The notes below the pieces were generated by a model. The model made no database searches, had not been told where the DNA came from, and saw only the letters and a program-made list of their open reading frames with translations. A stretch of DNA of 64,000 bases from Escherichia phage vB_EcoP_EP32B. Where the stretch lies: sequence record OR544955; one strand, 5' to 3'. The position numbers and the translations under genes were made by a program. This document shows, in pieces, positions 1 to 64,000 of the stretch (positions within the stretch are counted from its first letter, which is position 1; the number at the start of each line of letters is the position of its first letter).

Positions 1-114
1 CGAACGATGTTCGATATCATTTCTAACTAGTAAAAAGTCTCTATAATCCGCTACGGTGAACGGCTTGAAACGATGAACACCATCCGGTAATTTACAACGA
101 ATTATATTAGCCAT
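1..114 (-). CDS. 51: Baseplate hub assembly protein gp51, N-terminal part (partial; continues beyond window start)
   Basis: Minus-strand ATG at 112-114 with AAGGAG SD; open to window edge; position divergent from gene 26 as in T4. Confidence 0.4.
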
Positions 115-131
115 AATTACTCCTTTTCTAT

Positions 132-143
132 TATTTATAAATA
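132..143. promoter_or_regulatory. Divergent overlapping T4-type late promoters (TATTTATAAATA) for genes 51 and 26
   Basis: TATAAATA on + at 136-143 upstream of gp26 ATG 162; TATTTATA on + at 132-139 (TATAAATA on -) upstream of gene 51. Confidence 0.55.
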
Positions 144-161
144 CACAATAAAGGAGTTAAC

Positions 162-788
162 ATGTACAAATATACATTTACCGTACGTTTAGGCGATAAA
201 GAAGTGAATTGTAGAGCTTTTACTTTAAAAGAATATTTAGGACTCATAGGTGCGCGGGCTACCGGTACTATTGAATCAGCAGTGAACAATATTATCACTA
301 ATTGCTCTAATGCTAAAAACTTGACCAAACAAGAAGCCGAGCTATTGTTGGTAAATCTGTGGGCACATTCATTAGGTGAAGTGAATCAAGAACACACCTG
401 GAATTGTTCCTGTGGGCATTCATTTCAAGTCTATATGAATTTATTGCACACTCAATTAGATGAACAGGCCGATCCATGGTATTCGTTCAGTGGTATTAAA
501 ATTAAGTTCCGTCAACCTAAATTATTTGACGATAAAAATATCGCATTAATGATTGCTTCATGTATTGAGGCCGTTTTTGTCAATGGAGAGTCCATCCCTG
601 TTGAAGATTTAACTGAAGCAGAAATAAATGACCTTTACGGCCTTATAACAGAAGATGACATGATCAATATTAAAAATCTTTTGGTATCGCCATCAATTTA
701 TCTGGCAACCCCTATTAAATGTCCCAAATGTGGGGCGTCACACGTTCACACAATACGAGGCCTCAAAGAATTCTTTGAGTTACTATAA
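162..788 (+). CDS. 26: Baseplate hub protein gp26
   Basis: 208 aa, same length as T4 gp26; AAGGAG SD; followed by gp25 with ATGA-type overlap. Confidence 0.8.
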   Translation: MYKYTFTVRLGDKEVNCRAFTLKEYLGLIGARATGTIESAVNNIITNCSNAKNLTKQEAELLLVNLWAHSLGEVNQEHTWNCSCGHSFQVYMNLLHTQLDEQADPWYSFSGIKIKFRQPKLFDDKNIALMIASCIEAVFVNGESIPVEDLTEAEINDLYGLITEDDMINIKNLLVSPSIYLATPIKCPKCGASHVHTIRGLKEFFELL

Positions 789-1186
789 TGTCTAATATCA
801 ATAAACTTTATTCAGATATCGACCCAGAAATGCGTATGGATTGGAACAAGGACGTTGCTCGTTCTGTAGGACTTCGTTCTATTAAAAATAGTCTTCTTGG
901 CATAGTGACAACTAGAAAAGGCTCACGCCCCTTCGACCCTGAATTTGGATGCGATTTGGTTGATGAACTTTTCGAGAACATGACACCACTTACAGCCGAT
1001 ACGATTGAGCGTAATATCCAGGCAGCCGTCCGTAACTATGAGCCGCGCATCGACAAACTTTCTGTAAGTGTAACGCCAGTATATGATGACTATACAGTTA
1101 TAGTAGAGATTAGATTTTCGGTCGTAGATAACCCTGATGATATCGAACAAATCAAACTTCAGTTAGCGTCAAGCAATAGAGTGTAA
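788..1186 (+). CDS. 25: Baseplate wedge protein gp25 (gpW/lysozyme-like)
   Basis: 132 aa as in T4 gp25; gene order 26-25-uvsY. Confidence 0.8.
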   Translation: MSNINKLYSDIDPEMRMDWNKDVARSVGLRSIKNSLLGIVTTRKGSRPFDPEFGCDLVDELFENMTPLTADTIERNIQAAVRNYEPRIDKLSVSVTPVYDDYTVIVEIRFSVVDNPDDIEQIKLQLASSNRV

Positions 1187-1266
1187 TGCTTCAAGGCAAC
1201 CTATGTATAATGGTTTTAGGTCCTTCCGATACAGCCGGGAGATTATTAGTTAAAAGAGAGAATATT

Positions 1267-1680
1267 ATGAAGCTGGAAGATTTACAGGAAGAGTTAGACA
1301 CAGACTTAGCTATTGATACGACAAAGTTGCAATATGAGACAGCGAATAATGTTAAGTTATACAGCAAATGGCTACGTAAGCACTCATTTATTCGTAAAGA
1401 AATGTTGCGTATAGAGACTCAGAAGAAAACTGCTCTAAAAGCGAGATTAGACTACTACTCGGGACGAGGTGACGGTGATGAATTCAGTATGGACCGATAC
1501 GAGAAATCTGAAATGAAAACTGTCCTGGCTGCTGATAAAGATGTGCTTAAAATAGAGACTACTTTACAATACTGGGGAATTTTACTTGAGTTCTGTAGTG
1601 GTGCACTTGATGCAGTTAAGTCTCGTAGTTTTGCACTTAAACATATCCAGGATATGCGAGAATTTGAAGCGGGGCAATAA
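1267..1680 (+). CDS. uvsY: Recombination mediator UvsY
   Basis: 137 aa from internal ATG 1267 (SD AGAGAG); sequence MKLEDLQEEL...DYYSGRGDGDEFSMDRYEKSEMK recalled as T4 UvsY. Confidence 0.85.
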   Translation: MKLEDLQEELDTDLAIDTTKLQYETANNVKLYSKWLRKHSFIRKEMLRIETQKKTALKARLDYYSGRGDGDEFSMDRYEKSEMKTVLAADKDVLKIETTLQYWGILLEFCSGALDAVKSRSFALKHIQDMREFEAGQ

Positions 1681-1877
1681 TGCGTTATTCAATTGAAGAT
1701 GCCTTTAATAATGATGAAGAATTTGAAACAGAAATTAAATTCTTAATGGAAAAGTATCGTCTACGACGTCAGGATATTCGTATCCTGGCAGACCACCCGT
1801 GTGGTGAAGACGTCCTTTATATTAAAGGAAAATTTGCCGGTGCGAGTGGTATAAATAGATATGTAATTTCAACTTAG
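1680..1877 (+). CDS. uvsY.-1-like small protein
   Basis: 65 aa ORF, start overlaps uvsY stop. Confidence 0.5.
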   Translation: MRYSIEDAFNNDEEFETEIKFLMEKYRLRRQDIRILADHPCGEDVLYIKGKFAGASGINRYVIST

Positions 1878-1886
1878 GAGGCAATC

Positions 1887-2054
1887 ATGTCAGATAAGAT
1901 TTGTGTTGTCTGTAAAACTCCAATCGATTCTGCATTGGTTGTTGAAACAGACAAAGGTCCAGCACATCCTGGTCCTTGTTATAATTATGTCCAACAATTG
2001 CCGGTTTCAGAAAGTTCAGAAGAGCAATTGAACGAAACCCAACTTTTACTATAG
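1887..2054 (+). CDS. uvsY.-2-like small Cys-containing protein (55 aa)
   Basis: ATG 1887 after AGGAGG SD; MSDKICVVCKTPIDS...; below 60 aa so absent from ORF track. Confidence 0.45.
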   Translation: MSDKICVVCKTPIDSALVVETDKGPAHPGPCYNYVQQLPVSESSEEQLNETQLLL

Positions 2055-2080
2055 TGTTACCTTTTTTGCCTATGGTTTTT

Positions 2081-2112
2081 GGCCCTTCCAAAAAGGTCGG
2101 GCCTTTTTTTTT
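2081..2112 (+). terminator. Rho-independent terminator ending the uvsY operon
   Basis: GGCCC...GGGCC stem followed by T9 run. Confidence 0.55.
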
Positions 2113-2114
2113 AA

Positions 2115-2345
2115 TTAGAAGTCTTCTTCCACATCCTCATCATCGCCTTCAAGTTCGGCACGCTTACCTGCTAAGGCATCCCTGACAGAAATATCATCTG
2201 TATCTTTTAATTCCGTTTCTTTTATACGTTTCTTATAATAAGCTTCCAATTCTTCAAGCCCTTCTAAGGTATGACAACTAGCAATTTTACCCATGAATTC
2301 GTCAATAGATGCTTCGTATAAAAATTGTTTAAATTCAAGTACCAT
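2115..2345 (-). CDS. uvsW.1: UvsW.1 small protein
   Basis: 76 aa acidic ORF immediately downstream of uvsW on same strand, as in T4. Confidence 0.6.
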   Translation of the reverse strand: MVLEFKQFLYEASIDEFMGKIASCHTLEGLEELEAYYKKRIKETELKDTDDISVRDALAGKRAELEGDDEDVEEDF

Positions 2346-2370
2346 TTTTATCTCCTAAGGGCCGAAGCCC

Positions 2371-3885
2371 TTATAAATTAATTGTTTTCATTACATAGTT
2401 AAATTTCTCATCAGCGTAACGTTGGATACGATCAATACCGTGTTTTAACAAGTAATTAAGATGAGTATACTTCTTTTTAGTATTTAATGATTTAGGTTTT
2501 ACACCTGCGTCATCTATGAGATCCCAAACTGTAGCAACAGCTTTAGAACCGTGCTTACGAAGCACACGACCTACGGTTTGAAGTACGATAATTTTTGATT
2601 TAACACCATGGGCAAAAATAACATGATGAAGATTCTTGACTGAAATACCAGTAGAGAATACTCCATATGATGCGACAATAATAATGCCTTTACCATTTTC
2701 TGCCATGACTTTAAGCGCATTACGTGTTTCAGTATCAACTTCACCTGATACGTAATAAACTTTTTCGTATCCAAGCTCTTTAATAGCTTCAAATATTTCT
2801 TTACCGTGTGTAACGTGTTTAAACATTACAAAGGCGTTCTCGTCTTTCTTAGCCAATTTGACTGAAAGTTGAGCAATCCACTTTGTACGACGTTTTAGTC
2901 CGGTAATAATTTTAACTTCTTCTTGGTATGTTTTACCTTTTAATTTAACGGCGAATTCGTCCGGATAACGAAGGAAAATACTATTAATCTTAAGCTCAGT
3001 TACCTGTCCGTCTTCCATTAATTTAGACGTGCTAACAGGACGGAAGATTTCGCCGAACATACCTACGTACTGCATTACATTGGCTTTTCCGTCTCTTAAT
3101 GAGCCGGATAAACCGAATTTAAACATGCAATTATTTAATCCTGAGATGATTGAAGAAATACTTTTGCCTGTTGCTAAGTGGCATTCATCATTCATCATCA
3201 TACCGAACTGAGAGAACCATTCTTTAGGCTGCTTAACTACCGTTTGCCATGTGCCAACAATAATTGGAGCGTCGTTTTTAGATTTGTCCGCTTTATCAGC
3301 ACCACCACCAATTTTCTTAATCATCGAATGACTAAACAAACGATAATCAACAAAATCGTTAGCCATCTGGGTTGTCAATGCTGTTGTAGGTACGATAATG
3401 AGAATTTTACCTTCATAGTTCTCTAGATAATACCGAGCTAAAAGTGCTTGGATTAGTGATTTACCTGCTGATGTCGGAAGGTTTAAAATTCGACGACGAT
3501 TAACTAGTCCTTCATATACTGCATCTTTTTGATACCAATGTGGTTCGATTTTGGCGTTGCCTGAATAAATTTCTTGTTTAGAAAGCCATGAGTCAAAATC
3601 TTCCCTGGTAAGGTCTTCAGTCTCAAAGATTTTAGGGTCAATCCATACAGAATAACTCATATTGTTACAGAACTTTTTTATTTGTCCTACAAGTCCATAT
3701 GGTAACAAACGATTGTAATCTAAAAGACGAATTCTACCATCCCATTGCCCATAGCGATATTTTGGGTTAAATTTATACCCGTCAGCTTCAAAGCTAAAAA
3801 AGTCACGAAGTTCGTAAAACGTACTTTCGTCGCATTCAATGCGAACGTGACTAAAATCATAAAAATGTACTTTAATGTCAGTCAT
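2371..3885 (-). CDS. uvsW: UvsW SF2 DNA/RNA helicase
   Basis: 504 aa; Walker A LPTSAGKS and DECH box visible. Confidence 0.9.
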   Translation of the reverse strand: MTDIKVHFYDFSHVRIECDESTFYELRDFFSFEADGYKFNPKYRYGQWDGRIRLLDYNRLLPYGLVGQIKKFCNNMSYSVWIDPKIFETEDLTREDFDSWLSKQEIYSGNAKIEPHWYQKDAVYEGLVNRRRILNLPTSAGKSLIQALLARYYLENYEGKILIIVPTTALTTQMANDFVDYRLFSHSMIKKIGGGADKADKSKNDAPIIVGTWQTVVKQPKEWFSQFGMMMNDECHLATGKSISSIISGLNNCMFKFGLSGSLRDGKANVMQYVGMFGEIFRPVSTSKLMEDGQVTELKINSIFLRYPDEFAVKLKGKTYQEEVKIITGLKRRTKWIAQLSVKLAKKDENAFVMFKHVTHGKEIFEAIKELGYEKVYYVSGEVDTETRNALKVMAENGKGIIIVASYGVFSTGISVKNLHHVIFAHGVKSKIIVLQTVGRVLRKHGSKAVATVWDLIDDAGVKPKSLNTKKKYTHLNYLLKHGIDRIQRYADEKFNYVMKTINL

Positions 3886-3914
3886 GTCAAATTACCATGT
3901 AATAAATATAGTTA

Positions 3915-3922
3915 TATTTATA
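3915..3922 (-). promoter_or_regulatory. T4-type late promoter for uvsW
   Basis: TATTTATA on + (TATAAATA on -) about 30 nt upstream of uvsW start. Confidence 0.4.
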
Positions 3923-3935
3923 ATGAGGAAATACC

Positions 3936-4604
3936 ATGATCGATAAAGACTATATTGAAGAGTTACGTGCTCTTTCTGATAAAAAGGAAGCCAAAGCTAA
4001 ACTGTTTGAATATGCGGAACAATTTGGTATTAGTGTTAAGAAAACAAAATCATTCGATAATATTGTTATTGATATCGAAGAAGCTCTTAACGCACTGGCT
4101 GATGAACCATTACCTGAAACTGATGGATTATCTATCACCGATTTAATTACTGCCGCAGATGATGTGGACAGTGTTAATTTCACCAACGAAGAAGTTAAAG
4201 AAGAAGCTATTCTGCTGTTTGATTCTCCAACAGAACAAGTTGAAGTATTAGAAGTTGTCGAACAAGAAATAGAATTCGACCATGATAAATTTGAAGAAGC
4301 AATTACTCAGGTTGTTGAATCTGAAAAAGAGCCTGAGCCAGAAGTAAATAAAGAAGTAAAATTTGTTCTGCCTGAAAATTTTAGTCCTACGCTTATTAAA
4401 TTAGGCAAAGGCCCAGGGTATGTTACTGTTCCTTGGTGGATTTATCAATGGATAGCCGAAACACCTGATTGGAAATCTCGCCCAACTAGTTTTGTACATG
4501 CTTCTGCTCACCAAACATTATTTAGCTTAATTTATTATATTAATCGCGATGGATCAGTTCTAATTCGCGAAACTCGTAATTCTTCTTTCGTAACATTAAA
4601 ATAA
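3936..4604 (+). CDS. Acidic protein in the Inh position (possible prohead protease inhibitor homolog)
   Basis: 222 aa, highly acidic, adjacent to hoc; assignment by position and size only. Confidence 0.4.
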   Translation: MIDKDYIEELRALSDKKEAKAKLFEYAEQFGISVKKTKSFDNIVIDIEEALNALADEPLPETDGLSITDLITAADDVDSVNFTNEEVKEEAILLFDSPTEQVEVLEVVEQEIEFDHDKFEEAITQVVESEKEPEPEVNKEVKFVLPENFSPTLIKLGKGPGYVTVPWWIYQWIAETPDWKSRPTSFVHASAHQTLFSLIYYINRDGSVLIRETRNSSFVTLK

Positions 4605-4613
4605 GGATAACTT

Positions 4614-6029
4614 ATGGCCTTCACTGTCACGTTATCTCCTCTAACTCCTACAGGGGTTATTGGAGGTTCACAAACATTCACTGCTACACCCGCAGGTGAA
4701 GCTCCAGACGGTACTATTACATACGTCTGGACTGTAGATGATATAACACAGGGCTCTACAGCTGCTACAATGGATTATACTCTTGCTTCTCCAGCAGGAA
4801 CAAAAAAAATTAAAGTGGTTGCAACTAATACACTTTCCGAAGGAGATCCGGAAATAGCTGAAGCATCAACAACTATCACTGTTAATAAGAAAGAAAATAA
4901 TTCCACTATCACTGTTACTCCGGCTTCTCCAGCGGCAGTAGAAATTGGAACAGCAACAACATTCACTGCTAATGTAAACAATAAACCTACTGGTGCTGCT
5001 ATTGCTTATACATGGAAAGTTGACGGGGTCGCTGTCGACGGTCAAAAACAATCAACCTTTGAATATACACCAACATCTGAAGGAACTAAGTCTATAACTT
5101 GCTCTGCCACAGTGACTGCAACTGATTACGTTGATAAAACGGTAGAATCATCAGCGGTTTCTTTGACTGTAAATAAAAAGGCTAATTCTTCAACGCTAAA
5201 AATTACACCAGAGTCTCCGACTACAGTCTTTGGTGTTCCTATTACTTTAACTGCAAATGTCTCTAGTGCACCTTCAGGTGCTACTACATCATTCCAGTGG
5301 TCAATGGATGACAGTAATATTCCAGATGCAACTTCTGCTACGTATAAATTCACTCCAACCGAGGTCGGAAGTAAAACTCTTAAATGCACCGTATCTGTTT
5401 CTGCAACAAATTATGTTACAAAAGAAATTTCAGCAGAAGCAACAGTAGTAACTAATAATGCGACATTTAATAGTGCCACCATTTCTTTATCTCCGCCATC
5501 AGTTAATACTACTGTTGGTGAAACTGCAACTTTAACAGCATCTGTTACTGGTGCTCCGGGTGATACTAATATTGTGTATTCTTGGAAGAAAGACAACGTA
5601 GCAGAAAGTAATTCTACTAATACTTACAGTATTGATACCTCCTCGGCAGGTACTCATACAATTAAAGTTGAAGCAGTATTAACTAAAGATAATTATACTT
5701 CAAAGACAATTAGTTCAACCGCTGAAGTTGTTATTGCTGAACGGACTCCAATTGAACCAGAAGGTGAACTACCTTATGTTCATCCTCTTCCGCATCGTAC
5801 TTCAGCTTACATCTGGTGCGGATGGTGGGTTATGGATGAAATCCAAAAAATGACTGAAGAAGGTAAAGATTGGAAAATTGACGATCCAGATAGTAAGTAT
5901 TACTTGCATCGTTATACGCTTCAGAAGATGATGAAAGACTACCCAGAAGTTGATGTTCAAGAATCACGTAATGGATACATCGTCCATAAAACTGCTTTGG
6001 AAACTGGTATCATCTATACATATCCATAA
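4614..6029 (+). CDS. hoc: Hoc-like outer capsid protein with four tandem Ig-like repeats
   Basis: 471 aa; four ~90 aa repeats each with (I/L)T(F/L)TA...Y(T/S)W motif plus a distinct C-terminal domain. Confidence 0.75.
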   Translation: MAFTVTLSPLTPTGVIGGSQTFTATPAGEAPDGTITYVWTVDDITQGSTAATMDYTLASPAGTKKIKVVATNTLSEGDPEIAEASTTITVNKKENNSTITVTPASPAAVEIGTATTFTANVNNKPTGAAIAYTWKVDGVAVDGQKQSTFEYTPTSEGTKSITCSATVTATDYVDKTVESSAVSLTVNKKANSSTLKITPESPTTVFGVPITLTANVSSAPSGATTSFQWSMDDSNIPDATSATYKFTPTEVGSKTLKCTVSVSATNYVTKEISAEATVVTNNATFNSATISLSPPSVNTTVGETATLTASVTGAPGDTNIVYSWKKDNVAESNSTNTYSIDTSSAGTHTIKVEAVLTKDNYTSKTISSTAEVVIAERTPIEPEGELPYVHPLPHRTSAYIWCGWWVMDEIQKMTEEGKDWKIDDPDSKYYLHRYTLQKMMKDYPEVDVQESRNGYIVHKTALETGIIYTYP

Positions 6030-6033
6030 TCAA

Positions 6034-6055
6034 GGGGCTTCGGCCCCTTTCTTCG
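6034..6055 (+). terminator. Rho-independent terminator after hoc
   Basis: GGGGC-TTCG-GCCCC hairpin followed by T-rich tract. Confidence 0.6.
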
Positions 6056-6126
6056 TTTTAAAGCATACAAACACATCTTGAGATTGATGTATATAATGGC
6101 ACAAACCAAATAATACGGGGTTGATT

Positions 6127-6321
6127 ATGAGAGCTGAAGTTGAAGTTTATACACTACATGAGGCGGGATTTTCATTCGTAGAAATTGCTCAAAAAATCGG
6201 TTTACAGCCTAAAGAAGTTGGATTACTATGGACTAAAGCCGAGACAGCTCGGTCAAAGTTTAAAGCAAAAGAAAAAGTTGTATACCGTAAACGTCTGATT
6301 AACAAAAAGGTGAAGAAATGA
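6127..6321 (+). CDS. Small basic protein (24.3 position)
   Basis: 64 aa from ATG 6127; possible HTH. Confidence 0.4.
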   Translation: MRAEVEVYTLHEAGFSFVEIAQKIGLQPKEVGLLWTKAETARSKFKAKEKVVYRKRLINKKVKK

Positions 6322-6569
6322 GTTTTGCACAGGAATTAAGAGAAAGGGCCCTGGCCACTAAAGCTAATTTGTTGAGTGATTTTATTACTAACTTCTCTGT
6401 GATGGCAGAGAAAGCCGCTGACAAAGGCCAGACACAATTTACATACTATCCATCAAAGAATGATTTAACTATCACCGAGCAAGTCGGGCAATGGCTTCGT
6501 GATAACGGCTTTCAGTACAAAATTAATCATGACCAGCGCGATGGTCATTGGATAGAAATCAAGTTCTAA
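6318..6569 (+). CDS. Hypothetical protein (24.2 position)
   Basis: 83 aa ORF overlapping previous stop. Confidence 0.4.
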   Translation: MSFAQELRERALATKANLLSDFITNFSVMAEKAADKGQTQFTYYPSKNDLTITEQVGQWLRDNGFQYKINHDQRDGHWIEIKF

Positions 6570-6688
6570 TATGCTTTACATTTTTTGATGGTATAATGAA
6601 TCTAGGTTCTATCCATTCAAATTAAACATCTGGACGGAGACAGAGTCTCTGCTAATTATTTTGATATTATTATTTATAATGGTGATTT

Positions 6689-7687
6689 ATGTTTAAGAAA
6701 TACAGCAGTCTTGAAAACCACTACAACTCTAAGTTTATTGAAAAACTCTACACTAATGGTTTGACTACTGGTGTTTGGGTAGCACGTGAGAAAATCCATG
6801 GGACCAACTTTAGTTTAATTATTGAACGTGACAACGTCACATGCGCCAAGCGCACAGGCCCTATTCTTCCGGCAGAAGATTTTTATGGTTATGAAATCGT
6901 ACTCAAGAAGTATGATAAAGCTATTAAAGCCGTTCAGGAATTCATGTACACAGCTCGAGCTGTATCATATCAAGTATTTGGTGAATTCGCTGGTGGTGGA
7001 ATCCAGAAAGGTGTTGACTACGGTGAAAAAGATTTTTATGTGTTCGATATCCTTATCAATACAGAAAGTTGTGATAATACGTATTTGACCGATTATGAAA
7101 TGCAAGATTTCTGTAATGAATTCGGTTTTAAAATGGCACCAATGCTTGGTCGTGGCACATTTGATGCTCTTATCATGATTCCAAACGACCTTGATTCTGT
7201 CTTAGCCGCTTATAATGCTACAGCGTCAGAAGACCTTGTCGAAGCAAATAATTGCGTATTTGATGCTAATGTTATTGGTAATAATACTGCGGAAGGTTAT
7301 GTTCTGAAGCCCTGTTTCCCTAAATGGTTGCCAAACGGTACTCGTGTAGCTATTAAGTGCAAGAACTCTAAATTCAGTGAAAAGAAAAAGTCTGATAAGC
7401 CTATTAAAACTCAGGTTCCATTAACCGAAATTGACAAAAACTTACTTGATGTTCTAGCTTGTTATGTTACATTAAATCGTGTTAATAATGTGATTTCTAA
7501 GATTGGGACTGTAACGCCAAAAGATTTTGGCAAAGTGATGGGATTGACTGTTCAAGATATTCTGGAAGAAACTTCTCGTGAAGGTATTGTATTAACATCA
7601 TCTGATAATCCGAATCTTGTTAAGAAAGAATTAGTCCGAATGGTGCAAGATGTTCTGCGTCCTGCATGGATTGAATTAGTATCATAA
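6689..7687 (+). CDS. rnlB: RNA ligase 2 (RnlB)
   Basis: 332 aa; KIHGTNFS ligase motif I near N-terminus; matches recalled T4 Rnl2. Confidence 0.85.
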
Positions 7688-7694
7688 CGAAAAA

Positions 7695-7717
7695 GGGACC
7701 GTAAGGTCCCTTTTTTT
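7695..7717. terminator. Bidirectional rho-independent terminator between rnlB and gene 24
   Basis: GGGACC-GTAA-GGTCCC hairpin with T-runs on both strands. Confidence 0.65.
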
Positions 7718-8999
7718 ATTCATCAATGATAATTTTTGGTAGCTTAACACCGAGTAAAACAGACAAGTCTGAACGTCCTGCCATTTTATCCATGTCCCCG
7801 CCATCAATTATTCTCGCTTCTTTTTCATCTTTTGCTACTGTGTAAGGATTTGCTGATAAGGCATATCTAACCAATAATCCGATAGACGGTTGCAAGCTTT
7901 CTGGATCAACTACAACTTTAAATGCACCGACATGTTCCGGGTCATCTAAATCCACTCCTTCAGTATATGGAGCATAAAAGATGGACCCTACAATTTCTTT
8001 TTCGCCGAGATTTTCTACAACACCCACAATAACATAATCTAACGGGCTGTTGGTATCGCAGTAAAGAGGTAATCCATTTGCCAAGAATCCATAAGCATTT
8101 TGTGAAAGATACTTGTCATCTTCTGGCTTATGTTTTAACCAACCGGAAGCAGCAAGAATAGCAGCTGCACGAGCTGAGGCTACACAAAACGTTGCAGTAT
8201 AAGTTGTCTCTTTTTGGATGTGTGATACCATTTCACACACCATTCGATATAACGAACGACCTGCTTCTGGAGCGGATGCATAGCTCAAGTCAATAAATCC
8301 GGTGTCAGTAATTCCAGTAACTTTATAACGTTTCGATACAGTAATTAAAGACTGAAGAATATCTTTATTAATTTCATCTGCCATTTCAGTAGCAAGCAAA
8401 TCTTCTAAGAAGTTAGGGGCATCAAATCCATTCGCTTCCAAATCTTGCGCTAATTCAACCGTGAGGCCAGTTTTAAGTTTACGAGATTTGACTGAAGTTT
8501 GCCATTTATTAATCTGGAATCTTGCATCAGAAATTTCGCTATCAGAGCTTTCAAATTTGCTTGTTACCGCTGCATCTGAAAATAACCGTACCTTTAAATG
8601 AACGACCGCAATCTGAAGAGCTAATTCTAGATCACTTTCTTGAATATCTGCAAATGGTGTATCTTCTAACACTTTATAGACGATATTATTATATTTGAAA
8701 AAATCGCCTTTATTTAGTGTGACTTTTGATTCTTCTGTGAGTTCGGTAATTTTTTCTCGGTCTACATATCCAACTTCACCAGCATAAGTAGCACCGGTTT
8801 TAAATGTGAATTCGTTATCTGGGTTAAGATATTTGATACCATAAAAAGCAGCAACAGGTTGATTAGTTCTTTGTGTTGCTACAATGTCAGAATATATTAA
8901 TTTAGTCGTAGCGCGAGTCAAAGCAACGAGATTTGGGCGACCAATTGAGTTGCTAGTAGACGTTGTAGATTCACGCAATAATTTTTGGATTTTACTCAT
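7716..8999 (-). CDS. 24: Head vertex protein gp24
   Basis: 427 aa, same as T4 gp24; gp23-like fold residues. Confidence 0.9.
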   Translation of the reverse strand: MSKIQKLLRESTTSTSNSIGRPNLVALTRATTKLIYSDIVATQRTNQPVAAFYGIKYLNPDNEFTFKTGATYAGEVGYVDREKITELTEESKVTLNKGDFFKYNNIVYKVLEDTPFADIQESDLELALQIAVVHLKVRLFSDAAVTSKFESSDSEISDARFQINKWQTSVKSRKLKTGLTVELAQDLEANGFDAPNFLEDLLATEMADEINKDILQSLITVSKRYKVTGITDTGFIDLSYASAPEAGRSLYRMVCEMVSHIQKETTYTATFCVASARAAAILAASGWLKHKPEDDKYLSQNAYGFLANGLPLYCDTNSPLDYVIVGVVENLGEKEIVGSIFYAPYTEGVDLDDPEHVGAFKVVVDPESLQPSIGLLVRYALSANPYTVAKDEKEARIIDGGDMDKMAGRSDLSVLLGVKLPKIIIDE

Positions 9000-9026
9000 T
9001 GCATTTTTTCCTTATGTGATATAGAT

Positions 9027-9034
9027 TATTTATA
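9027..9034 (-). promoter_or_regulatory. T4-type late promoter for gene 24
   Basis: TATTTATA on + (TATAAATA on -) upstream of gp24 start 8999. Confidence 0.5.
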
Positions 9035-9040
9035 AAGATT

Positions 9041-9070
9041 GTTTACAACGTATTTGGTATGTGATACTAT
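9041..9070 (+). promoter_or_regulatory. T4 early-type promoter (GTTTAC -35, TGATACTAT extended -10)
   Basis: Same motif family as the early promoters in the 41-60 kb region. Confidence 0.55.
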
Positions 9071-9100
9071 AGACTTATCAACTACAGAGGAGTAAACAAA

Positions 9101-9370
9101 ATGACTAAAGCACGTTTCTTACGAGATACTTTAAAAGTTCTGGAAGCTGAAGCAGTTAAGTTAGTAGAAAAATATGGTGCAAAAGTTAATGGTAATGCCT
9201 TCAACAAAGTATGGATGAAAGTTGATTCTGAAGCTCGAGCTAAAGGTTATTGGGCCACTGATAAACTTGCATCATTCAAAAACAAAGACGGTTCTCCAGC
9301 ATATATCCAAGAAGGTATGCCTAATTGGCAAAATATTTTGAAAACTTACATCAAAATTGCACAGAAATAA
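9101..9370 (+). CDS. Hypothetical 89 aa protein, antisense to the late cluster between genes 23 and 24
   Basis: ORF with GAGGAG SD and own early-type promoter. Confidence 0.5.
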   Translation: MTKARFLRDTLKVLEAEAVKLVEKYGAKVNGNAFNKVWMKVDSEARAKGYWATDKLASFKNKDGSPAYIQEGMPNWQNILKTYIKIAQK

Positions 9371-9380
9371 AACCAAAAAT

Positions 9381-9398
9381 GGGAGACCGAAGTCTCCC
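9381..9398 (-). terminator. Rho-independent terminator downstream of gene 23
   Basis: GGGAGAC-CGAA-GTCTCCC hairpin with T-run on minus strand. Confidence 0.6.
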
Positions 9399-9422
9399 AA
9401 AATAAGATTTAATCAATTAAGA

Positions 9423-10951
9423 TTAGATGCCTTTTACATATACACGGCGGAAGTAAGCGTTCTTACCAAGGCTGTTCAGGATAGACGGCATACCGGACTG
9501 GATGCGAGCACCTGGAGCCTGCAGGGAACTTTCAGCAAACGGGTTAACACCGATACCGTAACGAGTTTTGAAGCCCATTACCGGCTGGAAGTTCTTAGGA
9601 TCAGAACCACGCAGTGGGGTAAGTGCAACGTAAGGAGCATAGTAAATACCTGCATCCATTTCGTTAGCGCCTTTGTAACCAACGGTGAAGTAATCCTGTT
9701 TAGCATACTGGTCGATGTATACGCGGTATTTACCACCAAGTACACCGGCAAATACAGACTTAGTAGTGTCGGTATTAAAACCAGAAGCCAGACCCTGTGC
9801 AGCGTAAGAAATACCAGTATCAACTGAAGCCAGTACGTTAACTACGTTACGGGAAGCGATAATGAAGTTACCTTCACCACGACCGGTTTGACGAGCAATT
9901 TCAACTGCTTCTTTATCAATCTGGAACAACAGAGATTTAAAGCTTTCACCGGCCCAACGAGCACCACGGATATCAATCGGGTCCTGGAAGTCAAATACAC
10001 CAGCTTTAGAACCCGGAGTCAGGGTCATACCGGATTTACCAACCTGTGCTGAGTAGTTAATCCAATCAACAACTTCACGGTTGATTTCTAGCATAATTTC
10101 TGTAGCCAGAATACCACTCAGTTCAGCATCAGCATCCATACCGTGTACTGCACGGAGGTCTTGTGCTAATTCGATAGAGTAAGCAGCTTTCAGCTGGCGA
10201 GATTTAGCTTCGATAACTTGTTTATCGATACGGAAGCCCATTTCATTCCATGGGTTATCGGTAGAACCGTTGAAACCTTCCTGAAGTTCAGCGATAGAAG
10301 TAGCCATACCTTCAGCGATTTCTACCAGTGCACCAGCTTCCATTTGTTTCTTAACTTCGGCATCTAATTTAGCAGCATCGGTCGCATCGATTGTTACTTG
10401 AACAGAAGCTTGCAGATATACAGTACCAGTTTCCTGGAAGAAGTGAGTGCCAGAGCTGGGAATTTCTTAGCAGCACCCTGACCAGAGAACATCGCATCTG
10501 GGGCATACATCGGATGGAAAGCTTCTTTAGCGCCAGCAGCGATAGGGTCTTTACCATATACTGCACGGAGAGCAAATACCTGACCGGTCGGGCTGTTCAT
10601 AGGCTGAACACCACAAATATCAAAAGCGATCAGATTAGGAATAGCACGACGAACCATACCCATAACTGCTGGCCCAATTTGGGTTACTGCACCAGAGGTT
10701 TGACCTGCTGCGATGTTCTGAGCATTATAACCATGGTCACCACCAATTTCAGCTTCGGTCAAGAAAGAACCAAATGCCTGAGCGATTTTCTCGTCTTTAT
10801 ATTCAGGGGATACTTCGAAATCTTTTTCCTGGTTTTCGAAGATTTTAGCGATAATAGCCTGCTTGCTATTAGCGATTTCCGGCAGGCCTTCACCTTCCAG
10901 CAGTTCTTTCCATTTGTCTACGAGCTGAGCTTTAGTTTTGATAGTAGTCAT
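9423..10951 (-). pseudogene. 23: Major capsid protein gp23, disrupted by a frameshift near 10445-10455
   Basis: N-terminal 168 aa (ORF 10394..10951) and C-terminal part (ORF 9423..10343, frame open upstream to ~10450) both match T4 gp23 but lie in different frames. Confidence 0.85.
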
Positions 10952-10968
10952 TTGTGTTAACCTTTAAA

Positions 10969-11781
10969 TTAGAAACGAGATGCGACTTTCGCATATAAAC
11001 TTACATTAGAATTCTGTTCTACCTGAGTTGTGGTAGTGTCAACTGCTTCGGCAACAAAATTAAGACCGGCAGCGTCATTGTCAACTGTATTTATACTTTC
11101 GGTAATAGCGGCTTCTTCTTTAGTAGAACCTTTAACCATTTCTACAATAGCAGTTAACTTAGTACCAAATGCGTCAGAATAATCCATACCTTCAACCAGG
11201 CCAATAACTTTTTCTTTCTGAGATTCAGTCAGGTCTTTTACGCTTTCATTAATAGCGGTTTCACGCTGAACGTAATTGATATATGCATCACGTTTGGTAA
11301 CTTCTTCGAACAAACGAGCGGTTTCTTCTTTATGTTCGGCCAGCTCTTCTTCCATTTCTGCTACAACATCTACAGATTCTTCTGGAACAACAACGTTATG
11401 TTCAACAAACAGTTCTTTCAGACCACCAAGCATGGATTCGAACAAATCAGCTTTAATGCCTTTATCAACTGCGATTTGGTTTTCTGCGAGCCATTCTTTT
11501 GCAAGATGGTCTAGGAATTTAGAAGCTTGTTCAGCCAATTTTTTATCAGCTTTCTCTTCAGCATCTTCTTTAGCCTTTTCAACTTCTTCTTCGGCCTTTT
11601 CGGCGATGGCTTTGATATGAGATTCAGCCAGTTTGACTGCTTCCTGCTTAACGGTGGCTTCGAATACAGTGCTGAAATTAGCTTTAACGTCCGGAGACAG
11701 TTCTACTGATTCGAAAACACTATTAAGAGCAACTGAAGTCTCGATGTTCTGAGCTTCTTTCAAAAGTTGTTCTTTGATCAT
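10969..11781 (-). CDS. 22: Prohead core scaffold protein gp22
   Basis: 270 aa acidic coiled-coil protein; T4 gp22 is 269 aa. Confidence 0.85.
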   Translation of the reverse strand: MIKEQLLKEAQNIETSVALNSVFESVELSPDVKANFSTVFEATVKQEAVKLAESHIKAIAEKAEEEVEKAKEDAEEKADKKLAEQASKFLDHLAKEWLAENQIAVDKGIKADLFESMLGGLKELFVEHNVVVPEESVDVVAEMEEELAEHKEETARLFEEVTKRDAYINYVQRETAINESVKDLTESQKEKVIGLVEGMDYSDAFGTKLTAIVEMVKGSTKEEAAITESINTVDNDAAGLNFVAEAVDTTTTQVEQNSNVSLYAKVASRF

Positions 11782-11811
11782 TTTAGTGTCCTGTGGTTTA
11801 GATTACATTAT

Positions 11812-11819
11812 TATTTATA
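11812..11819 (-). promoter_or_regulatory. T4-type late promoter for gene 22
   Basis: TATTTATA on + upstream of gp22 start 11781. Confidence 0.5.
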
Positions 11820-12428
11820 ATGCTTTTAAACTCTCTGCGAGAGCTTTAAATGCTTCATCAGCACTGTTTTTGGTGATTTCCACCGAATTTTCTGATTCTG
11901 ATATTTGTTTAGGAGTAACCCAAGCATCTGGAGCAGAAGGTCCCCACACGGCATCTACGCCGACGGTTAATTTAAATCCTTCGTTCACGATACGGTACCC
12001 TTTATTGGTGTCGGTTAAAGAACCAAGACCACGAGAGGAAACACCTGGAATCCAACCAGCTCGTATATTAGCAGCTAATTTATCGCCGGGACCATGGTCG
12101 CCTTCAATAATTCTAGCGCGTCCATATACATCGTTTCCTTTCCACCACATATCTTCAATAATGATAGCGGCTTGCATAGGGTCAACATTTGCGCGAGGTG
12201 GATGATTTAATTCTCCAAGGGCTTGTTTGGTTGCGCTTTTTCCAAAACGCGTTTAGGATATAAACGTTTATTTCGGTTAACAACCTCTGCCTGAAGAAAA
12301 ATACCTTCTATATAAAGCCCTGGTTTTAAGCCAGAATCTTTTCCATCATGAGATTCCAACATTGGAACGCCATCAATAATCTCACCGGGTTGACCCCAAG
12401 TTTCAATAAGTAACTCGGGTTTATTCAT
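11815..12428 (-). pseudogene. 21: Prohead core protease gp21, disrupted by a frameshift near 12207-12235
   Basis: N-terminal 65 aa (ORF 12207..12428) and C-terminal 138 aa (ORF 11815..12177, frame open upstream to a stop at ~12250) are in different frames. Confidence 0.8.
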
Positions 12429-12853
12429 TAGCTTAATCCTAATGCTTTACGACGTTTAAGAGCTTTTTTACGCTTACGCAAGCCTTTAACTTGGCCTGAA
12501 GGGTTAGCTTTTTTAGCTTTAACGACCTTACGAGCGATTTGTCTACGTTTTGCTTTAGAAAGACCAGTGGTTTGGAACGCATTACGTTCACGAGTTTTAC
12601 GGTCTTTAGTGCGGGTGACTTCACCACGAGAAGAAACATGTTTAACGATAAACTCGTTTAACTGTTCTTCATTAATAATGGAAGCCATTGCAACAGCTAA
12701 ATCCGTTTCAGTTTCAAGCATGTTCTCGATAATAGTATTTATATCGTCAATATCGAGAGCAGAAGACAATGCATCGATTCGGCCCTGTGCTTCAGGAATA
12801 AGTGCTTCGACATTTTCGAGTACCAATTCATAAGATTCAGGGATAAGATACAT
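12428..12853 (-). CDS. 68: Prohead core protein gp68
   Basis: 141 aa as in T4; position. Confidence 0.75.
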
Positions 12854-13083
12854 TATTCATCGTCCTCATCATCTTCGTCTTCGTCGTCATCGCCTTCATC
12901 AGCGTCGTCTTCCGAAGCTTTCTTTTCTTCTTCAGGTTCTTCGCCTTCAATCAAAAATTGAGAAGCGATTTCTGCTTTGCGTGCTTCAATCAAACGAACC
13001 GTTTTTTCTGCCATTGCACTTTCAAAAAACTTTCGAGTAGCAACGAGGTCGTTTGATTTAATAGCTTGAATTAAATCGTCCAT
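12853..13083 (-). CDS. 67: Prohead core protein gp67
   Basis: 76 aa with acidic D/E tail; position. Confidence 0.75.
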
Positions 13084-14654
13084 TAAAAATCCTCTTGTTC
13101 TTGGTCGGGGTCTTGGAAACGAGCCTCTTTCGACTCTTCTTCAATTTGCTTAGCCTCTTGTTCAATTTCCTCGTCAGACATCTGAAGAATATCTTTCATA
13201 GCTGTTCTGTGAGAAATATATTTACCAATAAATGGTTCGGCCATCTGAAGCATATTAATGCGACGCTCCAGAATCTCAGCATCCTTTAATTCCGAGAAAT
13301 AACTATCCCGATGAAATTTTATCTTAATATTATTTATTTCATCATTCCACTCATCTTCTGTAATAATTCCTTTAAGAATTAAATTAGTTTTAAGAGGGTC
13401 TAGGAATATCTCTTCAAATTTATGTTGCAGCTCACGAATAAATTTACCAAATGATAATTCATCTCGTGTAATAGAAGTACCAGCATCAAACTGTATACCA
13501 CCTTGGTCACTTGGAATACGGGTAATAGGAATACGTAAAGCCATATAAAGCGCATTACGGAACCAACGTACATCTTCCATATTTCCGGTATTATCTGCAC
13601 CCGGTAATGTGTCAACTTCTGTTACTGCTTTACCATCACGTCGTTGTAACCAATAATCTTCGGTCATCGACATAATATGCTGCTGGTTTTTAATCTTGCC
13701 TGTAGTAGCATCATATGCAATACGGTTTTTCATCGTATTCATAACATGTTGCATATGTTCTGCTGCTTTTCTTGAAGGCATATTACCTGTATCAACGTAC
13801 CATACACGACGATCGGGAGCACGAGTAATACGATAAATTACGACAGCATCTTCAAGAAGTTTTAATTGGTTCGCTGGCTTAATAGCCCGATGCAAATAAC
13901 CGATGATATTTTTACCACAACAATCAACTAAACCAGAATGGGCATAAACAATCGCGGCTTTAGGGATTTTTATTTTTGTGCCCGCTTCATATATGCGACC
14001 ATCACAAGCATAAGATTCGTGTGATGTGTCATAAATGAAATATTCTTTATAACCCTTGACTATTTTAACACCAGCTTCAGTGGTTGTAATAACTTCACGG
14101 ACATATTGAACTTGACGTGGGTCTAAACGACGAAGCTCTTTAATACCTTCTTTAGGGCGTTTAGGGTCAATAATTTTATGGAAGAAAATTCGAGAATCCA
14201 CATACCAACGTCTAAAATGATCTGAACCTTTACGTTGGAAAGATAAATGATTTAACACTTCGTTAAATTCATCCAACATCATTGATTTGATATTTGGACT
14301 AAATTTTGTGTTGTCTAAATTTATAGAAACGACTTCTGTATCATCTTCATATACGATAGCATCCGAAACTATTTCAGAGACTGCATTATCCACTTCATAG
14401 TTCGTCATCAAATTTCGATACGTATCGATTAATTCACGCGTTGATTTGAGCCCTGGTTCTTGGCTACCGAACATTCTCTGAAACATAGCATTATATGTTT
14501 GCTGTGCTTCATTTTCAGATACTTCGTATTCTTTAGCGCCGTCGTCTAATTTTGGTGTGGTGATCGATTCTAAATTTTCTTTTTCTTGGTCTTTGTAATC
14601 ACGTTCGTCCATTTTTGCCCATGGAGCAAACAAACTTAAGATATTAAATTTCAT
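13083..14654 (-). CDS. 20: Portal vertex protein gp20
   Basis: 523 aa; T4 gp20 is 524 aa; preceded by late promoter TATAAATA (minus) at 14684-14691. Confidence 0.9.
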
Positions 14655-14738
14655 TGTATTCTCCGAATGGGAATTATAGTTATATTTATATGGACTTCTC
14701 CGTCATCACGGGAAGCTGGGGATTTCTCCCCAACCAGA

Positions 14739-15230
14739 TTATTCCCACCAATCAAGAGCAAGAGTTACTTCGAACGTTTCAATCTCGTTATTACTATCCC
14801 AATCAAGAGATACTTCACCAACGTTAGTAGGCCACAAGCCGACAATTTCAACTTCTTTAGTGACCGTTTTAGCATCACGAGCAAATTGACGAACGATAGC
14901 AGACTTTTTATATTCAGCAGGTTTACCACCGGTAATTTCATTACCTTGTCCTGCTGCAATACCTTGCCAATCAACAAATTTCTGACGAATGCTATGAGCA
15001 TCATCGTTCATTACTGTAATAGTCCAATCATCGAATGTACGATCACCGGCCACGTTAATTTTACGGTTCATATAAGAAACAGGAACCTTTTCAACAATCG
15101 CAGCAGGAAGAGCCGTAGCACGACACTGGAAGCTAAAGTTTTGCCCAAGATAAGAGATTTCTACTTCGAACAGGTTAGGGCGAGCGAAATCACCTGATTC
15201 GAAGGCACGAGTTACGTCATCTACAAACAT
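14739..15230 (-). CDS. 19: Tail tube protein gp19
   Basis: 163 aa, same as T4. Confidence 0.9.
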   Translation of the reverse strand: MFVDDVTRAFESGDFARPNLFEVEISYLGQNFSFQCRATALPAAIVEKVPVSYMNRKINVAGDRTFDDWTITVMNDDAHSIRQKFVDWQGIAAGQGNEITGGKPAEYKKSAIVRQFARDAKTVTKEVEIVGLWPTNVGEVSLDWDSNNEIETFEVTLALDWWE

Positions 15231-15342
15231 ATTAGCCTCTGTAGTAATATGGGCTTAGGATTAACCTGATGCCCATAGAATTAATTTTTAAACGATATAG
15301 TATATTTATATGGGCTACCGAAATAGCCCATCAGGCGTCTTA

Positions 15343-17325
15343 TTAACCACCTACAGCACCAATCAGTTCGTCGAAATCGGCACCAGTTGCTGTTGCTACA
15401 AAGTTCAACGTAATATAATTTATCGAGCGGGCAGGTTGTAAGTAGAAAGTAGCTACAAATTCATTACGGTCGATAACTGCTGGGGTGTTATTGGTAGTAT
15501 CACAAACAACTTTAAAGTTATATACACCACCGAGAGCTTTAATACCCTGTAGATATTGAGAAGTCTCTGTACGGAAAGAAGAACGGGTAAATGCGTTGTT
15601 CAATTCAAACAGGCGATATTTGGATGCTGAACCAATGTTCGTTTTAACCATATTGAACAAACGACGAACGTTAATACGGTCAAATGGTGAAGGAACAGAA
15701 GTGGCAGTTTTATCACCGTACAGAACATATCCATCACCACCGGTACCAGTAACAGGGTTAATAGCTTCCTGATACAAACGATCACGCTGTGGTTGACGAG
15801 TTTCAATTGCAAGCTTAATAACGTTAAGAATTTGTCCACGATTATAACCAGCAGGAGACATCCAAGGCTGAGAAATATTGTCTGTGCGAGCACAAAGACC
15901 AGCAATATCAGCAGCTAATGGAACCCAACGATTCACGTCATTATATTTGTCATATTGATATTTATAGTTACCGTCAATAGCAGCATAAGTAGAACTTACA
16001 TTAAAGTTATTATCAGTGTAAGTTCCTGACGCAGTACGCCAATCAACCAGATTATCAACTGCACGATTAACAGGAATACCGACTATAGTTGCACGTGGCG
16101 GTGAGCAAAGAACCAAGCAATCTTGACGAGAATCACCAATTGCTACAACATGTTTCTGAACTGTAGAAGCAACTTCTAAAGATTCACCTGCACAAGAACC
16201 GGCAATAAACAACTGCGCATTAACAGATTCACGGTCAGCAAACAAATCCCAAGCTTCCATTAAATCACCAGCGTCAACCGTTTCATTAGATGATAAGCCA
16301 CCACCCAGTTTGATTACGCCAGAGAAACCTTTTGGCCAACCTTGTGCAGTAGCGAAAATATAATTGCTTGCGCCTTTAGCAAAGAAATCATCAATAAAGA
16401 TATTACTACCATAAATATCGCGTTCACCGCGTTTAGTAGAAAGAACTACGCTCTGAACTACAGCATCGTTACGACGAACGATAATTGCATATTGGTCATC
16501 AGTTTGTGGGCCATACCCAAAGATTGCTTTAGCAGTAGATGCGCGAGTACCACCATCAGGATAAATTTTTAACTGGGCTGAAGCACCTTTGTCGTAGTCT
16601 GCTTTAGATACGATTTCAATTTCGAGCTGGTCGCCAAGTTCACCAGGATAAAGAGCAACTACGCCTGGGACACCATATTTTTTAATAGATTCTTGGAAAG
16701 TTAGAGAAGTAATAGCTTCTTCAGAAGTTTCAACTTCAGTTAACAGAATACCCGAATCGGTTACGATAGAACCAATTGTAATAACGCCAGAGAGACCAGA
16801 AGAAGAACTGGCAACTTCGGCGGTCCAGTTAGAACCCAATGCCGGATATTCATTAATTTCTTTTGCACGAGCAATAATTTTACCGGTTGGGATATAAATG
16901 TTAAGAATTTTACCATCGACATCAACTGAAGTGACATAACCATCTGCTTCAACAGTTTCGGTCAAATACTTAACGATAATTTTATCACCAACTGCATAGT
17001 TACTACCAGCAGCAGAGATTGTGAATTCAATATTGCCTGCTACAGGAGATGAGTTCTTAGCAGTATCACGGTCAACTGCGCGTACAACACGAAGGTCATT
17101 ACCATATTGAAGGAAGTTCATAGCAGACATGAAATAATCTGCTGTATCCGTATTAGGAGTACCAAACATATCAACTAATGCAACTTCATCAGTGATTTGT
17201 TTAATCTGGAATGCAGGGCCCCATTGGAATTTTCCAGCCAGGGCAGCAGTACCAGTGGAGTTATTAACTACAGTACTCTGTACGGTAGTTTCTTTGAGCT
17301 CAACGCCCGGAGAGAGAAGTGCCAT
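15343..17325 (-). CDS. 18: Tail sheath protein gp18
   Basis: 660 aa; T4 659. Confidence 0.9.
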   Translation of the reverse strand: MALLSPGVELKETTVQSTVVNNSTGTAALAGKFQWGPAFQIKQITDEVALVDMFGTPNTDTADYFMSAMNFLQYGNDLRVVRAVDRDTAKNSSPVAGNIEFTISAAGSNYAVGDKIIVKYLTETVEADGYVTSVDVDGKILNIYIPTGKIIARAKEINEYPALGSNWTAEVASSSSGLSGVITIGSIVTDSGILLTEVETSEEAITSLTFQESIKKYGVPGVVALYPGELGDQLEIEIVSKADYDKGASAQLKIYPDGGTRASTAKAIFGYGPQTDDQYAIIVRRNDAVVQSVVLSTKRGERDIYGSNIFIDDFFAKGASNYIFATAQGWPKGFSGVIKLGGGLSSNETVDAGDLMEAWDLFADRESVNAQLFIAGSCAGESLEVASTVQKHVVAIGDSRQDCLVLCSPPRATIVGIPVNRAVDNLVDWRTASGTYTDNNFNVSSTYAAIDGNYKYQYDKYNDVNRWVPLAADIAGLCARTDNISQPWMSPAGYNRGQILNVIKLAIETRQPQRDRLYQEAINPVTGTGGDGYVLYGDKTATSVPSPFDRINVRRLFNMVKTNIGSASKYRLFELNNAFTRSSFRTETSQYLQGIKALGGVYNFKVVCDTTNNTPAVIDRNEFVATFYLQPARSINYITLNFVATATGADFDELIGAVGG

Positions 17326-17355
17326 TTTAATTCCTCTTAATTTGCTTTATTTTAT

Positions 17356-19678
<2,323 letters not shown>

Positions 19679-20503
19679 TTATTGTTTTCTAGGACCAGGA
19701 GGGGTTGGTGGAGTCGGAATTGGAATATCATGAGTATAAGTTTGTTCAACTTCACCATTCCAATCTTGTACTTCAACGTCTCTCGGTTTAATTTCTGTAT
19801 CAACTGATTCAAAAACGCTTTCGGCTGTTTGAAGGTCTCGTTCATTAGCATGAAAATCAAGATAAGTCGTTTTAATAAGACCTTCTGCTGCGCCTACCGG
19901 AGGATACATCCATCCATTTACTTCAAATGTTAATGACCACTCTAAACGTCTACGGGATAAATTATCACCATCTATTTGTTCATCCATTGCCGCAGCCATC
20001 CATACGACCTTAATATCCCTTTCAAATGGAATATCCTGCCCATATTGCTCAATCATAGTCGTATTAAAATGCGGCTGAAAATATGGAATAATTTGCTCAA
20101 CGATTTGGAACATATCATCTTCATAACGAGTAAAGATGCTCAGTTCAAAAATCATTTTAATTGGTGATGGGTTGTATTGGTCTACAATATCCTTAGTCGA
20201 TTTACTCAAAAGAGAGTTATTCAATATATTCGTTTTAAACGTCGGGTTATAAACGAAATCCACCATTTGGAGATTTATACGTGGTAGAATAGTTTCGACT
20301 TTAGCCACATCTTCTTGTGAGTTTATAGAGGTCCATTTATTAAGTTTCATCATAAAGTGCTCTTTAGATGCATACGTAATAGGAACTCTAATTAATTTAT
20401 TGCCTGTAGACAATTGACGGTTAACTTGGATATTTGAAAACAAATCGCCCATCATTGTGATATATCGCCTGAACGACGAGTTGTAAAAATAACCAAACAT
20501 CAT
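19679..20503 (-). CDS. 15: Tail sheath stabilizer/terminator gp15
   Basis: 274 aa; position. Confidence 0.85.
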   Translation of the reverse strand: MMFGYFYNSSFRRYITMMGDLFSNIQVNRQLSTGNKLIRVPITYASKEHFMMKLNKWTSINSQEDVAKVETILPRINLQMVDFVYNPTFKTNILNNSLLSKSTKDIVDQYNPSPIKMIFELSIFTRYEDDMFQIVEQIIPYFQPHFNTTMIEQYGQDIPFERDIKVVWMAAAMDEQIDGDNLSRRRLEWSLTFEVNGWMYPPVGAAEGLIKTTYLDFHANERDLQTAESVFESVDTEIKPRDVEVQDWNGEVEQTYTHDIPIPTPPTPPGPRKQ

Positions 20504-20552
20504 TTCTCCTAACCGGCCTTTCGACCGGTGTTTGCTTTATCTTATCTATTTA

Positions 20553-21281
20553 TTAATTCATAAACCCATCGTCAAATGGTGAATTTTGTCTACCACGGTT
20601 GTTAACTACTACATACGGCTCAACGTATTCACTTGCCTCTGAATTGATTTGCTCAACTTCAGAATATTCATCGATATTAATGTCATGGATACCGTCAAGA
20701 TTTCTAACAGGGTTAAGTTCCAAGTCACTAAATTCAGGTATATTGATACCTTCATTTTTCTGAAGCACCGGATTGATTTCTTCGCCAGAGTAAATAAACT
20801 TGCCTGCAGTAATTTTACGAATCGCATTTTTACCTACTTGATAGAACGGGTCATATGGTTCAACCCAGTTAATCTCAAACAAACTGTTGTCCATTGGGAA
20901 GTATATCAAATCACCTTCCTTGGGCTCCTGATTGTTGACCTGGTGTTTGAAAAGACCTGGGTTAATAGATAATGTAACTTCGTCTTGAACTTGCATTCCG
21001 AAGTTGCTGAAGAACGATTTCGCTCCTTCATAACCTTCAAAAGAGTTCAGATATGCAGCAAATTTCCATGCTTTAGTAAATTTATTTTTAAGGTCCTCAC
21101 CAAAGATAAGGTCCACGGCAACATATTCACGTGGAACATAAAAACATTCAATACCGCGCATCTGTATGCTTTCTGCCACTAGAACATCGGCTAATGTCTG
21201 ACTATTCTCATAATTATTAAAATTAGAATACCCACCACGATTTTCTAGCTTGGCGAAAAGATTTTTATCATAAGTTGCCAT
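20553..21281 (-). CDS. 14: Neck protein gp14
   Basis: 242 aa (T4 256); position. Confidence 0.8.
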
Positions 21282-21282
21282 A

Positions 21283-22209
21283 TTAACCTACCAAAATACC
21301 TGCAGGAGGGTCCAGTAAATATAACTCTTCTCGTAAAGCTTCTTTCTCTAAACGAGCTTCTTCAATTAATCGAACACCATCAACGGTGACGCCACCCGGT
21401 AACATCATACCTTGATGTTTAGCAAGAATTTGTCCATTAAGCTCTTTAGCTAATGCAGTTGCATAATCTTTAACCCAGCGGTTGTTATATGCGCCTTGTT
21501 TGGTTGCAGGATCTTCACCAACTCGTCGTCCGACCAAATTATGGTCTGGATTATCATAACGTTCAGAAATAGACCATGAATCACGAGGACCTACCTGACC
21601 GTACCCTACTGTATTTCCTACCATCTTATGGGTCTCGATATAAGAGCGAACATACGATTCAACGATAATGACATCTTTCTGTCTAAAGTTACCCATTACT
21701 TTTAATTGCTCGTTTGCAGAGTTAAACCAAAAATCCGGGATAGGAGCAATCATATCTTGAAGCATACCCATATAAGATACTAATTGAGAATAATACCCGA
21801 GATCAGCGCCAAAAGCGTTCGGACCATAGAATTTACCACAATTACTACCCATGCCACCTGAAACACCAGCCATTCCTAAAAGGAAATCAGTGAACCACGG
21901 ATAAGTTGCATTACCATCCATTGAAGTAATAGAGCCAACGTTTGTTCTTATAATTCTTGTTACAGCAAATACGTTAGAACCACGCATATCAAATACGCCG
22001 TGACGGTATTTTTCTTCGTCATCAACAAAAAATACATGGAAACCTTTATTCAACCCGTCAAAATGGTATTCGCCATAAAGTTCTAACGCTCGTGAAATAC
22101 AATCATAAATTTGGTCTGTAGTTAATTCAACATTTACAATAGGAGCGCCTAAACGACGTAATATTACGTCCTTTAATTCTTTAGGGTTTTGTGCATTATA
22201 ACCTGACAT
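21283..22209 (-). CDS. 13: Neck protein gp13
   Basis: 308 aa; position. Confidence 0.85.
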
Positions 22210-22241
22210 ATAAATCCTTTAGGGCCCGAAGGCCCTTTTCA

Positions 22242-23690
22242 TTAAGCTGTAGGAAGTTCAACCCATGCACCATCTTTGCGAACATAGAATTTACCGTCTG
22301 AAGGAGCATCTTCAATATATCCAGCGTCCTTAAGAGTTTGGATTTCAGCTTCTGCAGCGGCCAAATCAGTTTCAAGAGTAGCAATTCTAGAAGTTAAACC
22401 ATTAATTGTCGTATCATGACTTTTAACTGTAGGCAATATACCGCGTTCTTCAACAGTCGAACCATTTGGGTTGGTGCCATTTATAAGAGTATTTAATGTG
22501 TTTACAGAACCCTTAATTCCTGTGGAATTAGTCCCAACATCAGTTTGAATGTTCTGAATGTCATTACTCAGCCCACCGATAGTTCCTTCAAGCTCTCGAG
22601 TACGATAAAGCAAAGAGCCGTCTGGTTCCGGTTTCCCACCTGAAGCGTCAACACCAACTACGTTATTTAACCATGACACATTAAAACGCAATCCTGACGA
22701 AGAATCAGAGCCGACAACAGTATTCAATGCTCCGATAGCATCAGTATTGAGTTTAATACGTCCTTGGATTGTAGTAGGCAAATCATCGGCGCCAATGGCA
22801 GTTTCTACTGTAGTCAAACGAGGTTTAATACCACCAGATTGATTGAGCTCAAGATTAATGTCGTTTATTGCTGAACTATTCGCATTAGTTGTAGTAATAA
22901 TAGAAGTCGTATTAGGATACCCAATAGACTGTTTAATGCCATCCAAGTCAGCATTTTGACGCGACAAAGTTAAATCAATACCGGAAAGACGACTAAACAC
23001 TGGAGTAGTGAAAGAAGTGCGAGGCCCCATTTCTTCGCGCAAGTGTTCAACTTCAACAGTTAAAGAGCCGACGTCAGAATCAGCAAATTTAGTTTCCAAA
23101 TCGGTTAAACGAACACCGTGGTCAACAATTACGGAGCTATTAGTCATAATACGGCGTTTCATACCAGTGCTATCATTTCCTGGAGTAGGAACCCCATTAA
23201 TATCTTGACCGGTATATTGTCCTAATTCATTTTTAATCCAAAGCAGGTCGTTACGAACCGTTCTATAAACTGAATCTGTTTCCTGATTATAAACACCAAT
23301 ATCGTCAGTATTCGCATCAATATGTTCATTCAAATCATTCAATTCACTGGCATGGGTTTGAACTGTGACTTTAATGACATCGATATCTTGGGTGTTCTGG
23401 CCTATCTGTGCAAGAGCATCAACATCCCCAGAAACATCTAAAATACCTTGAATAGCTTTGATATCTTCATTGGCCGTATTCAAAGAAGATGCTATAGTTT
23501 TAATATTAACATCTAACGCTTCTACGTTACGTTGAACTTCAACAATAGGACGGTTCATTACACCTTCAGAACCGTATTTTGTGTCAGCACCTGTTATTTC
23601 TTCATCGTTTTTAATCCATTCAATACGACTCTGACCCGCGTCTGGTGGGCCGTCAACATATGGTAAATCTACCAGAGTTATATCAGTCAT
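22242..23690 (-). CDS. wac: Fibritin (whisker) Wac
   Basis: 482 aa; C-terminal foldon-like GYIEDAPSDGKFYVRKDGAWVELPTA. Confidence 0.85.
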   Translation of the reverse strand: MTDITLVDLPYVDGPPDAGQSRIEWIKNDEEITGADTKYGSEGVMNRPIVEVQRNVEALDVNIKTIASSLNTANEDIKAIQGILDVSGDVDALAQIGQNTQDIDVIKVTVQTHASELNDLNEHIDANTDDIGVYNQETDSVYRTVRNDLLWIKNELGQYTGQDINGVPTPGNDSTGMKRRIMTNSSVIVDHGVRLTDLETKFADSDVGSLTVEVEHLREEMGPRTSFTTPVFSRLSGIDLTLSRQNADLDGIKQSIGYPNTTSIITTTNANSSAINDINLELNQSGGIKPRLTTVETAIGADDLPTTIQGRIKLNTDAIGALNTVVGSDSSSGLRFNVSWLNNVVGVDASGGKPEPDGSLLYRTRELEGTIGGLSNDIQNIQTDVGTNSTGIKGSVNTLNTLINGTNPNGSTVEERGILPTVKSHDTTINGLTSRIATLETDLAAAEAEIQTLKDAGYIEDAPSDGKFYVRKDGAWVELPTA

Positions 23691-25273
23691 TATTTTACCT
23701 TAATGATATAGTTTAAAGAAATATTCCATGGGCGAGTTTCATTTCCAATTAATTCTGGACGATTTAATGTATATTTGGAATTTCGTTGTGATGCCGGGTC
23801 AATTTCATATCCGTCATTGGTGAAGTATGAACGGTTATCCCAGTCAAGTCCTTTACGTGTACCAACAAAATTTGATCTACGGGTATTACCGAATGCTCCA
23901 GAATCATCATGTTCACCAAAACCGCCAGCATGCTTATGATATGACATCTGTTGTTTTTGCACTTCACCGACATATCCACCGGTACAACCTACACCTAATC
24001 TAGGCTTACCAAACTGGTCATTACCATTAACATTTGGATTTGTTAAGTGAGAACCACGACCTGAGCCGCGAACAAATAATCCACGCATATCGGGCAAGCC
24101 TGGGTTAGAAGAACTACCACCATATCGTGTCCCAATTCTGGAAGCATATACCGGACATTCTGAAGCAGAAACGGTCCCACCGTGACAGAAACGCCAGTCC
24201 GAACTCGGCAAACTATCTGCAGCCCACATTGTAATAGCGCCAACTGGAAGAATTCGGTCTAATTCATTTTGAGTCACAATACGATTGCCTTGAATATAAC
24301 CACCGGTCATATTGACATTACCCGTTATATTAGCACCACCAGAACCAACCGTCAACGTATTATTAATGCGAAGCGTGCCATTAATAGTTTGACCGCCTCG
24401 TTGGTGGATAACATCAGCATTCCAAGCAAGGGCAGAAGAACCATCACCACCTGATTGGCTACCCGCTTGTGTAGTTAAACGAACAACTCCACGTAAAGAA
24501 GTTGTAGCCCCACGCCCGTTTAATGTTGCGCCGGTCACTACAACTGAAGAGTTGTTACTATTTACTTCAGTCTGTGTCCCTAGTTTAACGACACCTTTAT
24601 TAGTTTCTGATGCTACTGAATTCATAAAGGTATAAGGTGAAATTGCATAGCCTTCACGCAGGGTGCCTTGTTGTGCTTGTGCAACTGTAGCTAAACGAAC
24701 AACACCTGTAATAGATTCGGTGGCGTCACTATTATTTGGAGCAATTTGTGAAATAAGTTTAATTGCTAATTGTTGTGTTTTTAACGGGGTCATTGCCGTT
24801 GTATCGTCAGAACCAGCTAATGCCGCAGCAGAAGTTGAAATTTTAATTACACCATTTGTTGCTTCTGTTGATACTTTTGTCTGGAATACATTGTCTATTT
24901 TTTGATTCAATTTAAGCGGAGTAATTGATGCATCGTCAATAGCTCCGGCTACTGCTTCATCTTCAGTAGCATAACGAGTTAAACCATATTGAGTTTCGGT
25001 TGCATTAGGATATTGTAGACGAGCATTCAGTGATGCCGGAGTAACAGCTTTACTATTATCTAATCCATCAATAACTTCTTGTGGAGTGGCTATTTGAATA
25101 ATTCCAGGTGTAGTAGTTGTTGCTTCCGGTACGCCATTAACACCTGAAGGAGAAATAGCAGCTAATGCGGCTTGGACATTAGTGACTGTATCTGGAAAAT
25201 TCGACCCAGTAGGGTCGAATTCAACGTAAATAGATTCATTTGAAACGTGTTGGTATGTATTGTTATTACTCAT
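23690..25273 (-). CDS. 12: Short tail fiber gp12
   Basis: 527 aa as in T4. Confidence 0.85.
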
Positions 25274-25929
25274 GAGGCTCTCACAAAGTGGTAGAAAACG
25301 GTAGGAGTATCATGGTTATCAAGAGTAACCGTTTGGGCACCTAATAAATTCCATGTTCCGTATCCGGATTTTGCTTCAGACAAAATTTCTTGCGAAATTG
25401 TTACACCAAACGAAGCATATGTTGGCAACACATGACGTTGGTTATCTAAATATGTCACCTGAAGTTTATTACCTTCGGATGGATGGTCTTTATAAGAAGA
25501 AATAGCGATTTGATTAGCAATGGCTTCTTGTAAAGCTATACGAACTTGTGCCGTTAATTCGTTATCAGTCATACCGATTGTTGCTTTAACAGCAAGTCCA
25601 AATACGTTAATAACGACTGGCGTTCCAGTGGTCAAAGTATCGTCGAGAACATCACCAGAAAAAGTCCAATAATCAACTTGTGCTGTACCTTCAGGCGATA
25701 CGCCTGAAGTGTTTGTGACAACAGTACCAATATCAGCTCGTGCCATATTATGGACATCATTTATTGCAGATTCTACGTTAGCATCATAAAAACCGCGAGC
25801 TAACTGAGAAATAGTCACGGAACCTACAGCTTGGTTGTTTAAAACATCAATTTGAGCTGGATTTTTTCTGTAATTCAAAAAATCAGCATGACGGGAAATA
25901 ACTCCCGCCTTTGTATTAAGTACAGTCAT
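25270..25929 (-). CDS. 11: Baseplate wedge/STF connector gp11
   Basis: 219 aa from internal ATG (MTVLNTKAG...), same as T4. Confidence 0.8.
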
Positions 25930-27734
25930 TATGCAATCCTTACCCAACGGTATACAGTTATAGATGGCTGAATATTAGTTATAGAACGCGCTGGAACATG
26001 AGATCCATTAGTCTTTGCATGGTCTTCACGATATTTAGTGTAAATAGGACCTTCTTCATCCGGGTCATATTGGCAACCGCCTATAATTACTGTACCATTA
26101 TCATCAGAAATAAGAACCTTTTCATCGGTTTGTGTAGCTGGTAAATCAGCATTTTCTAATGTGATGGTTGTTACACCAACGGTACCACCTGCGGTATGAG
26201 TAGGGTTACCATTGACGTCAAGGTCATTATTATTTAATGCAAAATTAGGATCGGATGCGTCGTCATTCCAACCTGCTAATACTTTGCCTTGTCCCCAAAT
26301 TTTCCACAAACCAAAACCTAAATAAGTTGCCGGATTATTAGGGTTAACCGCATTTTCGTAAATAGTCCCGACAGGATAAATTGTATCAAATATTGCTGAG
26401 ATAGTCGAGAATTCACGTTCATACTTAGGAACAGGTTCTACATTAGGCCATCCAATTTTATCGAAATCGGTTAATGCAACGTCACCAGTAATTTCAATGT
26501 TAGACCCTTGAGAAACATATTTCTCATCAGCGACATCAAGGATTTCTTCCATTTCAAGAAGAGTTCCTAAATCGTTATTAAACCATGTGATGGTAATAAT
26601 GTCTTGGTCTTCAAATTGACGGTCAAACAGAATTGCGCTAGGGATATTATCAGTATATTCAATCGCATAATCTGTATACGATTGAGTCCACGTCCCACCG
26701 AGATTAGCGCATGACTCTTCAGAATCAGCATCCACACCTTCACAACGGAAAATAGGAGTTCCAACAGTACCAGCTAATTCTTGGAGAATACCATTGAAGC
26801 GAACTTCTAACGAATTAGGGTTAGGTGGTTCCGTAGGATTAATACCAAATGCTGTAAATGGAATAGACCGGAACGTACTCAAATCAGTGACGTAAATACT
26901 TCCGTCAATAGACTTTTTAGCAGTCAATTTACTATCTAAAATGCGAACTTGGCGACGAGTATATGAACTACGCCACTGAGAAACACCATCTAAGAATGTC
27001 TCAATTTGTACAGTGTCGCCAACATTACATGGTTGGCGTAATCTAATATTAAATCCATCAAGTGCAACCAGTTCACCAGGATTAGCGCCTGGAGAACCAA
27101 AATCACTGTTATCACTGAATACATCACCATAGTACAATTCGTTGCCACGATGTTTTACGCGAATGTTGTTAACGTTATAAGAGGTCCCGTTAAAAACATC
27201 CATGAAATCGGTCTGACCTTGGGTTTCAACCAGATATTCTCTACGAGCAACGTTACTAATGTCAGAGCTAACTATTTTGTCAATTTGTTTGTTCTTGATG
27301 TATTCCCAACGTCCAGGAGCACAATAAACTAATTCTAAATCAGAGAACTGAACGTTAATTTCCACCGGAGATGAAGAACCTTTAATCGTGTCTCCGTTTG
27401 CCGGAATTAAAGTAACAGGGTTAATGTTCCAAGTTGCAAATACGTCACGGGCACGAATAACTTTATTATAGTCTGCAATTGTCCCTTTAGGAAGATTTAC
27501 CGAAACTCGCCCAGAAGTAGTATTAATTGCATAAGATTTACCCCAAGCAGCCTTAAGATTAAGACCATCAGCCGCATCATAAGTCTTCCATGCACCAGCG
27601 GCATAAGGAACTTCACCATCACCTAATTCATAATAGATTTCGTCAAAGTTCTCATTTATTTTTTCACCACCTCGACGAAGGTAATCGCCTTGTCCGTCAT
27701 CAACGACGTTACCAATTTTAATATTTTGTTTCAT
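25929..27734 (-). CDS. 10: Baseplate wedge protein gp10
   Basis: 601 aa; T4 602. Confidence 0.85.
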
Positions 27735-28606
27735 TATTGAGCGACCCCAATTTTCTGAGTTGAGATAATTTTAACTGCCGAACGTAATCCAATAATATCG
27801 GATGTAATCGTCATAGTAGCAAAGTTGTTAATAATACTAAAGCTAATATTAGCAATCTCGTCGGTTTCATCTACATTACCAACTCGCATTACTGCAAATT
27901 CGGTAGAAAGAACTTCTGAGTTAATTGTATCTATTAGAATATTTATTTCACATGTTTTTATTTTTCTACCGTCAGCGGATTGACATGTAACAAGCAATTT
28001 AGCCATGTTATAATCTGTGCGATAAAACAGAGGAATAGAAACTGTGTTTCCTGTAAGACTCCAAGTCCCATCGACAGGAGATTCTTTCTGCCCAAACATG
28101 CTATCAGTAGAATAATTCCATACTGAAGTCGGCCCATTAATTTCAACACAACGAAGAACAACATGGGTATAAGGGGTGGAAATAACAAGATTATTAAGAA
28201 CACCTTTAATTGAACCATCAGTTACTTGGATACTTAAAGGATTGTTAACAGAAATAGACCCATTAGAGTTTATGAATTCTACAGAGTCACCTAATTCAGG
28301 ACGGTCAATAATAACAATCACACCACCATCAGAAGCATCAATATCATGCATAGTGCCTGGTTTAATAGGAGTTTGATAATCGACCGCCTTTCCTTTTTGA
28401 TAATAACCTGTGGCATGAATAGTTTGACCTGTAGGTCCGGTTCCATCTGCTACGGCCATTTTACGTTGATCGCCAAATGCATTGTAAATAGCGTTGATAT
28501 CGTCATTTATTTTATTACCACCGTCGAATAAGATATCACCTGTTGAGGCATTACCAATTTCGCCGGTATCGATTAATTGTTTAGGAGTTTGCTTAAAAAA
28601 TGCCAT
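27734..28606 (-). CDS. 9: Baseplate wedge protein gp9 (long tail fiber socket)
   Basis: 290 aa; T4 288. Confidence 0.85.
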   Translation of the reverse strand: MAFFKQTPKQLIDTGEIGNASTGDILFDGGNKINDDINAIYNAFGDQRKMAVADGTGPTGQTIHATGYYQKGKAVDYQTPIKPGTMHDIDASDGGVIVIIDRPELGDSVEFINSNGSISVNNPLSIQVTDGSIKGVLNNLVISTPYTHVVLRCVEINGPTSVWNYSTDSMFGQKESPVDGTWSLTGNTVSIPLFYRTDYNMAKLLVTCQSADGRKIKTCEINILIDTINSEVLSTEFAVMRVGNVDETDEIANISFSIINNFATMTITSDIIGLRSAVKIISTQKIGVAQ

Positions 28607-28638
28607 AATTCTGCCTTTTGTTGTCCGATATTATATTC

Positions 28639-28675
28639 TATTTATAGATACAAAAATGGGAGCCCGAAGGCTCCC
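28639..28675 (-). promoter_or_regulatory. Hairpin/terminator after gene 8 plus late promoter for gene 9
   Basis: GGGAGCC-CGAA-GGCTCCC hairpin 28658-28675 with minus-strand T-run; TATAAATA (minus) at 28639-28646. Confidence 0.5.
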
Positions 28676-28678
28676 TAA

Positions 28679-29683
28679 TTAAAACATAAACAAAATGTTA
28701 ATTTCTTCTGTTTGGTCCATTGCCATAATAACAGGTGGTCGGTTTTCCATATAAATCATTTCACCAGAATGACGTTGCAGGTCTCTAGGGTCGTAATAAT
28801 CCTTTTCTGCTTTAACATTAGGGTCATTTGGATTTTTCTTAGCTTCTAATGGGTTTGCGATAATTGATATCTGTCTAAAACCCTTGTTACCTGGCAAAGC
28901 TGCCTCAGGGAAATAAACAGAATCAAAATATGCTTTAAACCGCATTGTATTAGCTTTAACACGATAAATCAAGCCGTAGTCGTCTTGTTGCCAAGTTAAG
29001 TTATTTTCATATCCCCAACGGGTGGGGTCTTCTTTAATTTCTTCCGGCCATGGAACTACAAGATATTCATTAGTGCAACGGTTAATTGACACATCGGCAG
29101 GAATCTCATAAAGATATTCCCAAATATATCCATCACCGGTTTCGATAACCCCATTAGCATCGCCTCTGCCTTCAGGAGGAGACATAGAACGAACAGACGG
29201 AGTCCATTTACCACCTAATTTAAGACATTCGTCTTTATTATCTAAAGATTCTATTGAACAGAGCCCTACGTCAGGGACGTCTAAACAACGGTAAATTAAC
29301 CAACCGGCTCCAACTTCTGTCGCGTTGTACGGAGCAGTATTACATGCGACTATATCGTTAATTCTAAACGTGTAAGGGTCTGGATATCGCACATCTCCCC
29401 AATCACGTCTAGGAATAACAGAATCTAACATTGAAGGTAAAACTTTAACGGTACCCATCATATGGGTCCACATATCAGTAACACCAAGAACAGAATCTGT
29501 AGGATAAGGTGGGGCGAAGCCCACCTCATTTTCATTTGACGCCCAAGGCTCTGAACGTCCAAACGTAATATAAATGGAGTTCTTATCATCTCCATCCCCA
29601 ACTGAATTATAAAAATTCAGCATTTTCTCTGTTCTAAATTTTGATGTAACTATTGCACGATAGATAACACTTGAATCATTCAT
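28679..29683 (-). CDS. 8: Baseplate wedge protein gp8
   Basis: 334 aa as in T4. Confidence 0.85.
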   Translation of the reverse strand: MNDSSVIYRAIVTSKFRTEKMLNFYNSVGDGDDKNSIYITFGRSEPWASNENEVGFAPPYPTDSVLGVTDMWTHMMGTVKVLPSMLDSVIPRRDWGDVRYPDPYTFRINDIVACNTAPYNATEVGAGWLIYRCLDVPDVGLCSIESLDNKDECLKLGGKWTPSVRSMSPPEGRGDANGVIETGDGYIWEYLYEIPADVSINRCTNEYLVVPWPEEIKEDPTRWGYENNLTWQQDDYGLIYRVKANTMRFKAYFDSVYFPEAALPGNKGFRQISIIANPLEAKKNPNDPNVKAEKDYYDPRDLQRHSGEMIYMENRPPVIMAMDQTEEINILFMF

Positions 29684-32600
29684 CTAATTTAACCTGTGGT
29701 GGATTCACGGGGTCTCTTGGATTTCCTACATTATCGATTAACCGCTGTTCAACCAAATCTCTAAATCTAGAGAATGTTGTTCCGGACGCATCAAATAATG
29801 GGCTCATCAGTTTACGTCGTTCCGATGGAAGTTGACCTTGAAATATGGAGTTATTGTTTTCAGCGTTATAATCTTCAGGTAATGGATAATCTTGACCGGC
29901 CATAGGGCCTATTTCATATATCGCTTTACCTGTAATAGGGTCAAACTCAACATTTCCTTGTGGGTCTAATTTAGCCACTCGGTCTGCATATTTAGTCGGT
30001 AATCCAGAATCCCACTTATAGTTTTTGTATTTATTAATAACGGTTTCAACATGTTTAAGTGTTAATCCGGTGTTAATAAACATTGTGAGAAGGGTAATTG
30101 CGATAAATCCAAATCCAACCGGATGAACAAAACGTAATACGTCTGATTTCCAACGAGATGATGGAAGTTTAGATTTAATCTTCATTACGTAGTATGCTCT
30201 ACCACGATTTATGTAATCGATGTTGTTCTGAGAAAGCTCTTTACCTTTAATACCACGAACAATTTCACCTTCAAAACCAGGGAGTCTTTCAGCTTTAACT
30301 TCTTGTCCTTGGATTAAACGACCTAAGAGGTTGTGAATTGTTACGGTCCATTGTAATTTACCTTTAGAGTAACTTCTCTCGATATACGTCACATTACAAC
30401 GTCCTGTCGCGGTGTATATGGTTTGTCCGACCAAATCTTCTGTCAACGAATCAGATTCAATGATGATATCATATTCGGTCCCGGAGCTAGATTCAATTTC
30501 AATTTCAACATCTTCGTTATAAAGCACTTTAAACAAGAATTTATATGATGCTTCAGTTCCTTTAGTTGAATAGAAGTCATAACTTCTTGATTCAAAGAAA
30601 CGAGACACTAAATCGCGTTTTTCGGCGTTTAAATAAATGTTTCGTTTATAAATCTCGGACCATAAATATTCCCACGCATGTTCTTCTCGCGGATATTGAT
30701 TTTTAATAAGATTCAAAAGGTTGTTATAATGGGTCCCATAACCGTCAGAAAGATACTGAATATAAGCCTCGCAGAACGCTTCAAAGTTTGTATTATCTAA
30801 AAGATAAGACTCCGGCATCATTGTAGTGAGCAATGGACGTAAATCTGGGTCTGCAATACCATTCTCTTCTACAGGAGTCCATGTGGTATCTTTTTCTTGG
30901 TTTTGTAACGATGCTGTTAAGAATATATTAGTAGGCTTCCAAATTATAGAAACATTATCTCTAACACGATAACTAAAATCATAATAAGAAATAATCTCAC
31001 CTGATGATTTATAGAAAATCATGCCGGATGCATATTTTTTAAATCCGGTGAAATCCACGTTAGGCATCACTATTGTACAGTCACCGTCCTTCCAATATTC
31101 ATGAACTTCACGGTCTGAAGAACTAAGTGGATGATTCTCAATAACCTTAGTGTAAAGTAAATCAGAATAAATTACAACAGCCTTGTCTGAGTTATTAATC
31201 CAACATCGAGTACCGGACTTTCTAGAATAACTAAAGAATGGCTCAGCATAGTATTCCATCGGTTGAGGAGTGAACGATTCCCATTGAGAGTCTTCAGTTG
31301 AAATAAATGCCATCATATGATAATGTTTATCAGCCAACCATTCGCGAGGATACTCATATTTAACAGCACCGATTAAACCGTACTTGATTTGTGTTTTTGG
31401 GTCATCAACAATATCCGATTCTAGAAATTTAAAATTACTAGATGAAATAGATAACTCAACACCATCAGTAGACATACTGGTGTACCCAGGTTCAATACGA
31501 CGGCGTTCTTCTTCAGTATTACCAAACACACGTTTAAATGTGCCAGCATCATGGTCTAGAACGTAAACGCCCTTATCAGCAGAATCAACAATAGGAGTAG
31601 TCCTCGGGTCATCGTTAAGATTAACAACTTCACCGATAATCAGTGCAAATATTTTACCACCGACAGAATCCATTTTATAGCAAACTGCCTTAGGGTTACC
31701 TGTGATGTTAAATGTTTCTTGTTCAAACAAACGTTCGGAATATGTCGGAGATAACGGGTCTGAATCAATAGGGGCATTACTAGTTTTGATAAAACGAACT
31801 TTATCTCGAGCAGCAACGTATACATAATCGTCGTTGCAAACGATAGCTTCTGCAATACGTGATACGTTAGCAGGTAATGATGCGTAGTTACCAAATATTT
31901 CTACATCAAATCCTAAATTTAATTGGTCGCCAATTTTAGCAAATGTTATATCTTGGGAACTAAATCTCACATCATCAGCAGACCAACGAATGTCTGTTGA
32001 TTTACGACCGTAAAATAATTTATCGTACCCAAGAACATACGTGGTATAATCTGTCTGGTAATACACTGTTCTTGATACAGGGTACCCTACACGGTCATTA
32101 AACAATTTAACCGATTTCCAGGTTTGTCCCTTATCATTAGAGACTTTAACCACAGGCTGATACCGTTCAAACAAATAAAGAATTCCTTCGGATTCCATCA
32201 AATAAACACGGTTTATATCATGACACACCTGTTGAATCGAACCTTGAATTTCATGATACTCATTTTCGCCAATAATGAAATTTTTAATAGATGAAATATC
32301 TGCATAAGCAGGGCTAAATTGGAACGATTCATTCATTAGAGCTGCCATTATAGTGTCGTTATTAAAATCGACATAAGCCATGTTGTTATTTGTAAATTTT
32401 TCTCTAATAAAAGTGTTAGCCAATTGCATTTCAATCATATGTTGAAATGTATACGCGTTAGTCTGAAATGATTCAAATATTTCGGTATATACCCAATCAG
32501 ATCTCTCGAAGCCTTCGGCGGCAGTTGATACACGAATAATATAAGAAGTTAATGGGTCTAAGCTATTTTCGAACCAGTTGCTATTAGGAGTATATCCTAA

Positions 32601-32774
32601 ATTTATCCATCTGTAGCTGGCAGGGGGAATTATTCCACCGTCTGCCGTTTTAGTCTCAGCGATTTCTACGAAATAGTAGAAATTAGCACCAACGTCATCC
32701 CAGCGTATTTGAACTTGGTTAGCGGACAACTTGGATATTCTGAGACTTGTGACTGCTGGCGCTTTTACTGTCAT
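29676..32774 (-). CDS. 7: Baseplate wedge initiator gp7
   Basis: 1032 aa as in T4. Confidence 0.9.
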   Translation of the reverse strand: MTVKAPAVTSLRISKLSANQVQIRWDDVGANFYYFVEIAETKTADGGIIPPASYRWINLGYTPNSNWFENSLDPLTSYIIRVSTAAEGFERSDWVYTEIFESFQTNAYTFQHMIEMQLANTFIREKFTNNNMAYVDFNNDTIMAALMNESFQFSPAYADISSIKNFIIGENEYHEIQGSIQQVCHDINRVYLMESEGILYLFERYQPVVKVSNDKGQTWKSVKLFNDRVGYPVSRTVYYQTDYTTYVLGYDKLFYGRKSTDIRWSADDVRFSSQDITFAKIGDQLNLGFDVEIFGNYASLPANVSRIAEAIVCNDDYVYVAARDKVRFIKTSNAPIDSDPLSPTYSERLFEQETFNITGNPKAVCYKMDSVGGKIFALIIGEVVNLNDDPRTTPIVDSADKGVYVLDHDAGTFKRVFGNTEEERRRIEPGYTSMSTDGVELSISSSNFKFLESDIVDDPKTQIKYGLIGAVKYEYPREWLADKHYHMMAFISTEDSQWESFTPQPMEYYAEPFFSYSRKSGTRCWINNSDKAVVIYSDLLYTKVIENHPLSSSDREVHEYWKDGDCTIVMPNVDFTGFKKYASGMIFYKSSGEIISYYDFSYRVRDNVSIIWKPTNIFLTASLQNQEKDTTWTPVEENGIADPDLRPLLTTMMPESYLLDNTNFEAFCEAYIQYLSDGYGTHYNNLLNLIKNQYPREEHAWEYLWSEIYKRNIYLNAEKRDLVSRFFESRSYDFYSTKGTEASYKFLFKVLYNEDVEIEIESSSGTEYDIIIESDSLTEDLVGQTIYTATGRCNVTYIERSYSKGKLQWTVTIHNLLGRLIQGQEVKAERLPGFEGEIVRGIKGKELSQNNIDYINRGRAYYVMKIKSKLPSSRWKSDVLRFVHPVGFGFIAITLLTMFINTGLTLKHVETVINKYKNYKWDSGLPTKYADRVAKLDPQGNVEFDPITGKAIYEIGPMAGQDYPLPEDYNAENNNSIFQGQLPSERRKLMSPLFDASGTTFSRFRDLVEQRLIDNVGNPRDPVNPPQVKLDE

Positions 32775-34744
32775 TGTGAAATAGGCTCCAAATCTATAGT
32801 TAAGTACTGAGGACGTAAGTCATTTTCGAATACGATTAAAGAACCATCCTTTGTAAAAATAATATCATCTGCAGGGTCGGAATAAAGTTCAATTGTTTGA
32901 ACTTCAAAACGGTCTGAAGTGAGGTCAATTTTAGCAATGTTCCAATAAATCGAATCGGCAGGATAATTCACTTCACCAATTGAATAGTATTTGTTTCGTC
33001 CGTCAGTAACAGTAAGTTTATTAAAATCATTACCTGTATAAGGTTGTATATTTTCGTTTTCAACAACATCACCGTCTGCAAATGGACCAATAATAACTTG
33101 ACCTATGCCACGGTCATTACGGTCAGAAGATACTATGCGAACACCGTATTTAATAGTTTCGTTTGCATTTTCTGGATTAGGTCTGTGCGAATCAAACGAG
33201 AATATATTAGATTCCATCGATCTATCTTTAATCTGATTATTGTATTTAATACCGGCCTCAGGCGTTTTATAGAAGTTTTGTACTTCGCGAACCATTTGAA
33301 TAGTAGCTGAAGAACCAATAATAGAAATATCTGCATCATCGACATAAGTTAGCATTTTAGATTTTGCAAACGATGAGTTAAAAATTTCTACATCTTCGAT
33401 ATAATATCGGTCTATTTTATTAATAATCTGCCCTTCAAGATATTGTTCTGATTCTTGGAGTTTATTCAACGCGTATGTAACTTTGATATTCATTTTGATA
33501 AACAAATAATCAGGCGAAATAACAACAGGTGTAATAGTCCCTAAGTTATAATCATTTAAATAGTTTTTGATATCATCGCGTTGGACAGAAGTCAAATACA
33601 ATCCAGATTTAGGCTTAGCAGCAATATATGCGTACCCTGGTTTAGATGAATCTGTGAATGTTTGAACCGCTTGAATAATAGAACCAAACCGCTCAGAGAC
33701 GAATGTGTCATAGTCGGAAGCGGTTACACAACGTTGTTGAGTTTCGCGTTTAATTGTGCCTAATTCGCGGATACGTTCAATATCTTCAGGGTCACCGCCA
33801 CCGTCGGCCCCGACAAAGTCTGGGTTATTGCTAGGGTTCTCGTTAATATCGATTACCGTGATATTAGCTAATGTATCAGCATAAGAAAATCCTACAGCAC
33901 CGTTGGCATCTGCGCCATTAGTAGAAATATACTCAATTACGATTTTAGAACCCTGAACAGGTTTAAGGCCACCAATATAGTTAGATGTTAACGCACCTTC
34001 TGATGTGTTAATAGAGATTTCGCCTTCACCAAAATAAAATTCTGTGTTCCCATCAACTGTTTCACGCATATAATAGATTGTTGACGTAGAACCAGCGTGA
34101 ACCATCGACTTACGAGTCCAGTTAATCCATTCTGCTCCGTCAACATACAACTTAACCAAATTACGGTCAATATTCTTATCACGAATAATGATAGGTTTTA
34201 ATCTATCAAATGTTAATTCAGTGCGAACAATACGTCCTTGAGCTAATCGAAGACGTGGAAAATATTGGTTATTTTTGTCTTTAACTACAATGACATCTTC
34301 GGTAGAAACAAAGTTATATGGGTTAACAGAAGTATCTTTAGCGTATGCTAAGAAACGAGTGCCACGTGGAATGGTGATATAGTTTCTATTTAATGCATCC
34401 GTACATGTGAGCATAATTTCTGTTTGTGCTGCTGATTTAGATGAAGGCAGATATCCGTTATCTTGAGCCGCTTGTACAACAGAACTACGCAAGTTTGCAG
34501 TACGCATAAAACTTTCATACACCGCACTATTACTGAACTGTTGGATGTAAAGAGTGTTATATGCTAAAAGGTCGCACAATACGTTTAAGCGTGAACCTTC
34601 AAAATCATAATCAAGAAATTCATTCTGCCCATTAAGCCATTCGATAATGTTCTGTTTGATTTCGGCAAATGTGCCCCCGATAAAAATCTCGGGAATAGCA
34701 TTCGCTGTTCTGGTTAATTGATAATTTACAGGAGTGTTTGCCAT
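32771..34744 (-). CDS. 6: Baseplate wedge protein gp6
   Basis: 658 aa from internal ATG (MANTPVNYQ...) with SD; T4 660. Confidence 0.85.
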   Translation of the reverse strand: MANTPVNYQLTRTANAIPEIFIGGTFAEIKQNIIEWLNGQNEFLDYDFEGSRLNVLCDLLAYNTLYIQQFSNSAVYESFMRTANLRSSVVQAAQDNGYLPSSKSAAQTEIMLTCTDALNRNYITIPRGTRFLAYAKDTSVNPYNFVSTEDVIVVKDKNNQYFPRLRLAQGRIVRTELTFDRLKPIIIRDKNIDRNLVKLYVDGAEWINWTRKSMVHAGSTSTIYYMRETVDGNTEFYFGEGEISINTSEGALTSNYIGGLKPVQGSKIVIEYISTNGADANGAVGFSYADTLANITVIDINENPSNNPDFVGADGGGDPEDIERIRELGTIKRETQQRCVTASDYDTFVSERFGSIIQAVQTFTDSSKPGYAYIAAKPKSGLYLTSVQRDDIKNYLNDYNLGTITPVVISPDYLFIKMNIKVTYALNKLQESEQYLEGQIINKIDRYYIEDVEIFNSSFAKSKMLTYVDDADISIIGSSATIQMVREVQNFYKTPEAGIKYNNQIKDRSMESNIFSFDSHRPNPENANETIKYGVRIVSSDRNDRGIGQVIIGPFADGDVVENENIQPYTGNDFNKLTVTDGRNKYYSIGEVNYPADSIYWNIAKIDLTSDRFEVQTIELYSDPADDIIFTKDGSLIVFENDLRPQYLTIDLEPISQ

Positions 34745-34752
34745 TTTAATTC

Positions 34753-35046
34753 CTATTTTATAAAGACTTTTGACGAGGCCTGAGAAACAGTATCCCCGCA
34801 TGAAATTGGGTCGGCCATTTGAACGGCCTTTTTACCGGTGACGTATACTTTAGATGTACGAGGTTCAGTAACACCTCCATGAGTCTCGTATGGTTTTTTA
34901 ATTTCTGTATGAGGTGTTATTTGGTCTCCTGCCACTAGAACAGGAATACCGCCTGTGAACACTTTAGATTGGGAAGCATTTATTACAGTAGGAGGCCATG
35001 CTTCATGACCTGCTGTAACGCACTTGTCGTAACTTAAGCCAGACAT
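34753..35046 (-). CDS. 5.4: gp5.4 PAAR-repeat spike-tip protein
   Basis: 97 aa from internal ATG (MSGLSYDK...), matching T4 gp5.4 length. Confidence 0.75.
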
Positions 35047-35048
35047 TT

Positions 35049-35564
35049 TCACGGCCTCACATAAACATAGTTTCGTAATTGATGAGCCCATTTGCTCCAA
35101 TTTCCTACTATAGTTTTTGTATAAACCTTAGTAAGAGTTTTTTGTACTGGAGCCGGTGGAGGTTCTGTACCAGAGTCACTTCTAGAACCGCCTGATGAAC
35201 TTTCTTCTTGGTAGTTATAAATCATTTCAACCGTATAACTAAACACTTTACGAAGATTCTGAGGAGCTCTCCACAAATATAACTGTGTGGACTCATCTTT
35301 TGGTAAATCATCCCATGAAGATGCGGTTTCAAAATCATCATTTAATCGATATTTCAATGCGTCCGAAGAAAAGCTAAACACACTTTCATATGTTCCATAT
35401 AAACGATTACCGTCTACCGTAATGCCTTGTGTCGGTTCATAATCTGTTATATTTATTGACACTAAAGTTTCGGTTGTTTCTAACTGTGGAGTAAAAAGGA
35501 CGTCAATAGACGCCCCTTCCATGTCTTCTCCTAAGTCGGTATTTAAAGGAAGTATTTGTGCCAT
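35049..35564 (-). CDS. 5.1: gp5.1-like protein
   Basis: 171 aa between gp5 and gp5.4. Confidence 0.6.
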
Positions 35565-35567
35565 ATA

Positions 35568-37301
35568 TTACCCAATATCAATACGAGATCCGTCAACAGT
35601 GTATTGTCCTGAAGCTACTGAGCTCATTGTAGACATTGTTTCGGCCCAATCCCCGGCAACAGTCATATCAACATTACCATTAACAGTCCATTTAACGTTT
35701 CCGTTGACGGTGTAATCATGATTCCCTTCGACCTGAGTTTTAGCATCACCTTTAACAAGAATATCTGCATTTCCGTCAACAACTATTTTGATATTACCCT
35801 TAACGTAAAGAGTTCCATCGCCTTCAACAGTTTTAGATTGGTTACCACGAATAAAGATTGTGTCATTGCCGTCTATTTGATGGAGGCGGTCTGCCATGTT
35901 ATAATATATTTCATTAGCACCAACGTTAACAAGCTTATCGCCAGAAATCAAGAAGTTCCCATCACCATTAGTGATGTCAAAAAGGTCTTCTACAGTTTTA
36001 CGAGTACGACGCCCAGATGGAGAAACTTCCTCATATGACCCTGTTGGATGAACTAAACGATAACGTTCATTACCTGGAGTGTCATCAAATTCTTGGATAT
36101 GACCGCTTTCTGTTTCCATAGCATGAACGTATGGATACTCACCACGATAACTTGATTCCGGTTCTTTAAAAAGGATGCGTGAATCTAATGGAACAGGAGG
36201 ACCAGCCGGGTCTTCTGAATCGGTATTTCTAGTAACTAAATCGGCACCAACTCCTGGTGAAGGCGGTGTTTTAACAGGAACACCGTATGATTCCATGTTA
36301 CCGGTTAAAATAATTGTTGTTACACGTGAAGCGCGTCCTTTAGTCTGTTGGAACCATAATGAATCGCGCCCAGATTTGTATGCAGTTTTCCAATCACCTT
36401 CGGCCATTGCTTTAAGCATAGTATTGAATTTTGCTACACCACCAACGCCCATTTGGAAGCACATGTTTTCTAATGCCATTTGGCGAGATCTGTTCATTTT
36501 AGCATAAACAGGACCTACTTTAGAATTAGAACGAATGTCTTTCTGCATCTTAGCAAGGTCCTTCTCAAATAACGCTGTTGCTTCTTCTAATGTAATAGTT
36601 CCCGGATTTCCTGTTACTTCACGCCCTACTTGATCAGATAACAATTTATTAATTCGAGACATATCTCGGGTCTTTTCCATTACGATAAGGTGTCCAATAC
36701 CTACGGTAGGATATCCGAGATGGTCCCAATACACTTTATCACGAAGACCTTCGTCACGACGTAACATTTCTGTTATTGTAAAATTAGGGTCGTCATCTTC
36801 TGGAATATTTGCTAAATCTGTATCGTCTGGGTTTATACCATAATCTAAGTTGTTATCTTGAATTACGTTAGAGTTCGAATAATAACCAGCTTCACCACCT
36901 TGGTTTAATACGTTCGTATCATTACCTAAACGTCGCGGATACTGACCTGTCGGGTCTGAAAAACCTTCAAGTCTATTAGGCTTTTCACGTACAATTCCGC
37001 CATACGTACCAAGTACAATCCCGTTTGTTTTCCATTTGTCTAAGAAATGACCATATACTCGAGTTCCTTCAACAGGACCTGTAACAGAACCACCAATACC
37101 TGACATTGATGCAGACGTAATAGGTTGAATAACAGTCATCCATGGAAGTTTTTCTGTAGGAATACCTTGTACATCACCTTGTGCTCTCTGTGCCGGATGA
37201 AGTCCAACTACTCGCACTCGAACTCGCCCTTGTTTTAATGGGTCCATTCTGTCCTCGACAACACCCACGAACCAATTAAGGCTACTACTAATCATTTCCA
37301 T
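35568..37301 (-). CDS. 5: Baseplate central spike/cell-puncturing protein gp5 with lysozyme domain
   Basis: 577 aa; internal T4-lysozyme-like domain (GIGHL..., MLKAMAEGDWKTAY); C-terminal beta-helix VxGxxxxx repeats. Confidence 0.9.
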   Translation of the reverse strand: MEMISSSLNWFVGVVEDRMDPLKQGRVRVRVVGLHPAQRAQGDVQGIPTEKLPWMTVIQPITSASMSGIGGSVTGPVEGTRVYGHFLDKWKTNGIVLGTYGGIVREKPNRLEGFSDPTGQYPRRLGNDTNVLNQGGEAGYYSNSNVIQDNNLDYGINPDDTDLANIPEDDDPNFTITEMLRRDEGLRDKVYWDHLGYPTVGIGHLIVMEKTRDMSRINKLLSDQVGREVTGNPGTITLEEATALFEKDLAKMQKDIRSNSKVGPVYAKMNRSRQMALENMCFQMGVGGVAKFNTMLKAMAEGDWKTAYKSGRDSLWFQQTKGRASRVTTIILTGNMESYGVPVKTPPSPGVGADLVTRNTDSEDPAGPPVPLDSRILFKEPESSYRGEYPYVHAMETESGHIQEFDDTPGNERYRLVHPTGSYEEVSPSGRRTRKTVEDLFDITNGDGNFLISGDKLVNVGANEIYYNMADRLHQIDGNDTIFIRGNQSKTVEGDGTLYVKGNIKIVVDGNADILVKGDAKTQVEGNHDYTVNGNVKWTVNGNVDMTVAGDWAETMSTMSSVASGQYTVDGSRIDIG

Positions 37302-37876
37302 TATGCAATCTCCATCTCACGAATCAAATCAGTAATAAACGAGTTTATATCTTCTTTTGCAACAATTTTTATTTTACGAAGTTTTTCATTATCTAATACT
37401 GCCGCTTCGTAAGTATCTACTGCAGCTAAAGGTCCTTTATATTGCGGATACTTACGAGCTTCATCACCTTTATCGTACCACACTAAAGGCTCGTCCGGAT
37501 ATGAAACTAAATTGTAAAATTTCTCACGATTTTCATTGATATGATAAAGAACTTGGTCTCCACCGGCATTAGCATATTTCTGAATAGAAGCTTGATACGC
37601 TGCTTCCTGAGATGTAATCCAACCATAATACGGGTCGTAGTTATCGTTACACATCAAAAGAACCCAGTATAATTGAGGGTTGCCATAAATTATGTTTGCT
37701 AGTTCTTCAGGACGCGGAGAGCCTTTAATATAATAAGAACGTAATCTATAATTGGCAGCAACACGCTTAAAGTACTCTTTATAGTTACGAAATATGTCTG
37801 TCATAGGAATAGTAGGTGCATTCTTATTAACTGTTTTAGCACTATATCCTATTGGGTCGAAGAATGTAAATAACAA
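37301..37876 (-). CDS. 53: Baseplate wedge protein gp53
   Basis: 191 aa; position upstream of gp5. Confidence 0.8.
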
Positions 37877-37903
37877 GATAGTCTCCTTCCAATATGAAAT
37901 TGG

Positions 37904-37926
37904 TATAAATAATAATACTATTTATA
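37904..37926. promoter_or_regulatory. Divergent late promoters for gene 4 (+) and gene 53 (-)
   Basis: TATAAATA on + at 37904-37911; TATTTATA on + at 37919-37926. Confidence 0.5.
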
Positions 37927-37937
37927 AGGAGGACAAC

Positions 37938-39134
37938 ATGGCCTACTCTGGTAAATGGGTCCCAAAAAATTTAAAAAAATACCGTGGAGACCATACCAAA
38001 ATAACGTATCGTTCAAACTGGGAAAAATTCTTTTTCGAATGGTTAGATAAAAATCCAGAAATTATTGCATGGGGTAGTGAAACAGCAGTAATTCCATATT
38101 TTTGTAATGCTGAAGGTAAAAAACGTCGATACTATATGGACATATGGATGAAAGATGCATCAGGTCAAGAGTTCTTTGTAGAAATAAAACCAAAGAAAGA
38201 AACTCAACCACCTATTAAGCCTGCAAATCTTACTACCGCAGCAAAGAAACGTTATATGAATGAAATATATACCTGGTCTGTGAACTGTGACAAATGGAAA
38301 GCTGCCTCAGCTATGAGCATATTCCAAATTATATCTGAAGGCGTACAAGCCCCTAAGATTGCTCAGTCTATGAATGAAAGAAAATGGATTGAGATAGGAT
38401 TAGAATACAAGAAAGCTAAAGAGAAAGGAATCACTGCAAAAGCATTTGCAGAATCAAAAGGAATAAAATACTCGTCGTTTACATCTGCAATGTCTAGATA
38501 TGCATCATCTATTAAGACCGCACAGAAAATTGAAACGCTTGAATCTAAACCTAAAAATAAACTCAATAAGCAAGAACGTCAACTTCTGATGATAAACTCG
38601 TTTCGCAGTTCAATACGAGAAAAGATTAGAAATGAAGGCGCAGCAGTAAACAACAAATCATCTAAGTGGTTTGTTGAAACAATTAAGAAAAGTGTAAAAG
38701 GTCATAAAGTAGTCAAGCCTACGCCAGGCAAAATTTATACTTACGTGTATGATGCTAAACATAAAGATACTCTGCCGTATTGGGACAGATATCCTTTGAT
38801 TATTTATTTAGGATTAGGTAAACATAATTTGATGTATGGATTAAACTTGCACTATATCCCACCTAAAGCACGACAACAGTTTCTTGAAGAATTGCTGAAG
38901 CAATATGCTAGCACAACTACTATTACTAATAACACAAAGTTGAAGATAGACTGGAGCAAGGTGAAAGGATTTCAAGGTGCTGACAAAATGATTAAAGCAT
39001 ACCTGCCTGGCCACATTAGAGGAACAATAACAGAAATAGCTCCTAAAGACTGGGCTAACATAATCATGTTACCTACTCAGCAGTTTATGTCAAAAGGAAA
39101 ACGTTTCTCTGCGAATACTGTTTGGAAATCTTAA
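37938..39134 (+). CDS. Head completion gp4-like N-terminus continuous with gp2-like (DNA end protector) region in a single 398 aa ORF
   Basis: ATG 37938 with AAGGAGG SD; one uninterrupted frame where T4 is recalled to have two genes (4 and 2). Confidence 0.5.
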
Positions 39135-39236
39135 TTCTATTCTCTTCCGTTCGTCTGATATTCTGTTGAACCGGATTAATGGAAGAGACCTAAAACCATT
39201 ATACTGTATTTTTATTAAAGCGTTTTTGAGGTGCTT

Positions 39237-39821
39237 ATGACTCGTCCAGCGAGACAGATTTTTAACCAAACAAATATAACAAACTTTGTTGTGGATATCC
39301 CAGATAGTACACGAACTTCGGGTTTTGTGCTCAATGCCCAAACGGCTCCATTGCCAGGTGTGAGAATTCCTGTTGTTGAAACCGTGACAGGCACAATGGG
39401 GTTAGGACGTGCAATGCGTGCAGGCACCACATTTGAATATGACCCTTTTATTGTACGATTTATAGTTGATGAAGACATGACGTCCTGGATGAACATGTAT
39501 AAATGGATGCTCAGCACTAATAACTATATAACCGGACATAATACGGCACACTCTGATGGTCCTGAGTTTGTTACTTTGCACATTTTAAACAACAATAAGA
39601 CCGAAGTAGTTTTGACGGCAAATTTCTATAAACCGTGGATTTCCGATCTGAGCGAAATTGAATTTAGTTACACTGAAGACTCTGACCCTGCCGTTACGTG
39701 CGTAGCAACTATTCACTACGCGTATATGACGATAGAAAAAGATGGCGAAGTCATTGTATCTCAACAACCACGTCAATCGGTCGAATCTAAATCCATTTCT
39801 AGACACCCTTCCTTGCGTTAA
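39237..39821 (+). CDS. 3: Tail completion/sheath stabilizer gp3-like
   Basis: 194 aa; position between gp2 and gp1. Confidence 0.5.
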   Translation: MTRPARQIFNQTNITNFVVDIPDSTRTSGFVLNAQTAPLPGVRIPVVETVTGTMGLGRAMRAGTTFEYDPFIVRFIVDEDMTSWMNMYKWMLSTNNYITGHNTAHSDGPEFVTLHILNNNKTEVVLTANFYKPWISDLSEIEFSYTEDSDPAVTCVATIHYAYMTIEKDGEVIVSQQPRQSVESKSISRHPSLR

Positions 39822-39875
39822 TCGCTTCTAGCTCCGTATGTTATAATCACTCATAAATTATATGAGGAAAAACCT

Positions 39876-40610
39876 ATGGAGCTAATCTTTTTAAGTGGCA
39901 TCAAACGTAGCGGTAAAGACACTACTGCTGATTACATCAATTCAAACTTTAAATCCGTAAAATACCAATTGGCATATCCGATTAAAGACGCTCTAGCAAT
40001 AGCCTGGGGACGTAAACATGCTGAAAATCCTAATGTATTCACAGAGTTGAAATACGAATACTTTGAAGGCATTGGATACGACCGTGAAACACCATTAAAT
40101 CTCAATAAGTTGGATGTTATTGAATTATTGGAAGAAGCGCTAATTTATTTGCAAAGCCAATATTTACCAATTAATAATGTTAAAGTATTATCATCGTTAG
40201 AAGGTGGATATTCATATCTAGATATTAAACCGTATGAAGCCCTGCGTGAAGCTATAAATAATATCAACGACACATGGTCAATCCGCCGTCTTATGCAAGC
40301 CCTCGGTACGGATGTTGTCGTTAATTTATTTGACCGTATGTATTGGGTTAAACTTTTTGCATTAAACTATATGGATTATATTGGAAGTGATTTCGATTAC
40401 TATGTCGTAACCGATACACGCCAAGTCCATGAAATGGAAACCGCTAGAGCGATGGGTGCTACAGTTATTCATGTGGTTCGCTCTGGTACGGAATCCACCG
40501 ATAAACATATTACAGAAGCTGGGTTGCCTATTGAAGAAGGCGATTTAGTTATTACAAACGACGGCTCTTTAGAAGAGCTTTATTCTAAAATTGAAACAAT
40601 CTTAAGGTAA
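39876..40610 (+). CDS. 1: Deoxynucleoside monophosphate kinase gp1
   Basis: 244 aa; N-terminal P-loop GIKRSGKDT. Confidence 0.85.
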   Translation: MELIFLSGIKRSGKDTTADYINSNFKSVKYQLAYPIKDALAIAWGRKHAENPNVFTELKYEYFEGIGYDRETPLNLNKLDVIELLEEALIYLQSQYLPINNVKVLSSLEGGYSYLDIKPYEALREAINNINDTWSIRRLMQALGTDVVVNLFDRMYWVKLFALNYMDYIGSDFDYYVVTDTRQVHEMETARAMGATVIHVVRSGTESTDKHITEAGLPIEEGDLVITNDGSLEELYSKIETILR

Positions 40611-40614
40611 TAAA

Positions 40615-41300
<686 letters not shown>

Positions 41301-41313
41301 TTTTCACAAAACA

Positions 41314-41348
41314 GTTTACATAAGGATGATGGTGTGATACTATCATCC
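41314..41348 (+). promoter_or_regulatory. PeSL-like early promoter with stem-loop
   Basis: GTTTAC 41314-41319, TGATACTAT 41335-41343, inverted repeat GGATGAT/ATCATCC flanking the -10. Confidence 0.55.
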
Positions 41349-41377
41349 TATCAAATAAACAACCTCAAGGAAATAAA

Positions 41378-41440
41378 ATGAAAACATATCAAGAATTTAT
41401 ATATGTTATAGTAGTCCTATCAAAACAAGAGGATAATAAA
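41378..41440 (+). other. Remnant internal-protein (IPI-type) start codon region fused to a partial PeSL
   Basis: ATG with SD encoding MKTYQEFI (capsid-targeting-sequence-like), running directly into TATGTTATAGTAGTCCTATCAAAACAAGAGGA and a second start at 41441. Confidence 0.45.
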
Positions 41441-41626
41441 ATGAAACGCGCTGAACTGATTCGTAATGTTGCTGTAGTAATTGCTTCAATGGCTTTTAGT
41501 TTTTCGATGTTTGTAGGATTCATTTGTGGACTACTGACAACAACTGAAAACTCTATCTCATTGGTAGTAGCATTTCTAATCGGCTTAATCGCTATCGTTA
41601 TGGATAAAATTGCAAAAGGTGAGTAA
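41441..41626 (+). CDS. Small hydrophobic membrane protein (61 aa; 82 aa if started at 41378)
   Basis: ATG 41441 with GAGGA SD; predicted TM helices. Confidence 0.5.
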   Translation: MKRAELIRNVAVVIASMAFSFSMFVGFICGLLTTTENSISLVVAFLIGLIAIVMDKIAKGE

Positions 41627-41989
41627 ATGAAATATCATGTATATGCAGATTTTGAAGCAAATCCTTCTAAAGACCATGATTGTCGTTTGATACGCAGACC
41701 ATTTGATTCAGCAGCTCAAGCCTGGGCTTGGATTAAATCTAAATCGCCTGGTTATATGTTCTTTGAAGTAGTCGATGACAATGGTACACTGCATCCGGCC
41801 CCTACAGAAACTATTAATTTCCTTCTGTTTGCTGGTTATGACTGTTATCCTCTTGGTGGTATTGACGACCTTGTTGCTACAGGAAAAACTGTTGAGGCTC
41901 TTCGCGAAATTTATAAAAACGCAGAAGAAAATTTTGACTGGTATCATATTGTTGATGCTCATACCTTTGAAATAGTGGAACATTCATGA
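41627..41989 (+). CDS. Hypothetical protein
   Basis: 120 aa ORF, ATGA overlap with upstream. Confidence 0.5.
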   Translation: MKYHVYADFEANPSKDHDCRLIRRPFDSAAQAWAWIKSKSPGYMFFEVVDDNGTLHPAPTETINFLLFAGYDCYPLGGIDDLVATGKTVEALREIYKNAEENFDWYHIVDAHTFEIVEHS

Positions 41990-42276
41990 TTCTTTATGCT
42001 AAGGTAAAATCCGTTGAGAATGGATATGAAAGCGACCGGGGTGCAGCTAAAGCACTAGTCGATGACTACGGTATTCTGACTAACTTTGAGGTTGAAAAGG
42101 TTTATATCGACCGTTCATCTTCACAGGTTAAATTACTCTGTGAAGACAATAAATTTAACACAGTTAATTTTGATTTCTTTATTGAAACTGAATCAGGTCC
42201 TCTTGAATATGATATTTTCAAGAATCCTTTGAAATTACGTTGCATTGAATATAATTACATTAATATGGTACGGTGA
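41986..42276 (+). CDS. Hypothetical protein
   Basis: 96 aa ORF overlapping previous stop. Confidence 0.5.
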   Translation: MILYAKVKSVENGYESDRGAAKALVDDYGILTNFEVEKVYIDRSSSQVKLLCEDNKFNTVNFDFFIETESGPLEYDIFKNPLKLRCIEYNYINMVR

Positions 42277-42280
42277 GTAA

Positions 42281-42772
42281 ATGAATATTTGTTTAGGCAG
42301 TACAATTCCTAAGGGTTACGTAATTGATGTCACTACTTGGGAAAATGACGGTGACAACTATAAAACCAAAACATTATTTGGTGTAGAAGAGCATGAGCTC
42401 CAACAGTTTAAATATCTCTTGAAGAAATTTAAGAGTCGTCATTCTAGTACTAAAGCTGAACGTTACTGTGGTAATACACTATTCAGTGATTGCTCGCTTT
42501 TAATCTATGAATACTTGGTTGAAGGACTGTTCTCAGACCAGCTTTATCCAGAATTCATTAAAAAGGTCTTTGATATTGAAGTCGACCTTGGTAATAAATC
42601 TGAAGAAGACGAATCACGTGTATTTGACCTGTTCCAAGGTCTCATTGATATTCTTGGCCATGCTTCTGAATATTATGACTATGATTTCTTGCGTGTAGTT
42701 GAACGTGTTGAATTCGCTTATATTGAAGAAGAAATTGTTTTGCCGACTGTTAAAATGATTGATTTGCTTTAA
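42281..42772 (+). CDS. Hypothetical acidic protein
   Basis: 163 aa ORF. Confidence 0.5.
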   Translation: MNICLGSTIPKGYVIDVTTWENDGDNYKTKTLFGVEEHELQQFKYLLKKFKSRHSSTKAERYCGNTLFSDCSLLIYEYLVEGLFSDQLYPEFIKKVFDIEVDLGNKSEEDESRVFDLFQGLIDILGHASEYYDYDFLRVVERVEFAYIEEEIVLPTVKMIDLL

Positions 42773-42851
42773 GAATTATGTGTTATTATTAATTCATACC
42801 CTCTATTACCAAAGGTGCTCTAAAGTGCCTTTCATAATAGAAAGTTATTTA

Positions 42852-42990
42852 GGCCCTGTAGCTCAATGGTGCAGTAGCTGCTCTGGAAAACCTGTTCCAA
42901 ATTGCAACAGAAGAACGCGAAGAAGTTACATTATGGATTGAAGATAACGCAGGTCTGAATCTCCAGGACGCGATCTCATTATCCCACAAT
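42852..42990 (+). other. Non-coding region with tRNA-like fragments (probable decayed tRNA cluster)
   Basis: GGCCCTGTAGCTCAATGGT resembles acceptor/D-arm; ...GATCTCATTATCC resembles a tRNA 3' region; no complete cloverleaf could be folded by eye. Confidence 0.3.
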
Positions 42991-43039
42991 AGTATCACTG
43001 TTCAAGGCTGGGTATCATCTAGTTATTCTTGCTAAAACA

Positions 43040-43078
43040 GTTTACAACAAGATAGGGCTATGTTATAGTAGTCCTATC
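43040..43078 (+). promoter_or_regulatory. PeSL-like early promoter with stem-loop
   Basis: GTTTAC 43040-43045; TGTTATAGT 43061-43069; inverted repeat GATAGGGCT/AGTCCTATC. Confidence 0.55.
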
Positions 43079-43097
43079 AAAACAAATGGAGTCCACA

Positions 43098-43337
43098 ATG
43101 ATTTATTACGAAAGTATCGGAACCAAAGTGGTTGGTAAAACCATTACTCGTGAAAAGTTTGCAAAGATATTCGATATGCGTTATAAAAAATCTGAACACA
43201 AAGGCATCCGATTCGAAGATGCGCACTGTACAATTTGCCCTTATAATGAAGACATAAACGGTACAATCGTTCCATTGGTAGAGGCTTCACATGATGACCT
43301 CTGGGATGAATATAATATCGCATGTCGTGAAATTTAA
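43098..43337 (+). CDS. Hypothetical protein
   Basis: 79 aa from ATG 43098 after GGAG. Confidence 0.5.
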   Translation: MIYYESIGTKVVGKTITREKFAKIFDMRYKKSEHKGIRFEDAHCTICPYNEDINGTIVPLVEASHDDLWDEYNIACREI

Positions 43338-43365
43338 GTTAATGAATTAATCCGAGGAAAATATT

Positions 43366-44322
43366 ATGATGTTAGTTATTGGTTCTCGTGCACTTCACTA
43401 TCACGGTCTTATTGATTCTAGCGCTATTAAAAATAGTGATTGGGACTTTATTGCGGACCAAGGTTCTTGGAATGCATTCAAAAATCAAATGATGGGTGTA
43501 TATGTTCACCAAGATAACCCTGATGTCCAAGTTTTCAAATGCTTCCATAATGGACGCGAAACTCATTTTGAAGCATATATTGTTCCGGCAATCACTAGTG
43601 TCCGTGAATTAGTCGGTGAACTCACTCCTGAAGATTTCACGTCTTCTTATGACCTTTTAAAATACGCCAAGAAAAATTTGACTAAAGACCGTTTGAACGG
43701 GTTTTACTGGGCAACTCCTGAGATATGTCTTGCAATTAAGATGTCTCATCGTTTCAAGAAAAATAATCCATTCTTTTTAAAGACTATGAACCATATTCAG
43801 TATCTTCGTGGTAAAGGTGTTAAACTGAACGATGAACTTACTGAAATTATGCTGAAACGCCAGAAAGAAACCTTGAACTATGCTCACCCTGTTCTTGACA
43901 CTTCTAAAAGTGCGTTCTTTAAAGATGACATCTATACATATGACCATGATACTATTCACGAAGCTATTGCACTAACAGACCGTCCGGCTTATACATTTTA
44001 CATGAAAGATGGTTCTGAAGTCATGACCTCACGCGAGAAGTTTGAATCACTTCCGGAAATGGTCAAATTGGCCGGTGTATATGAAGAAACATGTGTACTA
44101 GCGTTAGAACGTTCTCAGATTCCTAATGGCTTTGAAATCCATCCTCGTGATAGTTTTATGATGGCATTAGAAAAGGTCTGTACTTCAATCACATCAGGCT
44201 GGTTCCGTGAGTTCGCTTGGGAAAATTATAGCAAAGTAGTAAGTATGTACCAAAGCTTAGGACACGACGATTACGTCAAGCGTTTCAAACAAAACTTTCA
44301 TATGGTAAAACCTTTCAAATAA
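43366..44322 (+). CDS. Hypothetical 318 aa protein with possible nucleotidyltransferase-like GS...DxD motif
   Basis: GAGGA SD; N-terminal VIGSRALHYHGL...SDWDFIAD. Confidence 0.5.
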   Translation: MMLVIGSRALHYHGLIDSSAIKNSDWDFIADQGSWNAFKNQMMGVYVHQDNPDVQVFKCFHNGRETHFEAYIVPAITSVRELVGELTPEDFTSSYDLLKYAKKNLTKDRLNGFYWATPEICLAIKMSHRFKKNNPFFLKTMNHIQYLRGKGVKLNDELTEIMLKRQKETLNYAHPVLDTSKSAFFKDDIYTYDHDTIHEAIALTDRPAYTFYMKDGSEVMTSREKFESLPEMVKLAGVYEETCVLALERSQIPNGFEIHPRDSFMMALEKVCTSITSGWFREFAWENYSKVVSMYQSLGHDDYVKRFKQNFHMVKPFK

Positions 44323-44334
44323 TTTCACAAAACA

Positions 44335-44369
44335 GTTTACAAGGTCTGTAGTTGTTGATACTATAGACC
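44335..44369 (+). promoter_or_regulatory. PeSL-like early promoter with stem-loop
   Basis: GTTTAC 44335-44340; TGATACTAT; inverted repeat GGTCTGTAG/CTATAGACC. Confidence 0.55.
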
Positions 44370-44402
44370 TATCAAAACAAATGAGTGAATGGAGATATCA
44401 AA

Positions 44403-44603
44403 ATGACTACTTTGAATAAACGTTTCGGTAAAGCTAAACCTGGTTGTGCAGCAGAACGTCGTTATGTTTTCGCTCAGTTAGAAGATGTAGAGTATCAGAT
44501 TAATCAAGTTCACATTACTGGTATCGAGCCTATGTGTGGCCTTGAAGCTCTTCGTGAAGTTCGTGATGGGTATCGTCGTGACATCGAAGAAATGTCAAAA
44601 TAA
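44403..44603 (+). CDS. Hypothetical protein
   Basis: 66 aa from ATG 44403 after GGAG. Confidence 0.5.
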   Translation: MTTLNKRFGKAKPGCAAERRYVFAQLEDVEYQINQVHITGIEPMCGLEALREVRDGYRRDIEEMSK

Positions 44604-44604
44604 G

Positions 44605-44644
44605 TGTACAAACTGATAGGACTATGTTATAGTAGTAGTCCTAT
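44605..44644 (+). promoter_or_regulatory. PeSL-like early promoter with stem-loop
   Basis: GTGTAC -35 variant; TGTTATAGT; inverted repeat GATAGGACT/AGTCCTAT. Confidence 0.5.
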
Positions 44645-44664
44645 TAAAACATGAGGAGAATATT

Positions 44665-44970
44665 ATGAAATTAACAGAAACCAATCGAATTGGTCTTTTA
44701 ACAATACTTGCATCACCTTTTTACGCAACTCTTTCTGTTGCAGTATTACAAAAGGCTTACGATATGGATGGTGTTCCTGGTTTTGTATTCTTATCGCCGT
44801 TTTTGCTATTCGTTGGAGCATTGTTATTATATGCCACGACTGGTTTCGACCATAATGTCTGGGTCAATTATAAACGTAAATTGTCCGAAGAAGAACACGC
44901 AGAAGCTCGTAAAAAAGCTATTGAATCTACCAATCTAGAAAATTTCATTAAAGAATGTCGAGGAAAATAA
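44665..44970 (+). CDS. Small membrane protein
   Basis: 101 aa; GAGGAG SD; two predicted TM helices. Confidence 0.55.
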   Translation: MKLTETNRIGLLTILASPFYATLSVAVLQKAYDMDGVPGFVFLSPFLLFVGALLLYATTGFDHNVWVNYKRKLSEEEHAEARKKAIESTNLENFIKECRGK

Positions 44971-45092
44971 TATGAATAGTTCTAAAGTGTTTAATAGTCA
45001 AGCTCGTGCAGTAGGTGGTTTTGCTCATGCGATTAAAAATGACCAGATTAAAAACGAGCCTATGTTCTTTTGTATTTGATTCACGAGTCCAC

Positions 45093-45566
45093 ATGCTGAT
45101 GCCTGGTTGGTATCCTGCTATCCCAGGTTATCACCATGATGACGTACCACGCCCGGATATTCCGGTTGGTCAACATTTTATTACTGCAGGACAACCTGAC
45201 TATGACAATCCTCGCTATTTGTCTGAACATATTCTTGGTCTTGTTAACGCTGATGTGTGTCCTACTCATTTTGCAACAGGAACTGCGGAGTTCAGTCAGA
45301 TTCCTGATGGCGAACTTATCTATCGCCAGTGGCACAAAGAAGTCCTCGAAAAAATCGAAAAAGGCGAACTAGAGAAATGGGAAGCTCCAGACCGTACTCT
45401 TCTTCAGTTTGATTGGCAAACATGGCACACTGGTTCTCGTGCAATTAGTAATGGATGGCGTTGGTTCGGACGTGTATCTCGTAATACAGACCGAGTTAAA
45501 AAGATTACCAATGAAATTCGCGTCAATGCCCAAGTTTATCTGGAATTCCCTATGGAAGGCTGGTAA
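45093..45566 (+). CDS. Hypothetical protein (start uncertain)
   Basis: Frame open from 45015; first ATG at 45093 without clear SD; a 35 aa ORF (44972-45079) precedes it in another frame. Confidence 0.4.
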   Translation: MLMPGWYPAIPGYHHDDVPRPDIPVGQHFITAGQPDYDNPRYLSEHILGLVNADVCPTHFATGTAEFSQIPDGELIYRQWHKEVLEKIEKGELEKWEAPDRTLLQFDWQTWHTGSRAISNGWRWFGRVSRNTDRVKKITNEIRVNAQVYLEFPMEGW

Positions 45567-45925
45567 TGATTAACAAAACATATTGGTCTAATATTGACGA
45601 CGGCAATGAAGGTATTTCGTACTATTCAGTGGATTGGACAGGATGTCCATCCTACTTAGTGAAACGTATTTGCCAAGAATTTAAAATCGACAAACCAGCA
45701 GGTATTATCGTGAACAGATACATTAATGGATATCAACCTATCGATGAAGTAATACGAACAACTCAAGCTGATCTTGAAAAGTTTTTCAATAAGTGCCAAT
45801 GGATAACAGGATGGATTATATTTGTACCGTCGGTATGGTTTTTTAGTACTAAGGTGAGTTCTTTCGGTTTTGTTGATATTATTGCTATCTTATTAGCATC
45901 TGCTATCATAAGTCATCATTATTAA
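45566..45925 (+). CDS. Hypothetical protein with C-terminal hydrophobic anchor
   Basis: 119 aa; ATGA overlap with upstream. Confidence 0.5.
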   Translation: MINKTYWSNIDDGNEGISYYSVDWTGCPSYLVKRICQEFKIDKPAGIIVNRYINGYQPIDEVIRTTQADLEKFFNKCQWITGWIIFVPSVWFFSTKVSSFGFVDIIAILLASAIISHHY

Positions 45926-46018
45926 TCTTGTTAAAAGTAGTTTACAGGAACGTAAAGACAAGATAAAGGCCAAGAATAACGAAGTTGAACGTTTTATTAC
46001 TGAATGCAGGAATTTGAG

Positions 46019-46255
46019 ATGAGTATAGCAATTTACATTAAATCAGAATCATGTGATAGTTATCTGTACACATACGATAAAGATGTGTCAGAAGAAAAAA
46101 TCAAAGACGACCTTAATACGGATCTTGATATGTTCTGTCCTATTGCAGATTACAAACTTGCGGTCTCTAATAGTGAAAGTCCATCTAAAGAAACGCGCAT
46201 TGAAGAATTTATGTCCGAATTAATGGCCAAATCATGGGACCGAGATGATGAGTAA
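46019..46255 (+). CDS. Hypothetical acidic protein
   Basis: 78 aa; preceded by a GTTTAC -35-like element at 45939. Confidence 0.45.
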   Translation: MSIAIYIKSESCDSYLYTYDKDVSEEKIKDDLNTDLDMFCPIADYKLAVSNSESPSKETRIEEFMSELMAKSWDRDDE

Positions 46256-46703
46256 GAAAAATAAAGTGAAAGAACTATCAGCCGGTATTATTTTCCTTAC
46301 CGAAGATAAAGAATTATTCATGGGGCGTGTAACTGGTTCTCGTCCTAAAGGTTCTTTAGCTCATCGCTGGGATATTCCTAAAGGACGTGTCGAGCCCGGT
46401 GAATCTCCTATTGAAGCCGCTATTCGCGAATGCGAAGAAGAAACTGGGTTTACACAATATGACCCTGCCTTCCTGAAAGACCTAGGTGAACATCATTACT
46501 CAGACAATAAGAATATTCATCTGTTCCTATATACCATCCCTGTAGAGCACGAGCAATTCAGAAACAGTGCTTGTAATTCCTATCATACATTCCCAGACGG
46601 ACGACAGATTCCTGAATTTGATGCGTTCGCTTTAATTAAACCTTCTCAATGGGAATATGTGATGGGCAAATCATTATATAAGGTGCTCACTACTATCCTA
46701 TAA
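46245..46703 (+). CDS. nudE: Nudix hydrolase NudE (e.1)
   Basis: 152 aa; Nudix box GRVEPGESPIEAAIRECEEETG. Confidence 0.85.
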   Translation: MMSKKNKVKELSAGIIFLTEDKELFMGRVTGSRPKGSLAHRWDIPKGRVEPGESPIEAAIRECEEETGFTQYDPAFLKDLGEHHYSDNKNIHLFLYTIPVEHEQFRNSACNSYHTFPDGRQIPEFDAFALIKPSQWEYVMGKSLYKVLTTIL

Positions 46704-46737
46704 GTAATAAATATCTCCTATAAACGTGGGAGGTATT

Positions 46738-47226
46738 ATGAATATATTTGAAATGCTTCGTAATGACGAAGGTCTTAGACTGACTTTATACAAAGACACT
46801 GAAGGCTTTTGGACGATTGGCATAGGCCACTTGGTAACAAAGAACCCGTCTTTAGCCGTAGCTAAAGCTGAACTTGACAGAATGATCGGTCGTAAATGCA
46901 ACGGTACAATTACCCTTGATGAGGCTGAAAAGCTATTTAATGAAGACGTCGATAAAGCCGTTCGCGGAATCTTGGGTAATGCTAAACTTAAACCGGTATA
47001 TGATTCTTTAGATGCAGTTCGTCGATGTGCATTGGTCAATATGGTCTTCCAAATGGGTGTAGCAGGCGTTGCTGGTTTTACTAATTCTCTTCGTATGCTT
47101 CAACAGAAGCGTTGGGATGAAGCGGCAGTAAATCTAGCCCAATCTAAATGGTACCGTCAGACACCTAATCGAGCGAAACGCGTAATCTCAACATTTAAAA
47201 CAGGAACTTGGAAAGCGTATATATGA
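46738..47226 (+). CDS. e: Endolysin (T4 lysozyme, gene e)
   Basis: MNIFEMLR...EGLRL.LYKDTEG..TIGIGHL; 162 aa. Confidence 0.9.
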
Positions 47227-47504
47227 AAACATATAGTGAATTTTTATCAGAATCTATTCTTAACGAAGCTACTGACACATTTGCAACTAAGCTAGGTGCA
47301 GCTTTGGTTGAAGCTGAAAGTCTATTAGCACGTATTTCTGAACTTGCCAGTAAGATAGATACTCGCAAATTTGAGCGCACCAGTGATATCGTTAAGCTTG
47401 AAGCCTTGTTACGTATGTGCGATAAACCGGAAGAAATCGCTAAGAACGGCTCGCTGATGAAACAACGTCTTGAAAAATATATTTCAGGCGCTTCAGAAAA
47501 ATAG
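47223..47504 (+). CDS. Internal protein (IPII-like) with capsid targeting sequence
   Basis: 93 aa beginning [11 protein letters not shown], the CTS pattern of T4 internal proteins. Confidence 0.6.
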
Positions 47505-47505
47505 T

Positions 47506-47559
47506 GTTTACTTCCTCCAAGGACTTTGATACTATACATTCATCAACTACTTGGAGGAA
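47506..47559 (+). promoter_or_regulatory. PeSL-like early promoter with stem-loop
   Basis: GTTTAC 47506-47511; TTGATACTAT; 9 bp inverted repeat TTCCTCCAA/TTGGAGGAA. Confidence 0.55.
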
Positions 47560-47562
47560 ATT

Positions 47563-47976
47563 ATGACTCGTATCAATTTAACACTTGTTTCTGAACTGAC
47601 TGACCAACATCTTATGGCTGAGTATCGTGAATTACCACGCGTATTTGGTGCAGTCCGTAAACATGTTCAAAACGGTAAACGTGTAAAGGATTTTAAAATC
47701 TCTCCAACATTTATCTTAGGCACAGGTCACGTAACATTCTTTTACGACAAACTTGAATTTTTACGTTTACGACAAATCGAGCTAATCGCCGAATGCTTGA
47801 AACGTGGTTTCAAAATCAAGGACACGACTGTCCAGGATATTTCCGACATCCCTGCAGAATTTCGTAATAATTATGTCCCATCCGAAGCGTCCATTGCGAT
47901 AAGTCAAGCACGCTTAGATGAAAAAATTGCTCAACGTCCGACTTGGTACAAATACTATGGTAAATCAATTTACTAA
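47563..47976 (+). CDS. denV: Endonuclease V (pyrimidine dimer DNA glycosylase DenV)
   Basis: 137 aa; [12 protein letters not shown]...TWYKYYGK recalled as T4 endo V. Confidence 0.9.
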
Positions 47977-47984
47977 GGAACAAA

Positions 47985-48056
47985 ATGAAAACTCCAACCT
48001 GTAATAATGTCGAGCCCAAGTGCGGTAATGGGTTGCCACGGAATGGCCCAACATAA
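47985..48056 (+). CDS. Possible 23 aa Cys-containing micropeptide
   Basis: ATG 47985 after AAGGAA SD; MKTPTCNNVEPKCGNGLPRNGPT. Confidence 0.25.
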   Translation: MKTPTCNNVEPKCGNGLPRNGPT

Positions 48057-48068
48057 AAGAGAAACTAA

Positions 48069-48590
48069 ATGAGAACATTTTTAACTGGACCTTATCTATC
48101 CCTGATGAATGCTTTTACACACCATTCTGATGCTAGAGTAGAAGAAATTTGTAAGAACGGTTATGTCCCACCATTTGAAGACGTACTCAAGCAGTACTGT
48201 ACACTTCGTTTAGACGGTGGCAGACAATCCGGTAAATCAATTGCTGTGACTAACTTTGCTGCTAATTGGCTGTATGATGGCGGAACAGTTATTGTTCTTT
48301 CTAATACTTCAGCTTATGCTAAAATTTCTGCTGGTAACATTGAAAAAGAATTTTCTCGATATTCTAGCGATGATATTCGATTCCGTTTATTTACTGATTC
48401 TGTTCGTAGTTTTATTGGCAATGAAGGTTCTAAATTCCGTGGATTAACGCTTTCTCGTATTCTGTATATAATTGACGAGCCTATTAAAGCTCCTGATATG
48501 GATAAGATTTACAATGTCCATATTAAAACAGTTACTGTTGCAAAAGCAAATATTGCATCGGCGGTAATGCTCGTCCTCAATTTTTTGTGA
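48069..48590 (+). CDS. Hypothetical protein with P-loop-like motif
   Basis: 173 aa; GGRQSGKS. Confidence 0.5.
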   Translation: MRTFLTGPYLSLMNAFTHHSDARVEEICKNGYVPPFEDVLKQYCTLRLDGGRQSGKSIAVTNFAANWLYDGGTVIVLSNTSAYAKISAGNIEKEFSRYSSDDIRFRLFTDSVRSFIGNEGSKFRGLTLSRILYIIDEPIKAPDMDKIYNVHIKTVTVAKANIASAVMLVLNFL

Positions 48591-48600
48591 TTGGAATGCA

Positions 48601-48909
48601 ATGATGACCACTATTGAAGTTTTTGAATATTGTTATAACAGTCCAGTATGCAATAAAAGGGCCCTTGTAGAAAATTACGAGATTTACCATTTTAAACCTA
48701 AACGATATCGTTTGACTAAAGGTCCGTTCGCAGGGCAGCAGGTTCTTTGTACTGCTCCTAATGCACGACTGATGACTAGTATTCCACATTTCAAAATGGA
48801 ATTTATTGATGGGCCATTTAAGGGATTAACCACTCAAAGTTTAATGGCGTTTAGTTCTGACCCATTTTTGATTAAAGAAAAAACTTGGATAAATTTATTT
48901 TCTAATTGA
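48601..48909 (+). CDS. Hypothetical protein
   Basis: 102 aa ORF. Confidence 0.5.
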   Translation: MMTTIEVFEYCYNSPVCNKRALVENYEIYHFKPKRYRLTKGPFAGQQVLCTAPNARLMTSIPHFKMEFIDGPFKGLTTQSLMAFSSDPFLIKEKTWINLFSN

Positions 48910-48915
48910 GGTTAT

Positions 48916-49278
48916 ATGAAAGCATATCAAATTCTTGAAGGTGCACATAAAGGCACTATTTATTTTGAAGACGGTACTCAAGCCCGGATTATTGTCTCTA
49001 AGACTTTTAAAGAAGACGCTATTGTAGACCCGGAAATTTTCTACGGTTTGAATGCCCGTGAAATTGAAATTGAACATCAACCTAAAGTTAAAATTGAAGG
49101 TGGTCAACACCTGAACGTTAACGTTCTGCGTCGCGAAACTCTGGAAGATGCAGTTAAGCATCCAGAAAAATATCCGCAGCTGACCATCCGTGTATCCGGT
49201 TATGCAGTTCGCTTTAACTCTCTAACTCCGGAACAGCAGCGCGACGTTATCGCTCGTACCTTTACTGAGAGTCTATAA
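48916..49278 (+). CDS. Autonomous glycyl radical cofactor (GrcA/YfiD-like; T4 Y06I-type)
   Basis: 120 aa; C-terminal ...[29 protein letters not shown] glycyl radical motif nearly identical to recalled E. coli GrcA. Confidence 0.75.
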
Positions 49279-49502
49279 TGGCTAAATTGATTATAGAAGG
49301 GTCTGAAGATGTTTTAAAATGTTTTGCCGCCTGGTTTAGTTGCTCAGGCGAGCAATCATTCATTGAAGCATTTAGAATGGGTGATATTACTGGAAACTAT
49401 CCGACAACTGATATCACTGTACGTGGATATGGTATTAATGAGCCTATCCAATTGGTCGAATATGACCTTGCCACCGATGAGGAAATTCCTTATGTCGATT
49501 GA
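49278..49502 (+). CDS. Hypothetical protein
   Basis: 74 aa ORF. Confidence 0.45.
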
Positions 49503-49890
49503 AGACATCAAAGGCTATAAGCCGCATACCGACGATAAAATCGGTAAAGTGAACGCTATTAAAGATGCAGAAGTTCGAGGAAAAATACTAATGGCTCAAA
49601 TCCTATCAGGCTTTGGAACTCATTATGAAGCATCTAGACGCATAACTGAAAGCAATCCTTTTGGCCTTGTTCCGAAGCACAAGAAAATTCAAAGCCTTGA
49701 TGACTTTGAGAACCGCCTATGGGCCCTCTTTAATGAGTACAAGGCATATCTGAAAGAAGACGCTGACGATTGTCTTGAAGAAGATGAGATTGCGTATTAC
49801 GAACAACGCCTTGAACAGCTCAAGAACTTCCATCAGGTTCGTGACGAAGTATCTAAAGCAGTTAAAAAGTTAATTCCTTTCAAAGAGTAG
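49492..49890 (+). CDS. Hypothetical protein
   Basis: 132 aa from ATG 49492 overlapping upstream stop. Confidence 0.45.
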
Positions 49891-49940
49891 TTTACTTCTC
49901 CTCTAGTTGTGTTACTATAGACATGTCAACTAGAGGAGAA
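49890..49940 (+). promoter_or_regulatory. PeSL-like early promoter with 14 bp perfect stem
   Basis: GTTTAC 49890-49895; TGTTACTAT in loop; inverted repeat TTCTCCTCTAGTTG (49896-49909) / CAACTAGAGGAGAA (49927-49940), which includes the regB SD. Confidence 0.6.
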
Positions 49941-49946
49941 ATCAAA

Positions 49947-50405
49947 ATGACTATCAATTCAGACGTTTTTATCCGCCGTAATAAACTCCGTCGAATCTTT
50001 GAAACGGAGTTCCGCAAAATAAATGCCGGTATAAAAGATGCTGCAAAGTCTCTTGGACTACCAGGCTTTCATATCAAGTATTCTCAACATCTCTTAGATC
50101 GTGCCATCCAGAGAGAAATAGATGAGAATTACGTTTTTGAATTATTTCATAAAGTAAAAAATCATGTTAAAGAAGTTGCAGAATTTTTATCAATGCCGGC
50201 ACGTCCAGATGTTGATGAAGATTTTGTCGAAGGTGTCGAGTATCGTCCAGGCCGTTTAGAAATAACTGATGGAAATCTTTGGTTAGGACTTACAGTCTGT
50301 CGCGAAAATCCAGCATTCAAAATGAAGACTCTTCAATGCAGAATGGCTATTATTAACAGTAAACGACTACCAGGAAAAGCTTCTAAAGCAGTGATTAAAA
50401 TCTAG
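49947..50405 (+). CDS. regB: RegB endoribonuclease
   Basis: 152 aa; MTINSDVFIRRNKLRR...LQCRMAIINSKRLPGKASKAVIKI recalled as T4 RegB. Confidence 0.85.
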   Translation: MTINSDVFIRRNKLRRIFETEFRKINAGIKDAAKSLGLPGFHIKYSQHLLDRAIQREIDENYVFELFHKVKNHVKEVAEFLSMPARPDVDEDFVEGVEYRPGRLEITDGNLWLGLTVCRENPAFKMKTLQCRMAIINSKRLPGKASKAVIKI

Positions 50406-50413
50406 AGGTAAAC

Positions 50414-50956
50414 ATGAGAAAAGCACTACTCGCTGGTCTATTTGCTCTTTCATTATCAGCACATAGCTCCGAGCATACTTTTAGTAATGTCCAACTCGAT
50501 AACTTGAATTATGCTTATCAGTTTGGGGAACAGTTTTCTAAGGACGGAAAATTTAAAACGCATGAAAATATGCATAAGAAAGGACTTGGATACATAATGG
50601 CCGCAATACTATGGCAGGAATCATCTGCCGGTATTAATCTTAAAGATAAGAAAGGTCACCATGCGTATGGAATGTTCCAAAATTATCTACCAACAATGAG
50701 GGTAAGAATTAACCAGCTTGGTTATAATATGACTGATGCCCAAATTAAGAAAATGCTATCTAAGCGGTCTAATTCAGCCAGATGGGCTTATATCGAATTT
50801 TCTTATTGGTTAAATATACATAACGGGGATATAAGAAAAGCTATATCCTCATATAATGCGGGATGGAAGACAAGTGCTGGAAGTAAATATGCTTCTGAAG
50901 TCCTAGAAAAGGCTAATTACCTTAAATCAAATAAACTACTGGAAATAAAAGAATGA
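50414..50956 (+). CDS. Secreted lytic transglycosylase-like protein (SLT motifs)
   Basis: 180 aa; N-terminal signal peptide; QESSAG and SYNAG motifs. Confidence 0.55.
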   Translation: MRKALLAGLFALSLSAHSSEHTFSNVQLDNLNYAYQFGEQFSKDGKFKTHENMHKKGLGYIMAAILWQESSAGINLKDKKGHHAYGMFQNYLPTMRVRINQLGYNMTDAQIKKMLSKRSNSARWAYIEFSYWLNIHNGDIRKAISSYNAGWKTSAGSKYASEVLEKANYLKSNKLLEIKE

Positions 50957-51300
50957 CCAAAATGTTGGCTTTAATAGTTGGCTTGGTTTCATTTAGCGCT
51001 CTTGCTAATACTACATATACTGATGTAACGGAGTATACAAACAGAACGGCGTCTGATTATTGTGGTAAAAGTCAAGAGTGTAAAGTAGATTTTTCACAAA
51101 AATTGTTATATGCGTATAAAGACGGAGAAAAAGATGGGGCGTCTAGTAGGTTCAAGGCGTCTACCTTAATTAAAAGATACTATAAAAAATGGCAAATATT
51201 AGAATGCTCGGTGGCGGAACCTAAAGATAAGGCAGCATGCAATTCTATGGTGGACCGTCTAGTTGACTCTTATAATAGAGGACTTGCAGCAAGTGATTAA
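50953..51300 (+). CDS. Secreted hypothetical protein
   Basis: 115 aa; signal peptide MTKMLALIVGLVSFSALA. Confidence 0.5.
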   Translation: MTKMLALIVGLVSFSALANTTYTDVTEYTNRTASDYCGKSQECKVDFSQKLLYAYKDGEKDGASSRFKASTLIKRYYKKWQILECSVAEPKDKAACNSMVDRLVDSYNRGLAASD

Positions 51301-51760
51301 AAACTATATCAAGGGCGATATTGTCGCCCTGTTTTCTAAAGGTAATAATATTGCTCATGGGTGTAATTGTTTTCATACAATGGGCGCTGGTGTGGCAGGA
51401 CAATTAGCAAAGGCTTATCCAAAAATTTTAGAAGCCGATAAACTTCAAACCGAATTCGGAGACGAGTCTAAACTCGGGACTTATTCGGTTTATGAAAAAT
51501 ATTTTAAGACCCATAAAGCTTATTGCTTTAATCTTTATACACAGTTTGAGCCTGGACCTAATTTTGAGTACTATGCTTTAATGAATTGTATAATAGAATT
51601 AAATGAATTCGGAAAGAATAAGATAACAAAGCCTGTAATTTATATGCCAAGAATTGGTGCAGGTATCGGTGGCGGAAACTGGGATGTCATCGAAGAGATT
51701 TTAGACACATATTCCACTAAACTAGAAATTGTGATTGTTGATTGGGAACCATTATTATGA
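51263..51760 (+). CDS. Macro-domain protein (start uncertain, TTG/GTG)
   Basis: 165 aa; GDI...NIAHGCNCFHTMGAGVAGQL resembles macro domain ADP-ribose binding motifs. Confidence 0.5.
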   Translation: MTLIIEDLQQVIKNYIKGDIVALFSKGNNIAHGCNCFHTMGAGVAGQLAKAYPKILEADKLQTEFGDESKLGTYSVYEKYFKTHKAYCFNLYTQFEPGPNFEYYALMNCIIELNEFGKNKITKPVIYMPRIGAGIGGGNWDVIEEILDTYSTKLEIVIVDWEPLL

Positions 51761-51969
51761 ATATACATTATCCACATCCATATGACCCAAAGAATAAGGC
51801 AGTAATTATTCGTCAATGGGAACGCATTTGCCGTACTAAATGCCCAATTAATAGTCCACATGATGTAGATAAAGACTATATTGGAACATTCGTTGAATAT
51901 ACCTTTATTGATAAGAAAGGTCGTAAACAACATGTAGAAGAATATTGCTTAAAGGTTACATGGTTATGA
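51742..51969 (+). CDS. Hypothetical protein
   Basis: 75 aa ORF overlapping tk 5' end. Confidence 0.4.
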   Translation: MGTIIMNIHYPHPYDPKNKAVIIRQWERICRTKCPINSPHDVDKDYIGTFVEYTFIDKKGRKQHVEEYCLKVTWL

Positions 51970-52496
51970 GTCTTACTGCCGCCCATAACTATAAAGAACG
52001 TGGCATGGGTGTATTAGTTCTTAAACCGGCTATTGATACTCGCGATTCAAAAGGTGAAATAGTCTCTCGTATTGGTATTCGTCAGGACGCCAATATAATT
52101 ACAAAAGACATGGATATCTTTGAATTCTATAAATGGGCTGCAGCACAAAAGGATATTCATTGTGTATTTGTTGACGAAGCTCAGTTCTTAACTACTGAAA
52201 AGGTGTATCAACTTAGTCGTATTGTTGACGTATACAATGTGCCGGTAATGGCATATGGACTACGAACAGATTTTAAAGGTAATCTATTTGAAGGTTCTCA
52301 AGCATTAATGGCTATTGCCGATAAGCTTGTTGAACTTAAAGGTGTCTGTCATTGCGGTAAAAAGGCCACAATGGTAGCTAGAGTCACGGAAGACGGACTT
52401 CCAATTACAGATGGCAGTCAAATTGAAATTGGTGATACTGATAGATATGTGTCATTATGCCGGAAGCATTGGAATGATTTGACAGGGTTGTTATAA
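51960..52496 (+). CDS. tk: Thymidine kinase lacking the N-terminal P-loop (5'-truncated tk)
   Basis: Matches TK from ...AAHNYKERGM through C-terminal Zn motif CHCGKK...LCRKHW; no GxxxxGKS upstream in any frame; in-frame stop at 51924. Confidence 0.7.
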   Translation: MVMSLTAAHNYKERGMGVLVLKPAIDTRDSKGEIVSRIGIRQDANIITKDMDIFEFYKWAAAQKDIHCVFVDEAQFLTTEKVYQLSRIVDVYNVPVMAYGLRTDFKGNLFEGSQALMAIADKLVELKGVCHCGKKATMVARVTEDGLPITDGSQIEIGDTDRYVSLCRKHWNDLTGLL

Positions 52497-52498
52497 AT
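52491..52498 (+). promoter_or_regulatory. T4-type late promoter (TATAAATA) upstream of the rI region
   Basis: TATAAATA about 25 nt upstream of ATG 52524. Confidence 0.45.
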
Positions 52499-52523
52499 AC
52501 TAATATCTAACCAAGAGGTATAT

Positions 52524-52736
52524 ATGCAGCAATTAAACGAAAGACAACTTCGTAATCTTACTGTAACCCAATTGGATGAAATCCGAAGAGAATTAGGACA
52601 TTCTATTTCTCATTTAAACGAGGATATCCGTCAAACTGGTTCTAAAGCTGATTATACACGCAAGCGCAAGCTGGAAAAATACCTCACAGATGTTAAGGCC
52701 GTCCAAAGGCGAAAAATAAATACTGGCCAAAATTAA
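52524..52736 (+). CDS. rI.-1-like small protein
   Basis: 70 aa; AAGAGG SD. Confidence 0.5.
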
Positions 52737-52748
52737 CAGGAGGCCTAT

Positions 52749-53051
52749 ATGGCCTTAAGAGCGATAGCTGTCATGGCGATGCTGGGGTTTTTTGCAGCAA
52801 CAACTCCTATCGTTGGTACTGCATATACCGACCCATATTTTGACAACTTTATGGAATCAGGGATTAAAAACGTATATACTTTGTTTGAAATTCAAAATGT
52901 CGAGAATTCTGAAAAATTCTATAAGTATATGGCAAAGCATTACAAAAATAGCCCCTGTGATGATGCATTTGAATGTCATGAACAAGGCATAAAAACTGCC
53001 AGACAATTTGCCGAGTTCATGAAAATAAAATTAGAGCCTACATCTATCTAA
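52749..53051 (+). CDS. rI: Lysis inhibition regulator rI
   Basis: 100 aa; signal-anchor N-terminus; DPYFDNFMESGIKNVYTLFE...PCDDAFEC. Confidence 0.8.
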   Translation: MALRAIAVMAMLGFFAATTPIVGTAYTDPYFDNFMESGIKNVYTLFEIQNVENSEKFYKYMAKHYKNSPCDDAFECHEQGIKTARQFAEFMKIKLEPTSI

Positions 53052-53058
53052 TTTACTA

Positions 53059-53085
53059 GCCCCTTCCTTACGGTTGGGGCTTTTT
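53059..53085 (+). terminator. Rho-independent terminator after rI
   Basis: GCCCC...GGGGC hairpin plus T5. Confidence 0.6.
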
Positions 53086-53096
53086 GGCATCTATCA

Positions 53097-53147
53097 GTTT
53101 ACTTCTCCTCAGGTTGTGTTATAGTAGACCTTACTTACTAGAGGAGA
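53097..53147 (+). promoter_or_regulatory. PeSL-like early promoter with stem-loop
   Basis: GTTTAC 53097-53102; TGTGTTATAGT; inverted repeat TCTCCTC/GAGGAGA. Confidence 0.55.
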
Positions 53148-53152
53148 ACGTT

Positions 53153-53332
53153 ATGTCACGTAAAGAAAAAATTTCTAAGTTGATGTTTTTGATTGAAGAG
53201 TATGCTAATGCGGTGTCTGATTGGGAAAATGCTCATGGGTGCGAAGATGGAGACATCGACATTAACAGAGCTATGAAAAAGATGGCTGATACTCACACCG
53301 AATTGCAAATGTATGTTAACGAGATTATGTGA
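53153..53332 (+). CDS. Hypothetical protein (59 aa)
   Basis: ATG 53153 following the GAGGAGA stem/SD. Confidence 0.45.
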   Translation: MSRKEKISKLMFLIEEYANAVSDWENAHGCEDGDIDINRAMKKMADTHTELQMYVNEIM

Positions 53333-53339
53333 GGACATT

Positions 53340-53546
53340 ATGCTTTACGATTATACTGGAAAATCTGAAGACGGTGTACTTGAACTTTTACCTGAAAGCG
53401 CTGAAGACGATGATATGGTGGTGATGTTTTGTAAAAATGGCCCTGGGGATAAGGGATGGATTTATCTTCGCCAAGAAAATGACTTAATTGTTTTGGACCC
53501 TAAACAAGTTGAAGAACTTTATCAACATTTAAAACACAATCGGTAG
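53340..53546 (+). CDS. Hypothetical acidic protein (68 aa)
   Basis: ATG 53340. Confidence 0.45.
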   Translation: MLYDYTGKSEDGVLELLPESAEDDDMVVMFCKNGPGDKGWIYLRQENDLIVLDPKQVEELYQHLKHNR

Positions 53547-53586
53547 TTTACGTCTTGGTAGGACTATGATATAGTAATCCTACCAA
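53546..53586 (+). promoter_or_regulatory. PeSL-like early promoter with stem-loop
   Basis: GTTTAC 53546-53551; TATGATATAGT; 9 bp inverted repeat TTGGTAGGA/TCCTACCAA. Confidence 0.55.
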
Positions 53587-53603
53587 AACAAATGGAGAAC
53601 AAA

Positions 53604-53714
53604 ATGAAACTTTTGCTTATCGCTTATGTTGTAGTACAATACAATTATCCGATGTTTACTTATAACATGGTAAACGGCATAGTGAATCTTATTGAAACGA
53701 GTATGGTAAAATGA
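53604..53714 (+). CDS. Possible 36 aa hydrophobic micropeptide
   Basis: ATG 53604 after GGAGA SD; MKLLLIAYVVVQYNYPMF... Confidence 0.3.
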   Translation: MKLLLIAYVVVQYNYPMFTYNMVNGIVNLIETSMVK

Positions 53715-53890
53715 CCCGTGAACAAGCTAATAAATTGATGGACCTTATCCGTGACTTACGTGAAGCCGATTCAGATTTGAGTGATGTAGCTTATCATGCG
53801 GTAAATGATAACGGAGACTTTTATGAAAATCAGGTTGATGCTTGCCAGAATGCTTTGGTGAATTTTGTTGAAACTTTAATTGGTGAATAA
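53711..53890 (+). CDS. Hypothetical protein (59 aa)
   Basis: ATGA overlap with upstream. Confidence 0.4.
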   Translation: MTREQANKLMDLIRDLREADSDLSDVAYHAVNDNGDFYENQVDACQNALVNFVETLIGE

Positions 53891-53891
53891 T

Positions 53892-54422
53892 ATGAAAACT
53901 GTAATTGAAACAACCGAGTTGTTTGGTGATTTATGTATCGAAAAACGTGGTTATGTGTATGTTCTGACACAAGAAGATGATGCTGCTACTATTCTTCCTA
54001 TGGAACTGGACAAGATTTTGAAACTCAATCCGCCAGGCCATGCATCTGTAATTAACATCGATGAAGACCTTCAAGTTCGTTTTTATCACGGTCTTTATAG
54101 TGGGGTTAATATCGAAACTGAAGACGAATGTTTTTCTATCAATAATTGGAAAACATTCGTCACTAAGGTGAAAGAATTAATGGAATCTGAAACAGCCAAA
54201 AAGGCCAAACTTCAATGGGCTAAATGCCGTAATGCTTTTATTACAAATCAGGACCGCCCTGACTATACAACGGTCCTAGGCGTTAATCCTTCTTATGAAG
54301 ATGGTGATGTCGTAGTTATTCGTCAAATTGATGACCTTCGTCAACATATCGTTACATTAGACAAAGATGAAGCAGTTGCTCTTAAAGCTTATCTTGATTC
54401 TATTATACCGACTTTGAAATAA
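53892..54422 (+). CDS. Hypothetical protein
   Basis: 176 aa from ATG 53892. Confidence 0.5.
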   Translation: MKTVIETTELFGDLCIEKRGYVYVLTQEDDAATILPMELDKILKLNPPGHASVINIDEDLQVRFYHGLYSGVNIETEDECFSINNWKTFVTKVKELMESETAKKAKLQWAKCRNAFITNQDRPDYTTVLGVNPSYEDGDVVVIRQIDDLRQHIVTLDKDEAVALKAYLDSIIPTLK

Positions 54423-54431
54423 GGAATTATT

Positions 54432-54905
54432 ATGATTATCAATGAAAACTCTTGGCACTTTAAAATTTATGCCGCGTTTAATAGTACATGGAATCGCCCG
54501 AAAACGTTGTGTGCTTATTTTTGGAAAACGTTAATCCCGGTATTGGCTGTTTCAATTATTGGATTTGCGATTTTAGCAGCAGTCGTAATCATTGGCCAGG
54601 AAATTTTAACTAAATTCTTTGTTTTTAGTAGTCTATGGACATTAGTTCCGGCCTCAATTGGCGTAGGCATTTTAATGGTAGCAGTCATGGCTTTTATTGC
54701 TACCGGGTTGGTAATTGGTCCGTCTTGGTTGTTAGACAAATATAACGACAGAAAATATTATAAAGAAATCGAGCTCATTGCACAAAACCAAGAACGAATT
54801 AAAAATGGACTTGAACCTATTGAACGTAAGAAATCATTAATAGGTGAATACCTTAAAGCTCGTAAAGAAAAAATCTGTCCTACTCTTGAATATAAGGCTA
54901 AATGA
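54432..54905 (+). CDS. Membrane protein (about 3 TM helices)
   Basis: 157 aa; AAGGA SD; hydrophobic segments. Confidence 0.55.
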   Translation: MIINENSWHFKIYAAFNSTWNRPKTLCAYFWKTLIPVLAVSIIGFAILAAVVIIGQEILTKFFVFSSLWTLVPASIGVGILMVAVMAFIATGLVIGPSWLLDKYNDRKYYKEIELIAQNQERIKNGLEPIERKKSLIGEYLKARKEKICPTLEYKAK

Positions 54906-55891
54906 TGAAAACAATTATGAAAGGCTACTTTGGTAGCCACCTTTATGGAACGTCTACTCCTGAATCTGACGTCGATTTTAAAGAAATTTATGTCCCTCAT
55001 GCTCGTGATATCTTGACCGGTAACGTTAAAGAACACATGAGCAAGAACACGAATAACACATCTTCTAAGAACACAAAAGACGACGTGGACCATGAGTTGT
55101 ATAGTCTCAAATATTTCTTTAAACTAGCTGCGGATGGTGAAACCGTCGCATTAGATATGCTTCACACTCCACCAAGTTTAGTAGTTAAATCTGATTTGCC
55201 TGATGTATGGAAGTATATTCAAGATAACAGGTCTCGTTTCTATACCACTAACATGAAATCTTATTTAGGGTATGTCCGTAAGCAAGCTTCTAAATATGGT
55301 GTCAAGGGTTCTCGACTGGCTGTTCTTCGTCAAGCCCTTAAACGTTCTAATGAATGGGGACAATACTTTGATAATGGTGCAGTAATTCGTTTATCACATA
55401 TGAAGAATGTTCTGCCTGTAGGTGAATTTGCTTCGTGGGTTGAAACTGAAAACGAGAAAACAGGTAAGCAAACATTCTATAATCTGTTAGACCGTAAATT
55501 CCAAGACACATTAACTAATAAAGAGTTCAATGCCATCCTGGTTAAACTGGAAGAGAACTATGGTGAACGTGCTCGTAAGGCAGAAGCTAACGAAGGTATT
55601 GACTGGAAAGCATTGAGTCATGCATGTCGTGGTGGACTTCAATTATTAGAAATTTACAAAACAGGCGATCTGGTTTACCCACTTCAGGATGCTCCATTTA
55701 TTCTCGATGTTAAGCTTGGTAAACATACGTTTAAAACTGTACAAGAATTCCTAGAAGATATCGTTGACCAAGTTGAACATGCGTCAGAACAAGCTGCCAA
55801 GAACGGTATGCAACAAAAAGTAGATATGAGTTTCTGGGATGACTTCCTTGAACAAGTCTATCTCGAAAATCATAATTCTTACTATAAATAA
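54902..55891 (+). CDS. Predicted nucleotidyltransferase-fold protein
   Basis: 329 aa; N-terminal GSHLYGTSTPESDVDF matches the minimal NTase G[SG]...D.D motif. Confidence 0.55.
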   Translation: MMKTIMKGYFGSHLYGTSTPESDVDFKEIYVPHARDILTGNVKEHMSKNTNNTSSKNTKDDVDHELYSLKYFFKLAADGETVALDMLHTPPSLVVKSDLPDVWKYIQDNRSRFYTTNMKSYLGYVRKQASKYGVKGSRLAVLRQALKRSNEWGQYFDNGAVIRLSHMKNVLPVGEFASWVETENEKTGKQTFYNLLDRKFQDTLTNKEFNAILVKLEENYGERARKAEANEGIDWKALSHACRGGLQLLEIYKTGDLVYPLQDAPFILDVKLGKHTFKTVQEFLEDIVDQVEHASEQAAKNGMQQKVDMSFWDDFLEQVYLENHNSYYK

Positions 55892-55922
55892 GTAGATAAA
55901 TAACCATTAACTTGAGGTAAAT

Positions 55923-56204
55923 ATGAAAAAATTAGTAATTGGTTTATTCGCAGTAATGATGGCATTCTCTGTTGGTGCTACCACGGGTGCTGCTGGCGGT
56001 AGTGCAGGAGCTGGTGGTAACCAGTCTTCTGGGCCTTCTAATGGTTCGGTAAATGCATCACATTCTCAGGGTATTGAGAACATTAGATCAAGCTATATTA
56101 ATAGCACGGCCGGACAAGCAACTGAAGCATGGTCAAAGGGCCGAGTAGTTACTCGCTCCGTATTCTGTGATATGCCTAATTATGTTGCTAAGTGCGATAA
56201 GTAA
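55923..56204 (+). CDS. Secreted Gly/Ser-rich small protein
   Basis: 93 aa; signal peptide; GAAGGSAGAGGNQSSG. Confidence 0.5.
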   Translation: MKKLVIGLFAVMMAFSVGATTGAAGGSAGAGGNQSSGPSNGSVNASHSQGIENIRSSYINSTAGQATEAWSKGRVVTRSVFCDMPNYVAKCDK

Positions 56205-56208
56205 ATGT

Positions 56209-56228
56209 GGGGACCTTCGGGTCCCTTT
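56209..56228 (+). terminator. Rho-independent terminator
   Basis: GGGGACC-TTCG-GGTCCC followed by TTT. Confidence 0.55.
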
Positions 56229-56255
56229 AGGGGGTCAAAATATTTTTAAAAAGTA

Positions 56256-56290
56256 GTGTACATGCTTTTAGGATATGTTATTATAGACCT
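56256..56290 (+). promoter_or_regulatory. PeSL-like early promoter
   Basis: GTGTAC -35 variant; TATGTTATTATAGACCTATCG. Confidence 0.5.
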
Positions 56291-56322
56291 ATCGAAACGA
56301 AATGAGTAAATTGGAGAATAAA

Positions 56323-57303
56323 ATGTTCAACGTTCAAATCAAAAAAGGTATCTATCGTAATAACGAAATCTCTGGTTCTTATGTTGCCACAAAGACCTGG
56401 TTCCCGGCAAAGCTTAATCCTGAATGTTCCCACTTAGGTGATGGTAAAATTTTCGTTATGATTGATGGTTCTGAACGTGGAGTATGGGTCTTCAAATCAG
56501 ACATCGTAATGGAAGGAGTTGAGACATCACCGGTTGCAGTTGTTGAAAGCACTGAAGATATGAAAACTCGTATCAACAAACGCTTTAAAGTAATGAACAT
56601 GATGACGAATGGCATTATCGATGGTAAAATTCGTTCACTCATTATTTCAGGTGCAGCTGGTATTGGTAAGACGTATTCTCTGGATAAAGCACTTAATAAC
56701 GCTAATGATAATGGTTTCATCAAATACAAAAGCATTAATGGTAAAATCTCCGGTATTGGCCTTTACGAACAACTTTGGCTCAACCGTGATGCAGACAGCG
56801 TTCTCTTAATCGACGACGTTTACGTATTCTCGGATATGGACATCTTGAACCTTCTTAAAGCAGCATTAGATACTGGAGATAAACGCAAAGTTTGCTGGAG
56901 CACGGCGTCATCTTATCTCGATGATAAGGGTATTGATAAAGAATTTGAGTTTGAAGGTACTATCGTTTTCATTACAAACGTTGATATCGATAAAGAGTTA
57001 GAACGCGGTTCGAAACTTGCTCCGCACCTTCAAGCTTTAGTATCTCGTTCAGTGTATCTCGACCTTGGAGTACACTCTAATGAAGAGATTATGGTTCGAG
57101 TTGAAGATGTAATATTATCTACTGACATGATGCAGAAACGTGGTCTGACGGATGCAGAAACGTATAAAGCATTGTCCTGGATGAAGGCTAACGTATCTCG
57201 TCTTCGCAATGTATCATTACGTACGGCTCTTTATGTAGCAGATTTTATTTCAACTGATAAAGATGGTTGGGAGGAAATCTCCGAAGTAACTTTACTGAAA
57301 TAA
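56323..57303 (+). CDS. AAA+ family ATPase with N-terminal extra domain
   Basis: 326 aa; Walker A GAAGIGKT, Walker B VLLIDDV, sensor-1-like FITN. Confidence 0.6.
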   Translation: MFNVQIKKGIYRNNEISGSYVATKTWFPAKLNPECSHLGDGKIFVMIDGSERGVWVFKSDIVMEGVETSPVAVVESTEDMKTRINKRFKVMNMMTNGIIDGKIRSLIISGAAGIGKTYSLDKALNNANDNGFIKYKSINGKISGIGLYEQLWLNRDADSVLLIDDVYVFSDMDILNLLKAALDTGDKRKVCWSTASSYLDDKGIDKEFEFEGTIVFITNVDIDKELERGSKLAPHLQALVSRSVYLDLGVHSNEEIMVRVEDVILSTDMMQKRGLTDAETYKALSWMKANVSRLRNVSLRTALYVADFISTDKDGWEEISEVTLLK

Positions 57304-57441
57304 GCTTATAGGAAGTTCTGAGGTAACAAAAGCCATAAAGATGAATAATCATATGGCTTACCTCAAAGAAGGACACCAGGAACCTACTGAGGGCATAGAA
57401 ATATTTAAAAATAATGTTGTACAAATCAAAGAGGCTATGTT

Positions 57442-57729
57442 ATGGATTTTATGCAAAAAATTAAAGCCGCAGTCGAACTGTATGCTCATCGTATGGTTAG
57501 TTCTACAATGCAATATAGCGAGGAGGTTCGCCAGGACTCTTCCTTGAAAGGAAAAACTAAAGCCTTAATTACCTTAGACCGTTTGCAAAAGAATGTCATA
57601 GAGATGCTCCAGTACGACAAGGGTGTATATAAGAAAGAACAGGAAGAGAAACTTAAATCTGAAAAATTACAAAAAATCCCGAAGTCGGTTTGGTTCAGTG
57701 GAAAAAATACCGAAAAAAGTTTCTTTTAG
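57442..57729 (+). CDS. Hypothetical basic protein
   Basis: 95 aa; AAGAGG SD. Confidence 0.45.
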   Translation: MDFMQKIKAAVELYAHRMVSSTMQYSEEVRQDSSLKGKTKALITLDRLQKNVIEMLQYDKGVYKKEQEEKLKSEKLQKIPKSVWFSGKNTEKSFF

Positions 57730-57731
57730 TT

Positions 57732-57765
57732 GTTTACAAGGTCTATGTTTATGTTATTATAGACC
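57732..57765 (+). promoter_or_regulatory. PeSL-like early promoter with stem-loop
   Basis: GTTTAC 57732-57737; TATGTTATTATAG; inverted repeat GGTCTAT/ATAGACC. Confidence 0.55.
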
Positions 57766-57787
57766 TATCAACTACTGGAGGTAAAAC

Positions 57788-58315
57788 ATGAACGCTAAAG
57801 ATATTTTCAACCTGGTAAATTATAACGACGGTAAATTTAAATCCGAAGCACAAAGCAAGTTCTTTAATGACGTTGCTTATGGTAACGAGATTACTGTGGA
57901 CGGAGGTCAGATTTTCAAATCTCGCTGGAATTGGATTGTTATCATCGATTCAGTTGGAATTGTGGAAGTCTACAAAAACACTAACAAAAAACGTACATTA
58001 TTCTGGTCTCGTGAAACTAACGAGCAGTACAAAAAGGATAAAGCATCTCGTTTATCCAAAGTAACCCAGGAAGATATCGAGTTTATCAAGAAAGATATCG
58101 AGATGTACGAAAATTTAATCGCTGAAGACCAGGCAGTACTCGATAAGTTTGATGAAATTAAAGCTTCTCGTGAAATCCCTGACTTCATGAAAGAAACAGT
58201 AAACGAACGATACGCTCTCACTTCAGAACGTATTGCAAACTATACAAAACAGAAATCAGAACGTATTAGTACTCTTCGGAAATTTGAAGAACGTTTAAAG
58301 ACGGTTCACGCATAA
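57788..58315 (+). CDS. Hypothetical protein
   Basis: 175 aa; GGAGG SD. Confidence 0.5.
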   Translation: MNAKDIFNLVNYNDGKFKSEAQSKFFNDVAYGNEITVDGGQIFKSRWNWIVIIDSVGIVEVYKNTNKKRTLFWSRETNEQYKKDKASRLSKVTQEDIEFIKKDIEMYENLIAEDQAVLDKFDEIKASREIPDFMKETVNERYALTSERIANYTKQKSERISTLRKFEERLKTVHA

Positions 58316-58318
58316 ACG

Positions 58319-58342
58319 CTTTACCCAAGGACGGGTTATAAT
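58319..58342 (+). promoter_or_regulatory. Early sigma70-like promoter
   Basis: CTTTAC -35, TATAAT -10 at 58337-58342. Confidence 0.5.
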
Positions 58343-58377
58343 GGTTTTGAGTTCCAATTCAATCTGAGGAAATAGTT

Positions 58378-59373
58378 ATGAGCATTACATCTGATGCTGT
58401 AAAACATGAAATTAACGGTTTATGTGCTTCACAGATTAAAGTGTGGTTTAAAGACCATAACGATCGCAGAGCACTTAATTATGAGCAAATTGCTATCCAA
58501 GTTCATCAATTACTGACTAGTAAATTTGATTTTCATATGCCGTCTGAAATCTATACTAATCTACCGCGAGCGCTTATTAAAGCGTGTAAAGGTTACGGAA
58601 AATCAATGGCTGATGGAATCTTCAGCGCGCTGAATAAACTTAACGTTCTGTCGATGATTAACTCTAACAACATCCTGCGTAATCTAGGACGTACTGATTT
58701 GTTCGGTCGTGAACAGTGTAAAATGCCTTTGAAATGGATTGTTGCTCATCTTAACGAGAACCAAACACGTTTTATGGCCGTATCAGCACGCTTACAAATG
58801 GGCCTAGATCGTCAGATGAACTTTAAAACTCATCCACGTTATTCAGGTTCAACAGACTTTTATAAATGTGAGCTTCAAAAGGTCGGTGGCAAAACCGTCT
58901 TAGTAGTTCGTGTAACGTTTGAAGGACGACGTCAAGGATATTTTGACCTAATCGGCTCTGGTCTTAAACATTGTGGATTTATTGACGAAGTTGATATCAA
59001 GCGAGACGGCATTGGATACCGTATTGGATATGTTTGTACTCTTAAAGAAGAGATTTCAGGACCAGCACCAGGACTAAAAGACGTTAGATATAAAGACGAG
59101 CTCATTGAAGAAATAAAAGAAGTTGAATATGATATCAACCAAGAAGATGCTCTTAAAGACCTTATTGATGAACTAAACCAAGACGTTATTCCGGTTCAGA
59201 AATTTGAATCAAAACACGCTGAGCAAATCAAATACTTTGAAGCTTTGATTAACGAACTTAATGTAACTATTCAACAAACTGATGATGAAATCTCACGATT
59301 AGCAGGCTTAAACGGTAAAAATAAAACAGAACGAGCTAATCTTATTCAGGTAGTAAAACTTCTTAAGGAATGA
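58378..59373 (+). CDS. Hypothetical protein with C-terminal coiled coil
   Basis: 331 aa; GAGGA SD. Confidence 0.5.
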   Translation: MSITSDAVKHEINGLCASQIKVWFKDHNDRRALNYEQIAIQVHQLLTSKFDFHMPSEIYTNLPRALIKACKGYGKSMADGIFSALNKLNVLSMINSNNILRNLGRTDLFGREQCKMPLKWIVAHLNENQTRFMAVSARLQMGLDRQMNFKTHPRYSGSTDFYKCELQKVGGKTVLVVRVTFEGRRQGYFDLIGSGLKHCGFIDEVDIKRDGIGYRIGYVCTLKEEISGPAPGLKDVRYKDELIEEIKEVEYDINQEDALKDLIDELNQDVIPVQKFESKHAEQIKYFEALINELNVTIQQTDDEISRLAGLNGKNKTERANLIQVVKLLKE

Positions 59374-59402
59374 TGTACAACCAAGGATGGTTGGAGTATA
59401 AT
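59374..59402 (+). promoter_or_regulatory. Early promoter cassette (copy A of a 26 nt direct repeat)
   Basis: TGTACA -35; ACAACCAAGGATGGTTGGAGTATAAT identical to 60264-60289. Confidence 0.55.
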
Positions 59403-59428
59403 AAATTTTTCAACATGAGGAATATAAA

Positions 59429-60196
59429 ATGGCTTTTATTACACGTAGAGAACTTATCAAAGAATTTACCTCGAACGCATATACTCCAGGACCTAATCCT
59501 ATCCGTATGCCTGTAAAGACTCCTGAAGAGATTGAGGAAATCTGTTCATATTATGGGATTACTTCTCGTAAGTTTACTCAATTTGAATGCGTTACTAACA
59601 CACCCGTTAAAGAGTTCATTAAAAATGGTGAGTTCAGCCGTTTATTAGCCAAACAGAAACTTCGTAATTTTTGTATTGGCGGTGAAGGACAATATTTCGC
59701 TAAGCAGTTTCGGAATAACCTTAACAATCTGATGGCCATTGCTTCTCGTATTCGTCCTCAAGCAATTAATATGAAACATTTGAAATATACTTACGATAAG
59801 TTGGAAATCATGGTTATCAGTGAGAATGAGTTCACTCTCACGTATAAACCTAAGAATGATAACGTTGCTCGTGTATTCCACCAAGCGTTGGAAGTGTTAG
59901 GTGATAATATTCACCAGATTAAAGCAATTTATTCTCGTGAGCTTAATATTATCAACCCTATCAAGAATAAGGGCCATATCGCTATCCAGGCTCGTGTATC
60001 TATTGGTAAAAAGGTTCCTGCGCCATGGTGGCACAAAGACTCCGAATATTATCAAAATCTTAAAAAGGAAAATGCACTAATGACCTTCTTCCGGCCGAAG
60101 ATTACCATTACAATCAAATCAAGGCCACTATGGACCAACTGTCTGTTGAACTTGACAAAGCACAAGCTAAGCTTCGTGATGCTCAAAGTGTTGTAA
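59429..60196 (+). CDS. Hypothetical protein; C-terminus possibly frameshifted
   Basis: 255 aa; last ~35 aa hydrophobic/low-complexity while an overlapping frame (to 60254) encodes a coiled-coil tail like those of neighbouring ORFs. Confidence 0.45.
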   Translation: MAFITRRELIKEFTSNAYTPGPNPIRMPVKTPEEIEEICSYYGITSRKFTQFECVTNTPVKEFIKNGEFSRLLAKQKLRNFCIGGEGQYFAKQFRNNLNNLMAIASRIRPQAINMKHLKYTYDKLEIMVISENEFTLTYKPKNDNVARVFHQALEVLGDNIHQIKAIYSRELNIINPIKNKGHIAIQARVSIGKKVPAPWWHKDSEYYQNLKKENALMTFFRPKITITIKSRPLWTNCLLNLTKHKLSFVMLKVL

Positions 60197-60259
60197 CGAA
60201 TCTCCAGTTGCAGTACTCTAAACTTTTTAACGCAATGAATGCATTAAAATCATAAATCA

Positions 60260-60289
60260 GTTTACAACCAAGGATGGTTGGAGTATAAT
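60260..60289 (+). promoter_or_regulatory. Early promoter cassette (copy B of the 26 nt direct repeat)
   Basis: GTTTAC 60260-60265; TATAAT 60284-60289. Confidence 0.55.
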
Positions 60290-60318
60290 GAAATCTATCT
60301 TAACGAGAGGAAAATATT

Positions 60319-61263
60319 ATGACACGTTCACATTACGTTGATTATTTTGCAGGTCTTATCGCTAACGTTCATGCCCAACGTGCTTCTGGTGCACTAGGAT
60401 TTGATGTTCCACACCGAGATGTAGTAAGTGGCATTCTTCGAGATTTTGGTACATACACAGGTCAAGAAAATCATATCTGTAAAGATACTCAGAATGCGTA
60501 TTCTCATTCATTAGGGACGCTGCTTCAATGGTTTAAACGTTCTCGTTTATTATCTTCTACTGTGGCTCGTGATAACATTAAAAACTTTATGAAGCCGAGC
60601 TTTATTAAATCTGTGACATCTAAAACCGATTTGGTTGAATTCACTATTGTTAATGATGTTAAAAAGGCTCATTTGGCTGATTGGTTCTCTACCATTCCTG
60701 AAACTAAATTTGCTGATAAATTTGCTTGTGAATTCAATAACCAAGTGAATATGCTTTTTAAACATTCACGTAAATTATTCACTGGCGGCGATGGCCGTAC
60801 AAATAAAGTTCATGTTAAAGATTGGGTTACTGCAGTATTCAAACCAACTGGTAATGGTAACGCATCGTTATCAATTGATATCCAGGTTCCTTATTATTAC
60901 TCACGTAATCTCGGTACCATGAAAGCCGAAGAAATTAATAAGCGCAACAAAACCATTCGTTCTCTGTCTTATAAACTTCGCATGATGTTACAGACTATGG
61001 ATGTTGTTGAAATGTTCGACGAAACCGAAGATAACGGTTCAATGTTATTCAGTTCTCGAATTAAAATTAAACTGAAGAACCCTAATGTGTTTAAGCCTAT
61101 TAAAGAACCTAAAGCAGAAAAGGTCGATATCATGGCCGAAGAACGCGAATATCTCAAATCTCGTCTGAAAGAAGTCGAAGCCCAGATTGCAGAACAAACT
61201 AAATCGTTAAAAGCTCTGAATGCGAAAGCGGACGGTTTACGAAATGCCATTGAGGTGTTATAA
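60319..61263 (+). CDS. Hypothetical protein with C-terminal coiled coil
   Basis: 314 aa; GAGAGG SD. Confidence 0.5.
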   Translation: MTRSHYVDYFAGLIANVHAQRASGALGFDVPHRDVVSGILRDFGTYTGQENHICKDTQNAYSHSLGTLLQWFKRSRLLSSTVARDNIKNFMKPSFIKSVTSKTDLVEFTIVNDVKKAHLADWFSTIPETKFADKFACEFNNQVNMLFKHSRKLFTGGDGRTNKVHVKDWVTAVFKPTGNGNASLSIDIQVPYYYSRNLGTMKAEEINKRNKTIRSLSYKLRMMLQTMDVVEMFDETEDNGSMLFSSRIKIKLKNPNVFKPIKEPKAEKVDIMAEEREYLKSRLKEVEAQIAEQTKSLKALNAKADGLRNAIEVL

Positions 61264-61568
61264 TGAACCTACGTCTTCTAGAGGATATTGATATGAGCAC
61301 TAATCATGGCTTGGTTAAGTTTATTGACGATAGTTCAAAGATTGAATTTGTTCAGCGAGATAAAATCCACGGTGAAGAAGAGTTCGTTCCTCCGGCATGG
61401 AACGAAATAATGAAAATGGTTGAACGACGTGAAAATGCTGCCAAATCGGCAGCAAAACATCCATGTCCGGAATGTGGAACTATCCAAGTCCAACTGGTTA
61501 ACTGGACCACTGATAACTTGAAATTGAAATGCCGTAAATGCTTCCACAAATTTGAGAGAACATTATAA
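61263..61568 (+). CDS. Small zinc-ribbon protein
   Basis: 101 aa; CPECG...CRKC. Confidence 0.5.
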   Translation: MNLRLLEDIDMSTNHGLVKFIDDSSKIEFVQRDKIHGEEEFVPPAWNEIMKMVERRENAAKSAAKHPCPECGTIQVQLVNWTTDNLKLKCRKCFHKFERTL

Positions 61569-61981
61569 TGAGATATAGCCTTCGTTGTTTTATCGCAGCT
61601 TTAGTTTTTGCCATCATTCCATTCATTTGGAACAGCCAGAATACTTACATGGAAACTAAAGTAATTCCTGTGGAGGTAGTGGAATTAATTTCAGGTCAAT
61701 CTACAGGAAAATATTCTAAATTGGAATTTATTGCAGTTTATAAAGATGAACAAGGTCGAGTTTTTGACAGGCATGTATCACCATCGTTTTATACGCTTCT
61801 TAATAAAGGTGATACGATAGCTATAGAAATTCGTGAGATGGATATCAAACAAACTACTAAAGATAACCTGATTTGGTTCTTTGGTACAGTGTTGATGTTC
61901 TCTATCGGTATCACAGGTTTTATTACATGCATTGTATTTGGTGTTGCATATTTAATCGATGAAAGGAAAAATAATGTTTAA
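61568..61981 (+). CDS. Membrane protein
   Basis: 137 aa; N- and C-terminal TM segments. Confidence 0.5.
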   Translation: MRYSLRCFIAALVFAIIPFIWNSQNTYMETKVIPVEVVELISGQSTGKYSKLEFIAVYKDEQGRVFDRHVSPSFYTLLNKGDTIAIEIREMDIKQTTKDNLIWFFGTVLMFSIGITGFITCIVFGVAYLIDERKNNV

Positions 61982-62237
61982 AGTGTACGGGTATGACTCT
62001 ACTATTCATAAATGCATTTATTGCGATAATGCGAAACGATTGCTGACTGTTAAGAAACAGCCATTCGAATTCATTAATGTTATGCCAGAAAAAGGTGTGT
62101 TCGATGATGAGAAAATTGCTGAGCTTCTGGTTAAGCTTGGCCGTGAATCACAAGTCGGATTGACTATGCCTCAAGTGTTTGCTCCTGATGGAACTTCGAT
62201 CGGTGGCTTTGACCAACTACGAGAATATTTTAAATGA
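61974..62237 (+). CDS. nrdC: Glutaredoxin/thioredoxin NrdC
   Basis: 87 aa from ATG 61974; CIYC active site; MFKVYGYDS...GGFDQLREYFK. Confidence 0.85.
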   Translation: MFKVYGYDSTIHKCIYCDNAKRLLTVKKQPFEFINVMPEKGVFDDEKIAELLVKLGRESQVGLTMPQVFAPDGTSIGGFDQLREYFK

Positions 62238-62371
62238 CAATGGTTACCATTACCGTTGAAGAATATAATCGCCTGCAAGCCATTGAAGAGCTTCTTTGGG
62301 AAATTGAATCTGATTTGCCATCTGGGCTAGAATCCTGGGTTGATTATGAAGAGATCAATAAGCTCCGCGGT
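62234..62371 (+). CDS. Possible 45 aa acidic small protein
   Basis: ATGA overlap with nrdC stop. Confidence 0.3.
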
Positions 62372-62423
62372 TAAACCGTGGTATTCGGCTCGATGGGAGA
62401 CAGTCGAGCCAGACGTCGAAACG

Positions 62424-62453
62424 GTTTACAACTACGAAGAACCATGTTATGAT
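62424..62453 (+). promoter_or_regulatory. Early promoter (GTTTAC / TGTTATGAT)
   Basis: GTTTAC 62424-62429 with extended -10-like element at the expected spacing. Confidence 0.45.
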
Positions 62454-62502
62454 GAACCTTCAATAAATGAATTAATTGATATGGAAATGGGAAGAGATTA
62501 TT

Positions 62503-62673
62503 ATGCAAGTTAAATTATTATACCGTTTATTAAAAAATGGCAAGCATGATTGGTATTTGCTTATTAAAACCGATCCGAATTTTTTCTCTGGACAACCATT
62601 TACAGTTCGTCCTACTAAACGTCAGCTTCGCAAAGCTAAACGTTCTCATCGTAACTTTTATAGAGAATATTGA
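62503..62673 (+). CDS. Small basic protein (56 aa)
   Basis: ATG 62503 after GGGAAGAG. Confidence 0.4.
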   Translation: MQVKLLYRLLKNGKHDWYLLIKTDPNFFSGQPFTVRPTKRQLRKAKRSHRNFYREY

Positions 62674-62674
62674 T

Positions 62675-63088
62675 ATGAATATTTCTGAAACTCGCGGTAA
62701 ATGGTTCAAGATTGTTAAAGAAGACGAAGAACTCCAAGATAAGTTTCCTGAATTAAAGAAAGATACGATCATCAAGGTAATTGGTACTACTACCGAAGAT
62801 GGTTATGGCGACCATGGCATTATCGAAGTGATGTTGAACACAGGTGAGAAACTTTGCATCTATGACCGTGATACTTCTCTTTGGTGCTTCTGGGAATCCC
62901 ATTCAATAGATGAACTCGAAGAAATTGACCAAGTAGTTTGTGATGGTGGTCTTGGCGAATTCGAAGGTGAACGTATTTCTTATGCTTTAGCTAAATTAGC
63001 CGGTCAAGAAAATAACGACGGTTATGAAGGTAATCTGATGCAAGCAGCCGCAGAATACATTGAATATTTAGAAAGACGTTTAAGTTAA
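62675..63088 (+). CDS. Hypothetical acidic protein (Pin position)
   Basis: 137 aa; ATG overlapping upstream stop. Confidence 0.45.
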   Translation: MNISETRGKWFKIVKEDEELQDKFPELKKDTIIKVIGTTTEDGYGDHGIIEVMLNTGEKLCIYDRDTSLWCFWESHSIDELEEIDQVVCDGGLGEFEGERISYALAKLAGQENNDGYEGNLMQAAAEYIEYLERRLS

Positions 63089-63127
63089 GTAATAAATACC
63101 CTTATCTATTTAAGGTAAGGGTTTATC

Positions 63128-63601
63128 ATGTTATTATCAGGCGCAAAATATAAAGAAGAAAAACAAAAATTTTATGATGCACAGAATGGTAAGTGTCCTA
63201 TTTGCCACCGTGAATTAGACCCTGATGTTCAAGGTAACCATCTTGACCACGACCATGAATTAAACGGGCCAAAAGCCGGTAGAGTTCGTGGGTTACTATG
63301 TAACCTGTGCAATGCAGCAGAAGGTCAAATGAAGCATAAGTTCAACCGTTCTGGTCTTAAAGGTCAAAACGTTGACTACCTCGAATGGCTTGAAGCTCTT
63401 CTTGCTTATTTGAAACAAGATTATTCTGATAATAATATCCATCCTAATTTTGTTCCAGACAAAACTAAAGAGTTCTCAAGACTAGGTAAAGAGGAAATGA
63501 TGGCCGAGATGCTTCAAAGAGGATTTGAATATAATGAATCTGATACTAAAACACAATTAATAGCTTCATTCAAAAAGCAGCTTAGAAAGAGTTTAAAATG
63601 A
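63128..63601 (+). CDS. 49: Endonuclease VII (Holliday junction resolvase gp49)
   Basis: 157 aa; zinc site CPIC...H..H.H; MLLSGAKYKEEKQKFYDAQNGKCPIC. Confidence 0.85.
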   Translation: MLLSGAKYKEEKQKFYDAQNGKCPICHRELDPDVQGNHLDHDHELNGPKAGRVRGLLCNLCNAAEGQMKHKFNRSGLKGQNVDYLEWLEALLAYLKQDYSDNNIHPNFVPDKTKEFSRLGKEEMMAEMLQRGFEYNESDTKTQLIASFKKQLRKSLK

Positions 63602-64000
63602 AAATTGAAAAAGAAATTGAAGGATTAATTCGTAAAACTAATAAAGATCTTTTAAACGAGAATGCTAATAAAGATTCTCGTGTTTTTCCAACTCAACGGG
63701 ACCTTATGGCTGGTATTGTGTCTAAGCACATTGCCAAAAATATGGTCCCGTCTTTTATTATGAAAGCGCATGAAAGTGGAATTATCCACATGCATGATAT
63801 TGATTATTCTCCTGCTCTTCCGTTTACTAATTGTTGTTTAGTCGATTTAAAGGGGATGCTTGAGAACGGATTTAAATTAGGCAATGCTCAAATTGAAACG
63901 CCTAAATCGATTGGTGTTGCTACTGCAATTATGGCACAAATTACTGCACAAGTTGCTTCACATCAGTATGGCGGAACTACATTTGCAAATGTCGATAAAG
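63598..64000 (+). CDS. nrdD: Anaerobic ribonucleotide reductase NrdD, N-terminal part (partial; continues beyond window end)
   Basis: ATG 63598 overlapping gene 49 stop; MKIEKEIEGLIRKTNKDLL...; open to window edge. Confidence 0.7.
   Translation, partial: MKIEKEIEGLIRKTNKDLLNENANKDSRVFPTQRDLMAGIVSKHIAKNMVPSFIMKAHESGIIHMHDIDYSPALPFTNCCLVDLKGMLENGFKLGNAQIETPKSIGVATAIMAQITAQVASHQYGGTTFANVDK

Follow-up and report, generated by a model that had tools for sequence, protein, structure and literature searches.

Why should a small open reading frame with an early promoter of its own run antisense between two late head genes of a T-even phage? The question is raised by the gap between gene 24 and gene 23 in Escherichia phage vB_EcoP_EP32B (sequence record OR544955), of which we analysed a stretch of 64,000 nucleotides (hereafter the window; all positions are counted from its first letter). 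An earlier note, made from the letters alone, had described in this gap an 89-aa ORF with a strong Shine–Dalgarno sequence and a GTTTAC-type early promoter, and had suggested that the gene was gained at a former mobile-element site. On the evidence set out below we favour, with a probability of about three in four, the explanation that the Mosigvirus 23–24 gap holds a self-contained early unit, which would encode a small binding protein and sits in a slot that also serves homing endonuclease genes.

Positions 8900–9500 of the window were 99.8% identical with Escherichia phage moskry and at least 99.3% identical with dozens of further Mosigvirus (RB69-like) phages, and on this similarity we assign the window to Mosigvirus, as an RB69-like T-even phage. 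The left border of the slot is gene 24 (7716–8999, − strand, 427 aa; from the ORF list), whose product is annotated as the head vertex protein in SA79RD, RB69 and moskry. The right border is gene 23, encoding the major capsid protein (9423–10951, − strand, with its stop at 9423). Further to the left lie RNA ligase 2, 24.2-like ORFs and hoc, and to the right genes 22, 21, 68, 67 and 20. Two essential head genes, 23 and 21, were found to be frame-broken relative to all of the relatives examined. In gene 23 approximately 40 nt are missing or garbled at ~10386–10448, leaving ORFs at 9423–10343 and 10394–10951, and in gene 21 approximately 20 nt are missing at ~12235–12242, leaving ORFs at 11815–12177 and 12207–12428. 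The gene 23 deficit was absent from every other record in the phage collection, and both breaks are probably not biological but an artefact of the source's sequence or assembly. The promoter and the ORF are bracketed by an inverted repeat of 28 nt (8981–9008 and 9353–9380), imperfect at 75% complementarity; since the DNA is AT-rich, this repeat is likely to have arisen by chance.

The ORF was present in the ORF list at 9101–9370 on the + strand; it has an ATG start and a TAA stop and is antisense to both of its neighbours. A tblastn search with the encoded protein gave matches in 218 phage records, 216 of which covered at least 80% of its length; 120 records spanned the whole 601-nt region, and the protein was at least 90% identical in 119. 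In the records inspected, the ORF carries the annotation ‘hypothetical protein’. It is already annotated in about 120 Mosigvirus records, and as such is of low novelty and ordinary for a T-even genome. The protein matched the profile of PHROG 6003, a phage protein family of unknown function, with an E-value of 2.6e-45, residues 1–89 aligning with positions 1–90 of 90. Comparison with the homologue on the uncultured T4-like contig L013 (61% identical) gave a dN of 0.28 and a dN/dS of 0.14–0.16, and in the comparison with the homologue on contig L015 (69% identical) the synonymous sites were fully saturated (pS 0.81, dN 0.24). The overall dN/dS of about 0.13–0.16, together with the saturated synonymous sites, indicates that this is a protein gene. 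Its composition (34% GC, 23% GC3) is typical of the phage, so that the idea of a foreign composition was rejected. Judged from these comparisons, RB69-like (Mosigvirus) phages have in this ORF a genuine small gene that is conserved, and early timing is predicted for it.

Both inspection of the sequence and a generic σ70 scan placed a T4-type early (σ70) promoter at 9041–9070 on the + strand. The −35 element is GTTTACA at 9041–9047 (GTTTAC at 9041–9046; TTTACA at 9042–9047), followed by a 17-nt spacer, a TG at 9062–9063 and a −10 element TACTAT at 9065–9070. The generic scan scored this promoter 9/12 with the TG extension, and the features that define the early-promoter class, namely a GTTTAC-type −35, a spacer of ~17 nt and a TG-extended TAnnnT −10, are all present at 9041–9070. 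The pattern GTTTAC-N14-16-TGNTANNNT occurred 11 times in the window compared with 0.21 occurrences expected from shuffles (~50-fold enrichment), and all 11 matches lay on the + strand, which makes the ORF promoter one of a genuine class of strand-specific promoters. The other ten motifs are located at 41314–62453, also on the + strand. Transcription from the promoter upstream of the ORF may start near position 9077. The Shine–Dalgarno sequence GAGGAG (9087–9092, + strand) is positioned 8 nt 5′ of the ATG, and a GGAG-type motif is retained in the homologous slots. On the opposite strand, the gene 24 late promoter TATAAATA (+ strand: TATTTATA) runs from 9034 to 9027; it points away from the early promoter, whose −35 element is 6 nt distant. 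In record OL960576, the late promoter, the early promoter and the terminators are annotated exactly where their counterparts lie in the window. A six-way DNA alignment showed that the late promoter and the hairpin downstream of the ORF were invariant and that the −35 and extended −10 elements were kept across alleles, with the promoter spacer and the leader diverged. We read these conserved elements in a diverged background as a phylogenetic footprint.

The hairpin, TGGGAGACCGAAGTCTCCCA, was located at 9380–9399 by a terminator scan and in the sequence, and only 9 nt separate it from the stop codon of the ORF. Read on the − strand, where TTTTTGGTTT forms its tail, it is the canonical intrinsic terminator of gene 23; a T tail is lacking on the + strand. 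A search of Rfam RNA families gave sub-threshold matches only, on this terminator. Because the + strand has no U tract at the hairpin, early transcripts probably run on in part, antisense to the 3′ end of gene 23. The ORF transcript is thus directed towards gene 23 and away from the gene 24 late promoter. The earlier note had it converging on the transcripts of both genes, which is correct for gene 23; for gene 24 the two units diverge, their promoters lying back-to-back. The rest of what that note had described was borne out, including the 89-aa ORF, its strong Shine–Dalgarno sequence, the GTTTAC-type early promoter and the antisense placement between genes 23 and 24. The note would have been refuted if the ORF were absent or unconserved in close relatives, but it is conserved there (~119 Mosigvirus records at 90% identity or more), and the homology search led over the full length of the protein to a phage family.

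The product of the ORF has a molecular mass of 10.2 kDa and is basic, with a pI of 9.6–9.8 in the five alleles computed (9.8 in the window), the basic charge being milder in some distant family members. An AlphaFold2 model, built from a shallow alignment of seq­uences (seven in all), had a mean pLDDT of 81.6, falling to ~60 at residues 50–70, and a pTM of 0.69. It contained helices at residues 3–25, 31–47 and 76–88 and a β-hairpin at 56–70, so that the predicted fold is a three-helix bundle with a β-hairpin. Only Met1, Lys3, Phe6, Gly31, Asn32, Asn35 and Gln70 were invariant among nine diverse members, and no catalytic signature was seen in the protein. Pfam gave nothing above threshold for any of the nine family members searched; DUF4859 scored 17.4 bits against a cutoff of 22.6 bits in one of the nine and was set aside as chance. 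NCBIfam and PADLOC (defence and anti-defence families) likewise returned nothing at threshold, only noise such as a curcumin-reductase-like motif and JAB. Weak local matches in PDB sequence profiles, to kinetoplastid bS21m (E = 0.05) and to an RFC1 BRCT helix–strand motif (E = 0.08), were both gone when the broader family profile was used, and E. coli bS21 showed no similarity to the ORF protein. No specific structural match to the model was obtained in three fold searches (PDB, BFVD). Literature searches by protein accession found nothing, and those on the Mosigvirus transcriptome found nothing clearly relevant. When 1.84 billion representative proteins were searched exhaustively with a profile, eight matches were obtained. 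One of them, a 655-aa metagenomic protein with five or six cytochrome-b5-like repeats (P0013), matched residues 40–70, in the hairpin region, through the motif W-T-[DE]-KLA-x-[FY]-x-x-K-x-G-x-PAYI (summed E 5e-7). This motif is missing from the JS98-type members, the cytochrome-b5-like relation was rejected, and the match probably reflects chance or convergence.

With a broader profile search of 5.8 billion clusters, the ORF family amounted to 24 clusters. Its intact members are stand-alone proteins of 83–93 aa, none fused to another domain, and in the 24 clusters there was no recorded Pfam domain and, among intact members, no informative name. The family is phage-only. In T4-like genomes, every case examined was in the 23/24 slot and antisense between genes 24 and 23; these slot homologues come from Mosigvirus, from Dhakavirus JS98 and IME08, and from the uncultured T4-like contigs L013, L015 and L022. 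Those of Dhakavirus and of the three contigs are 33–70% identical and have the same synteny, the individual values against the window protein being 61% for L013, 69% for L015 and 34% for L022, the contig that carries P0012. As judged from this distribution, the family is an old resident of the slot in Mosigvirus, Dhakavirus and the three uncultured T4-like contigs. Outside this group, homologues are found among unannotated tiny ORFs that form long arrays on one strand, both in ABPH49 (filed under Vequintavirinae) and in comparable contigs reaching ~140 kb, and one siphovirus-like contig has a homologue between tail and replication genes. In RB69 as deposited, the ORF is split by indels into ORF189c and ORF188c, and it is truncated in mogra and 310Ecol104PP, indicating that it is dispensable. 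We therefore describe the ORF, as far as genome comparison can tell, as a mobile, dispensable accessory gene.

Across the T-even phages, the 23–24 gap was found in four states, and the pointer to segD proved to be the most informative part of the earlier note. As that note had it, some T-evens carry segD in this slot: in T4 and RB55, segD occupies the matching position in equal antisense orientation. The slot is empty in EC121, KPV15, STML-198 and Margaery, where a gap of 81–96 nt holds only the terminator and the late promoter. It contains the ORF only in the window, in most Mosigvirus records and in JS98, the ORF plus a SegD-like gene in JK45, LF82-31 and IME08, and a SegD-like gene only in T4, RB55, CGG4-1, MHG19 and Vettismorki. 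The Krischvirus slot has two small same-strand ORFs. In JK45, LF82-31 and IME08, the SegD-like GIY-YIG gene starts 3 nt past the stop codon of a JS98-type ORF and has no Shine–Dalgarno sequence of its own; the cassette occupies 2231–3160 in JK45 (L016) and 1516–2472 in IME08 (L029), LF82-31 being L017. The slot endonucleases are 55–63% identical between lineages, suggesting that both occupants of the slot are old.

A σ70-type promoter was found just past the gene 24 late promoter in every filled state examined (the window, JS98, JK45, CGG4-1, MHG19 and T4), and none was found in the empty-slot T4-like phages EC121, KPV15, STML-198 and Margaery. Upstream of T4 segD (L006, NC_000866, 2754–2782, − strand) it reads TTTACA-17-TATTAT with a TG extension, a 10/12 σ70 match, at a position that is homologous with the early promoter of the window and adjoins the gene 24 late promoter. 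According to a 2010 review, no segD-specific promoter was identifiable (Edgell et al. 2010, PMC2988022). In the empty gap of STML-198 (L010), ATTGTTTTACA was noticed beside the gene 24 late promoter; it is similar to the −35 region that filled slots have, and may have been left behind by a deletion.

JK45 (L016, NC_054940) is a Shigella phage filed under Tequatrovirus, and its genes 23 and 24 are 98–100% identical at the DNA level with those of this Mosigvirus window. Its slot ORF allele has 90–94% DNA identity and 93% protein identity with that of JS98, compared with 33% identity with the window protein. The switch spans the region from the gene 24 start to the gene 23 stop, with a 660-nt endonuclease gene placed cleanly after the ORF stop. 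LF82-31 is like JK45, being nearly identical with the window and carrying the alternative cassette. The JK45-type endonuclease was present at 95% identity or more in 33 records and at 90% in IME08. The Mosigvirus-type and JS98-type ORF alleles are 33–37% identical, inside flanks that are 98–100% identical. Homing with co-conversion would produce such a cassette swap, as would modular recombination bounded by the conserved capsid genes. In the window allele there was no endonuclease scar, only 9 nt from stop to hairpin and no SegD similarity. An endonuclease remnant was rejected for the ORF itself, as an hhalign comparison of its protein with T4 SegD gave a probability of 0.6% and there was no Pfam GIY-YIG match. 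The 23–24 gap is therefore a polymorphic homing locus, of which the window carries the Mosigvirus-type allele that lacks the endonuclease gene. The suggestion that the gene was gained at a former mobile-element site thus does not stand as worded: there is neither a scar nor SegD similarity, the ORF family is an old resident, and SegD-like genes are found behind the ORF or without it.

In the self-contained early unit that we favour, host σ70 RNA polymerase would start at 9041–9070 right after infection, and a ~23-nt leader with the strong Shine–Dalgarno sequence would direct translation of the 89-aa basic protein. The early transcript would meet the terminator of gene 23 in reverse orientation, and part of it would run antisense into the 3′ end of gene 23. 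The protein would most likely bind a host or phage macromolecule and act as a non-essential host-takeover or counter-defence factor; a binder role is suggested by its small size, the lack of catalytic motifs, the predicted early timing and the genomic context. The slot as a whole has long received insertions of homing endonuclease genes of the GIY-YIG type (SegD family); these lie either directly behind a promoter at the equal position, or 3 nt past the ORF, in which case they would share its promoter. A bolder proposal, which we consider unlikely, is that the protein is the founding member of a new early counter-defence or host-takeover family, or a modulator of SegD-type homing at its own locus. 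If it were such a modulator, the deep split between Mosigvirus-type and JS98-type alleles would represent an arms race with the endonuclease.

The locus could also be an RNA element in which the ORF is incidental. The early promoter would then send antisense RNA through the hairpin into gene 23, or its transcript would pair with late 23→24 read-through RNA, and the effect would be to damp premature or excess capsid gene expression. Read-through is made plausible by the + strand hairpin, which is without a T tail in the window and in all of the aligned relatives, and the promoter-then-hairpin geometry is constant whatever the cargo (the ORF, the ORF plus an endonuclease gene, or an endonuclease gene alone). 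However, strong purifying selection acts at the protein level (dN/dS 0.13–0.16, with saturated synonymous sites) and the strong Shine–Dalgarno sequence is conserved. Moreover, the protein family has members in unrelated phages, away from any gene 23, and many T4-like phages have an empty slot without such a promoter. We regard the RNA element as quite improbable; an antisense by-product, as a side effect of early transcription, is possible.

It is very improbable, in our judgement, that the ORF is tied to a SegD-type endonuclease, be it as a degraded fragment, as a helper or regulator, or as a protector of phage DNA from cleavage. The profile comparison with T4 SegD was negative (probability 0.6%), and either gene is found without the other: the ORF in about 120 Mosigvirus records, in JS98 and in three uncultured T4-like contigs, and the endonuclease in T4, RB55, CGG4-1, MHG19 and Vettismorki. 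In addition, the non-T4 homologues have no Pfam-recognisable endonuclease neighbour. The case for such a tie comes from JK45, LF82-31 and IME08, where the endonuclease gene, on the same strand 3 nt after the ORF stop and without its own Shine–Dalgarno sequence, is predicted to be co-transcribed and probably translationally coupled with the ORF. The ORF allele and the endonuclease gene also moved jointly into the Mosigvirus background, but co-conversion of flanking DNA would give joint movement anyway. As for a chance ORF in an AT-rich spacer, preceded by a fortuitous promoter match, the comparative data effectively refute it. The ORF is short, has no known domain and is interrupted in the RB69 record; its conservation, however, extends across genera with a dN/dS well below 1, and it belongs to a family of 24 clusters with intact members of 83–93 aa. 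Its promoter motif is ~50-fold enriched and strand-specific, conserved elements stand out in the alignment as a footprint against diverged surroundings, and AlphaFold2 predicts a fold with confidence. The self-contained early unit, encoding a probable small binding protein, is the reading that we retain.

Public records already annotate the ORF, the early promoter and the terminator, and the gene behaves like many another small, early accessory gene of the T-even phages. What the comparison of slots adds is of modest value. The four-state 23/24 gap is a clean natural homing locus, in which JK45 or LF82-31 and the window form a ready pair for the study of SegD homing and co-conversion, and the σ70 early promoter position common to all of the filled states supplies a candidate promoter for T4 segD.

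Among known systems, PeSLs are composite repeats of a promoter and an adjacent stem–loop that flank ORFans in the hyperplastic regions of T4-type phages (Arbiol et al. 2010, PMC2839356; Comeau et al. 2014, PMC4122927). Like PeSL cassettes, the unit in the window comprises a small ORFan, its own early σ70 promoter and a stem–loop, with variable presence among close relatives and module exchange. Unlike them, its only stem–loop is the gene 23 terminator, which is downstream of the ORF, and the unit lies inside a conserved head-gene block. No flanking direct repeats were found around the ORF, and a PeSL cassette was ruled out, as there is no stem–loop adjoining the promoter and there are no flanking repeats. 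PMC2839356 and PMC4122927 do not mention RB69, and a term search of the two did not find the 23/24 slot.

The T4 segD locus shares with the window the slot, the antisense orientation, the hairpin that serves as the gene 23 terminator, and a TG-extended σ70-type promoter at the equal position beside the gene 24 late promoter. It differs in its cargo: the window has no endonuclease gene, and the 89-aa protein encoded there is unrelated, lacking both a GIY-YIG motif and any similarity to SegD. What the ORF and SegD have in common is location, not family membership. Phage ‘morons’ and the small early accessory genes of T-even phages encode host-takeover or anti-defence proteins. The likeness of the ORF to these is one of architecture only, that of an autonomous promoter–ORF unit between conserved genes, and, as with morons, the ORF family is non-essential, patchy and common to unrelated phage groups.

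Follow-up and report, generated by a model that had tools for sequence, protein, structure and literature searches.

The interrupted major capsid gene 23 of Escherichia phage vB_EcoP_EP32B is very probably one of 16 non-biological gaps in an ordinary Mosigvirus genome

In the head of T4, the hexameric capsomers consist of the major capsid protein gp23 (PMC3185693). In the 64,000-nucleotide stretch of Escherichia phage vB_EcoP_EP32B that was analysed here (record OR544955; hereafter the window), gene 23 reads on the minus strand from 10951 to 9423, with a span of 1529 nt that is not a multiple of three and with its two halves in different frames (-1 and -3). If this lesion were real, the window would represent a T4-like phage that has no working major capsid protein, a state incompatible with virion formation. 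Does the break belong to the phage, or to the sequence by which the phage is represented?

Gene 23 as written and its 34-nt gap

Reading the open reading frames (Table 1) bore out what the first-pass annotation had claimed for both halves of the gene, namely that the N-terminal part ends in AAKKFPALA followed by 17 junk codons and a stop at 10394, and that the C-terminal part continues in a different frame with an upstream stop and no usable start. The gp23-like stretch of the N-terminal ORF runs up to ...SGQGAAKKFPALA, and the bases read as junk beyond it (10394 to 10447, minus strand) give authentic gp23 residues when the other frame is read. In that other frame, a stop precedes THFF by seven codons, and translation could begin no earlier than the ATG at 10343, which encodes the M of MEAGALVE and lies 35 codons beyond the junction. 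By tblastn, the 3' part is identical at 341 of 341 residues to gp23 residues 180-520 of Escherichia coli O157 typing phage 3 (KP869101). Both pieces match the Pfam family Gp23 (PF07068), the N-terminal one at model positions 1-64 (E = 5.8e-19) and the C-terminal one at positions 86-375 (E = 7.7e-99); since these are consecutive parts of the model, the lesion is no chance feature. A single continuous ORF of about 520 codons is not present in the window. We also considered a functional capsid protein made in two pieces and rejected it, because a stop lies in frame immediately before the 3' part and the first start comes only 35 codons after the junction.

A deletion of about 34 nt that removed the residues ASTQTTVGDIY had been proposed near 10445-10455. 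In a global alignment against the KP869101 gene (1563 nt), the difference resolves into a single gap of exactly 34 nt at 10448/10449, corresponding to gene positions 504-537, with just 11 substitutions in the rest of the gene. The bases lost encode A-STQTTVGDIY (residues A168/S169-Y178 plus one base). Loss of 34 nt shifts the frame, so that the N-terminal ORF ends after its 17 junk codons and the 341 remaining codons are left without a usable start. The identical gap was seen on alignment to T4 gene 23. The first-pass annotation had also described both halves as near-identical to T4 gp23; both are indeed present, but the nearest kin are Mosigvirus phages, with up to 99.3% nucleotide identity in gene 23, compared to 96% amino acid and 90% nucleotide identity for T4.

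Table 1. Gene 23 features and private deletions in the window, with the positions of the bases on either side of each junction
Feature	Positions	Strand	Description
Gene 23 5' part, authentic	10449..10951	-	Codons 1-167 plus 2 nt, ending ...KKFPAL(A); 100% collinear with KP869101 gene positions 1-503
gp23 N-terminal ORF	10394..10951	-	185 aa from ATG at 10951; MTTIKTK...AAKKFPALA, then 17 unrelated codons
Out-of-frame read-through of N-terminal ORF	10394..10447	-	17 junk codons LTSSRKLVLYICKLLFK, TAA stop at 10394-10396
Gene 23 3' part, authentic	9423..10448	-	341 codons (9426-10448) plus stop; THFFQETGTVYLQASVQ...RRVYVKGI; starts THFFQETG
Deletion junction, gene 23	10448..10449	-	34 nt TGCTAGCACACAAACCACAGTAGGTGATATCTAT (coding strand) gone; microhomology 0 nt
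Deletion	1840..1841		50 nt; frameshift in uvsY.-1-like ORF
Gene 21 (prohead protease)	11818..12428	-	Private 28-nt blunt deletion at 12234/12235; split into two frames
Deletion	21222..21223		36 nt in gene 14 (neck protein); in-frame, 12 residues gone
Deletion	38311..38312		77 nt; takes the stop and final ~25 codons of gene 4 (head completion) and reaches almost to the gene 2 ATG
Nine clustered private blunt deletions	41401..51972		The nine deletions that follow
Deletion	41401/41402		286-614 nt; ipI region
Deletion	42635/42636		24 nt; ORF
Deletion	42870/42871		4.3-6.1 kb depending on the relative; begins mid tRNA-Met, ends inside an ORF
Deletion	45069/45070		92 nt; ORF
Deletion	45913/45914		35 nt; e.2 ORF
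Deletion	47992/47993		345-1082 nt; ORF
Deletion	48033/48034		29 nt; intergenic
Deletion	49576/49577		146 nt; vs.4 ORF
Deletion	51971/51972		446 nt; tk.3, tk.2 and first 19 codons of tdk gone
Deletion	60076/60077		133 nt; nrdC.5, frameshift
Deletion	62237/62238		216 nt; in-frame, ORF downstream of nrdC

Gene 23 in the relatives

The window belongs to a Mosigvirus, that is, an RB69-like T-even phage, and is about 98% identical to KP869101, with the best relatives reaching about 98.3-98.4%. Among the best 30 of 1122 matching phage records, gene 23 is intact at 1563-1572 nt, and the matches break into two pieces exactly at the window lesion. We compared 13 relatives or assemblies base by base, comprising six GenBank relatives, six contigs from JGI, ENA, NCBI and Logan that encode the exact gp24 of the window, and one IMG/VR contig. 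All 13 have exactly 34 extra nucleotides at 10448/10449, including the divergent IMG/VR contig, which is only 82-94% identical to the window. A natural polymorphism would be recognised by a state shared with an independent relative, and the gene 23 deletion is shared with none of the 13. Genes called in the further contigs encode an intact gp23 of 522 aa and a gp21 of 213-215 aa. As to whether a reference might have the same broken frame, a possibility left open by the first-pass annotation, every relative compared has a single continuous ORF of 520-522 codons.

The junction 34-mer had no exact match in the viral_contigs, metagenome_contigs or genome_contigs collections; a control search for the undeleted gene 23 site was positive. 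Complete E. coli genomes gave no match either. No exact products of the truncated gp23, of Hoc or of RnlB are on record, and none of the 8 titles listed, out of 12 matching papers, concerns a naturally split gp23 in T4-like phages. Similar to T4-type gp23 (PF07068; PDB 6UZC, 7VS5 and 5VF3, with the PDB gp23 chains matching the restored relative at E = 0), both window pieces belong to the family and lie in the same synteny; unlike the gp23 of the compared relatives, which is one continuous ORF, the window gene lacks 34 nt and its frame is broken. The order of the head genes, gp20-67-68-21-22-23-(small ORF)-24, is collinear with KP869101 and six other assemblies. The small ORF between genes 24 and 23 (9101-9370, plus strand, 89 aa) is kept in all Mosigvirus relatives and has no Pfam hit in precomputed annotations; in T4, the counterpart position is occupied by the segD homing endonuclease gene.

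Sixteen private blunt deletions in the window

Aligned over its whole length, the window is collinear with KP869101, and there are many places where sequence of the relative is absent from it. For each such junction we measured, across the panel of relatives, the length of sequence that separates the flanks adjacent in the window. By this measure the window has 16 private blunt deletions, ranging from 24 nt to about 5 kb and totalling about 7.3 kb relative to KP869101, and contains no insertions of comparable size. The deletions of 50, 28, 36, 77, 24, 92, 35, 146, 446 and 216 nt do not vary in size among the relatives tested. One further stretch of KP869101 that the window lacks, 188 nt at 63089/63090 with two tiny ORFs lying between pin and gene 49, is missing from phage mar009P5 as well. 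This difference is thus a natural presence/absence polymorphism, and the measure separates such natural variation from private lesions.

Several essential genes are struck. In gene 21, residues 66-74 are lost, and tblastn places the remaining pieces in separate frames, where they match positions 1-71 and 82-197 of Pfam Peptidase_S77. Just 1.8 kb separates this lesion, the second lethal one, from that in gene 23. The thymidine kinase gene tdk retains 174 residues that are 100% identical to KP869101, the first 19 codons now missing presumably including the nucleotide-binding N-terminus, and several accessory ORFs were also found by tblastn to be frameshifted. ARAGORN detected no tRNA genes in the window, because the tRNA cluster, two or three genes in the relatives, falls within the large deletion at 42870/42871.

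The placement of the cuts is random with respect to genes and codons. They disregard gene boundaries, and the lengths of four of the 16 are divisible by three (5.3 expected by chance). Microhomology at the junctions averages 0.8 nt, compared to 0.72 nt when the same sequence is cut at random, and is 0 nt at gp23. No boundary motif was apparent by eye at the cut sites. The deleted segments were not found elsewhere within the window, where only short shared intergenic repeats matched. These recurring intergenic elements of about 35-50 nt (9061-9107, 49909-49953, 44353-44413, 43039-43085 and 53543-53591), which are present in the missing segments too, resemble promoter or terminator-type repeats that T-even genomes have in common.

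Outside the gaps the sequence is that of a well-maintained phage. The undamaged proteins gp24, gp22, gp20, gp18, gp17 and gp2 are 99.5-100% identical to those of relatives by tblastn. Across 22 genes, the private substitutions comprise 70 synonymous and 13 non-synonymous changes (5:0 in gp23 and gp21 together), and eight of the 13 fall in the fast-evolving hoc. This ratio points to purifying selection up to the sampled sequence, so that the lesions are unaccompanied by decay; gradual pseudogenisation was rejected on the same ratio. Hoc itself (4614-6029, plus strand, 471 aa; 376 or 471-472 aa in relatives) is the most strain-specific protein of the window, and its exact sequence is likewise not on record. 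Small indels of 1-6 nt are rare and nearly all intergenic, indicating that base-level quality is good and that this is not a generally error-prone assembly; the window also contains zero N bases. The only small indel seen in a coding region, by comparison with KP869101, is a 4-nt deletion (ACAG) at about 48533 that shifts the last 23 codons of vs.8. Separately, a 15-nt in-frame insertion relative to KP869101 (GTGCTGCTGGCGGTA, 55987-56001) lies in a Gly/Ala-rich repetitive coding stretch and is probably natural variation in repeat number.

Origin of the gaps

We consider it very probable that the gene 23 gap is a non-biological loss, one of 16 segments dropped from an ordinary, well-conserved Mosigvirus genome. 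Segments dropped from a sequence would leave many private lesions that are blind to genes and to essentiality and that show no decay, and this is the pattern found in the window. Taken together, the gp23 and gp21 frameshifts and the truncated gp4 could not be carried by any replicating phage, and we infer that the gaps go back to in silico steps or to the sequencing pipeline rather than to a phage that replicated. The gene 23 lesion is, in our judgement, not a real biological feature. It had been stated at the outset that this genome cannot make a capsid unless the lesion is an artefact. The sequence as written indeed yields no gp23; with 15 further private deletions in the window, the second branch of that statement is the one strongly favoured.

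The missing stretches may have been lost during assembly, consensus calling or later handling. Possible routes would include the omission of uncovered or unmapped stretches from the consensus instead of their being filled with N, the stripping out of gap characters, or some other excision. The larger losses fall where relatives vary most in length, and it is in such length-variable regions that reads would not map to a reference, which fits this kind of loss but does not prove it. Two observations count against an artefact: the window is free of N and otherwise accurate at the base level, and end-joining repair in vivo can also make blunt deletions without microhomology.

The latter observation leads to the best of the alternatives, that the record is the faithful sequence of a real, non-viable, multiply deleted T-even genome, which we regard as unlikely. 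Such a molecule could have come from nuclease defence or Cas9/NHEJ genome reduction, from an engineered deletion library, or from a defective genome carried by a helper. Its junctions would be blunt and without microhomology, as end joining predicts and as observed; the deletions are clean at the base level within otherwise accurate sequence, and 10 of the 16 lie in the accessory-gene-rich region at 38-52 kb. However, viability selection could not retain the gp23 and gp21 frameshifts and the gp4 truncation on one molecule, the in-frame fraction (4 of 16) indicates no selection on frame, and the gene 23 junction is in none of the three public contig collections searched. A helper-dependent defective genome with 16 lesions should in addition show relaxed selection, in contrast to the 70:13 ratio observed. 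The more specific possibility, in which a host nuclease defence or Cas9 cut the genome in numerous places and end joining independent of microhomology closed the breaks, seems to us very unlikely; if true, it would be a documented case of such repair operating more than once on the genome of a T4-like phage.

Still more doubtful is a single genuine spontaneous mutation of gene 23, as in a laboratory mutant stock, with the remaining differences being natural strain variation. The lengths of relatives do vary at 41402 (286-614 nt), 42871 (4.3-6.1 kb) and 47993 (345-1082 nt), and the difference at 63090 is demonstrably natural. However, the small deletions that fall in conserved genes are just as private, of constant size across the relatives tested and frame-breaking, and even the large deletions start or end within genes or a tRNA. 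Deletions in T4 are known to arise between short direct repeats, as in the rII deletions, and those recovered lie in non-essential or conditionally dispensable genes. Similar to these, the window deletions remove tens to thousands of bases from a T-even genome; unlike them, they show microhomology at the random level and strike essential genes, and the gene 23 junction has no short direct repeat. Repeat-mediated spontaneous deletion was rejected on the 0 nt of microhomology at gp23 and on a mean over the junctions of 0.8 nt, where random cutting would give 0.72 nt.

That gp23 is instead made by programmed recoding, through a -1 frameshift or ribosomal bypassing, to give a product without about 11 residues, can for practical purposes be set aside: over about 25 codons spanning the junction, neither the zero nor the -1 frame contains a stop, such that a shift could in principle join the parts, but none of the marks of a programmed -1 frameshift (a slippery heptamer, a stable downstream structure and a conserved arrangement) was found. 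Specifically, the overlap zone (gene positions 470-560) has no X XXY YYZ heptamer, the RNA around and downstream of the junction folds at a minimum free energy of -30.7 kcal/mol compared to a shuffle mean of -29.6 (z = -0.30), and the frame arrangement occurs in none of the compared relatives; recoding would also leave unexplained the remaining 15 lesions, among them the frameshift in gp21. Bypassing would be recognised by extra non-coding nucleotides that interrupt a complete coding sequence, and gene 23 of the window has no such insert. T4 gene 60, where ribosomes bypass a 50-nt coding gap, is likewise a T-even gene with coding parts discontinuous in the DNA; it differs in having extra untranslated nucleotides relative to its homologues, whereas the window gene 23 lacks 34 coding nucleotides and has no hairpin signal. 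Gene 10 of T7 and T3 is likewise a capsid gene whose full reading needs a change of frame, and that of T7 has a defined slippery site near its 3' end. The passage on this gene in PMC3185693 (citing Condron et al. 1991) describes a programmed -1 frameshift in T7 gene 10, common to T3, that yields the capsid protein 10B and lengthens about 10% of the capsid proteins by 52 residues at the C-terminus. In contrast, gene 23 of the window has no slippery site, stimulatory structure or conservation of the arrangement, and has lost coding sequence. Gene 10 and gene 60 are the known cases that come nearest, and neither agrees with the window gene in any of the defining features tested.

The non-biological loss of segments therefore remains the reading that we favour, and its practical value lies in quality control. 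The sequence contains at least 16 spurious gaps and is unfit for inferences on gene content, pseudogenes or defective phages; its annotation would yield spurious pseudogenes in gp23, gp21, gp4, tdk and some ten further ORFs, and would miss the tRNA cluster. The actual phage would be expected to carry a normal gene 23 of 520 codons.

Follow-up and report, generated by a model that had tools for sequence, protein, structure and literature searches.

Conditional-lethal mutants in genes 21 and 23 of T4 are a genetic precedent for damage to these head genes; they are amber and temperature-sensitive strains that carry single point mutations and depend on permissive hosts. Without the major capsid protein or the prohead protease, heads do not form or do not mature. 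Another kind of described variation occurs in the hyperplastic regions of T4-like genomes, where natural variants are usually whole-gene cassettes. A third kind is technical: when a viral consensus is built under the guidance of a reference, and uncovered or unalignable positions are dropped rather than written as N, spurious deletions and frameshifts result, which is a well-known problem. The head-gene lesions described here are most likely a technical artefact as well, and form two members of a window-wide set that is not special to head genes.

The window, i.e., the whole stretch of 64,000 nucleotides analysed here (Escherichia phage vB_EcoP_EP32B, record OR544955), is Mosigvirus DNA (T4-like, RB69 group) and shares about 98% identity with E. 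coli O157 typing phage 3 (O157tp3). Velvet was the de novo assembler used for the O157 typing phages (PMC4429339), and no link between that work and this window was found. On the minus strand, positions 9423..12428 extend from the stop of gene 23 to the start of gene 21. The initial annotation had claimed similar-sized, out-of-frame losses in both genes, and alignment to 15 related genomes bears this out, placing losses of 34 bp in gene 23 and 28 bp in gene 21. In the comparison with the closest T-even references, both lesions are present in the window and absent from 15 of 15 references.

Gene 23, which encodes the major capsid protein, is split into two parts. The 5′ fragment (10394..10951, minus strand) is a 185-aa ORF that is authentic to about residue 171 (97.7% identity by tblastn over query residues 1–171) and then continues as an out-of-frame tail to a premature stop. 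The 3′ part (9423..10448, minus strand) corresponds to reference residues 180–520 with 100% identity, in a frame that differs from that of the 5′ part, and is listed as an ORF only from an internal Met at 10343 (306 aa; 9423..10343). Both fragments match Gp23 (PF07068) in Pfam. The 34 bp lost at the junction (10448..10449) are kept in all 15 references, and because their length is 1 modulo 3 the frame shifts. The junction lies inside a hypervariable patch whose alleles include AADTTTVVGDIY and AASTQTTVGDIY, and the loss overruns the variable core by 4 nt and 15 nt, into bases common to the known alleles. A nearby 6-bp difference is natural, as this 520-aa form of the protein is shared by the closest reference. 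In two independent metagenome scaffolds from ENA, MUNK22-1_..._scaffold_6833 (locus L028) and NODE_28849 (locus L029), a 10-N scaffold gap falls in the same patch, which marks it as a place where assemblies break repeatedly. A search of the literature for gp23 hypervariability in Mosigvirus gave nothing useful.

The prohead protease gene, gene 21 (family S77), is broken in much the same manner. Its 5′ fragment (12207..12428, minus strand) is a 73-aa ORF of 65 authentic residues followed by a frameshifted tail ending in EKAQPNKPLEN and a stop, while the 3′ part (11815..12234, minus strand) corresponds to reference residues 75–213 with 100% identity, out of frame with the 5′ part, and is listed as a 120-aa ORF (11815..12177). 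Both match Peptidase_S77 (PF03420) in Pfam. The 28 bp missing at the junction (12235..12236, with a 1-bp ambiguity in position) encode approximately VSDYIKEQV, and their length is again 1 modulo 3, so that the frame shifts. Unlike the gene 23 patch, this one is conserved among the references. Gene 22, encoding the scaffolding core protein (10969..11781, minus strand), is intact and is the only gene between the two damaged ones, just as the initial annotation had it. A protein identical to this gp22 is indexed in 630 blocks of a public contig collection, and full-length gp21 and gp23 occur in 10 of the 10 contigs encoding the identical gp22.

The other 25 late genes had been described as intact, and here the analysis departs from the initial annotation. 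Gene 14, which encodes a neck protein, has a 36-bp in-frame loss at 21224..21225 that exactly replaces a two-allele patch, leaving an ORF (20553..21281) of 242 aa against a normal 254; no record of the shortened gp14 was found by exact-sequence look-up. At 38311..38312, gene 4 has lost its final 25 codons and its stop (77 bp) and is thereby fused in frame to gene 2 as a single ORF (37794..39134). A 50-bp frameshifting loss in a variable patch also affects a small ORF downstream of uvsY (1840..1841). Among the compared references, no indels of at least 10 bp were found in the structural region except homing-endonuclease inserts.

Further losses, which cut several early genes and the tRNA genes, occur beyond 41 kb. 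A 614-bp loss at 41401..41402 removes an ipI-like gene from codon 9 onward along with the following ORF, and a hypothetical gene lacks 24 bp in frame at 42635..42636, within a hypervariable patch. The largest loss, of 4925 bp (42870..42871), begins within tRNA-Met and stops 33 nt into an ORF; it takes out both annotated tRNA genes and 11 ORFs, and the window holds no tRNA gene. Frameshifting losses were found in a second hypothetical gene (92/93 bp in a hypervariable patch; 45070..45072), in an e.2-like membrane-protein gene (35 bp, equal to a 35-bp variable patch; 45913..45914) and in an nrdC.5-like gene (133 bp, equal to a hypervariable patch; 60076..60077). Downstream of denV, losses of 390 bp and 29 bp lie on either side of a retained 42-bp island (47992..48035), and a vs.4-like gene, annotated as Acb2-like in phage Mizar, lacks 146 bp that equal a hypervariable patch (49576..49577). 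A 446-bp loss at 51971..51972 takes two small ORFs and codons 1–19 of the thymidine kinase gene (tk), the ORF that follows nrdC lacks its initial 74 codons (216 bp; 62237..62238), and 190 bp are missing between pin and gene 49 (63075..63076), the sole junction with notable microhomology (7 bp).

Altogether, the window has at least 17 deletions, and the isolated paired lesion first described is accompanied by 15 others. Relative to NC_041863, the closest reference, sequence of 10 bp or more is present only in the reference at 17 places (24 bp to 4925 bp) and only in the window at one (15 bp). These differences run in one direction, that of loss, whereas real relatives also show insertions and replacements. 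The genes broken or shortened are gp23, gp21, gp14, gp4/gp2, tk, tRNA-Met and several small genes. Breakpoints in the window are constant when it is set against 4–15 independent references, every one of which has extra sequence there. No selection is visible in the set, as 13 of the 17 lengths are not divisible by 3 and the deletion ends fall within ORFs. Microhomology at the junctions averages 1.06 bp, against 0.76 bp under random placement, and reaches 3 bp or more at one junction of 17; this chance level led to the rejection of microhomology-mediated deletion or slippage. Nanopore errors arising from DNA modification were likewise rejected, given that 1–2-bp indels are rare in the window.

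The junctions themselves appear to be private to this record. A 27-mer spanning the gene 23 junction was absent from IMG/VR, JGI metagenomes and GTDB genomes, that of the gene 21 junction was absent from IMG/VR, and 40-bp queries for both junctions had no match in 50,697 phage records. When IMG/VR was searched with flank patterns allowing a variable gap at the gp21 and gp4 patches, two contigs matched per pattern, all with normal spacing. The window contains no Ns, and mismatch density is 0.6% in the first 10 bp beside the junctions against 1.8% overall, with no rise toward the junctions; the absence of Ns marking unresolved sequence and of graded divergence near the junctions are points against a template-guided reconstruction.

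A different kind of signature is found in the distribution of mismatches. Compared with O157tp3, the window never exceeds 7 mismatches in a 40-bp stretch, and none of the stretches in 64 kb has 8 or more. Eight real relatives, at 96.5–98.1% identity, instead reach maxima of 11–20 mismatches per 40 bp and contain 69–814 stretches of 8 or more. Against every other reference the window does have 40-bp stretches with 8–14 mismatches, and the truncation is therefore specific to O157tp3-like sequence. It is conceivable that a normal assembly was edited afterwards, with N-runs or masked or trimmed columns stripped out, for example in making a core-genome or trimmed alignment. Such editing would yield deletions only, at variable or indel-polymorphic loci, and in comparable scaffolds the gene 23 patch does contain N-runs. 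Generic trimming of an alignment's variable columns is nevertheless disfavoured, since it would cap divergence against all references and not O157tp3 alone; N-stripping would look the same as the preferred reading on these data, and later editing as a separate account is improbable. The differences that are retained are natural ones. They amount to 1128 SNPs with a transition/transversion ratio of 3.6, and 76% of the alleles recur among other Mosigviruses; these two figures rule out that O157tp3 was copied with random mutations or synthesised.

The deletions are also concentrated in the population's variable sequence. Ten of the 17 lie at least 50% within hypervariable patches, which cover 9.6% of the region; under random placement an average of 1.5 and at most 7 fall there, and none of 5000 permutations reached 10. 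Several of the lost pieces coincide exactly with a variable patch. The exceptions are gp21, gp4 and three others, and both the 28 bp lost from gene 21 and the 77 bp lost from gene 4 come from sequence that is conserved among the references, with a diversity of 0.013–0.014. One way to obtain gaps at hypervariable patches would be the de novo assembly of a mixed stock of at least two related Mosigviruses, where the graph breaks at bubbles of dense variation and the conserved contigs are then ordered by a reference and butted together, with the bubbles lost; the gaps would again be artefacts, only of another origin. The break of metagenome scaffolds at the same gene 23 patch would fit such an origin, as would the window's make-up as a mosaic of alleles from different references. 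By itself, however, mixed-stock assembly does not predict truncation against O157tp3 only, it leaves the conserved gp21 and gp4 losses unexplained, and the gene 23 loss runs 4 nt and 15 nt past the variable core; it is an unlikely source, though the least unlikely of the alternatives.

Could the deletions be real instead? They might belong to a defective or engineered genome, for example one that needs a helper in a mixed lysate, a dead-end recombinant that was packaged, or a laboratory construct with several deletions grown under complementation. The junctions are clean, lacking Ns or ambiguity codes, the gp4–gp2 junction happens to be in frame, and the bigger losses cluster in the non-essential early region. 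Nevertheless, on top of about 14 other lesions, three essential late genes (21, 23 and 4) would be inactivated or changed, and the set shows neither frame bias nor microhomology nor any design logic of the whole-gene-removal kind. The junctions do not bear the marks of biological deletion (short direct repeats) or of design (scars, whole-ORF removal), given chance-level microhomology and cuts that fall inside ORFs. Nor do the losses resemble a mutant targeted in its head genes, given the 15 deletions outside genes 21 and 23, or natural Mosigvirus indels, since most of the lengths are not divisible by 3 and the compared references have no indel of this size in the structural region apart from homing-endonuclease inserts. 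Real deletions would also offer no biological rationale for hypervariable co-location or for truncation against one reference, and the junctions are shared by no other sequence in the collections searched. A genome of this description is thus very improbable. Equally improbable is a helper-dependent, defective T4-like genome in which heteroduplex bubbles formed at hypervariable patches between diverged co-infecting phages had been physically excised (e.g., by endonuclease VII-type repair); if that were true, patch-sized deletions would be carried by genomes that are packaged yet unable to replicate alone.

Among the readings put forward in the initial annotation, assembly error is the one that gains, while an engineered or defective genome and a packaged non-viable variant lose their premise, since there is no specific paired hit in an otherwise intact late region. 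Its argument that such lesions are unlikely to persist in a viable phage is sound, and their incompatibility with viability means that the sequence as written is not a replicating genome. The assembly-error reading is favoured by deletion-only change, the lack of frame preference and of microhomology, hypervariable co-location and truncated divergence from O157tp3. On this combination, the gaps in genes 23 and 21 are probably artefacts of sequence reconstruction rather than mutations.

The most likely course of events is that the genome of a real Mosigvirus strain was reconstructed on, or screened with, a template closely resembling E. coli O157 typing phage 3. Where stretches were too divergent for placement on that template, or lacked data, nothing would have been written, and the two sides of each unplaced stretch would have been joined without Ns. 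The unplaced stretches would include hypervariable patches and alternative gene cassettes, and the outcome would be deletion-only differences, sized as the unplaced patches and blind to reading frames and gene boundaries. The procedure itself may have been mapping with uncovered positions dropped, the butting of contigs or the stripping of N-runs. For the gp21 and gp4 losses something more has to be assumed, either that this strain has a private divergent allele or that a gap in coverage arose by chance, as both fall in stretches conserved among the references. In the real phage, genes 23, 21, 14 and 4 are almost certainly intact.

The lesions are most likely uninformative about the phage, so that their biological importance is low, while their practical importance is moderate. 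Annotation of the record as it stands risks false capsid and protease pseudogenes, a gp4–gp2 fusion, a short neck protein, a truncated thymidine kinase and a genome without tRNAs. Moreover, what is missing, the hypervariable patches and gene cassettes specific to the strain, is the most informative part of the sequence. The combination of deletion-only differences from one relative, capped local divergence from that relative and gaps at population-level hypervariable patches could serve as a diagnostic of such artefacts that needs no reads.

Set beside the described systems, a genome with the window's lesions would require complementation, as do the T4 gene 21 and 23 mutants; unlike those mutants, it has 17 unselected deletions that include other essential genes and show no complementation logic. 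The big missing blocks (ipI, tRNA-to-e, tk, nrdC/pin) lie where references differ in length from one another, much like the hyperplastic regions of T4-like phages, but references both gain and lose there, whereas the window only loses and is cut within tRNA-Met, tk and other ORFs. With the ENA scaffolds the window shares an unassembled gene 23 patch, and on those scaffolds gene callers produce a 179-aa piece and the identical 306-aa C-terminal piece; the scaffolds retain all flanking bases with 10 Ns at the break, unlike the window with its 34 bp lost and no Ns. Finally, typical artefacts of reference-guided consensus differ from the window in that its gp21 and gp4 losses fall in conserved sequence and its template is an inferred one. 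They otherwise match it in being deletion-only, in occurring at template-divergent sites, in ignoring the reading frame, in keeping genuine strain SNPs elsewhere and in having capped divergence.

The window derives from a member of the genus Mosigvirus (T4-like myoviruses, RB69 group). The record closest to it overall is that of E. coli O157 typing phage 3 (O157tp3; NC_041863/KP869101), to which it is about 98% identical and colinear across all 64 kb. Its head genes are encoded on the minus strand and keep the canonical order 20, 67, 68, 21, 22, 23, 24; the interval 9423..12428 is bounded by the stop codon of gene 23 and the start codon of gene 21. Here, gene 23 is split into ORFs of 185 aa (10394..10951, −) and 306 aa (9423..10343, −), and gene 21 into ORFs of 73 aa (12207..12428, −) and 120 aa (11815..12177, −); gene 22, between the two, is intact. 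The initial annotation had proposed out-of-frame losses of roughly 30 nt in both genes and suggested comparison with related genomes. Pairwise and multiple alignment to 15 such references places 34 missing bp at 10448|10449 in gene 23 and 28 missing bp at 12235|12236 in gene 21, both lengths being 1 mod 3. Since the fragments outside these gaps are 97.7–100% identical to reference gp23 and gp21 and match Pfam Gp23 and Peptidase_S77, the proposed lesions are clearly present in the sequence. Slightly further downstream, gene 23 has a 6-bp difference that represents a naturally occurring allele, common to the closest reference (gp23 of 520 aa).

Around window 10380-10450 (−), a compact stretch of gp23 is hypervariable, its alleles in the reference alignments forming at least three classes (AADTTTVVGDIY, AASTQTTVGDIY and AASTQTVVGDIY); it may be exposed on the surface and subject to diversifying selection. 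A second variable stretch follows the first and shows a 6-bp length polymorphism (…SAVVTLDSSATDA, …SVQVTIDAGATDA, …SVQVTIDATDA). The interval between genes 23 and 24, compared in the window and three related loci (L006, L012 and L023), has a conserved 89-aa ORF on the antisense strand (window 9101-9370, +). Some relatives (L006, L012 and NRG-P0074) possess an extra 219-aa ORF at this position, which the window lacks and which is a homing endonuclease according to the NRG-P0074 annotation.

The head-gene lesions are not the isolated pair they were taken to be, but two members of a window-wide set of 17. This became clear when each annotated NC_041863 CDS was projected onto the window and all alignment breaks of at least 10 bp were listed, yielding 17 reference-only segments versus one window-only segment of 15 bp. 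The remaining late genes had been described as intact, which is wrong, since gp14 and gp4/gp2 are also cut. The gp14 neck protein ORF (20553-21281, −) has lost 36 bp in frame at 21224|21225, leaving 242 aa vs 254, and the missing piece is a patch with two very different reference alleles (GACAAATGGATTGAGG… and CACATATTTGTTTAAAATC…). A loss of 77 bp at 38311|38312 removes the last 25 codons and the stop of gene 4 (head completion, TnsA-like N domain) and joins it in frame to gene 2 (DNA end protector) as one 446-aa ORF (37794-39134, +), which naive annotation would report as a spurious "novel fusion protein".

Elsewhere, frameshifts arise from the loss of 50 bp in a small ORF after uvsY (junction 1840), 92/93 bp in a hypothetical gene (45070), 35 bp in an e.2-like membrane-protein gene (45913) and 133 bp in an nrdC.5-like gene (60076), and another hypothetical gene has lost 24 bp in frame (42635). 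An ipI-like gene is cut after 8 codons by a 614-bp loss (41401), a vs.4-like gene lacks 146 bp (49576), and a 216-bp loss deprives the ORF following nrdC of its first 74 codons (62237). Two segments are missing downstream of denV (390 bp at 47992; 29 bp at 48034) and one between pin and gene 49 (190 bp at 63075). The largest, 4925 bp at 42870|42871, starts within tRNA-Met and ends 33 nt into an ORF; ARAGORN detected no tRNA gene anywhere in the window, and all references carry two or three (Met, Arg, sometimes Asn) within the corresponding 4.9–6.1 kb segment. A 446-bp loss (51971) takes the first 19 codons from thymidine kinase, where the nucleotide-binding P-loop lies, and an upstream TTG there gives a spurious 183-aa ORF (51945-52496, +). 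A 4-bp loss at a short tandem ACAGT/ACAGT site, the sole small indel found within a gene, frameshifts the last 23 codons of a vs.8-like gene (~48533, +); no other indel sits in a slippage-like context. The 15-bp insertion keeps the frame of a small hypothetical gene (~55923-56201, +) and is probably the same natural allele as the 15-bp insertions of HY126 and mar009P5 relative to O157tp3. It is short enough for recovery within single reads.

What the window retains is genuine strain variation. Among its 1128 SNPs, 76% are alleles present in other Mosigviruses and the transition/transversion ratio is 3.6, from which it follows that the window is not a copy altered by random mutation. When it is compared with O157tp3, 7 mismatches is the most that any 40-bp stretch holds, whereas eight real relatives (96.5–98.1% identity) reach maxima of 11–20, with 69–814 stretches of at least 8, and show insertions and replacements rather than losses alone. 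The ceiling is specific to O157tp3, as the window has stretches with 8–14 mismatches against every other reference.

The deletions themselves bear no imprint of selection: 13 of the 17 lengths are not divisible by three, and cuts start or end within ORFs and within a tRNA gene. A biological deletion signature was rejected, junction microhomology averaging 1.06 bp vs 0.76 bp for random placement at the same sizes, with a single junction at 3 bp or more. Where they lie is clearly non-random. Local alignments often show the missing piece to be a hypervariable patch between conserved flanks, as in the e.2-like gene (35 bp), gp14, gp23 and small early genes (146/167-bp and 133-bp patches), with reference diversity of 0.14–0.32 inside such pieces vs ~0.00–0.11 in flanks. 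Where patches are defined as stretches in which at least 10 of 40 positions differ between some reference and O157tp3 (9.6% of the region), 10 of the 17 deletions lie at least half within them; when positions were permuted at random 5000 times, the count averaged 1.5 and never exceeded 7. What gp21 and gp4 have lost comes from stretches conserved among the references compared. Mismatch density does not rise near junctions (0.6% in the first 10 bp vs 1.8% overall), and such nearly mismatch-free flanks are compatible with alignment-end anchoring without being evidence for it.

The deletions are also unique to the window. Breakpoints fall at identical window positions against 4–15 independent references, each with extra sequence at each, and all ten contigs with identical gp22 (ENA, NCBI, JGI, Logan) encode full-length gp21 (213–215 aa) and gp23 (522 aa). 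Neither head-gene junction was found in 50,697 phage records with 40-bp queries; 27-mers had no match in IMG/VR, JGI metagenomes or GTDB genomes (gene 23) or in IMG/VR (gene 21), and exact-sequence look-up found no record of the shortened gp14. Gene calls in three unrelated metagenome contigs likewise include the 306-aa C-terminal gp23 fragment on its own; in two of these contigs the scaffolder's 10 Ns split gp23 within the same hypervariable patch (ENA scaffolds L028, 2343-3921, and L029, 352-1930), giving 179 aa + 306 aa in public gene catalogues. The patch is thus a recurrent break point in short-read assembly of Mosigvirus populations, and the split gp23 a recurrent annotation artefact.

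A truly defective or engineered genome is highly improbable: it needs simultaneous lesions in genes 23, 21, 4 and about 14 others, with no frame bias, coinciding with population-level hypervariable patches, and no junction has been observed a second time. Among the three readings initially offered, this one loses ground as the lesions are window-wide and lack design logic, and systematic assembly error is the supported one, given the deletion-only set and the coincidence with patches. The feature is not biological, and reconstruction artefact as a class very probably explains the gaps.

Within that class, the most likely version is a real Mosigvirus strain rebuilt against an O157tp3-like template, most directly by read mapping and consensus; contigs ordered on the reference and butted together, or N-runs stripped later, would be close variants. 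Strain sequence that could not be placed on the template would be left out and its flanks joined. Such dropping would yield one-directional differences, a divergence ceiling against O157tp3 alone, gaps located at hypervariable patches and at alternative gene cassettes, and breakpoints that respect neither reading frame nor gene boundaries. For several of the large losses, the missing sequence starts a few bases past one gene's start codon and ends within a gene further along, as would happen if the phage itself carried a different cassette there. The gp21 and gp4 losses would need a private divergent allele in the strain or a chance coverage gap. A mixed stock, co-assembled with its bubbles lost, is an unlikely source, and N-stripping or trimming a rather less likely one still; both would also be artefacts, differing in procedure only. 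The feature should be read mainly as a quality flag for this sequence.

In effect, the window as written resembles the lethal mutants of genes 21 and 23 known from classical T4 genetics, with no capsid shell and no prohead protease, but it departs from them on every test applied. Natural cassette variation offers a second likeness, as the large gaps also lie where references differ in length from each other; its cuts do not usually fall inside ORFs or tRNA genes, as those of the window do. Of the four features that define a collapsed-gap consensus artefact (the fourth being read coverage), three are found in the window.

Follow-up and report, generated by a model that had tools for sequence, protein, structure and literature searches.

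The window, by which we mean the whole 64-kb stretch of DNA analysed here, comes from an RB69-like T-even phage of the genus Mosigvirus (Straboviridae) and shares ~98% identity with E. coli O157 typing phage 3 (TP3; KP869101.1). Its head genes follow the order gp20-gp67-gp68-gp21-gp22-gp23 found in relatives, and gene 21, which encodes the prohead protease, occupies the minus strand at 12428..11815, between gp68 and gp22. A first-pass annotation of this DNA had described gene 21 as frameshifted, and the ORF map, tblastn and Pfam comparisons agree on this point: residues 1-65 and 75-213 are encoded in frames one nucleotide apart, and the complete S77 domain, which takes up a single continuous ORF of about 207-221 codons, is here split at 12235/12236.

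The N-terminal fragment (12207..12428, minus strand) opens with an ATG at 12428 and runs to a TAA stop at 12209-12207; its 73 aa comprise 65 native residues ending ...KRVLEKA, followed by eight out-of-frame codons (QPNKPLEN*), which is the extent that the first-pass annotation had assigned to it. The C-terminal reading frame (11815..12252, minus strand), -1 with respect to the N-terminal fragment, is closed by a TAA at 12255-12253, the stop that the same annotation had placed just upstream of the junction; it is open from 12252 and carries native residues 75-213 at 12234-11818, reading TKQALGELNHPPRANVDPMQAAIII... / TKQALGELNHPP... to ...SLKAL*, with its own stop at 11817-11815. The lengths originally given need one small correction, as the C-terminal part measures 139 aa and not 138; the intact protein has 213 aa in the genus, and the figure of 212 aa for T4 stands. 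When an intact relative was used as the query, tblastn placed aa 1-65 at 12428-12234 (frame -3) and aa 75-213 at 12234-11818 (frame -2), each with 100% identity; these two fragments were the sole matches, and the 64-kb window holds no second copy of the protease.

Membership of the Pfam family Peptidase_S77 (PF03420) is decided by its gathering score of 27 bits, and both fragments exceed this by a wide margin: the N-terminal fragment matches profile positions 1-72 (E=8e-28, 97.7 bits) and the C-terminal fragment positions 83-197 (E=4e-66, 222.8 bits). Because both match so strongly, the split gene is not a chance pattern. The catalytic residues could be assigned by alignment to the H85A/S140A crystal construct (PDB 5JBL), to which an intact relative aligns with 419 bits; His85 (in ELNHPP) and Ser140 (in GVSSRG), the residues altered in the catalytic-dead mutant (PMC12991175), are both encoded in the C-terminal frame. 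There are no catalytic residues in the N-terminal fragment, and in the C-terminal frame no start codon of whatever type precedes Met95 at 12177, which is downstream of His85. For these two reasons gene 21, as written, is predicted to give no active protease.

Pairwise alignment with gene 21 of phage ChristianSchoenbein reduces the split to one clean gap, GAAAAAG[CAGTAAGTGACTATATTAAAGAACAAGT]CGCAACC, of exactly 28 nt, in keeping with the out-of-frame deletion of ~28 nt that had been proposed. Alignment to relatives puts the deletion point on the minus strand at 12235..12236, a placement ambiguous by 1 nt; the microhomology at the junction is 1 bp, and the sequence flanking the gap agrees with public Mosigvirus genomes at ~99% identity. 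What has been lost is codons 66-74 and one further base. The segment that is hit, AVSDYIKEQVA, lies ten residues upstream of the catalytic His85, and its pattern A-V/I-x-x-Y-x-x-x-Q-V/I is kept in 48/48 IMG/VR homologues, down to 55% identity. The missing 28-mer was not found elsewhere in the window, even allowing 3 mismatches, nor were the pieces missing from the other deletions described below, save for short intergenic repeats belonging to large gaps; translocation of the 28 nt or of other deleted segments within the window is therefore rejected.

Two overlapping frames raise the question of whether -1 ribosomal frameshifting, programmed or as fortuitous leakiness, could restore a full-length-like protease. 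The C-terminal frame has the -1 offset that this would take, and the zone in which the frames overlap contains the run GAAAAAG (GAA-AAA-G; 12236..12242, minus strand), the sole conceivable -1 tRNA-Lys slip site, where A-AAA-G would allow perfect re-pairing of tRNA-Lys after the slip; the predicted product is a 204-aa protein that has SA in place of AVSDYIKEQVA and keeps His85 and Ser140. Such a protein would, however, lack nine residues from a stretch that is still conserved in homologues of 55% identity, and the slip would do nothing to rescue gp23 and gp4/gp2, which are broken as well (see below). The search for slippery motifs that the first-pass annotation had advised found no X_XXY_YYZ heptamer in the whole upstream ORF, and the 70 nt downstream show no stimulatory structure, their minimum free energy being -6.5 kcal/mol where shuffled sequences average -7.9 (z=+0.49). 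Intact relatives, to which a slip would do harm, carry the identical GAAAAAG, so the motif is not an evolved signal; among ~200 relatives, none has a gene 21 in two frames. Lacking heptamer, downstream structure and conservation, programmed frameshifting is rejected, and we consider it extremely unlikely that slippage of either kind supplies the protease; a fortuitous slip may at most occur at trace level.

The relatives were surveyed in several collections. Of the 159 GenBank phage records matched by a 141-nt query over the junction, about 150 cover it, and in every case among the matches listed the query aligned as two pieces spanning 169 nt. The exact junction was not found in IMG/VR, JGI metagenomes or GTDB genomes, a nearby window-specific allele was not found in IMG/VR, and the truncated 73-aa product has no record among 153 billion gene positions; E. 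coli RefSeq assemblies hold no related sequence at all and are hence uninformative on the junction. IMG/VR served as a positive control, yielding 48 confirmed gp21 loci with 55-99% identity, of which 47 are single ORFs of 207-221 aa; the 48th runs off the end of its contig and was left out of the count of continuous ORFs. The sequences nearest to the window are ~1.1% divergent from it, the divergence being ~1.1% or more in contigs that share its exact portal or fibritin protein, and all eight contigs with the exact portal protein encode an S77 gene of 213-215 aa with an adjoining gp23 of 522 aa. Overall, the two-frame arrangement of gene 21 occurs in 0 of ~200 relatives (about 150 in GenBank, 48 IMG/VR loci and 8 identical-portal contigs). 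In GenBank, IMG/VR, JGI and GTDB no independent sequence of the lineage shares the lesion, which is confined to this record, as would be the case for a stretch that has dropped out of the record.

The same survey bears on the idea that the 28-nt gap is a natural gene 21 allele of a Mosigvirus sub-lineage, in which the protease either works in two pieces or is dispensable. Nothing but the sequence of the window itself speaks for this idea. Gene 21 is classically essential in T4. Against the idea also stand the role of gp21 in driving core degradation and capsid protein cleavage (PMC9958956) and the layout of the fragments, neither of which alone joins the active site with the N-terminal part of the domain. 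As the gap is found in none of the surveyed relatives, whether in GenBank, among the IMG/VR loci or in the identical-portal contigs, natural allelic variation is rejected, and the chance that it is the right reading is vanishingly small.

The gap in gene 21 is one of many. The whole window was compared with TP3, JN02 and SHSML-52-1, three relatives which differ from one another, and the 64 kb proved to contain at least 11 deletions, 24-146 nt long, that are private to it; for nine of the 11, one and the same clean gap appears whichever of the three is used. Essential morphogenesis genes, namely gp23, gp21, gp14 and gp4/gp2, account for four of the 11. Apart from the one in gp21, these are a 34-nt deletion at 10448..10449 (minus strand) in the major capsid gene 23 (9423-10951), which shifts the frame so that the ORF ends after 185 aa, probably the lesion to which the first-pass annotation alludes in calling gene 21 'also' frameshifted; a 36-nt in-frame deletion at 21224..21225 (minus strand), which takes 12 aa from neck gene 14, a gene of 254 aa in relatives; and a 77-nt deletion at 38311..38312 (plus strand) at the 3' end of gp4, which strips gp4 of its stop and its final 25 codons and gp2 of its ribosome-binding site, leaving an in-frame gp4-gp2 fusion ORF at 37794-39134 that reads ...KWKAASA/.... 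The others are all on the plus strand: 50 nt at 1840..1841, in a small ORF downstream of uvsY; five deletions in hypothetical genes, of 24 nt in frame at 42634..42636, of 92 nt and 35 nt at 45069..45070 and 45913..45914, both frameshifting, of 146 nt at 49577..49579, and of 133 nt at 60076..60077 (relative to TP3 and SHSML-52-1, the two tested); and 29 nt at 48034..48035, a site which is intergenic in TP3 and shows a clean gap against TP3 only, as the other relatives break alignment there.

Gene-by-gene mapping attributes every ORF-breaking lesion in essential genes to these deletions alone. Two further candidates for broken genes, gp24 (6-nt difference) and ORF 75704 (1-nt difference), were rejected, since in each the gap lies in an intergenic A/T run and the gene is intact; ORF 87637, which has a small indel of 4 nt near its 3' end, was not counted among the gene breaks. 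A genome in which gp23, gp21 and gp4/gp2 are all broken cannot be that of a plaque-forming phage.

Point differences from TP3 fall on codon positions 1:2:3 as 120:55:786, and the gene-by-gene mapping found no nonsense mutations or 1-nt frameshifts in essential genes. Together, this third-position bias and the clean state of the essential genes indicate that the lineage of the window is under normal purifying selection and was functional until the deletions appeared; a decaying or randomly corrupted sequence would not bear this signature. Set on that background, the deletions are numerous, similar to one another and blind to frame and essentiality, a combination to be looked for in sequence dropout. 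A KS test finds no departure of their positions from uniformity (p=0.50), the morphogenesis block holds 4/11 of them against 5.7 expected (p=0.37), and 2/11 have lengths divisible by 3 (p=0.36), with no in-frame bias. Because the positions are uniform, the essential block is not avoided and the lengths take no account of frame, there is no sign of selection on the deletions.

Nor do the junctions show signs of a mutational mechanism that works through repeats. In T4, as known from rII deletion studies, a spontaneous deletion typically has a short direct repeat at each end. At all 11 junctions of the window the microhomology is 0-2 bp; it averages 0.8, where random cuts give 0.71+-0.31, and flanking direct repeats of several bp, the mark of slipped mispairing, were found at none of them. 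As to a compositional cause, GC content varies between 0.24 and 0.66 among the deleted segments and follows no trend. Natural relatives ~3% apart, where they align, had no clean indels of >=20 nt except at hypervariable spots such as hoc. The window contains no Ns, and neither homopolymer indels nor an excess of random substitutions were seen in it; the absence of these usual error signatures speaks against a technical origin of the gaps.

Several larger gaps are found in addition to the short ones. At 42870..42871 (plus strand) ~4.9 kb is absent relative to the three relatives, a junction that cuts a tRNA-Met after ~19 nt, enters the next CDS by 33 nt, also removes tRNA-Arg, and is spanned by no public phage record; ARAGORN detects no tRNA genes in the whole window. 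At 51972, ~430-446 nt are missing with respect to TP3 and SHSML-52-1, and with them the first 57 nt of tk (thymidine kinase). The window also has repeated intergenic elements of 27-49 nt that are 88-100% identical (41402-41428, 43051-43085, 53543-53591, 44614-44636 and also 9061-9107). One of these repeats sits exactly at a ~614-nt gap at 41402, in contrast to the small deletions, which are repeat-free, and its position suggests natural recombination between such repeats; being located on a repeated element and possibly natural, this gap was not counted among the deletions. Gaps of 216 nt (62238) and 188 nt (63090) relative to TP3 start at, or within two bases of, the ends of TP3 genes, after glutaredoxin and after PinA, respectively, and may for this reason be natural differences in gene content and not dropouts.

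Two other proteins of the window can be noted here. The ORF at 47223-47504 (93 aa), which the first-pass annotation had called IPII-like, begins with a sequence resembling the capsid targeting sequence of T4 IPII/IPIII, with an LxE cleavage motif, and with this T4-type N-terminus the label is plausible. Hoc (4614-6029) is the most lineage-specific among the genes checked in the window: its exact protein is not in a collection of 15 billion proteins, whereas the portal and fibritin proteins of the window are.

A faithful sequence with real deletions would place the window in a non-viable, defective Mosigvirus genome, in which gene 21 is a true null allele of a well-known gene; the DNA might then stem from a mutagenised or engineered stock, or from a defective genome kept going by a co-infecting helper that supplies gp21, gp23, gp4 and gp2 in trans. 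The genome alone would arrest with uncleaved proheads. The gene 21 deletion is clean and unambiguous, the window has zero Ns and none of the usual small-indel sequencing noise, and the expectation that gene 21 as written gives no active protease accords with a null allele. Small deletions are, moreover, tolerated by T4-type headful packaging. These points are to be set against the simultaneous loss of three or more essential head genes, fatal to any plaque-forming phage, and against the at least 11 independent deletions accumulated in 64 kb without other decay, for which a burst of mutation without selection would be needed. The junctions, with microhomology at chance level, are unlike repeat-mediated T4 deletions, and no searched junction occurs in any public collection. 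We therefore judge a faithful sequence to be unlikely; were the deletions real after all, the window would represent an unusual, multiply defective T4-like phage. More specific versions of this reading, by which a real genome underwent at least 11 excisions of 24-146 nt in a burst, all free of microhomology, or a defective genome persisted by complementation, are very improbable; a true excision burst could be the footprint of a new process, of host or phage, that removes short pieces of phage DNA and rejoins the ends. Under both versions gene 21 would be one casualty among several.

The reading we favour, with a probability of about 0.8, is that the split of gene 21 reflects the loss of 28 nt from the sequence of this record and not from the phage lineage. 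The deletion exists, is unique and has sister lesions, and the lesions are statistically random; damage to the record is favoured over phage biology because the gap in gene 21 is one of about a dozen random, private dropouts. Judged from lesions that are private, random and multiple, a technical cause is most likely, in preference to real mutation. The first-pass annotation had implied a phage whose head could not mature, and this is not supported, given at least 11 random private deletions in a functional lineage and intact genes in the relatives. In the sequence of events that we envisage, the source was an RB69-like Mosigvirus in which purifying selection on the genes was normal; a dozen or so short pieces (24-146 nt, with perhaps some larger ones) would have dropped out at effectively random positions, one of them falling in gene 21. 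Candidate causes are an assembly or consensus step that skipped uncovered stretches, the joining of contigs with removal of the gap filler, and some other way of corrupting or editing the record. Gene 21 of the actual phage would be expected to be one continuous ORF of 213 codons encoding a normal Peptidase_S77 prohead protease.

Odd gene calls are present in other public Mosigvirus genomes: in OP870147.1 (L070) gp8 is split into 344+97 aa, gp15 has 258 aa and gp14 has 202 aa, and in OQ031495.1 (L073) gp14 likewise has 202 aa. On account of these calls, deposit-level errors evidently exist in Mosigvirus records.

Gene 21 in the window represents an ordinary Peptidase_S77 protease, its split is most likely no biological feature, and there is no departure from known biology. 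The value of the observation is that of a quality flag, as annotators would otherwise call pseudogenes in gp21, gp23 and gp4/gp2 and infer a defective phage or recoding; such pseudogene calls are better marked as probable sequence dropouts.

Four known systems offer a comparison. In programmed -1 frameshifting, as in E. coli dnaX and the phage tail chaperone G/GT, there are likewise -1 overlapping frames and an A-rich run in the overlap; gene 21 differs from dnaX and G/GT in having no canonical heptamer, stimulatory structure or conservation, and its arrangement was created by a deletion. To T4 gp21 (PF03420, PDB 5JBL), of whose family cleavage at I/LxE sites in the prohead is expected, the likeness extends to both fragments, which match the family, to His85/Ser140, and to the place of the gene between gp68 and gp22, as in T4 and RB69; in contrast to this family, whose members in the relatives are one ORF, gene 21 of the window is without codons 66-74 and its frame is broken. 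Classical null mutants of T4 gene 21 (amber or ts) accumulate uncleaved proheads, and the same phenotype is predicted here if the sequence is real, with gp23, gp24, gp22, gp67, gp68 and the internal proteins left uncleaved (for the role of gp21, see PMC9958956). The classical mutants, however, are single lesions kept in suppressor hosts or at permissive temperature, whereas the window has gp23 and gp4/gp2 broken as well. The fourth comparison is with deposited phage genomes that contain errors of sequence determination. Typical platform errors are homopolymer indels of 1-2 nt or gaps filled with Ns, whereas the window has gaps of 24-146 nt without filler; with deposited genomes that suffered assembly or consensus dropouts, the window has in common private, random and frame-blind lesions on a well-conserved background.

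Follow-up and report, generated by a model that had tools for sequence, protein, structure and literature searches.

The gene 2 product of bacteriophage T4, gp2 (also named gp64; PHROG 429, PF26869), is a DNA end protector that binds DNA ends and shields them from RecBCD (PMC3012670, PMC2993671). T4 requires it solely where RecBCD is present (PMC2993671). The gene 4 product, gp4 (also named gp50 or gp65; PHROG 218, PF08722), has the N-terminal fold of a TnsA-like endonuclease. According to Rao and Black the two genes 'likely are associated in function' (PMC3012670). Among the T4-related phages both are part of the core genome, together with genes 14, 21 and 23 (PMC2993671). The gene 23 product, gp23, is an essential capsid protein (PMC3012670). 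No solved structure with detectable sequence similarity to T4 gp2 or gp4 was found.

In T4, gene 4 is divergent from gene 53 and lies upstream of gene 2, which is followed by gene 3. Intact gp4 is a free protein of about 150 amino acids, and gp2 is encoded by a gene with its own ribosome-binding site. The T4 record (NC_000866) gives 453 nt (150 amino acids) for gene 4 and 825 nt (274 amino acids) for gene 2, so the lengths given in the preliminary description were right. The standard gene pairs of Mosigvirus consist of a 450-nt and an 822-nt gene with 2 nt between them. In MM02 (QBQ79209.1 and QBQ79208.1) they encode 149 and 273 amino acids, and this pair and that of O157 typing phage 3 (YP_009592808.1 and YP_009592809.1) have about 98-99% nucleotide identity to the locus described here.

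The whole stretch of DNA analysed, a 64-kb window, belongs to a Mosigvirus, i.e. a T4-like phage, and is about 98% identical to many sequenced phages. The gp4-gp2 locus shares 98-99% identity with over 150 genomes of Mosigvirus (T4-like phages of E. coli and Shigella, Straboviridae). Gene 4 has the same genome position as in T4 and Mosigvirus, next to the divergently oriented gene 53 and ahead of gene 2, and gp2 is upstream of gene 3 as in T4. The neighbours on the minus strand are gp5 and gp53, and on the plus strand the locus is followed by genes at the positions of gp3, gene 1 (dNMP kinase), 57A and 57B in the annotation of the relatives. The local order is thus that of T4, with 53 on one strand and 4-2-3-1-57A-57B on the other. 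Unlike other Mosigviruses, however, the window lacks 77 nt across the boundary between the two genes, and a single frame covers both. The features of the locus are as follows.

37904-37911, plus strand: motif TATAAATA upstream of gene 4, presumably a late promoter of T4 type, read from the sequence
37926-37932, plus strand: ribosome-binding site AAGGAGG of gene 4, 5 nt 5' of the ATG, read from the sequence
37938-39134, plus strand: fused ORF gp4(1-125)::gp2(1-273), 398 codons
37938-38312, plus strand: gp4 (head completion) codons 1-125, the last 24 codons and the stop being absent; from MM02 identity, PHROG 218 and PF08722
38312-38313, plus strand: deletion junction with 77 nt lost, placement ambiguous by one T; from alignment with MM02 and ECO26.1
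38313-39134, plus strand: entire coding sequence of gp2 (DNA end protector), 273 codons and stop; from identity to MM02 and P0001, PHROG 429 and PHROG 32288

The promoter and the ribosome-binding site of gene 4 are of the same type as in T4; the promoter role of TATAAATA is our assumption from the T4 late-promoter consensus. The frame is open from the ATG at 37938 to the TAA at 39132-39134, as the preliminary description had stated. A longer version proposed by the ORF finder (37794-39134, 446 amino acids) was rejected, its N-terminal extension having no homology and overlapping gene 53 on the opposite strand.

Protein alignment with MM02 shows that residues 1-125 of the ORF are identical (100%) to residues 1-125 of gp4, and that residues 126-398 are identical (100%) to residues 1-273 of gp2. 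The ORF is thereby 24 residues shorter than the sum of the two Mosigvirus proteins (149 and 273 amino acids) and, as first noted, 26 shorter than the T4 sum. The proposed identity of the two parts was borne out by the profiles as well: PHROG 218 (head closure) matches residues 1-126 (2.4e-50) and PHROG 429 (DNA end protector) residues 203-397 (2.1e-80), with a helix-turn-helix (HTH) module at residues 126-203 and a further match to PHROG 32288 in the gp2 part. An open frame of 398 codons with 100% identity to known proteins cannot be a chance occurrence.

The two parts differ in how complete they are. Residues 1-125 align with T4 gp4 without gaps, and the TnsA-like nuclease N-terminal domain of Pfam (PF08722) lies at residues 39-125 and matches the 125-residue gp4 part at 2e-14. 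Only positions 1-70 of the 85 in the model are covered, compared with 1-85 in intact gp4 of MM02 and T4. The gp4 part thus has the sequence match and the conserved position between gene 53 and gene 2 expected of a member of the family, but neither the complete domain nor the C-terminus. It lacks the last 24 residues and the stop and runs into gp2. The gp2 part is 77% identical to T4 gp2 with all 273 residues present, and 100% identical to the protein P0001 and to gp2 of MM02. It matches its family at full length but has no independent translation start with both a ribosome-binding site and an ATG, and is readable solely as the C-terminal portion of the 398-residue chimera.

The locus was compared with the 153 records that cover at least 80% of the gp4-gp2 region. 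Among the best 40 of these, all 40 align in two pieces and span 1878 nt against the 1801 nt of the query, which shows that 77 nt are absent from the window. A three-way alignment of the window, MM02 and ECO26.1 3-1 gives the exact gap: the flanks are identical and the lost block is TGTTGCTGAAAAGAGAAATATAAAATTTCGAGTTCTAACCGAAGATGGNCTTAGNAAACTCGGATACAAGGGGTAAT. These 77 nt consist of 75 nt of gene 4 (codons 126-149 and the stop) and the 2-nt spacer, and gp4 codon 125 therefore reads in frame into the ATG of gp2. The in-frame deletion suspected in the preliminary description thus describes the sequence correctly as far as the gene 4 stop is concerned, but the start codon of gene 2 (38313-38315) has been retained and it is the ribosome-binding site, AAGGGG at 6 nt 5' of the ATG, that falls within the lost block. 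The junction has 1 nt of microhomology. A deletion mediated by a repeat or a hairpin was considered and rejected, as folding of the wild-type segment is not significantly better than that of shuffled sequences (z = -1.9), and neither a stem nor a repeat bridges the endpoints.

The fusion was not found anywhere else. Genes 4 and 2 are annotated separately in MM02, O157 typing phage 3, EP32a and T4, as in all Mosigviruses fetched, and a Logan contig has the identical gp2 as a gene of its own after a gp4 of 149 amino acids. The deletion junction was absent from IMG/VR, the GTDB genomes and the JGI metagenomes as well as from complete E. coli genomes and PLSDB plasmids, and the exact chimeric protein was absent from 153 billion recorded gene positions. 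The best 120 matches among 5.8 billion proteins include no protein with both gp4 and gp2, and their coverage of the query never exceeds 69%; a fusion would score higher than matches of the size of gp2, which makes its absence from these 120 informative. An exhaustive HMMER search through 1.84 billion cluster representatives gave a similar result, the best 150 having one half or the other but never both. The only match in two stretches, P0123, turned out to be a gp2 homologue with a duplicated N-terminal module and not a fusion. These searches, together with the extra 77 nt in the relatives, speak against the suggestion that the lineage has a natural fusion, and the same continuous ORF was not seen in the related genomes or proteins of the DNA collections and the two protein libraries searched. 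Five proteins of 270-330 amino acids from distant relatives (P0151, P0198, P0208, P0226 and P0243) have the gp4-like (TnsA-like) domain at the C-terminus, without fusion to gp2.

The 77-nt deletion is one of many. When the whole window is compared with O157 typing phage 3 (NC_041863) a series of clean deletions appears, without comparable insertions. At least 14 deletions, i.e. the one of 77 nt and at least 13 others, are specific to the window and range from 28 to 4925 nt.

1840: 50 nt, 3' end of a small ORF
10448-10449, minus strand: 34 nt, frameshift in the gp23 major capsid gene, leaving the ORF fragments 10394-10951 and 9423-10343
about 12236-12250, minus strand: 28 nt, frameshift in the gp21 prohead protease gene, junction imprecisely placed
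21224-21225, minus strand: 36 nt, in frame, near the N-terminus of gp14 (neck or head-completion protein; 20553-21281)
38312: 77 nt, gp4-gp2 boundary
41402: 286-614 nt (614 nt relative to NC_041863), region of the internal-protein genes
42870 (42852-42871, plus strand): 4.3-4.9 kb (4925 nt relative to NC_041863), beginning after the first 19 nt of tRNA-Met and ending within a small ORF
45070: 92 nt, hypothetical gene
45913: 35 nt, membrane-protein gene
47992 (47992-48034): about 400-419 nt replaced, with 41 nt in place
49578: 146 nt, small hypothetical gene
51972-51973, plus strand: 446 nt, start codon of a small upstream ORF joined in frame to about codon 20 of thymidine kinase
60076: 133 nt, hypothetical gene
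62239: 216-240 nt (216 nt relative to NC_041863), in frame, small gene

Two of these deletions disrupt essential genes. In the ORF list gp23 (9423-10951, minus strand) is divided into fragments of 185 and 306 amino acids, and gp21 (11815-12430, minus strand) is cut down to an ORF of 120 amino acids compared with 213 in the relatives. Every close relative sampled aligns over the gp23-gp21 region in three pieces, with an extra length of about 68 nt, and the alignment with T4 is split too; neither these relatives nor T4 have the deletion in gp23. The in-frame deletion in gp14 leaves 242 amino acids instead of 254. The deletion at 51972-51973 has created a second in-frame fusion (51945-52496), which reads MSLTAAHNYKER... 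and gives a thymidine kinase without the nucleotide-binding P-loop. With the deletion at 42870 a tRNA-Arg and about a dozen small genes were lost; the small ORF now joined to the remnant of tRNA-Met is found 4.3-5.3 kb further on in the relatives, and ARAGORN finds no tRNA anywhere in the 64 kb. The last 24 kb of the window correspond to 29-33 kb (29.4-32.7 kb) in every listed relative. The deletions at 1840, 41402, 45913, 47992-48034, 49578 and 62239 are mostly within small non-essential early genes.

A fifteenth difference falls outside this series. At 63076-63089 the pin-gene 49 intergenic allele falls short of that in typing phage 3 by about 190 nt, and this is a natural variant of many Mosigviruses; EP32a and mar005P1 share the short allele.

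None of the junctions in the series was found in EP32a, ATK47, mar005P1 or the contigs of ECO26.1. Fifteen junctions were also searched as concatenated 52-mers, a query that seeds matches only across a junction, against 50,697 phage records. A first search (E <= 10) was flooded by the natural allele at 63089, and the search was repeated without that segment at 1e-8. No match spanning a junction was then obtained, and the sole matches were one-sided, of 36 nt, beside the imprecisely placed gp21 junction.

The series shows no mark of selection. The breakpoints look random and are mostly intragenic, only 2 of 13 deletion lengths are divisible by three, and a tRNA has been halved. Mean microhomology at the 11 clean junctions is 0.82 nt, compared with 0.72 +/- 0.30 nt expected at random for the same deletion sizes.

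EP32a (OR544954.1), the relative with the fewest alignment pieces, shares none of the deletions in the structural genes. The deletions at 45070 (92 nt) and 60076 (133 nt) are each only a few bases away from a natural indel in EP32a, of about 86 nt and of 129 nt (in frame), respectively. They were considered as deletions common to both phages, but they are different events that nearly coincide. This near-coincidence hints at an artefact of a reference-guided or mixed-strain consensus, since a consensus error fits deletions beside EP32a indels better than purely random loss does. It was also considered that the window might consist of concatenated contigs, with the contig ends of ECO26.1 3-1 at the junctions of the window; this was rejected as NODE_4 extends 211 nt past the junction at 42870.

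The gp4-gp2 fusion is almost certainly a sequence defect. The fused ORF is very probably the mechanical product of a 77-nt deletion that is found in the window alone, in an artefactual sequence or a defective molecule, and does not represent an evolved gene fusion. An evolved fusion would be expected to recur as the same ORF in independent relatives and to stand in an otherwise intact genome, and neither was found. The most parsimonious view is that one process gave rise to the gp4-gp2 deletion and the others alike, and the many events, the lack of insertions and the lethal hits together favour an artefact. With gp23 and gp21 frameshifted no heads would be formed, which means that selection has not acted as a filter on the sequence as it is written. 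The window in this form is a non-viable genome. The cause is probably a production route that dropped stretches of DNA, for instance if no Ns were inserted when coverage gaps or contig joins were closed. Later editing, or errors in a reference-guided or mixed-strain consensus, might have had the same effect, and a non-viable molecule would be a less likely source.

Some observations point away from an artefact. The gp4-gp2 join is in frame, which by chance would happen once in three, and apart from the deletion the gp4 and gp2 parts show 100% conservation. Ns are absent from the window, as is the small-scale noise that a poor assembly typically has. Two deletions elsewhere in the series adjoin natural indels of EP32a, which is unexpected if loss was purely random. 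Furthermore, the probable association in function of genes 2 and 4 (PMC3012670) means that a fusion is biologically not absurd.

It is possible, but unlikely, that the deletion is real and belongs to a defective or mutant molecule, either from a deletion-laden sub-population or from a laboratory mutant sustained by co-infecting wild type. The fusion protein would then exist without being under selection. The clean junctions and the lack of Ns, the good base-level quality with few small indels and about 98% identity to relatives, and the position of some deletions near natural indel sites are all consistent with such a molecule. However, 14 independent deletions including lethal frameshifts in gp23 and gp21 far exceed the damage in known T4 deletion mutants, and nothing similar was found in the viral, genome and metagenome contigs or the 50,697 phage records searched. 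Deletions in T4 normally arise between short direct repeats, whereas the junctions in the window have no excess of microhomology. If the DNA was real, the late promoter and the ribosome-binding site of gene 4 would direct the synthesis of a chimera of about 45 kDa. The gp4 part of this protein would be without the last 15 positions of the conserved domain with the TnsA-like nuclease fold, its gp2 part would bear an N-terminal appendage of 125 residues, and little or no free gp2 would be produced.

That the window derives from a viable Mosigvirus with a covalent gp4(1-125)::gp2 fusion, the other deletions being errors in the record, is very improbable. The chimera would in that case carry out both head completion and DNA-end protection, with the two parts acting together at the portal and the DNA end. 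The in-frame join, the intact late promoter and strong ribosome-binding site of gene 4, the entire gp2 part and the probable functional association of the two genes (PMC3012670) would suit a working fusion protein. On the other hand, the fusion is absent from all 40 listed relatives (of 153), from the phage records and from two very large protein libraries. The conserved domain of gp4 is truncated, the same sequence has frameshifts in gp23 and gp21 and is non-viable as written, and there is no bias across the deletion series towards keeping the reading frame.

Least credible of all, with next to no chance of being correct, is that two products are still made by a restart at 38313, giving gp2 of 273 amino acids beside a chimera with truncated gp4: the internal ATG looked for since the preliminary description is indeed present and the gp2 coding sequence behind it intact, but the native AAGGGG is gone, the 20 nt now upstream (AATGGAAAGCTGCCTCAGCT) offer only a GGA about 14 nt away and lack a ribosome-binding site at a distance that could be used, the loss of the gp4 stop precludes coupling of termination and reinitiation, and intact gp4 would be missing even if free gp2 was made.

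If a viable phage did carry the fusion, it would be natural 'Rosetta-stone' evidence that gp4 and gp2 work as one unit at the portal and the DNA terminus, and the C-terminal quarter of the nuclease-like fold of gp4 would be dispensable. A real and viable fusion would also open a genetic approach to what gp4 and gp2 do, which is poorly understood. The presence of a dozen further unique deletions, two of which destroy essential genes, shifts the reading from an interesting variant to a defective or artefactual sequence, and the fused ORF is best classed as no real biological feature. The main import of the finding is therefore a warning about quality, in that the 64-kb window is not faithful to a viable T4-like genome. 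Genes that appear 'fused', 'truncated' or 'missing' here should first be compared with the list of deletions, and this holds for gp4-gp2 and the split genes of gp23 and gp21 as much as for the thymidine kinase without P-loop and the lack of tRNAs.
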